Below, piece after piece: positions 1 to 27,050 of a stretch of 27,050 nt of DNA. The stretch's first letter is position 1. The number at the start of each line of letters is the position of its first letter. The DNA is from an uncultured archaeon (GTDB taxonomy: Archaea > Asgardarchaeota > Lokiarchaeia > Sigyniarchaeales > Promethearchaeaceae), in the NCBI GenBank assembly GCA_964426185.1, contig CAYRPF010000023.1:11874-38923 (forward strand), read 5' to 3'. The translations under genes were made by a program, and so were the position numbers. Below the pieces are notes generated by a model. The model searched no databases, was not told the origin of the DNA, and worked only from the letters and a program-made list of their open reading frames with translations.

Positions 1-13
1 CTTTGTGATTCAT
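1..13 (-). CDS. Possible 5' end of a gene running off the left edge (MNHK...)
   Basis: CAT at 11-13 is a minus-strand ATG preceded by AAGGT, and a TATA-like TTTATAG lies on the minus strand at about 54-60. Only 4 codons are visible. Confidence 0.3.
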
Positions 14-64
14 ACCTTTAACATTTATTTTTAAAAATTCAAAAAGTAAAAAGGCTATAAATCT

Positions 65-246
65 TTCTCATAGTGAGTAAGGGCATTTTCCGTAATTTGT
101 AGAGAGGCACGCTGACGGATTAACGTGATGGTGCTAAAGCACCACGAACTACTAAGCGATAATTATAGTTTTACAATGCCTAAGTGTGGCATTAACTGAG
201 AGAATTCGTGAAATGGGATTAGTGATTAAATACTATCGAACTATGA
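65..246 (+). ncRNA. Candidate structured small RNA with box C/D-like (K-loop) motif; strand and ends uncertain
   Basis: ORF-free and GC-richer than its flanks. Helices: TCATAGT 68-74/ACTATGA 240-246, TTCTC 65-69/GAGAA 200-204, TCCGT 89-93/ACGGA 115-119, TGGTGC 129-134/GCACCA 139-144, AACTA 147-151/TAGTT 166-170, AATGCC 175-180/GGCATT 188-193. CTGA 112-115 and GTGATG 125-130 have K-loop geometry. Confidence 0.5.
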
Positions 247-271
247 CTTAAGTTGGAAAAAAAAGGGGAGT

Positions 272-2152
272 TTAATCTGAACCAGAGTCAGTATTTGTTT
301 CACCGGCTGCTGGTTCACCTTCACCTTCTTCATTCACCATTTCGTATTGCGGGATAGGTATTTCATAATCAAGTAAATCTCCGAAAATTGCTTGGGCCAT
401 TGCCAATCCTTCTCTAGAAGGCTGTTTAATGGCTTGAGATATCAGATATTTCGCCGAATCTTCATTGAATTCAAATAAAATAATTTTATCCGCAAATTGA
501 TTGAGAATCGATTTAAATTTAGCTCCACTGGTCTTTTCTGGAACGATTAACAGAGCTTTATCAATTACTCCTTCACTAATTGCATTTGAAATCCGTTTAG
601 CCGCATAAAATGCAGCTACCCCACCACTCTTAGTAAAAGTCTTCACAGATGGTATTTCTATCCCGAATTTTACGCCATTGTATTCAATTAAACCCGCAAG
701 ATTATAGTTCCTTCGGTTAAATGTAAAAGATAAGGGTGTTTCCAACCGAATTTCCTTGTTATATCTATCTGCTAAAACTTTTATTGATTTTAAGGCTGCG
801 CCTGCTACAGATTGTGGATTGGCTTCAATGGTGTAATCTTCATCTTGCATCAGTTCTTCAATTGCATCTAACAGTGATTTGCCTGGAGCAGTAGCCGATG
901 GCTTGGTTTTGCTTAATTTTGCAGCATCTGCTGAAATGGCGGTGGTTGTTGAAGTGGCTTCTGCTGCTGTGCTTTTAATAACTTCAGCTAAGGACATTTC
1001 GTCATAAACGATTTTATCGACAAACAAGCGAATCAATTTAATGATTGACCGCTGATTACCATCAGTTTTATCATAAATGGCGCGTAAAACATCCTCGTTC
1101 AAGGGAAATAGAGGATAGATCGGAGGATTTAAATTATTTTGACTCCAAAAATATTCTATTGCTTTAGCAAAATACAGAAGCAAATCATCAAATTTGAAGA
1201 ATTCCAATTCTCGATCTTCTTCCATTCGTGAACGCATAGCTTGATCTGCAGTCTCTTTAACACGGGGCCAAATTTCTTTCAAAACCGCCAATACTATTAC
1301 TAAATTTTTGATCTCATTATAAATTCGTTTTAAGGTTTCTAAGAATTTTGCTTCCGCTTCAGGACCAATCATACGATAGGGGCTCTCTAATTCATCAAAG
1401 TAAAGAATAATGGTTTTACCCGCATTTTCACAGATGAGTTTAATCATAGCCAGACAAATATCATCACTTTCAATTACTGAGTTTATCCCTAAAGTATCCA
1501 ATTCATTTTCTTCTAAGTCCTCACCCAGAAGCCAGCGTTCAGCCAGCCCTGATCGATCTTTATCTAAAGAGAAAATGCATAATGTTTTAACGCAGTCTGC
1601 AAAAATTCCAGGATATTCTCGGATTCCATTTTGAATTGTTTCATCTAAATCTTGTCCGCCGAAGAGTCCCAATTTTTTCTTTTTATGACCACCCCAGCGC
1701 TCAACTAATTTGTCTGCAACAGTATGAAGAACATCAGCGGTTAATTCGTCTAAGAGACAAGTGTAAACGTGTAATAATATTCTCACTGCTGCTGGAGGGC
1801 TGGGAACATAAACAATGGTCCAGTTATCGGGGATGTTATCGGGAATATCTACTTCTATCCCTTGTGCTCGCTGTTTTACTTTATTCTCCATACTTTTATA
1901 AGCCCAATAGGCATGGGTTTTTCCAGTTCCCGCTGAACCAATAATTGGAAGCATTCGTGTGGAATGGTCTGCTTGAGTTTGTTTAATAGCACGAAACAGA
2001 AAACGGTCTATTTTTGCACGAGGTCCTGGTATGTCAACCACGTCTTGCATTGATCCGCGAGCAACAAACCTATCAAATGGAGTTGTGCCTTCTTTTAATA
2101 CGTCTAGATATAAATCGATTTCATCAGGATCCATTTCAGAAAATATATTCAT
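272..2152 (-). CDS. P-loop AAA+ ATPase (Cdc6/Orc1- or BrxD/DUF2791-like architecture) with a separate C-terminal domain
   Basis: Walker A GSAGTGKT (aa 72-79), Walker B IILYFDE, Arg-finger-like AMRSRM, lid motif TDGNQRSII, an Ala/Thr/Ser-rich linker, then a ~170-aa alpha/beta domain and an acidic tail. Oligo-T follows the stop on the minus strand (257-264). Confidence 0.8.
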   Translation of the reverse strand: MNIFSEMDPDEIDLYLDVLKEGTTPFDRFVARGSMQDVVDIPGPRAKIDRFLFRAIKQTQADHSTRMLPIIGSAGTGKTHAYWAYKSMENKVKQRAQGIEVDIPDNIPDNWTIVYVPSPPAAVRILLHVYTCLLDELTADVLHTVADKLVERWGGHKKKKLGLFGGQDLDETIQNGIREYPGIFADCVKTLCIFSLDKDRSGLAERWLLGEDLEENELDTLGINSVIESDDICLAMIKLICENAGKTIILYFDELESPYRMIGPEAEAKFLETLKRIYNEIKNLVIVLAVLKEIWPRVKETADQAMRSRMEEDRELEFFKFDDLLLYFAKAIEYFWSQNNLNPPIYPLFPLNEDVLRAIYDKTDGNQRSIIKLIRLFVDKIVYDEMSLAEVIKSTAAEATSTTTAISADAAKLSKTKPSATAPGKSLLDAIEELMQDEDYTIEANPQSVAGAALKSIKVLADRYNKEIRLETPLSFTFNRRNYNLAGLIEYNGVKFGIEIPSVKTFTKSGGVAAFYAAKRISNAISEGVIDKALLIVPEKTSGAKFKSILNQFADKIILFEFNEDSAKYLISQAIKQPSREGLAMAQAIFGDLLDYEIPIPQYEMVNEEGEGEPAAGETNTDSGSD

Positions 2153-2387
2153 GTTTTATTCTCCAATTTTGCAATTCTTCATTATTTTAATACTCAGATC
2201 TATATACAACTTGTCGTGGATCTTTAAAATAATTTTTTTTAAATCTCTCCAAAATGATATAAATAGAAAAGTAAGAATGATTTTGGAAATTTTTACTGCT
2301 TTGTTCTTTAAGTGTGAGATAAATTGTGATTAAATTTGGACGGTTTTAAAATTTCACGTTCGACCTTAAAAAAGGAATAAATGCTCT

Positions 2388-2474
2388 TAACTTTCTTTAA
2401 AAAAAGTTAGAAATGCGCTATTTTTCATTTGAATTTCGAAATTGTTCACATAACTTTTTTGGGGAGCGTTCGAA
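2388..2474 (+). promoter_or_regulatory. Putative hsp20 promoter with operator-like palindromes
   Basis: TTTAAAAA TATA-like box (about 2396-2403) flanked by the inverted repeat TAACTTT 2388-2394/AAAGTTA 2403-2409. Perfect palindrome AATTTCGAAATT at 2432-2443 and a second TTCGAA at 2469-2474. Confidence 0.4.
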
Positions 2475-2492
2475 AGATATATAGTGAGAATT

Positions 2493-3227
2493 ATGGTTGA
2501 TACAAAAAAGAAGCGAAAGAAGCACGACGAAAATGATGATGAACAAAATGATGATAACACCAATGACACCAATGACAACGAAGATACAGAGGGATCTGAC
2601 TCCTTCTTTCTAAACGATGACTTTTTTGAGTTGCTCAATAAACAAATGCGCCAAGCTTTTAAGATGTTTCCAGGAATGATCCCGCCGAATTTTGATTCGC
2701 GCACGATGCGAAAAATTTTTACTACTATTTTCCGTCAGATGAATTTGGATCCGAGAGATCTTCAAAATCTCTCTCCTGAAGAATTGCAAAAAATTTGGCA
2801 GAAGAATAAATTTGGGGCACAAGGCCCATTTGTGTTTGGAATGAATTTTGGAATTGGACCTGATGGAAAACCGATAATCAATTCTTTTGGAAATGTGAAA
2901 CCGAAGCCTAAGGGAGAAGCGGAAATCAAAGTTGAACGTGATCCTTTGGTTGATATTTTTGAAGAGGATGATGATTTGGTGGTGGTAGCTGAAGTTCCTG
3001 GTGTTCAGAAAGAAGATATTGAGTTGAAAGCAACACCTTATGAATTGGAAATAGTTGCCTCCTCTTCGACTACGGGGAAATCACAGCGTAATTATCGTAA
3101 AGCTGTTCCCCTTCCCACTGAAATTAATCCTGATGTAGCCAAAGCACGTTATAACAATGGAATCTTAGAAGTTCGCTTAAAAAAGCGAGCTCCAGAAAAA
3201 TCGAAAAAACGGATAAAAATTGATTGA
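2493..3227 (+). CDS. hsp20: Archaeal small heat shock protein Hsp20 (alpha-crystallin domain)
   Basis: GPFVFGMNFGIGPDGKPIINSFGNV is typical of archaeal Hsp20. Also DPLVDIFE..VVVAEVPGVQKEDI, AKARYNNGILEV and a C-terminal IxI motif (IKID). ATG 2493 preferred over GTG 2484. Confidence 0.93.
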   Translation: MVDTKKKRKKHDENDDEQNDDNTNDTNDNEDTEGSDSFFLNDDFFELLNKQMRQAFKMFPGMIPPNFDSRTMRKIFTTIFRQMNLDPRDLQNLSPEELQKIWQKNKFGAQGPFVFGMNFGIGPDGKPIINSFGNVKPKPKGEAEIKVERDPLVDIFEEDDDLVVVAEVPGVQKEDIELKATPYELEIVASSSTTGKSQRNYRKAVPLPTEINPDVAKARYNNGILEVRLKKRAPEKSKKRIKID

Positions 3228-3249
3228 TAAATTTTTTTGGGCTCTTTTT

Positions 3250-4119
3250 CTATTTTTTCATGAGCTTCTCCAATTCTTCAAGATTAAAGGTTGGTAGTTT
3301 TTCTATTTCTGCAATAATTGTTTCAATCTCACTTTTCGTGCTTTGAATGTTGTGCAATCGACTATTTAAACGGTGCTCCAATCGGGTTAATTGGGATCTG
3401 TGCCCTCGAAGGAAATCAATAACATCGTCTTTGGTTTGAAACATTTCTGCTTGATTTAATAGAATTTCGATGATATCATCACGTTGAATTGGAACATGTT
3501 CCGGATCAACAATATCTCTAAGATCCGGATTCATTTCTGGAGGTAAATGAGGTTCATGGTCATGTTTCTGAGATGGTTTTTTGTGTGGAAAATGGTTAGG
3601 TTGTGAGATATAGGGTGGGTCCCGAGGATTTCTGGGTTTTCTAAAAGGCATATGAGGTGGGGGAATTCCAAATCCATATCGTTCAAATGGGGCTAAATCA
3701 TCAATAACTGCGATACGTTTCGCCCAGTTGACCTTAATTTCTTCCAAATGCTTAATGCCTTTATCTGTGATTGTATAGAATTTATTCGCCCGGCCGTTGA
3801 CAATTTCTTCTCTAACTTTAACGTAGGCATGTTTTTCCAGCCATTGAAGCAGTCTTACCAGACTTCCTCTCGGAACTTGGTATAATTCCTGGAGTTGGTA
3901 TCCGGTAATTCCTGTTCTTTCTTGTTGAATTTTAGATAGAATAATCAACAACTGCATTTCTTTAAATGATTCCCTTCGGATTAACCTTCTATGCAGAAGT
4001 GGATGTCTAAAAGGAACTCGAATTAATCTTGGATTGTGTTTATTCGGATAATTCGGATCTTTCGGATCATCTGGGCGATATTTTCTGTGATCTTGATGGT
4101 TCGGTTTCATGCTCATCAA
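3250..4119 (-). CDS. PadR-family winged-helix transcriptional regulator with Pro/His-rich low-complexity regions
   Basis: ITGYQLQE...GSLVRLLQWLEKHAYV...GRANKFYTITDKG is the PadR signature, followed by a C-terminal coiled coil. Confidence 0.85.
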   Translation of the reverse strand: MMSMKPNHQDHRKYRPDDPKDPNYPNKHNPRLIRVPFRHPLLHRRLIRRESFKEMQLLIILSKIQQERTGITGYQLQELYQVPRGSLVRLLQWLEKHAYVKVREEIVNGRANKFYTITDKGIKHLEEIKVNWAKRIAVIDDLAPFERYGFGIPPPHMPFRKPRNPRDPPYISQPNHFPHKKPSQKHDHEPHLPPEMNPDLRDIVDPEHVPIQRDDIIEILLNQAEMFQTKDDVIDFLRGHRSQLTRLEHRLNSRLHNIQSTKSEIETIIAEIEKLPTFNLEELEKLMKK

Positions 4120-4208
4120 AATTATTTAGGAAAAACAGATATTTAAATATGTCCATTTTGTCATATAGAAAAAAAATCATATTTTCTTTTTGTCACATAT
4201 CTAGAGCT

Positions 4209-4703
4209 TTATTCCAAAAAAGGTGCTGCTTTTTCTTTGTTTCTTGCACAAGAAAGGATCTTTTTAGCTAGATTGCGCTTTTGCTTGAAATATTCTTCCA
4301 TAATTTCTTCAGTTGTTAAGGAAGGGTAACATTCAGCTAAAGCTAAATCGCGGCGATAACATCCGTTTCGGCGCATGCAGCAATAACTTAATGATCCGAA
4401 ACAGGGAGAGGGATGATCCCAATTTTGAATCTTCGAGAAATCATCTTTAATCTTGATGAATTCATCTGAAGTTATTCCAATTTCATACAAAACTTGATCT
4501 CGTCGGCATTTTCCCGCAAATGTTAATTGGTAACCTGGTTTACAGCAAAATGTCAGAGCTCGATAATCACCACCCATACAGAGAGGTACTGGAGCATTTT
4601 TCCATCCTGGAACATCCCGAAGATATTTTAAATTGATGATTTCAAAAATTCCCATAAGCGAGTTAGGATCTCCAAGATTAAATTTTTTTTCTTCTATCCC
4701 CAA
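4209..4703 (-). CDS. Cys-rich protein of the 'methanogenesis marker 9' domain family (start may be ATG 4655)
   Basis: WKNAPVPLCMGGDYRALTFCCKPG...CRRD...PCFGSLSYCC...GCYRRD...EEYFKQKRNLA matches the pattern I recall for this domain. Confidence 0.75.
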   Translation of the reverse strand: MGIEEKKFNLGDPNSLMGIFEIINLKYLRDVPGWKNAPVPLCMGGDYRALTFCCKPGYQLTFAGKCRRDQVLYEIGITSDEFIKIKDDFSKIQNWDHPSPCFGSLSYCCMRRNGCYRRDLALAECYPSLTTEEIMEEYFKQKRNLAKKILSCARNKEKAAPFLE

Positions 4704-4739
4704 AATTTCATATTTTAAGGAGCATTTTGCTACTTAATT

Positions 4740-5414
4740 ATGGAAAAATATAAAGAAGAATTCATCCGTTTTATGGTTGAATCTGATGTACTACTATTTG
4801 GAGATTTTATCACTAAATCTGGCCGAAAAACACCATATTTTATAAATACTGGGAATTATCGAACCGGGATGCAAATTGAAAAATTGGGACAATTTTATGC
4901 TCAGGCCTTACAAGCAGAATTTAGTGAATCATATAATATTTTGTTTGGGCCCGCTTATAAAGGAATTCCTTTAGTTGTATCCACATCGATTGCTCTTTTT
5001 AATCAATATCATTCAGATGTGGCTTTCTGTTTCAATCGTAAAGAAGCAAAAGATCACGGAGAGAAGGGAACCCTCATTGGTACTAAACTCAAAGAGGGGG
5101 ATAAAATTATAATCATTGAGGACGTAACCACGGCGGGAACATCTATTCGTGAAGCAATTCCTCTCTTAAATGCACAAGGCTTCGTGGAAATTGTAGGTTT
5201 GCTGGTTTCGGTTGATCGAATGGAAAAGGGGCGGACGGAAAAAGGTGCGTTGAAAGAATTGGCAGATCAATTTAACATGAAAACGTGCGCTATTGTCACC
5301 TTGGATGAAATAGTCGAATACCTTTATAATCGAGAAATTAATGGTAAAATTTATATCACCGATGAAGTATTGAAAGAAATCCAAAATTATCGCGCTCAAT
5401 ATGGATGTCAGTAG
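4740..5414 (+). CDS. pyrE: Orotate phosphoribosyltransferase
   Basis: FGDFITKSGRKTPYF, LFGPAYKGIP, FNRKEAKDHGEKG and PRPP loop IIIEDVTTAGTS. Confidence 0.96.
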   Translation: MEKYKEEFIRFMVESDVLLFGDFITKSGRKTPYFINTGNYRTGMQIEKLGQFYAQALQAEFSESYNILFGPAYKGIPLVVSTSIALFNQYHSDVAFCFNRKEAKDHGEKGTLIGTKLKEGDKIIIIEDVTTAGTSIREAIPLLNAQGFVEIVGLLVSVDRMEKGRTEKGALKELADQFNMKTCAIVTLDEIVEYLYNREINGKIYITDEVLKEIQNYRAQYGCQ

Positions 5415-5487
5415 AAAATAATTGCATTACCAATACTTTTCTATCTCTTTTTCTTATTTTTTATTAAATTTGATGTTGTGAATAAAA

Positions 5488-6156
5488 ATGAAAACTCCAC
5501 AATTTTGGCAAAATATGTCTAAAAAACAGCGTAAAGAAGCTATCAATACTATAATCATCGTTGTAGTAGTGATTGGAGGTACTTTCGGAGCAATGGGGGT
5601 CGTAAAACTTGCTTTACATACAAATATACCTTTAGTAGTTGTCACATCTGAATCTATGCTCCCCGATATAGAAGTAGGTGATTTATTAATAGTTAAAGGG
5701 ATGGATCCTTCTGAGATTGTGGCTGGAGATCATGAAGCACGTAATGGTAGCATTATTATATACGATACTAATGGAATTTGGAGTCATCCTATCTCACAAC
5801 CCGTTGTGCATAGGGTAATTAATGTTTCATATAATGAAGCAGATGGTAAATATTATTTTATTACCCAAGGCGATAACAATTCATTTCCTGACCCTGCCCC
5901 TGTGCCTGAAGACAATGTCATGGGTGTGGTAATTCATCAAATCCCTAAGTTGGGAAAGGTGAAAATCTTTTTAGATAGTTCTGGATTAACTTGGGTTTTA
6001 ATAGTCATTCTTAGTGTGTTATTAGTAATCAGCATTATCCAAGATTTGATTCATCCTGAAGAAGATGAAGAGAAAAGTCAAGAAGAGAAAAAGCTAGAAG
6101 GAAAGAAAACAGAAACGATTTCTTCAGAATCCAATTCCCATGATTTAGGTATTTAG
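5488..6156 (+). CDS. sec11: Archaeal/ER-type signal peptidase I (S26B, Sec11-like)
   Basis: N-terminal TM helix, catalytic Ser in VVTSESMLP, GDLLIV, catalytic His in PVVHRV, TQGDNN and a C-terminal TM helix. Confidence 0.93.
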   Translation: MKTPQFWQNMSKKQRKEAINTIIIVVVVIGGTFGAMGVVKLALHTNIPLVVVTSESMLPDIEVGDLLIVKGMDPSEIVAGDHEARNGSIIIYDTNGIWSHPISQPVVHRVINVSYNEADGKYYFITQGDNNSFPDPAPVPEDNVMGVVIHQIPKLGKVKIFLDSSGLTWVLIVILSVLLVISIIQDLIHPEEDEEKSQEEKKLEGKKTETISSESNSHDLGI

Positions 6157-6183
6157 TTATACTAGATTTACTTTTTTATTCTT

Positions 6184-7506
6184 TTACTCCTTACTTTTTT
6201 GCTTGTTTTGTAATTTATTTTGATTATTTTCTTGTGTTACTTTTGGAAAGGGACGAAATTTCAGCTTTTTGCGTGAAATGAGTGTGATTATTCCATAAAT
6301 TACTACCGATATTATTCCAACACTGAAAATTATTATCGTTGGCCAATTCTGTTGAAAATAGGTCGGAGACGAAAAACCATTTGGAAATATATCCCGCGAG
6401 GGATGAAATGTAAAGAAAATAAAGTACAAAATTGTTTTTCCGGTTATTTCTAAACTTTCCAATGAGATATGAGTAATGTTATCGCCCTGGGTATGATGAT
6501 AAGGCCACCCATTTGATAGATCCCAGAATTTAATGATAAGATCTACTGTAGGTACCCCAATCTGCGCAAATGGAACATGATCATCAATAATAGAATAAGA
6601 ATTTCTATCCAATGGAAAAGTTATTCCGTATCCAATATGATTTCCAACATTAAATAGATGTTCTTGTAAATCAGGGCAAGCATGACTTTCTTGAATGAAT
6701 TCTAAGTTCTCACCTCCAACCATATCTAATAAAATGAAACTTTTAATCGAGTCAATGGATTGGTTTTGTGAAAAATAATTTTCCGGCTTTTGACTCATTT
6801 CTTCAGCCATATATGTGCTTCCTTCACACCATTCAAAGTTTGGTAATCCATTATACCCTAAACTGTAACCTTGGTCTTCCGCATCAAAAAATATAAACCA
6901 AAACTCATAATTCCACTTATTTTTTGATTGCGAAACTATCTGCGAAACTATCTGTGATAGTTCCAATAACACAGCGACTCCACTGGCACCATCATTTGCA
7001 CCATCAATGGGTTGAGATCGCAGCCACTCATTTGGGTCTTTCTCGGCTACAGCTCGTGAATCATAATGCGCGGCAAAAATCGCAATTTTTTCATGTCCCT
7101 CATTAATTTTAGCAACTATATTGGTCCCTGAACATGAATTCGCACCTTTTTTTATAGAAAAAGGGTGAAGGGATACATTAGCAGCAGTTTCCAGCTTAGA
7201 TACTATCCAATTCTGGCATAAACGGCTCTCATCTGTATCAGGAATCCGCGGGCCAAAATTGATCTGTTGGGCTATGAAATCGAGTACCTCTGAAGAATTA
7301 TAAGAATTGATCAATTGAAGATCATGCTCATTTAAGGTGTCAAACGAATTTACAGAGGATATAGCTGGAGAAATAGAAGAAAGTGGGGTAAATGTTTCAT
7401 CCTTAAATATATTTCCGAAATTTGATGAAGTTACTTGAATAAAACTACATAAATTTATCCAAATTAGTAAAATCTTCAATATCTTCCAATTTTTCCAAAT
7501 TTGCAT
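6184..7506 (-). CDS. Secreted, C-terminally membrane-anchored M28-family zinc enzyme, glutaminyl-peptide cyclotransferase-like
   Basis: Signal peptide, then FGPR, AHYDSR, GANDGASGVAVLLE, FFDAED, LLDMVG, IDDHVPF, YHHTQGD, a C-terminal TM helix and a basic tail. Confidence 0.85.
   Translation of the reverse strand: MQIWKNWKILKILLIWINLCSFIQVTSSNFGNIFKDETFTPLSSISPAISSVNSFDTLNEHDLQLINSYNSSEVLDFIAQQINFGPRIPDTDESRLCQNWIVSKLETAANVSLHPFSIKKGANSCSGTNIVAKINEGHEKIAIFAAHYDSRAVAEKDPNEWLRSQPIDGANDGASGVAVLLELSQIVSQIVSQSKNKWNYEFWFIFFDAEDQGYSLGYNGLPNFEWCEGSTYMAEEMSQKPENYFSQNQSIDSIKSFILLDMVGGENLEFIQESHACPDLQEHLFNVGNHIGYGITFPLDRNSYSIIDDHVPFAQIGVPTVDLIIKFWDLSNGWPYHHTQGDNITHISLESLEITGKTILYFIFFTFHPSRDIFPNGFSSPTYFQQNWPTIIIFSVGIISVVIYGIITLISRKKLKFRPFPKVTQENNQNKLQNKQKSKE
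6929..6952. repeat. In-frame 12-bp tandem duplication inside the M28 gene
   Basis: TGCGAAACTATC occurs twice (6929-6940, 6941-6952) and encodes SQIVSQIVSQ. Confidence 0.85.
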
Positions 7507-7563
7507 TAAATTATCTAAGCATATCTCTAAAAGGTTAAAAAATTTTTTATTAAACTTAATTCT

Positions 7564-7589
7564 AAAAGCGCAAGAACCTTGGCGCTTTT
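7564..7589. other. Inverted repeat/hairpin upstream of the M28 gene (operator or terminator)
   Basis: AAAAGCG-CAAG-AAC-CTTG-G-CGCTTTT. Confidence 0.5.
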
Positions 7590-7656
7590 CAAAAAATCGC
7601 TGATAATATTATCCAAATCATATAGAAAGTTGAAAAAAATAAAAAAATAAAGAAAC

Positions 7657-7743
7657 AGGTTAGGATAGAAGATAATCAGATAATTTGCGGAGGATTAATC
7701 GATTATTATGGCTATAGCTCGAAGGAGCAGATTATCCTAACCT
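7657..7743 (-). ncRNA. Candidate ~87-nt small RNA gene (three-way junction) with its own TATA box and oligo-T terminator
   Basis: Perfect 11-bp terminal helix AGGTTAGGATA 7657-7667/TATCCTAACCT 7733-7743 enclosing two hairpins. On the minus strand TTTAAATA (7768-7775) lies ~25 nt upstream of 7743 and T-tracts (7633-7655) lie immediately downstream. Confidence 0.55.
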
Positions 7744-8291
7744 ATATAATAATTATAACATAACAAATATTTAAACCTTCTTGCATTTACCATGGTCTAT
7801 TGGGAACTTATATTGGTAAATAAACATATCAGTAGGGATTATCCGATTAAATTTTACGATGCTATCGAATAGAGCCTAAAATTTATCAAAATATTCTTAA
7901 AATTCATTTTTCTGAACTATTTAAGTTCGATTTCCTTAGGTTGATCATAATTATTAAGGGGTTGATTAAAGGACTAGGGATTTGGGAAGGGTATTTCATT
8001 AGTTTATTTAGGATCGGTTAAATTGTGCTTCGATTCTTGCTAAGTGAAGATGAAAATCAAAACCTCTAAAAAATTAGTAATATGATAGAAATAACGTAAT
8101 TTTTACGAATGTGATCCACCTCACTATTAAAATAACTCCAATCGCATAAATTGAAGTGATATTTTGTGTATTTATCTTTTCCAAAGAATTGATGTACATT
8201 TAAAGATGGGCAGAAGCCCATTTCGGTGTATCCATTAGATTTAAATATTTTTTTTTTAATTAAGGATCAAAAATACTGTAAAGTGGAAAAA

Positions 8292-8987
8292 ATGAAAATA
8301 TTATGGAAAAAAAGAGAATGGCGAAATATTTTATTCATTTTGTTTCTGATATTCACACCCACTTTTTATTATGCCAACTTGGCTTGTACAGATTGCATTT
8401 TTGATTTTGATGATGATAATCACCTTGCCTCTTGGATTAAAGATGTTATTTTTATAGAACTAAGAAAAACAAATAGATCTTGGGTGGATTTTCAGATTGA
8501 TTTTGAGCTGTGGAATCCAGGACCTTTTGTTATTTATTACCAATCTTCTACGACAGCATTAGGTCTTCCGTATTCCATCAAATTAGAAGAAAATGTTAAT
8601 ACAACAATTGAATCAACTGATATATCTGCCAATGATGGGGGAGGTCTAGTTTGCTCAAGTACATTAATTCGTCCGGGAGTGCATAGCTTTACTTGGAATG
8701 GAACAATCTCTTTTAACAACACTTTTGTCAATAACACAGCTCCTATTGGAAAATACACTTTCAAAATTGGAAATGAAAAATGGATAAAAATATACCCTTT
8801 TATTGTGCAAATTGATGAAAAATTTGTAAATAAGACCTATACCGAAAAACCTGTGGATTGGCGGAAACGTACCATTTATTTAGGAAATCCACCTCTCACT
8901 ACATGGCTTGGATTGGGAATAACATCCATTTATTTGACATTAGTCATTCGACGTGAAAAAAATAAAGCAACATTAGAAAAGGCATAA
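8292..8987 (+). CDS. Hypothetical surface protein (N-terminal signal/TM, beta-rich ectodomain, C-terminal TM anchor)
   Basis: Basic N-terminus plus a hydrophobic stretch from ATG 8292, several N-x-S/T sequons, and a C-terminal TM helix followed by RREKNK. Confidence 0.65.
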   Translation: MKILWKKREWRNILFILFLIFTPTFYYANLACTDCIFDFDDDNHLASWIKDVIFIELRKTNRSWVDFQIDFELWNPGPFVIYYQSSTTALGLPYSIKLEENVNTTIESTDISANDGGGLVCSSTLIRPGVHSFTWNGTISFNNTFVNNTAPIGKYTFKIGNEKWIKIYPFIVQIDEKFVNKTYTEKPVDWRKRTIYLGNPPLTTWLGLGITSIYLTLVIRREKNKATLEKA

Positions 8988-9093
8988 ATAAACAATAATT
9001 TTTTTATTAGAAATTGTAAGAATTTGGATATTTCTTCTGCTTTGAAATACCATCAGAAAAGCTTTTATTGAGAGGATTTATCTCATTAGAGCA

Positions 9094-9852
9094 ATGGGCG
9101 AATATTTTGATCCTCAAATTTCAGTTGCTATAGATTTAATACGTTACCATGAGCATATTGTAGCATTTACCGGAGCTGGAATTTCTACTTCGTCTGGAAT
9201 AGAAGATTTTCGTTCACCTGGGGGTCTTTGGGAGCAATATAACCCGTTACAATATGCAAATTACTCCGTTTTTTTAAAAAAACCTCATTATTACTGGGAA
9301 TTAGAACGGGCCATGATTCCCCGGTTTGAACATGCACGACCAAACAAAGCCCACAAAGCCTTGGTAAAACTGGAAAAAATGGGTAAACTCCAAGCCATTA
9401 TTACTCAAAATATGGATAATTTCCATCAAGAAGCAGGTTCAAAAGTTCCAGTTATCGAACTTCATGGAAATAAAAATCGAGCATATTGCATGGATTGTCA
9501 CACCCCTATTAAGCGTAGTTTTCTTACAAAATGGTTGAAACACAATTCTGGTATACCAATCTGCCCAGTATGTGGTGGTAGAATAAAACCCGATGTTGTG
9601 TTATTTAATGAACCATTTGCGGAAGATTTATTAGAACAAGCTACTGAATTTGCAGAAAATTGTGAAATAATGTTGGTATTAGGAACATCGTTATCAGTTT
9701 TCCCTGCAAATCAAATTCCTTTACTTGCTCGAAAAATGGGAGCAAAGTTAATACTCATCAATAAGGATCCTACTTTCATGGATAAATATGCCACATTGCG
9801 CATTTTAGGAGATTTAGAAACATATCTTCCTTTTTTGGTTTCAAATATTTAG
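9094..9852 (+). CDS. cobB: Sir2/CobB-family NAD-dependent protein deacylase
   Basis: TGAGISTSSGIEDFR, TQNMD, ELHG, CxxC...CxxC zinc site, KPDVVLFNE, GTSLSVFPA and INKDPT. Confidence 0.95.
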   Translation: MGEYFDPQISVAIDLIRYHEHIVAFTGAGISTSSGIEDFRSPGGLWEQYNPLQYANYSVFLKKPHYYWELERAMIPRFEHARPNKAHKALVKLEKMGKLQAIITQNMDNFHQEAGSKVPVIELHGNKNRAYCMDCHTPIKRSFLTKWLKHNSGIPICPVCGGRIKPDVVLFNEPFAEDLLEQATEFAENCEIMLVLGTSLSVFPANQIPLLARKMGAKLILINKDPTFMDKYATLRILGDLETYLPFLVSNI

Positions 9853-9854
9853 GA

Positions 9855-10703
9855 GTGTTCAATCAATTGCCCGCTAAAAAGAAAAAAAATAATATTCCAA
9901 ATAAGAGTGCTGGAGGCAATAGAAAACCCGTAGGGAAAATTGAATCTCGTTTTACTTCCTCGGATTTCGATTATCTTTCCAATAGTGATTTTAATGATTC
10001 TCCTGTAAAAAAAGAAGATGAAGAATTAAAGTATCAAGTTCAAAAAAATCGTGACGAAGCTGTTAAAGCTCGAGATCTTCCCTTCCGAGGCAAATTACTC
10101 CAATTATTCGCCCCTACCGATGCAAAAGAATTGATAAAATATCAAGCCCATCCCCTTGAAGAAGCAGAAGTTAAAGGATACATCCCGCAAGACTATACAT
10201 ATATCCAAATGCGCCTAGATATAGAAGATATTACTGAAAAGTTTTCAAATGAATTGGAACAATACCGGATAAGCGGGATAAAAATTCGAAAGGCAACCAT
10301 TGAAGATTTATCCATTTTTGTAAAGCTGTATAACCGAGCTTTTATGAGAGGGTCCGATCCTTGGAGTCCTGCCAGTGAACCTCAATTCAAGGAGATATTA
10401 TCCCATGAGAGTACAGTGGTTTTGATTGCTTCAATTGAAGAAGAAGATGTAGGCTTTATTATCATAGATCTTGAAGAAGATCCAAAAATCGGAAAAGTTG
10501 GGATTATTTGTGGATTGGGGACAGATCCTCGGTGGCAACGTCGTGGGATCGCACGATTTTTAGGAATTGCATCTTGGGATTATTTCAAACAGAGGAATGT
10601 GAAAGAGTTACGCTGTGAGGTCTATGAAAATAATAAACCTTCCTATAATTTGATCAAAAGTCTTCATTTTCAAGAAGTGGGAAAAAAAGTTTACCAATTT
10701 TGA
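9855..10703 (+). CDS. GNAT-family N-acetyltransferase with long N-terminal extension (start GTG 9855 or TTG 9867)
   Basis: IRKATIED, VGFI, acetyl-CoA loop LGTDPRWQRRGIA and EVYENNKPSYNLIKSLHF. Begins 2 nt after the sir2 stop codon. Confidence 0.9.
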   Translation: MFNQLPAKKKKNNIPNKSAGGNRKPVGKIESRFTSSDFDYLSNSDFNDSPVKKEDEELKYQVQKNRDEAVKARDLPFRGKLLQLFAPTDAKELIKYQAHPLEEAEVKGYIPQDYTYIQMRLDIEDITEKFSNELEQYRISGIKIRKATIEDLSIFVKLYNRAFMRGSDPWSPASEPQFKEILSHESTVVLIASIEEEDVGFIIIDLEEDPKIGKVGIICGLGTDPRWQRRGIARFLGIASWDYFKQRNVKELRCEVYENNKPSYNLIKSLHFQEVGKKVYQF

Positions 10704-11019
10704 CCTTAAACGCATTACCATAAGGGAATTGAGCAAATCAATAGAATCCATATATCGCCATATGCTTCATGATGAAATATTTTTTATTATTCTTGCATCC
10801 TAAGTTACATATTCGCAACCATGAAAAAGAAATTGGCTGTGGAGGATAAAGATATCCATTGAAAATTCAAAATTACTTAAATAAGATCTTGGTCCAGCAA
10901 TCAATGAATATTTTTTTCCCTCTTCCAAAAATTTTTTTCACTACCCATTATTTATTCAAATCATTACGTGAAATTTCTAAAGAACAACTAAAAGAAAAAA
11001 ATAGAAAAGGTGCATTAAC

Positions 11020-11835
11020 TTGACAGAATCATCAGAAATTATGGTAGAAGTGAAAGATTTAGTAAAACACTTTGATGAAGTGAAAGCTGTAGATGGTATT
11101 TCTTTTAATATCAAAAAAGGTGAAATTTTTGGCCTATTAGGGCCAAACGGTGCAGGAAAAACCACCACCGTCAAACTAATGTTAGGATTGCTTGAAGCAA
11201 ATGGTGGTTCAATTTCCATTTTGGGTTTCGATCCAGAACGTGACGAAATTCTTTTAAAATCACATATTGGTTATGTTTCAGAAGAACCGCTGATTTACAA
11301 ATCTCTCACCCCAAAGGAGTTGTTTAATTTTATTGCTTCTATTCGAAATCTATCGGGCGAAGAAGTTAGCGCCAAGTTGGCTCAATATTTAGATAGTTTA
11401 GGTGCAGTAGAGTATTATGAACGATTGATTACCACTTTATCCCGGGGAAACAAGCAGAAAATTCAAATTATCGCTGCAATTCTGCATGATCCCGATTTAC
11501 TGATTATGGACGAACCGCTTGCTGGACTTGATGCAAAATCAGTAAAAGTAGTAAAGGAAATTCTCGAACTTCATACCGAACGCGGCGGTGCAGTGCTATT
11601 CTCTACGCATATCATGGAAATCGCGGAAGATATCTGCGATCGTATTGGAATCATCAACCGCGGGAAAATGGTAGCCATGGGAACATTTGAAGAACTCAGG
11701 CATATAGCTAAAGATATTGATTCATCTATGGATTTAGAAGATATATTTTTGAAGCTAACAGAACAAGACGAATCAATTAAGGATATCGTTAAAAAATTAA
11801 GAACAACCATGAAAAACGGAAGGGGCTCGAAATAA
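11020..11835 (+). CDS. ABC transporter ATP-binding protein (exporter type)
   Basis: GPNGAGKTT, LSRGNKQK signature, LIMDEP and STH switch. Confidence 0.95.
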   Translation: MTESSEIMVEVKDLVKHFDEVKAVDGISFNIKKGEIFGLLGPNGAGKTTTVKLMLGLLEANGGSISILGFDPERDEILLKSHIGYVSEEPLIYKSLTPKELFNFIASIRNLSGEEVSAKLAQYLDSLGAVEYYERLITTLSRGNKQKIQIIAAILHDPDLLIMDEPLAGLDAKSVKVVKEILELHTERGGAVLFSTHIMEIAEDICDRIGIINRGKMVAMGTFEELRHIAKDIDSSMDLEDIFLKLTEQDESIKDIVKKLRTTMKNGRGSK

Positions 11836-11836
11836 A

Positions 11837-13570
11837 ATGGTTCAAGATTCCTCCATTTCTTTGAAAAGACTCTATAAAATATCGAATTTTTCGTATAATG
11901 AAGCTTTTTTGCAATCGACTTTAAATATGGCCGGAGCCAATCAAAATCAGATCATGGAACGTTTGAAAAAAAAATCGAAATATCTCAAAAACCAACGATT
12001 AACCTCAAAAATCGTTATGACAATATATTTGGTATTATTTATTGCAGTTCCAATTCAATCACTTATAATGGTCAAAGATGCTTTAAAAAATGGAAATACA
12101 CCCCAACAAACATTACTGGCAAGTAGTGGATTGATTTCTGCATTTCTGCTGATGCAGATATTTTACTTGTTAATGTTTGGTTTATTTACCTCTACAGGGC
12201 TTTTTTCACCAGATAGCTATCGATGGTTGAGTACCCTCCCTATAAAAAAAAGCAATCTTCCAGTTATTGGATTATTTACCCTTTTTCGAGGCATGAATCT
12301 CCAAATTGTTGTTTTAACTTTGGTATTTCCGACAGCGGTGGCAATTATCACCGCAAATTTTGTGATAACCTTAATCGCCTTAGTTCAATCTATCTTGACT
12401 ATGCTATTTGGTATATCCTTACTCGTGCTTTTGGGGGCAAAATTTACCAAGATTGTTAATACAAATGCGGGAAATAATCGAATATCCACTATATCCCGAA
12501 TTGCTGTCATTATGGGATATATGCTGGGTACAATAATGGCTTCTCTTGGAATTCAACTGGTCAATCCCATAATGGTCCAATTTATGGCTTCCAGTCCCGT
12601 TTCTCATGAAATACTGCCCAGTTTGAATCAATGGCTAGCCTTGATACCTGTTTTTTTGAATGCGGGATATATGGTTTCTGCTGGATTTATTGGATTCTCC
12701 TATTTTTCAGCAAATTTTTGGATTTTTGCAGGAATTGGGCTTGTCCTATTCGTTGTAGTAAATTATCGCTTGGCTAAACGTGCCCTACGAGTATTTTACA
12801 AATCTATTGAGCCCAATTTGTCAGAAAAAACTACCGTTAAGATTTCCACCTTAGAAGACGTTTCAGTTCAGTCAACTTCTCAAACTATGGCCTTTTTTAA
12901 GAAAGATGCTCAAAATATTACTCGTGATATTCAATCATTAATGTTCGTAGTTATGCCGGTGATTTTACCGCTAATTGCTTTCTTAGTTACTGGAATTACT
13001 GGAATTGAAGAAGGAGAGGAAATGGACCAGGTTGTCTTATATTTCTTGGCTATGTTTTACATGTTTATGGGTGCTTTTATGTTGATTTTAGGTGTAATAT
13101 CCATTGAAACCACCGGCGCAACCATTTTGGCCGCTTTACCCATTGATGTAAGAGCGCAGGCAAAAGCGAAGATTTTATGGACCGTTCTTATTATTCCCTT
13201 TGCCAATCTTATACCGTCTTTTCTATTTATAAAAGAAGATTTTTTCTTGGAGATGTTGGCAGTATTCGGGGTAATGATTCCAATGGGCATAATTTTTGCA
13301 GTTTTTGTGCTGGAAATGCAGGCCTTTTTCTTTGGGAAGTTGAAATATAAATACGTGTTGGATGAAGTTAAGATCGAGCATAAAGTCGGCAAAATTATTT
13401 TGATGGTGATTATCGGTCTTGTGATATCGATCTCTTATATCATTGCGGTTGCTTATCTATTGAATGTTCAAGGTAGCGGTTATATGTTAGTTTACATGGG
13501 CTTAATTGAACTCGTGCTTGGTATTTTGGTATATCTAATATTCAATAAGATGTTTCCGAAGATGCAATAA
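11837..13570 (+). CDS. ABC exporter permease subunit (about 12-14 TM helices)
   Basis: Starts 1 nt after the ATPase stop. Two hydrophobic halves, each with an 'L..LPI' motif (WLSTLPI, LAALPI). Confidence 0.8.
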   Translation: MVQDSSISLKRLYKISNFSYNEAFLQSTLNMAGANQNQIMERLKKKSKYLKNQRLTSKIVMTIYLVLFIAVPIQSLIMVKDALKNGNTPQQTLLASSGLISAFLLMQIFYLLMFGLFTSTGLFSPDSYRWLSTLPIKKSNLPVIGLFTLFRGMNLQIVVLTLVFPTAVAIITANFVITLIALVQSILTMLFGISLLVLLGAKFTKIVNTNAGNNRISTISRIAVIMGYMLGTIMASLGIQLVNPIMVQFMASSPVSHEILPSLNQWLALIPVFLNAGYMVSAGFIGFSYFSANFWIFAGIGLVLFVVVNYRLAKRALRVFYKSIEPNLSEKTTVKISTLEDVSVQSTSQTMAFFKKDAQNITRDIQSLMFVVMPVILPLIAFLVTGITGIEEGEEMDQVVLYFLAMFYMFMGAFMLILGVISIETTGATILAALPIDVRAQAKAKILWTVLIIPFANLIPSFLFIKEDFFLEMLAVFGVMIPMGIIFAVFVLEMQAFFFGKLKYKYVLDEVKIEHKVGKIILMVIIGLVISISYIIAVAYLLNVQGSGYMLVYMGLIELVLGILVYLIFNKMFPKMQ

Positions 13571-13622
13571 TTCAATTATTCTTCTTATTTTTTTCAATTT
13601 GCTTTTTATTACTAATTATGAA

Positions 13623-15248
13623 TTAATCAAAATCTGCCGGTTGGTAGGTTGGAATCCAATTTAACAAACCTTTTGCGGAGATCTGGTCCATTGGAGCAGA
13701 AACACGCCGCATATTGTATTCTAATTTTGCACCTTTTTGGGGTTTCCCGATGATCCGTACTTGACCATGATTGATAAAAGTATAATTTCTTTTTTGTGGT
13801 TCTTCTACAAGATCTGACACTAATTTGGCATATAGAGGGTAAAAGACTCGATGATTGCCTGGATGACCTTGTGGGCATTGATTCAAACCTGAAATATTCG
13901 GGATTAAACAACCTTCATCACAAAAATGCAAATAAATACCACGATTGTCATCTGCTGAATATTTTTCAATGCGACCGATATAAAAATTGGGAGTGCCCAA
14001 ACCCATATGGATTCTTTCATATTCCTTAATTGAATATTTCTTTTTGTTATGCAGAAAATGATCAATTTTGGGACCTATATTTACCACTTGAAATATTTGC
14101 GGCTGGATTTTGATTAAACCGCTTATACAAGTTGCTCCGCTTCCATACGAGCCAAAATAAAAAATATCATTAGGACGTGCGGATTTTTCAAATAAATAAA
14201 TAATTTGAGCCCAAACCGAAGCAGAATACATGTTACCAAAATGCATTGGAACTTCTAATTGAGGGAAGAAGTAATGCTTTAACTCACTGGCTGTTTTGAG
14301 TAATTTTATTATGGCTTGACGGGAAAAACCGTGTTTAAGTAATATATTAGTGATCAAAGAAGGAAAATGTTTAACGCTGTAACGAATTGAGGGCAATTGT
14401 GAAGATAAGCGGGAGCGAGGTGGCTTAAATTCCCAGTTGAGTGCATGTTCGATAAAATGTTCAGAGCGTTCTGCAATTAGTTTTTGGAGAAATTTTACAG
14501 GGAGTTTGGAGAAAGGTGCATGAAAAACATAATAATCGGCACGAAATTTGCCTAAATTTTGTGAAAGATTATCAAAAGCTCGCAGTTGGAAATTCATATA
14601 TGAATCAACAGAATATTTTCCAAAAACTTGAGCGTCTTTCTCTCCAGCTGGTCGGAAAAAATCATTTACGTTTCCAGAAACTTTTCCAAATTTTTTGCTG
14701 AAAGTCGCAATTCGTGGATTTCTCGAAAGAATAAAGGCTACAGATCCTGCACCTTGAGTGGGTTCTCCTGGTGAATTTAAAGGATATGAACTAATGTCTG
14801 CTCCAATAACCAAAGCTTTTTGTATTACACCATTTTCTATTAATCCAATTGCGTTCAAAATCGCAAGGGTCGCTCCAGCACAAGCATTATATATATCTTG
14901 TGTTAAGCAGTTGGGGGAAACTCCGAGAATTTCTGCCAAAATGTTTGAAATAGATTTCACTGCATAAGTAATTGTTTCTGTGCCTACAAATACTGCATCA
15001 ATTTCCTCTGCTTTGATATTTCCCCGAATTAGAGCGTTTTGAGCCGCTTTAATACTCATGGTTACAATGTCTTCACCTACATCAGGTACACGCATTTCTT
15101 GAACCATGAGGCCTTCTTCGAATTTTTCTGGTTTGATATTCCTTGCTTGGGCTAATTCTTTCAAGGATACATAATAAGTAGGTGCATAAAATCCGATTGA
15201 GTCTATTCCAATTTCAGAAAATAAATCAGCCTGCGAAGATTGCGGCAT
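13623..15248 (-). CDS. mvaS: Hydroxymethylglutaryl-CoA synthase with C-terminal DUF35-like (zinc ribbon + OB) extension
   Basis: IGIDSIGFYAP, VGTET (Glu), NACAGAT (Cys), GEPTQGAG, FHAPF (His), GNMYSAS and GSYGSGA, plus an extra ~110-aa C-terminal domain. Confidence 0.88.
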   Translation of the reverse strand: MPQSSQADLFSEIGIDSIGFYAPTYYVSLKELAQARNIKPEKFEEGLMVQEMRVPDVGEDIVTMSIKAAQNALIRGNIKAEEIDAVFVGTETITYAVKSISNILAEILGVSPNCLTQDIYNACAGATLAILNAIGLIENGVIQKALVIGADISSYPLNSPGEPTQGAGSVAFILSRNPRIATFSKKFGKVSGNVNDFFRPAGEKDAQVFGKYSVDSYMNFQLRAFDNLSQNLGKFRADYYVFHAPFSKLPVKFLQKLIAERSEHFIEHALNWEFKPPRSRLSSQLPSIRYSVKHFPSLITNILLKHGFSRQAIIKLLKTASELKHYFFPQLEVPMHFGNMYSASVWAQIIYLFEKSARPNDIFYFGSYGSGATCISGLIKIQPQIFQVVNIGPKIDHFLHNKKKYSIKEYERIHMGLGTPNFYIGRIEKYSADDNRGIYLHFCDEGCLIPNISGLNQCPQGHPGNHRVFYPLYAKLVSDLVEEPQKRNYTFINHGQVRIIGKPQKGAKLEYNMRRVSAPMDQISAKGLLNWIPTYQPADFD

Positions 15249-15396
15249 CGTTATTTAATATTAATTTAGCAATAAAAAAAAGATTTCCGCTTAAATGTTA
15301 AGTAATTGTATAATATACAATTCCAATATCTTGTACATTGGGGAAAATAAAGTGAAAGAAAAATTAAAAAAGCGGTGAGATTAATTTAACTAAATC

Positions 15397-16107
15397 ATGA
15401 AAGATCCAATTTATTTGAACGATATGTACTTAAAGGAATTTATTTCAACAGTAAAATCTGTGGATGAAGAAAATCATGTTTATTTAGATCAAACCGCATT
15501 TTATCCCAGATCGGGTGGTGTTGATGGAGATCAAGGAGAATTGATAAGAAAAAATGATGGAAAGTCATTTATGGTTATTTTAACTGGAAAAAAGCAAGGT
15601 GAAATATATCATCAAGTTAACAATTCTGGGTTACATAAAGGGGATAAAATCATTGGAAAATTGGATTGGGCCCGAAGATATGAACTTATGCGTTATCATA
15701 CAGCAGCTCACGTATTGAGTGGAGTGTTTTGGCACGAAGGTCAGGTGAAAATAACCGGGAATAATTTAGAAGTTGGAAAAGGGAGGATCGACTTCAACTT
15801 TCCCAATTTTGATCGCGGATTGGTAGAACATTTCGTGGAAAAAGCAAATGAATATATTCGGCAAGATTTACCGGTAACTGTTTACTATATTTCCCGTCAA
15901 GAGTTAGATTCAGACCCGAATATGACAAAATTAGCTATGGGTTTGCCAAAATCCATTAAAAATGTCCGAATTGTAGATATTACCATTGACAAGCAGCCTG
16001 ATGGGGGTTGTCATGTAAAATCTTTGGGAGAAATTGGAACCATCCAAATAACCAACATAAAAAACAAAGGAAAAAATAACCGACGACTTTACTTTACTTT
16101 GATATAG
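15397..16107 (+). CDS. alaX: AlaX-M type trans-editing alanyl-tRNA deacylase
   Basis: LDQTAFYPRSGG..DQG, LDWARRYELMRYHTAAHVL (HxxxH), DGGCHV and NKGKNNRR. Confidence 0.93.
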   Translation: MKDPIYLNDMYLKEFISTVKSVDEENHVYLDQTAFYPRSGGVDGDQGELIRKNDGKSFMVILTGKKQGEIYHQVNNSGLHKGDKIIGKLDWARRYELMRYHTAAHVLSGVFWHEGQVKITGNNLEVGKGRIDFNFPNFDRGLVEHFVEKANEYIRQDLPVTVYYISRQELDSDPNMTKLAMGLPKSIKNVRIVDITIDKQPDGGCHVKSLGEIGTIQITNIKNKGKNNRRLYFTLI

Positions 16108-16128
16108 AATATTTTTTCTACTAATGAT

Positions 16129-16713
16129 TTAACCGAAGAAATTTTTCACAGATTTTTCCAATTCATCGGTCGGAAATAAGGGTATATTAAGATCTCCCAG
16201 ATATTTTAAGATATATTGATTCAAATATGGACGCGGCGCAGGTAATTGGGATAATTCCAAGGTAAAATTTTTTAAATTCAGGTTAAGAGATGGCAGTTCT
16301 TGCTGAATGGTTTCAATGTGAGAATCCTCATTAATTAATAACTCAATCCGTTGCGATCTTGCGCTTTTTGGAAGAATCTGATTTCTGTTGACTAATGCTG
16401 CTCCATCGGGTCGACAATAAGATATGTATCGATAAAATTCCAGGCCTTCGAGTGCAATTAGCAAATCAACCCGTCCTTTTGGGGGAAATCCTGAAATAAA
16501 GATCTCATCTTCTTGAGCTTTTTTTTCAGTTTTCAGTAAATATCTCACCGAGGCGATTACTGATCCTTCCCGCTGGGAAACACCTCTGCTTTCTAAGGCC
16601 GTAAAACTGGAAATATTAGGGTGTTCCATTGCGTAATTCTGGAAAAATTTTCCCATCTTGATAACGCCCTGTCCACCGATTCCTACAATTAAGATATTAT
16701 AGATTTTTGTCAT
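16129..16713 (-). CDS. iorB: Indolepyruvate:ferredoxin oxidoreductase beta subunit
   Basis: ILIVGIGGQGVI, ESRGVSQREGSV and DLLIALE. Overlaps the iorA stop. Confidence 0.88.
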   Translation of the reverse strand: MTKIYNILIVGIGGQGVIKMGKFFQNYAMEHPNISSFTALESRGVSQREGSVIASVRYLLKTEKKAQEDEIFISGFPPKGRVDLLIALEGLEFYRYISYCRPDGAALVNRNQILPKSARSQRIELLINEDSHIETIQQELPSLNLNLKNFTLELSQLPAPRPYLNQYILKYLGDLNIPLFPTDELEKSVKNFFG

Positions 16714-18841
16714 GAGTAATTACCTCCGAATTATCTTCAGTAGAATTTTTTATAATTTGAATAGCAGAAAAAGCGCAAACTTCTAAGCAGCTTAGGCATA
16801 ATTCGCCAAGACAGCGAGAATTATCAATTATATACTTTCCTTCTTGTTCCACAATTGCCGTGCAGCCTAAGACATAAATGCACTCGTTGCATTTGGTGCA
16901 ATCTTCAGTAATTTTTAGAAAAGTTGAATTGGGATTAGGTAACAATTTGGAAAGGGAATCTTTCCGTCTTTTTTTCTGAAGAGCGCATTCTGCTTGAACC
17001 AAAGCCACTTTAATCCCTTTAAGATTGAATAAATCCAAAAACTGATTTTTCATGGCTTTAATTGAATAACCATCGAAATTTTGAATTTCGAAATCCCTAA
17101 GAGAATGAAGAAGATCAAGGATTGAGATTGGGTTATTGGTTTCTATATTAGAATTTGCTTGAAGTTGTATGGGTGTGGAAGGTGATAATTGATGCCCTGT
17201 CATCGCGCAGTAATAATTATCTAAAATCACCACTAAGACATCTGCTCCATGCTTAACTAGATTTATGAGACTTTGAAGACCAGAATGGAAGAAGGTGCTA
17301 TCCCCTACCAGAGCAATTACATGCTGCGACTGTGGATCAACAACCTGACTTACTCCGTTCGCTATTCCCACGCCTGCACCCATGCAAATCAACCAATCCA
17401 TCAATTCATAAGGTTTTGACATTCCCATAGTATAACAACCGATATCGCCTCCCACAATAGCTTCTCTACCAGTTTTTTTCTTATAAAGGTCAACCGCTTT
17501 ACGGAGTGCATAAAAAACATTACGATGAGAACATCCAGGACAGAATGTAGGTTCTCGAATAGGTATTTGAGAAGCAAGGTTGGTGAGAGTGGAAGACACA
17601 GATCTTAAGGTATCTTGAAATTCTTGAAGAAAAAACATTTCTTCTTGAATGACAAGGGGCTTAGCTAAAATGGAATGTACGATATCTGGAGTAAGAACAC
17701 CCACTCGAGGTAGATTTTTTTTGCCCACTATTGGTATGAAAGCCGGAATTTCATACAATATTTCTCTGATTTGTCTTTCAAGAAAAGGTTCCAAATCTTC
17801 TATAATTATTAACACATCGGGTTCAAATTTTTCCAGAAAAGAAAGAATTGGCTCGAGAGGAATAGGATATGTCAGTTTAAGGCGAAGACGAGGAAAATCA
17901 ATTTTCACTCGAAGGGCTAATTCTTCAATTACTGTCCATCCCAATCCAGAACCGATGAATCCAATAAGTAATGGCTCCCGTTCAAAGGTCACTGATTCAT
18001 CTTGATCACTTAATTCTTGTTCAGGAGGTTCAAATTTAATTCGGGTTTTGGTAATAACTCCAGTTGATTGTCCTTTTAATTCAGAATAAAGTGTGTCCAG
18101 CAATGTCTCAAAAAAACCATGGTTTAATTGGTGAATTTTTGCGTATAACGATGCTTGATTCCTTTTGGCCCAGTGGATTGCATTTAGAAAGCGATCGGGG
18201 TTTTTTTCAAAACGACGCATCGAGTAGGGTTGCATTTCAAGAGATACAGGTGACATTGCAACCTCACCAGAAGCATGAGCTAATTGGCTTGGAAAATAGA
18301 TCATTACTGGCAATTCAATGGTCTCTGAGAGTAAAAAGGCATCTGCAACAATATCTTTACATTCTTGAATCGAACTAGGCTCTAAAATAGGAAGTTGACT
18401 GTGATAAGAAAACAACCGCACATCCACTGCGTTAGTAGAAGAGTTAATATCGGGATCTCCCCCCACTAGAATAACTAACCCCGCTTTCCGTTTTCCGTCA
18501 ATTCCAGAATACATTACAGCATGCAGTGCATCGGTAATTAAATTCATTCCCAGATGTTTGAAGGATACCGCCGCTCGCACCCCCGACCATGCTGCACCTA
18601 CTGCGGCTTCAAAAGCAACCGTTTCATTTACCGATAAATCAAAATAAACATCAGAATTTTCTCGAGAGTAGAAATCCCACAAATTTCCAATTTCTGAAGC
18701 GGGGGTTCCTGGATATGTAGCTAAGAATTGAACACTTTGCTCAAATAATCCCCTGGCGAATGCTTCATTTCCGGATAATATGAATTTGCCTTGAAGATTC
18801 GGATCAAAGAGTGCTTTGGGATGTGAGAGATGAAATTTCAT
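16697..18841 (-). CDS. iorA: Indolepyruvate:ferredoxin oxidoreductase alpha subunit
   Basis: SGNEAFARG, YPGTPASEI, KHLGMN, PTFCPGCSHR, GDIGC, TPP motif GDSTFFHSG...LDN and a C-terminal 2x[4Fe-4S] ferredoxin. ATG 18841 preferred over GTG 18853. Confidence 0.93.
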   Translation of the reverse strand: MKFHLSHPKALFDPNLQGKFILSGNEAFARGLFEQSVQFLATYPGTPASEIGNLWDFYSRENSDVYFDLSVNETVAFEAAVGAAWSGVRAAVSFKHLGMNLITDALHAVMYSGIDGKRKAGLVILVGGDPDINSSTNAVDVRLFSYHSQLPILEPSSIQECKDIVADAFLLSETIELPVMIYFPSQLAHASGEVAMSPVSLEMQPYSMRRFEKNPDRFLNAIHWAKRNQASLYAKIHQLNHGFFETLLDTLYSELKGQSTGVITKTRIKFEPPEQELSDQDESVTFEREPLLIGFIGSGLGWTVIEELALRVKIDFPRLRLKLTYPIPLEPILSFLEKFEPDVLIIIEDLEPFLERQIREILYEIPAFIPIVGKKNLPRVGVLTPDIVHSILAKPLVIQEEMFFLQEFQDTLRSVSSTLTNLASQIPIREPTFCPGCSHRNVFYALRKAVDLYKKKTGREAIVGGDIGCYTMGMSKPYELMDWLICMGAGVGIANGVSQVVDPQSQHVIALVGDSTFFHSGLQSLINLVKHGADVLVVILDNYYCAMTGHQLSPSTPIQLQANSNIETNNPISILDLLHSLRDFEIQNFDGYSIKAMKNQFLDLFNLKGIKVALVQAECALQKKRRKDSLSKLLPNPNSTFLKITEDCTKCNECIYVLGCTAIVEQEGKYIIDNSRCLGELCLSCLEVCAFSAIQIIKNSTEDNSEVITHDKNL

Positions 18842-18871
18842 ATAATTGTTCACTTATTTGAAGTGGTGATA

Positions 18872-18916
18872 GTTATAAAAAATTGCCATCCAGCTCAAAC
18901 TTATTCGGAAAAGTTT
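18872..18916. promoter_or_regulatory. Shared divergent iorA/polB2 promoter with near-palindromic operator
   Basis: TTATAAAA at about 18873-18880 is usable in both directions. AAACTT-ATTCGGAA-AAGTTT at 18897-18916 overlaps the expected plus-strand start site. Confidence 0.4.
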
Positions 18917-18935
18917 TAGAAGCTTATTGAGGAGA

Positions 18936-21416
18936 ATGTCGACCAAACACATGCTTGATCCGTGTTGGATATTAGATGCAAACCCCCATGCGGAAGGAGT
19001 TGAACTATGGTTAATTTCAAAGCACGGGAAGTGTGTTCGTGTAGTCTATCCCTTCTTACCTAAATTTTATGCCGTACTGCATCCGACAAAAAAGCGTTCT
19101 TTTGACTTTTCTTCATTATCTCAAGAATACGCCTATTATGCAAAAACCATGGCTGAACATGACGATATTAAGAAAATTGAAGTGGTTAAACGCCGAATTC
19201 ATGCCCGTGACTCTTTTTATTCGCCTTGTCTGGCAATTACGCCCACATCGCCTTTGAAATTCAGTCGAGTCATCAAATATTTTTACAAATTTGATTATTT
19301 TGATTTATATAACGTGGATGTTCCCGTAGTGCAGCTTTTCTTTTATGAATCGCATTTTTTTCCTTTCGCAAAATGCCAGCTGGAATTCGAAATCAGAAAA
19401 TTGAAGGATACCAGAAAAATTGTGCTGAAGGCGCTTAATCTTAGGGATTCAAATGAAGATATTGAATACGAACTTCCCCCTTTAGGGATTGTATGGCTTG
19501 AAATATTTACAAATTCTTCTCATATCGTGCGTAGACCCTCTGATCCAATTCGAGAATGCAGACTTACCATAGATCCAGACAGTAAACATTTCGATTTGCA
19601 TCAATTTTTTTCCAACGATATGATAATGCACGATTCCCATGGGAAGCTCCAACTACGTATTGCCGAATCAACAGAATATGAAACTTTGCGGGAACTTGAG
19701 CGTGCGATTAAAATGCTAGACCCAGATATAATCTTCACTGCTAAGGGCGATGAGCGGGTTTTTCCACATTTAGTGAACCGTCTTCGAGTTCTTAAAATGG
19801 ATCAGCATTATTCCCTATCTCGTCATCGAGTTCCCATATCCCATGGCTTGCTTTCCTTTGATGGCGCAAGTTCCTACATGTCATACGGTCAGATACTTCA
19901 CAGATCTAAAACTCAGTTTTATCTGCATGGGCGGTTACATATAGATTCTGCGATTATGGGTGGCTTGCACTTTTCAGATGGAAATTTGTATGGCATTGTG
20001 GAAATCGCACGCATTTCCTACGTTACCCTCCAGCGCTTGACACGTATTACTATTGGAGGTGCTTTGCAATCCATGCAATTTTTTCACGCATACAAACAAG
20101 GAATCTTGATACCGGAGGAAAAAAGAAATGTGGAGCACTTTCGTAACGCTTCTACTCTGCTTTTCTCTGATCGAGGTGGCCATATTTTGAATCCCTATGT
20201 GGGCTTGTTTAGACGGGTGGCAGAACTGGATTTTACTTCTATGTATCCTTCCTTAATGGTGAAATATAATGTTTCTCCCGAAAAGATCAACTGCAAGTGC
20301 TGCGCGCAGGATGAAAGGGCGAAGGTTCCAGGGCTACCTTATCACCTTTGCCAAAAACAGAAAGGAATCATTCCGCTTTCTCTTGAATTACCTTTAAAAA
20401 AGCGTATAGTATATAAGAAATATATAAATGACGATGATCCCGAAAAATCGAAACGATACCAACAAATGCAGAGCGCCCTCAAATGGATTTTGGTAGTGTG
20501 TTTTGGATATTTAGGCTTCAAAAATGCCCGCTTTGGCAGGATTGAAGCGCATCAAACGGTGTGTGCCTATTCTCGAGAATTTCTACTAAAGGCAATGGAA
20601 ATTGTAGAACGGCATAACTTGATTTTTATTCACGGTATTGTTGATTCCCTCTATGTGCAAGCGCCTCCTGAAATGAAATTAAATGAATTTCACCGGCAAT
20701 GTGCTAAGGTAGTGAGAGAAATTGAAGCGGTTACTTATATCCCTATTGAATACGATCCTAACGAAAATTATTTTCAATTCATTACTTTTCTTCCTACAAA
20801 AGCTCAACCGAAAATAGGTGCTCTTAATCGTTATTGGGGTGTGAAAGCTAGTGGAAAAATCAAGGTGCGTGGTATCGAACTCCGTAGACATGATTCGCCA
20901 CCATTAATCAAGAAATTTCAAGAGACGCTTATTTCTTCGATAGCACATGCTCCTCCCAATTTATCATGGGATGAACTTTTTTTACAGCATATGATTCCCA
21001 TTCTATTTCAGTTTTTTCGATATTTGGATGCTCGACAGGTTTCGGTGGATGAGTTAGCCATTACAGTGCGACTCACACGAAATTTGGCAGAATACAAGGT
21101 AAAAAACTATCAGAACATTGCCGCACAACATTTAGCAGATCACGGGTTGTATATAGGTCCAGGAGAGAAAATTTCCTTTATTATCACCAACGATCGCGCC
21201 GAAAATCCCTTAGAACGGGCATATCCTGTGCAACTATATCGAAAACACTATAAATCATTTGATGTTATGAAATATCGGGAGCTGTTAGTGCGGGCAATGA
21301 ACAATCTTCTCCCGAAAGCTTTATCTAATGATGAAAAGAAATTATTAGTAAAATATGGGAAAAGATATAAATCTCAGGATTTAGGAGCTTTCAATTCCAT
21401 CATAAAATCCTTATAG
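18936..21416 (+). CDS. polB2: Family B DNA polymerase, archaeal PolB2 (Dpo2) group
   Basis: Motif A ELDFTSMYPS is intact. Motif B is KWILVVCFGYLG and motif C is HGIVDS instead of YGDTDS. ExoI is degenerate (WLEI). KVRGIELRRHD is present. These are PolB2 hallmarks. Confidence 0.9.
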   Translation: MSTKHMLDPCWILDANPHAEGVELWLISKHGKCVRVVYPFLPKFYAVLHPTKKRSFDFSSLSQEYAYYAKTMAEHDDIKKIEVVKRRIHARDSFYSPCLAITPTSPLKFSRVIKYFYKFDYFDLYNVDVPVVQLFFYESHFFPFAKCQLEFEIRKLKDTRKIVLKALNLRDSNEDIEYELPPLGIVWLEIFTNSSHIVRRPSDPIRECRLTIDPDSKHFDLHQFFSNDMIMHDSHGKLQLRIAESTEYETLRELERAIKMLDPDIIFTAKGDERVFPHLVNRLRVLKMDQHYSLSRHRVPISHGLLSFDGASSYMSYGQILHRSKTQFYLHGRLHIDSAIMGGLHFSDGNLYGIVEIARISYVTLQRLTRITIGGALQSMQFFHAYKQGILIPEEKRNVEHFRNASTLLFSDRGGHILNPYVGLFRRVAELDFTSMYPSLMVKYNVSPEKINCKCCAQDERAKVPGLPYHLCQKQKGIIPLSLELPLKKRIVYKKYINDDDPEKSKRYQQMQSALKWILVVCFGYLGFKNARFGRIEAHQTVCAYSREFLLKAMEIVERHNLIFIHGIVDSLYVQAPPEMKLNEFHRQCAKVVREIEAVTYIPIEYDPNENYFQFITFLPTKAQPKIGALNRYWGVKASGKIKVRGIELRRHDSPPLIKKFQETLISSIAHAPPNLSWDELFLQHMIPILFQFFRYLDARQVSVDELAITVRLTRNLAEYKVKNYQNIAAQHLADHGLYIGPGEKISFIITNDRAENPLERAYPVQLYRKHYKSFDVMKYRELLVRAMNNLLPKALSNDEKKLLVKYGKRYKSQDLGAFNSIIKSL

Positions 21417-21436
21417 AGTGTGATTAAAAATTAATT

Positions 21437-22939
21437 ATGCAGAAAATACCCGCTTTAATTTACCAAAAACTGAGAAATGTTGGGAATAATTCTCAAGTTC
21501 CTCATTTTGAACGACAATTGAGAATGATTGGAATAGAATCTATTATTAAAGGAATAGAAGCGGTGCTTCCAGCAAATTTACTCTTTGAATCAGTGAAAGA
21601 TTCGTTCAGGATGGATGAGACGGATAAGAGAGGTAAGACATGTAAGGTGGGAAAGAATTTTATTATTCAAGGTACAAAATTTGATCTTCAAAAATACGAG
21701 CAAATTTTGATTGTGGGGGGCGGAAAAGCAAGTGGAATGCTAGCAAAATCTCTGATTGATTATTTTCCTCTAGAAATTAAGGTTTCTGGAGTCATTAATG
21801 TTCCTAAAGATCAAAATCTTTCCCCCAAAATCGTAAATCAACACGGTACCTCAAAAATCTTCGTTCATTTTGCCCAACATCCAATTCCTGATCTTGAGGG
21901 AATAGTTGGTGTGGAGCAAATGATTTCTCTAATATCGCAATCTCCTTCTAATACATTGGTTATCGCCTTGATAAGTGGTGGTGGAAGTGCGCTGTTAGTT
22001 GCTCCAGTAGAAGGCATTTCTCTTTCAGATCTTCAAACTACCAATAAATTATTACTAAAATCTGGTGTTTCAATTCAAGAAATGAACTGCATTCGTAAAC
22101 ATCTTTCTCAAATAAAGGGGGGTCAACTGGCGAAAATTTGCTATCCTCGAGATCTAATTTCTTTGATTCTATCTGATGTTATGGGAGATCCATTGGATTC
22201 AATTGCTTCAGGACCTACTGTACCAGATTCGTCTACTTTTAACCGGGCTATTGAAATTGCTCAAAGATATCAAATATGGAATCAACTTCCGATGACTGTT
22301 CAAAATCATTTAAAAAACGGATCTTTAGGACTAATTGAGGAAACACCTAAGAAAAATTCCCCCGTCTTCTCTCGAACTTGGAATTTCTTGATTGGTAGCG
22401 TATCAAATTCCATTAAAGCAATACAAACAATGCTTTACAGTCAAGATATCTCTCTCCATGAAATTCCGATTCCCTTTCAAGGTGAAGCAAAAGATTACGG
22501 AGAACAATTGGCTCATCTAAATTTAACTCAATTTGGGATTCAATCGACTACAGCTCTTTATAGAACTGGAGAATTAACTGTAACTCTCCGTGGAAAAGGG
22601 ATCGGAGGGCGAAATCAAGAAATGTTAGCGTCGTTTTTGCTAAACTTAAAGAAAAATTCTAATCTAGATTGGAACCATTATACTTATACAATTTTTAGTG
22701 TAGCCTTTGATGGTCTTGAAGGAAATAGTCCAGCAATGGGTGCTATCGTTGACTCTTCCAGTTTATTGCGTTTAGAGTTATGTGTTCCAGATTCTACAAC
22801 TTATTTGACCAAAATCCTACAGAATAATAATTCATACCGTTTATTTCAAACTCTTTGTGATGCTTTGGTTAGTGGAATGACTAACACCAATGTAAATGAT
22901 TTATTATTTATTCTGATTTGCCCCAAAAAGGAACAATAA
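21437..22939 (+). CDS. gck: Glycerate 2-kinase (MOFRL/GckA-TtuD family)
   Basis: VGGGKA, HPIPD, LISGGGSAL, NCIRKHLSQIKGG, SDVMGD..IASGPT, GELTV, GGRNQE and TNTNVND. Confidence 0.92.
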   Translation: MQKIPALIYQKLRNVGNNSQVPHFERQLRMIGIESIIKGIEAVLPANLLFESVKDSFRMDETDKRGKTCKVGKNFIIQGTKFDLQKYEQILIVGGGKASGMLAKSLIDYFPLEIKVSGVINVPKDQNLSPKIVNQHGTSKIFVHFAQHPIPDLEGIVGVEQMISLISQSPSNTLVIALISGGGSALLVAPVEGISLSDLQTTNKLLLKSGVSIQEMNCIRKHLSQIKGGQLAKICYPRDLISLILSDVMGDPLDSIASGPTVPDSSTFNRAIEIAQRYQIWNQLPMTVQNHLKNGSLGLIEETPKKNSPVFSRTWNFLIGSVSNSIKAIQTMLYSQDISLHEIPIPFQGEAKDYGEQLAHLNLTQFGIQSTTALYRTGELTVTLRGKGIGGRNQEMLASFLLNLKKNSNLDWNHYTYTIFSVAFDGLEGNSPAMGAIVDSSSLLRLELCVPDSTTYLTKILQNNNSYRLFQTLCDALVSGMTNTNVNDLLFILICPKKEQ

Positions 22940-22989
22940 CCGACGATTATTTTAATGCTCAAGTATTTTAATTTTTTAACTGATGAAAT

Positions 22990-23571
22990 ATGGGGATCGC
23001 GATTCAAATTATTGGGGCTATTGGTTTTTTATTCAGATTTTGGTTAGTTGAATTAAAGCTTGACCAAGATTTGAATCATAAACGCGGCCACACCAGCCGA
23101 TTCATCAATTATTATTTCTTAATTGCCATGATTACTGATTTTGGGAATAATTTGTTCACTTTAATTTCAGTAGTATCTGCTCCCGCGATGGTTATGGCAT
23201 TTTTCTTCTTTGATTTTCCCTTTTACTTTAAAGATTGCCTTCATCCGATGAAAAAAAAGGGTTGGTTGATCTTAGAGCGTTTAACTCTTCATCCCCCTGT
23301 TTTTATCTATGCAATCTATTTTTATGCAACTCAAACACTTAAATTCTTTTTCGATCTTTACAATCTATCTAATTTAGTTATTTCTTTGGTTCTAGTTCTT
23401 ATACCTTTGTTTGTAATTGATCCACGTGTTGTTAAAAGAGAAGATTGGCCTCGCGGTTTGTTCATGGTGCTAGGAGCAATTATCGATGTTGCTGGAAATT
23501 TGATATTTTATTCAGAAGTGGCAAAAAAGTGGAATTATCCGCGTTTTTTTGATAGTTGGAGTATTTTCTAA
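22990..23571 (+). CDS. Hypothetical integral membrane protein (about 6 TM)
   Basis: Alternating hydrophobic segments. His/Arg/Asp-containing motifs (RGHTSRF, ERLTLHPP) suggest a conserved family that I cannot name. Confidence 0.7.
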   Translation: MGIAIQIIGAIGFLFRFWLVELKLDQDLNHKRGHTSRFINYYFLIAMITDFGNNLFTLISVVSAPAMVMAFFFFDFPFYFKDCLHPMKKKGWLILERLTLHPPVFIYAIYFYATQTLKFFFDLYNLSNLVISLVLVLIPLFVIDPRVVKREDWPRGLFMVLGAIIDVAGNLIFYSEVAKKWNYPRFFDSWSIF

Positions 23572-23610
23572 AGATATTTGTATAATTATGTAATTATATG
23601 AGTGATTTAA

Positions 23611-23826
23611 TTATTCAAACACCGTATAAAGTACTAAAAGTATTCCTATTAGCATCCCCGCTCCTCCAATCCAAAAAGATATGGTTATAATTAATTGTCC
23701 AATTGCAGGAATCGGGTTATAAAGGGCTATATATTGAGCACGGCCCCAAAATGTTATCAGAAGCCATGTTATGGATGTTATGAAAATATATACCAAATGT
23801 TCGATTTCGAGTTGTATATCCAACAT
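23611..23826 (-). CDS. Small 2-TM membrane protein
   Basis: 71 aa with two hydrophobic helices, co-oriented downstream of the kinase gene. Confidence 0.55.
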   Translation of the reverse strand: MLDIQLEIEHLVYIFITSITWLLITFWGRAQYIALYNPIPAIGQLIITISFWIGGAGMLIGILLVLYTVFE

Positions 23827-23907
23827 ATTCTATCAACTTCTTAATATGGTATAATGATTAACTCTTTGAAATATTAAAGCTTTAGGATAATTTATAAGAA
23901 AAAATAA

Positions 23908-25041
23908 TCATAGATAATGAATTGGAGAAATTCCACAAATGGCTAATATTATGAAAAATATGGTTATAACAATCGGCATCAGAAGATTATCTGATAGTTC
24001 AATAGGTTTTGGAGTAAAGAGATCAGTTAATGCAAAACAAAATGCTCCTATTGCTGCATAAATTGGTCCTACAAACCATATCATACTAACAAATGCCATA
24101 ATAACTCCGGCTATTGTTCCTTCTAAAGATTTTGAATTCCATTTGTATTTTATTTTGCCAAATTTCATACCAATGAAACTTGCAATTGGATCTGCAAAAC
24201 TTCCTAAACAAAGAGATGCTAGGAAAAGCATTGGTGGTAGAATCAATGATGCAGTTAAATAGGCAATTGCAAAATGGGTGTAAGATGCTAAAGTATCCAA
24301 TTCTTTGTATCGCATGATTTTCTGAGATTCTTTATGAAATATAAATTGAAGATTATGGGATAGACGACTTAAATCGTTAAATAGCAGAACGATCATTGCA
24401 CCATACATAAATAATATCGTTAGAGTTTGAGCAAGGGGCAATGATTGCCGTAAAAAGATTAAATTGACAAAACTTATTTCATCCGAAAAACCCCAAAAAG
24501 ATTCTAATAATTTTTGATAGAAATCTGCGAAATCACCGTTGATAGATCTCGATTTAATTATAATGAAAAAAGTGAGTAAGAAACAAAAAATTAGCACAAA
24601 TATTAAAAGATGGTAGAATTTTCGCTTTAAATCTATTTTTATCTGTTGAGATAATAAAATTTCTTCTTGTTCATTCTTCAATCCGTATCTTCGGACTTTC
24701 TTTTTACCTCGGATTAATTGAAAAGCACTATTCATCAAAATTAACAATCCAAAAACTGCTGGAATGATTGCCATTATTTTTCCAGGTAGATCTCCTGCTG
24801 TTCCATCAAATTCAAAACCTACTTTTATATTGATTAAGATGAAAATAAATAACAATAACAACAACATTCCAATTAGATTCAAAGGTTCTTGCCGTGTTTC
24901 CAGTTTCTCACGAGTTTCGTTCTCATCTTGTTTATGTTGCGTGTAATAACTGAATATTGTTACAGAAATCTTCACAATAGAAAAGAAAAGTAATCCAAAA
25001 ACTAGATAAACAAAAAATCTTGCTAAAACACCGATATTCAT
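23908..25041 (-). CDS. CTP-dependent polyprenol/dolichol/diacylglycerol kinase family (SEC59/DGK1/VTE5-like) membrane protein
   Basis: KRKFYH, ADPIASFIGMKFGK, KSLEGTIAG and SDNLLMP, with three extra N-terminal TM helices. Confidence 0.85.
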   Translation of the reverse strand: MNIGVLARFFVYLVFGLLFFSIVKISVTIFSYYTQHKQDENETREKLETRQEPLNLIGMLLLLLFIFILINIKVGFEFDGTAGDLPGKIMAIIPAVFGLLILMNSAFQLIRGKKKVRRYGLKNEQEEILLSQQIKIDLKRKFYHLLIFVLIFCFLLTFFIIIKSRSINGDFADFYQKLLESFWGFSDEISFVNLIFLRQSLPLAQTLTILFMYGAMIVLLFNDLSRLSHNLQFIFHKESQKIMRYKELDTLASYTHFAIAYLTASLILPPMLFLASLCLGSFADPIASFIGMKFGKIKYKWNSKSLEGTIAGVIMAFVSMIWFVGPIYAAIGAFCFALTDLFTPKPIELSDNLLMPIVITIFFIILAICGISPIHYL

Positions 25042-25214
25042 GATTTTGCATTTCCTTTCTATATTCTTGGTAAAACATAGCTATATTTTCTGTATTTCTG
25101 AAAATATATCCTATTATGTGTAAAAATGATTGGTGTAAAAAAAATTTAATTGAATGAAAATCTATCTATTTATTAATTACTATTATCAAAGTTAAAAGAA
25201 GTAGGGATATTAGC

Positions 25215-25505
25215 ATGGAAGAAAGTGATAACCGAAAAAATTTATTAGAACAATTGAATAACGCCGTTTTGGATATGACAGAACAAGTTTTTGGAACAAA
25301 AGGACGAGAATTTGTCGAAAATACACAGTATCAAATTAAAGAATTCAATTTAAGTGCAATTAGAGCATGGGTCAATTTTATTGATAAATTTTTGGAAGAT
25401 TCCAAACTTATTGAAAATGAAATTGTCAAAAAAACTAGTGCAACTATCAAAGATTTACTTAAACAATTAAAGATTTTGGAAGAAGATTCAGAAGACGATT
25501 TTTAA
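25215..25505 (+). CDS. Small helical hypothetical protein
   Basis: Clean ATG-TAA ORF with amphipathic helices and an acidic C-terminus, filling the gap between neighbours. Confidence 0.7.
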   Translation: MEESDNRKNLLEQLNNAVLDMTEQVFGTKGREFVENTQYQIKEFNLSAIRAWVNFIDKFLEDSKLIENEIVKKTSATIKDLLKQLKILEEDSEDDF

Positions 25506-25522
25506 TCATCATTCATCCATTA

Positions 25523-25936
25523 TTATACATTTTTTAATCCGTCAAATTTATTATTGATAATTTTATCAATCATATTTGCAACTACTTTAGTTTCTGGTGT
25601 TTGGTTTTTAAATGCAATTTTCGCTTCCATAAAAATCATAGTTGTAACCGAGCGCAGAAGTTTAATATCTATTGTTCCTGTATAGAAAAAGACAAAGAAA
25701 ATTTGTCTGTGGGATGAAAATAAATCCCTGGAAATTACTAATATTCGAGAAATCTCATTTCCTTCTCCAAATTTTATTGTAGCTATATCTTGTTTAAATA
25801 ATGTTTTTCCAATAGTACCTATTGCACTAAGTAATCCAGATAGTAATGCATCATCTATCTGTATAAATTCATCGAAATTGCGCGAATAAAATGGTAATCC
25901 CCCATTATCACATATAAGCATTGATTTTAATCCCAT
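25523..25936 (-). CDS. Stand-alone longin/roadblock-like domain protein (Asgard eukaryotic-signature type)
   Basis: N-terminal strand-turn-strand MLICDNGGLPFYSRNF, helix DDALLSGLLSAIGTIGKTLF, three strands and two terminal helices. Upstream GGGAG RBS. Confidence 0.75.
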   Translation of the reverse strand: MGLKSMLICDNGGLPFYSRNFDEFIQIDDALLSGLLSAIGTIGKTLFKQDIATIKFGEGNEISRILVISRDLFSSHRQIFFVFFYTGTIDIKLLRSVTTMIFMEAKIAFKNQTPETKVVANMIDKIINNKFDGLKNV

Positions 25937-26213
25937 AAAACTCCCTTTATTTTTCCTTTATATCGAATATCCAAATCAGATTTTTTATTGTTAACTTACT
26001 TATTTATGTAACCTCCAATTATTTGAATGTTATTCTATTAGCATTGTTCAAAGTCCATTCAAAACATCTATATAATTTTTCTTTTTTTTTGAAGAAAAGG
26101 AACAAAACATTTTTTAACCGAAGAAGAGAAGTTAAATTTGCGGAAGTCAAATGGATCAGATGTAATCCTTTTGGCGGATATTTTTCGTGAAAAAATACGC
26201 AAAGTGATATAAT

Positions 26214-26750
26214 ATGATGAAAGTAACTAAATGGTTTACCAAAGAAGAATGTCTTGAAGCAATGAAGGAATTTCCCAAACGATTCGAAGCCAAGGATCTC
26301 GATGGGTTGAAAGATGCAGTATTCTACTTTCAAGCCACCTTTGGAGCAATTTATTCTTCCAAAAAATTAGATGAGGATGACGATAAATACGAATTATGGG
26401 AAAATCTCGCTGATAATCTGGAAGAATATGAATCAATTGCTTATTTCGTTGAAATTCGGGCGGAAGGTGGACCAAAAATTGTTTTTTATCTCAGCGAAGA
26501 TGAGCAAAAGCTTGGTTTGTGGGAAGGCGAATGGGATAAAGAAACTGCCAAAGAAGCGGTTGAAGCAAAGAACTATGTATGGATGGATTGGGTTCCGAGC
26601 TGTCAACTTCAAATTATGATGGGTAATCCAAATACTGATGCACAATTCTTTAGTGGAGAATTGAAAGTAGATGGATCAATTAAATTAGCTTCAATGCCTA
26701 GACAACTCGGTTATGATTTCTTTGAATTCATGGACATTGAAATAGACTAA
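26214..26750 (+). CDS. SCP2 (sterol carrier protein 2)-like lipid-binding domain protein
   Basis: C-terminal IMMGNPNTDAQFFSGELKVDGSIKLA matches the SCP2 signature. The protein is very acidic. Confidence 0.7.
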   Translation: MMKVTKWFTKEECLEAMKEFPKRFEAKDLDGLKDAVFYFQATFGAIYSSKKLDEDDDKYELWENLADNLEEYESIAYFVEIRAEGGPKIVFYLSEDEQKLGLWEGEWDKETAKEAVEAKNYVWMDWVPSCQLQIMMGNPNTDAQFFSGELKVDGSIKLASMPRQLGYDFFEFMDIEID

Positions 26751-26848
26751 TTTATTCATAATTTCTTTTTTCTTTTGTATTTTTGATGAATTTTCAAATC
26801 GAAGGAAAAATTAGAAGATTTCTCATTTTTCTTTTTTCATCTCACATT

Positions 26849-27050
26849 TTAACACACCAATATATCCAACAAAGGAGAATTTAGAATTTGAGTATTTAGG
26901 AATGAATATTGAAAGTTATGGCGAATAGTAATTGAGTCCAATATCGTCGGATTATTTTGACAGATGATACAGGCGCGAATTCGCTTCTCGATACCTTCGA
27001 CCGTTTTCGGCCCTGTTAATACAAGAGAATTCGAAAGCAAACTATTTTTA
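26849..27050 (-). CDS. Possible 3' end of a gene entering from the right edge
   Basis: One minus-strand frame is open from the window edge to TAA at 26849. No motif recognised. Confidence 0.35.
   Translation of the reverse strand, partial: KNSLLSNSLVLTGPKTVEGIEKRIRACIICQNNPTILDSITIRHNFQYSFLNTQILNSPLLDILVC

Follow-up and report, generated by a model that had tools for sequence, protein, structure and literature searches.

A candidate small RNA antisense to histone messages in Lokiarchaeia

What is a well-folded, gene-like sequence doing in a 720-bp intergenic gap of a Lokiarchaeial genome? The gap is flanked by an M28 peptidase gene on one side and by an unknown gene, followed by a Sir2 gene, on the other. 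It belongs to the window, the whole 27,050-nt stretch of DNA that was analysed, which comes from a genome (G000) of 3.26 Mb and 92% completeness. An initial annotation read the sequence as an independently transcribed noncoding RNA of unknown class. Conservation, a covarying stem, the position of the TATA box, the U-tract and varied neighbours all argue for such an independent transcript, and no described RNA family accounts for it. The class, however, can be narrowed down: the initial annotation missed an antisense match to histone leaders, which provides a likely class as well as a target.

The RNA gene and its homologues

All helices of the initial annotation lie where it had placed them: an 11-bp terminal stem (7657-7667/7733-7743), an inner helix (7672-7677/7701-7706) and a hairpin (7717-7728). 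The 87-mer folds better than 200 of 200 shuffled sequences on both strands (z = -4.2 for plus, -3.9 for minus). In the following list, f1 is the family of the source genome.

7657..7743, minus strand: small RNA body, 87 nt closed by the terminal stem, outer ends approximate (fold, copy number, homologues)
7733..7743, minus strand: terminal stem, 5' strand (covariation, 30 homologues)
7657..7667, minus strand: terminal stem, 3' strand (covariation, 30 homologues)
7672..7678, minus strand: inner helix, 3' strand (fold; similar helix in several f1 homologues)
7717..7728, minus strand: small hairpin (G000 and G001 only; unconserved)
7701..7714, minus strand: arm 1, a 14-nt complement of the start-codon region of histone mRNAs (11 columns invariant across six f1 homologues)
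7687..7695, minus strand: arm 2, exposed loop complementary to GCGGAG in histone leaders (in 66 of 66 homologues read)
7633..7656, minus strand: U-rich tail, likely terminator (T content and T runs of homologues)
7768..7775, minus strand: TATA box, 32 to 25 nt before the stem at 7743 (TATA-like box in f1 homologues; invariant columns)
7776..7784, minus strand: purine-rich element adjoining the TATA box (sequence), which we take to be BRE-like from general knowledge of archaeal promoters
9094..9852, plus strand: Sir2 deacylase gene (Pfam SIR2; divergent syntenic neighbour in family f1 only)

The RNA gene is present once in the 3.26-Mb genome. A MITE, which the initial annotation would have recognised by many dispersed copies with target duplications, was rejected because there is only this single copy.

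DNA, pattern and model searches found homologues, 66 of which were read directly. Within f1, five genomes carry one copy each (G001, G002, G006, G008 and G010), three carry longer copies (G011, G012 and G013) and G003 and G004 have a copy as well. The copies of the last two kinds of strain of interest, G010 and G011, lie at G010:C1:5573681-5573769(-) and G011:C1:1995897-1996016(-); both genomes are probably those of cultured strains. In total, 11 of 14 f1 genomes have the homologue once per genome; the three misses are genomes of 76-89% completeness. The sequence of G001, a member of the same genus, was also found in Ca. Harpocratesius repetitus FW102 (Promethearchaeaceae at NCBI). Weak model matches then led to f3, a second family of the same order. 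A model built from eight f3 seeds matches 104 of 132 f3 genomes, nearly always with one copy, and a joint model adds four genomes (about 108). Four f1 copies receive a score from the f3 model, too, all on the expected strand; two of these scores are good (E = 0.0004 and 0.0025).

Outside these families, a search of f2, f4, f5-f7 and 14 genomes of other classes with model R3 was negative; since the same model overlooked the long copy that G011 is known to carry, this result is weak. A loose pattern returned noise only in f2, f4 and two f1 genomes. Viral contigs gave no match. In bacterial genomes and metagenomes, pattern matches were coding sequence or ordinary gene starts, save copies of genomes already in the data set.

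Conservation is concentrated in the closing stem and in two short arms. Across 30 homologues, 92% of the cells of the 11-bp stem are paired (about 40% when the stem is slid) and 10 of the 11 pairs show two-sided changes, most of which separate f1 from f3, so that the covariation amounts to few events. The two arms are found everywhere: AGCC(N)AU with A/U-rich flanks and YCUCCRC, or, written differently, AGCCAU(AAU) and CUCC(G/A)C. Arm 2 is predicted to be single-stranded, with a mean unpaired probability of 0.91. The small hairpin is unconserved among homologues. The three-way junction that it makes, proposed by the initial annotation, does exist in G000, but apart from this genome only its closest relative has it.

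The initial annotation leaned towards the plus strand. This was wrong: the stems of G001, G002 and most f3 copies contain G-U pairs that can form only on the strand equal to the window's minus strand. Judged by these pairs, the minus strand is the sense strand. Its TATA box at the archaeal distance (-32 to -25 from 7743) had been recognised correctly. In eight of nine f1 homologues, 29-32 nt separate the start of a TATA-like box from the stem; in f3 the box sits about 52 nt before it. At the stem end, the T fraction averages 0.72 over 20 nt (52 homologues); T runs stand behind nine of nine f1 stems, and U runs follow the stem in both families. Two T7 runs reported for the window are present (7641-7647 and 7633-7639), but they start 9 nt past the stem and not immediately behind it. 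TATA box and U-tract are conserved, which points to a promoter and a terminator of the RNA's own, independent of its neighbours.

These neighbours differ between genomes. The downstream gene is convergent in G002, G239 and G078. Hence the RNA is not a leader, and a 5' leader of the M28 gene was rejected. In f1 the RNA gene is divergent from the same Sir2 orthologue, a synteny that is absent in f3. Since the M28 gene is equally syntenic and the Sir2 link is lost in f3, we do not count this link as functional. On the opposite strand, AUGGC is kept in 32 of 66 homologues and mini-ORFs range from 4 to 54 codons, so there is no conserved coding capacity. We rejected a type I toxin-antitoxin system for want of a conserved peptide, and a U1-like Sm site on the plus strand because it is unconserved and on the wrong strand.

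The locus holds three further features. A 253-aa membrane-anchored protein without a Pfam match (8226-8987) lies between the RNA gene and Sir2; this insertion is present in G000 and absent from G001, G010 and G011. A small inverted repeat (7553-7590) between the RNA terminator and the M28 start has a chance-level Rfam match only. Conservation reaches past the TATA box over positions 7744-7900 (about 67% in four f1 genomes), a stretch that may contain regulatory sites or the divergent promoter.

The f3 homologues have peculiarities of their own. Their terminal stem (for example L101:1504-1574(+)) is near-invariant, with 44-45 of 52 exact, and five bases of arm 2 recur in its 3' strand. Invariance beyond the need for pairing, together with this repeat, makes a protein site or an alternative fold possible. 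In about half of them (for example L229 and L236) AGCC and AU are separated by an additional base, which would form a bulge beside the start codon. An A/U-rich hairpin stands between their TATA box and stem.

Complementarity to histone leaders

Searches with both arms repeatedly returned the reverse strand of histone gene starts. The arms had been defined from RNA conservation before the histones were seen. An initial target search with a 10-nt gap limit missed the histones. To rank targets, we calculated the duplex energy of the two arms with 4,306 ORF starts of G000 (ORF cut-off 60 aa). The top four are histones, with -38.7 to -32.4 kcal/mol. The fifth ORF start reaches -27.7 kcal/mol, a gap of 4.7. 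With shuffled arms the histones rank between 269 and 4,099; with the arms of other family members they appear near the top again. Cofolding of the full-length RNA yields a net -10.7 to -14.0 kcal/mol for the four histones versus -0.3 +/- 1.0 for 600 random starts. For some f3 genomes, in which one histone was tested, only weak net binding is predicted (-1.7 to -6 kcal/mol).

The four histone genes share a two-part motif: GCGGAG lies 16-68 nt upstream, and GAUUAUU immediately precedes AUGGC. Genome-wide this motif occurs five times, in these four genes and in the RNA gene. Arm 1 matches three histone starts perfectly over 14 nt and the fourth over 12 nt. The 3' strand of the inner helix (7672..7678) has the sequence of the histone target and, in the predicted fold of the unbound RNA, hides half of arm 1. 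G000 has eight histone genes, four of them without the full site; a fifth histone matches arm 2 and its flank alone, over 13 nt.

Two other G000 sequences resemble the targets. A 76-aa protein (G000:C5:23811(-)), which PF00808 misses but which resembles a divergent histone fold, has GAUUAUU before its AUG and holds target rank 10. A 47-codon zinc-ribbon ORF (G000:C25:9081(-)), under the 60-aa cut-off, has a perfect arm-1 and a near arm-2 site and is a possible non-histone target.

RNA arm and leader change together between the families. The f1 RNAs carry CUCCGC, and GCGGAG is found in 23 of 42 f1 histone leaders, GUGGAG in none. The f3 RNAs mostly carry CUCCAC; among f3 histone leaders GCGGAG is absent and GUGGAG is found in 33 of 38, a count that is inflated because part of the set was fetched by a pattern holding the motif. 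Four f3 RNAs keep the G, which pairs with U. The substitutions in the arms are C-to-U opposite G and A-to-G opposite U, both of which preserve RNA pairing; the variants GUC, GCU, CGU and UUCUCC are all wobble-compatible. Because these variants are few and are transitions, they carry modest weight. The change between f1 and f3 is about one evolutionary event, and kin genomes are non-independent.

Spacing differs in parallel. The f3 leader element lies 14-21 nt from the AUG, as a Shine-Dalgarno site does, and the f3 arms are contiguous. The f1 element lies 16-68 nt from the AUG, and the f1 arms are split by a stem or an insert. At up to 68 nt, GCGGAG is too far from the AUG for a Shine-Dalgarno role, yet it is kept. 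In f3, GUGGAGG precedes 2 of 231 non-histone ORFs at the loci examined; at this rarity it is not a generic ribosome site. Two histone genes, L140 (G005:C14) and L170 (G096:C96), look frameshifted just after the start, in homopolymer runs; these are probably assembly errors.

Proposed function and rival readings

The conserved bases of the RNA mirror the ribosome-loading region of the histone messages; hence the RNA most likely sets the amount of histone. Gene-like anatomy, strand, single copy, conservation, covarying stem and histone-specific complementarity can all be read from the genomes. We think it probable that this minus-strand RNA is a trans-acting repressor, one that reduces the translation of several histone mRNAs by base-pairing with their 5' ends. 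It would be transcribed as a stand-alone unit. The exposed loop of arm 2 would nucleate on the G(C/U)GGAG element, and pairing would then extend over the start codon while the inner helix is displaced. The covered AUG, in f3 also the covered Shine-Dalgarno site, would block ribosome loading. In this way one RNA could tune four of the eight G000 histone genes together, tailed and untailed types alike.

Repression is the likeliest sign of the effect, judged by analogy. The archaeal sRNA154 both stabilises and represses (PMC5867862), and in the light of this case sequence by itself leaves the direction undecided. The RNA might thus pair with histone mRNAs and stabilise them, activate them or guide their processing without blocking translation. 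The f1 arm 2 would pair close to where the message probably begins, some 25-30 nt past the histone TATA box; the f3 stem shows the near-invariance expected of a protein site; three Lsm genes are encoded in G000; and histones make up 3.8-20.8% of Loki protein (bioRxiv 10.64898/2026.07.02.735847). All of this would suit such a role. We consider it unlikely, although it is the main rival reading: arm 1 covers the AUG, the f3 duplex spans Shine-Dalgarno site and AUG in one stretch, which is usually a repressive geometry, and neither a Sm-site consensus in the RNA nor a Piwi match in G000 was found.

The other readings do without dedicated repression. Arm 2 contains CCUCC, and its predicted pairing with the 16S 3' region reaches -13.1 kcal/mol (the G000 assembly holds 62 nt of 16S and no 23S signature was found in it). 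Short seeds suffice for the bacterial sRNA IhtA (PMC4355289). The RNA could then be a general anti-Shine-Dalgarno, anti-AUG molecule that damps many strong messages or touches the 16S 3' end, with histones as merely its best matches. The rarity of GUGGAGG before non-histone f3 ORFs makes this improbable, as do the presence of GCGGAG before only 30 of 4,306 ORFs in G000, the low number of motif matches (about 1-7 per f3 genome) and the clear energy gap behind the four histones. We see an equally small chance that no antisense pairing takes place and that the shared motif is a protein-binding site of histone genes and the Sir2 region, be it a DNA element, a plus-strand RNA decoy or a mini-ORF. 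The plus-strand motif does read like a histone leader and points to Sir2 in f1, and the plus strand folds better in G000. Yet it is the minus strand that is bracketed by TATA box and U-tract in both families and that suits the G-U pairs, and the sense strand folds better in 37 of 52 homologues, while the opposite-strand AUGGC and mini-ORFs are as erratic as described above and the Sir2 link does not extend to f3. A functionless remnant, such as an inverted fragment of a histone 5' end, or a MITE would explain the terminal inverted repeat and the likeness to histone leaders, which could record its origin. One copy per genome in about 120 genomes, a covarying stem, a conserved promoter and the lack of dispersed copies and target duplications contradict this reading, and we find it hardly credible.

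Known RNAs and a parallel case

How does the putative repressor compare with known RNAs? It would act like a known kind, the trans-acting RNAs that mask translation starts, and belongs to no described family; what sets it apart is a set of histone paralogues as target. As the initial annotation had stated, there is no tRNA cloverleaf, C/D box pair or ACA tail; ARAGORN found neither a tRNA nor a tmRNA. The RNA has no C box, and its lone CUGA is unconserved. The resemblance to Y and vault RNAs that the initial annotation had pointed out is one of form. These RNAs are of similar size, with paired 5' and 3' ends and a U-rich tail, and the Asgard RNA is like them in all three respects. Both Ro60-binding motifs are absent from the terminal stem on both strands, however, and no Ro60/TROVE protein was matched in the 92%-complete genome (the control was positive in 2 of 14 genomes). 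The vault B box is absent from the RNA as well; a search for the major vault protein gave no match in G000, nor in the control genomes. In animals, U7 snRNA pairs downstream of the histone 3' stem-loop, carries an Sm/Lsm site and guides cleavage. By analogy only, the Asgard RNA resembles it as a small RNA dedicated to histone messages by base pairing, but it is predicted to pair at the 5' end and lacks an Sm-site consensus.

Rfam returned nothing at threshold for the RNA locus or for ten homologue loci. Neither Rfam nor the literature searched, with incomplete coverage, describes this RNA or any dedicated RNA for an archaeal histone multigene family. The nearest analogue is IhtA of Chlamydia trachomatis, which represses the histone H1-like HctA through a loop that pairs over the AUG (PMC4355289). 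Both RNAs are trans-encoded, and the duplex, a predicted one in the Asgard case, covers the AUG of an mRNA for a chromatin protein, with G/C pairs flanking the start codon. IhtA has three stem-loops, makes no use of a Shine-Dalgarno site and acts on an H1-like protein of bacteria. The two sequences are unrelated, and no Rfam match connects them. The Asgard RNA, in contrast, has a closed terminal stem and two arms, and its targets are a family of true histone-fold paralogues in archaea. The intergenic sRNA162, sRNA41 and sRNA154 of Methanosarcina mazei (PMC3510493; review PMC5867862) also mask ribosome-binding sites in trans via a single-stranded stretch or loop. Their targets are metabolic or regulatory mRNAs, and no Rfam match links them to the Asgard RNA. 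Unlike theirs, its site is common to one multigene family and differs between f1 and f3 in step with the RNA.

Cultured Loki and Hod archaea have 6-11 histone genes, histones reach about 20% of their protein and Loki sirtuins deacetylate histone tails (bioRxiv 10.64898/2026.07.02.735847). The same study is silent on the control of histone supply and mentions neither small RNAs nor UTRs. A candidate histone regulator, with target sites and an exact predicted pairing, can now be named in the archaea closest to eukaryotes. Since the RNA gene is present in what are probably cultured strains, the candidate is directly testable.

A family of another class, f16 (probably Hodarchaeales), offers a parallel in one of its genera. 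Its histones are closest to Hodarchaeal HHoB (PDB 9QV5, E = 2e-28), and its histone genes share a different leader. This leader has 25 exact matches in five genomes: 21 are histone starts and three are an antisense copy in a hairpin. The hairpin RNA is unrelated in sequence to the Loki RNA, and its antisense part is a 3' tail instead of a loop. An RNA of apparently similar purpose suggests that, near the origin of eukaryotes, histone-based chromatin goes together with control of histone dosage by RNA. That both RNAs are homologues which followed their targets, parts of one ancient RNA-guided histone-dosage system in which an Lsm-bound particle guides the processing or decay of histone messages, is a speculation that we hold to be quite unlikely. 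If true, it would make this system a functional forerunner of eukaryotic histone-mRNA control such as the U7 snRNP.

L390:1538-1615, plus strand (G175:C52 near 322900-322973): f16 closed-stem RNA gene; also in L394, L406, L407 and 15 more

This gene has its own TATA box and no Rfam match. Folding energy is undecisive about its strand (10 versus 9). It is syntenic in three of three genomes checked. Of the 22 genomes of the genus, 19 contain the hairpin, and its 11-nt antisense 3' tail is invariant among them.
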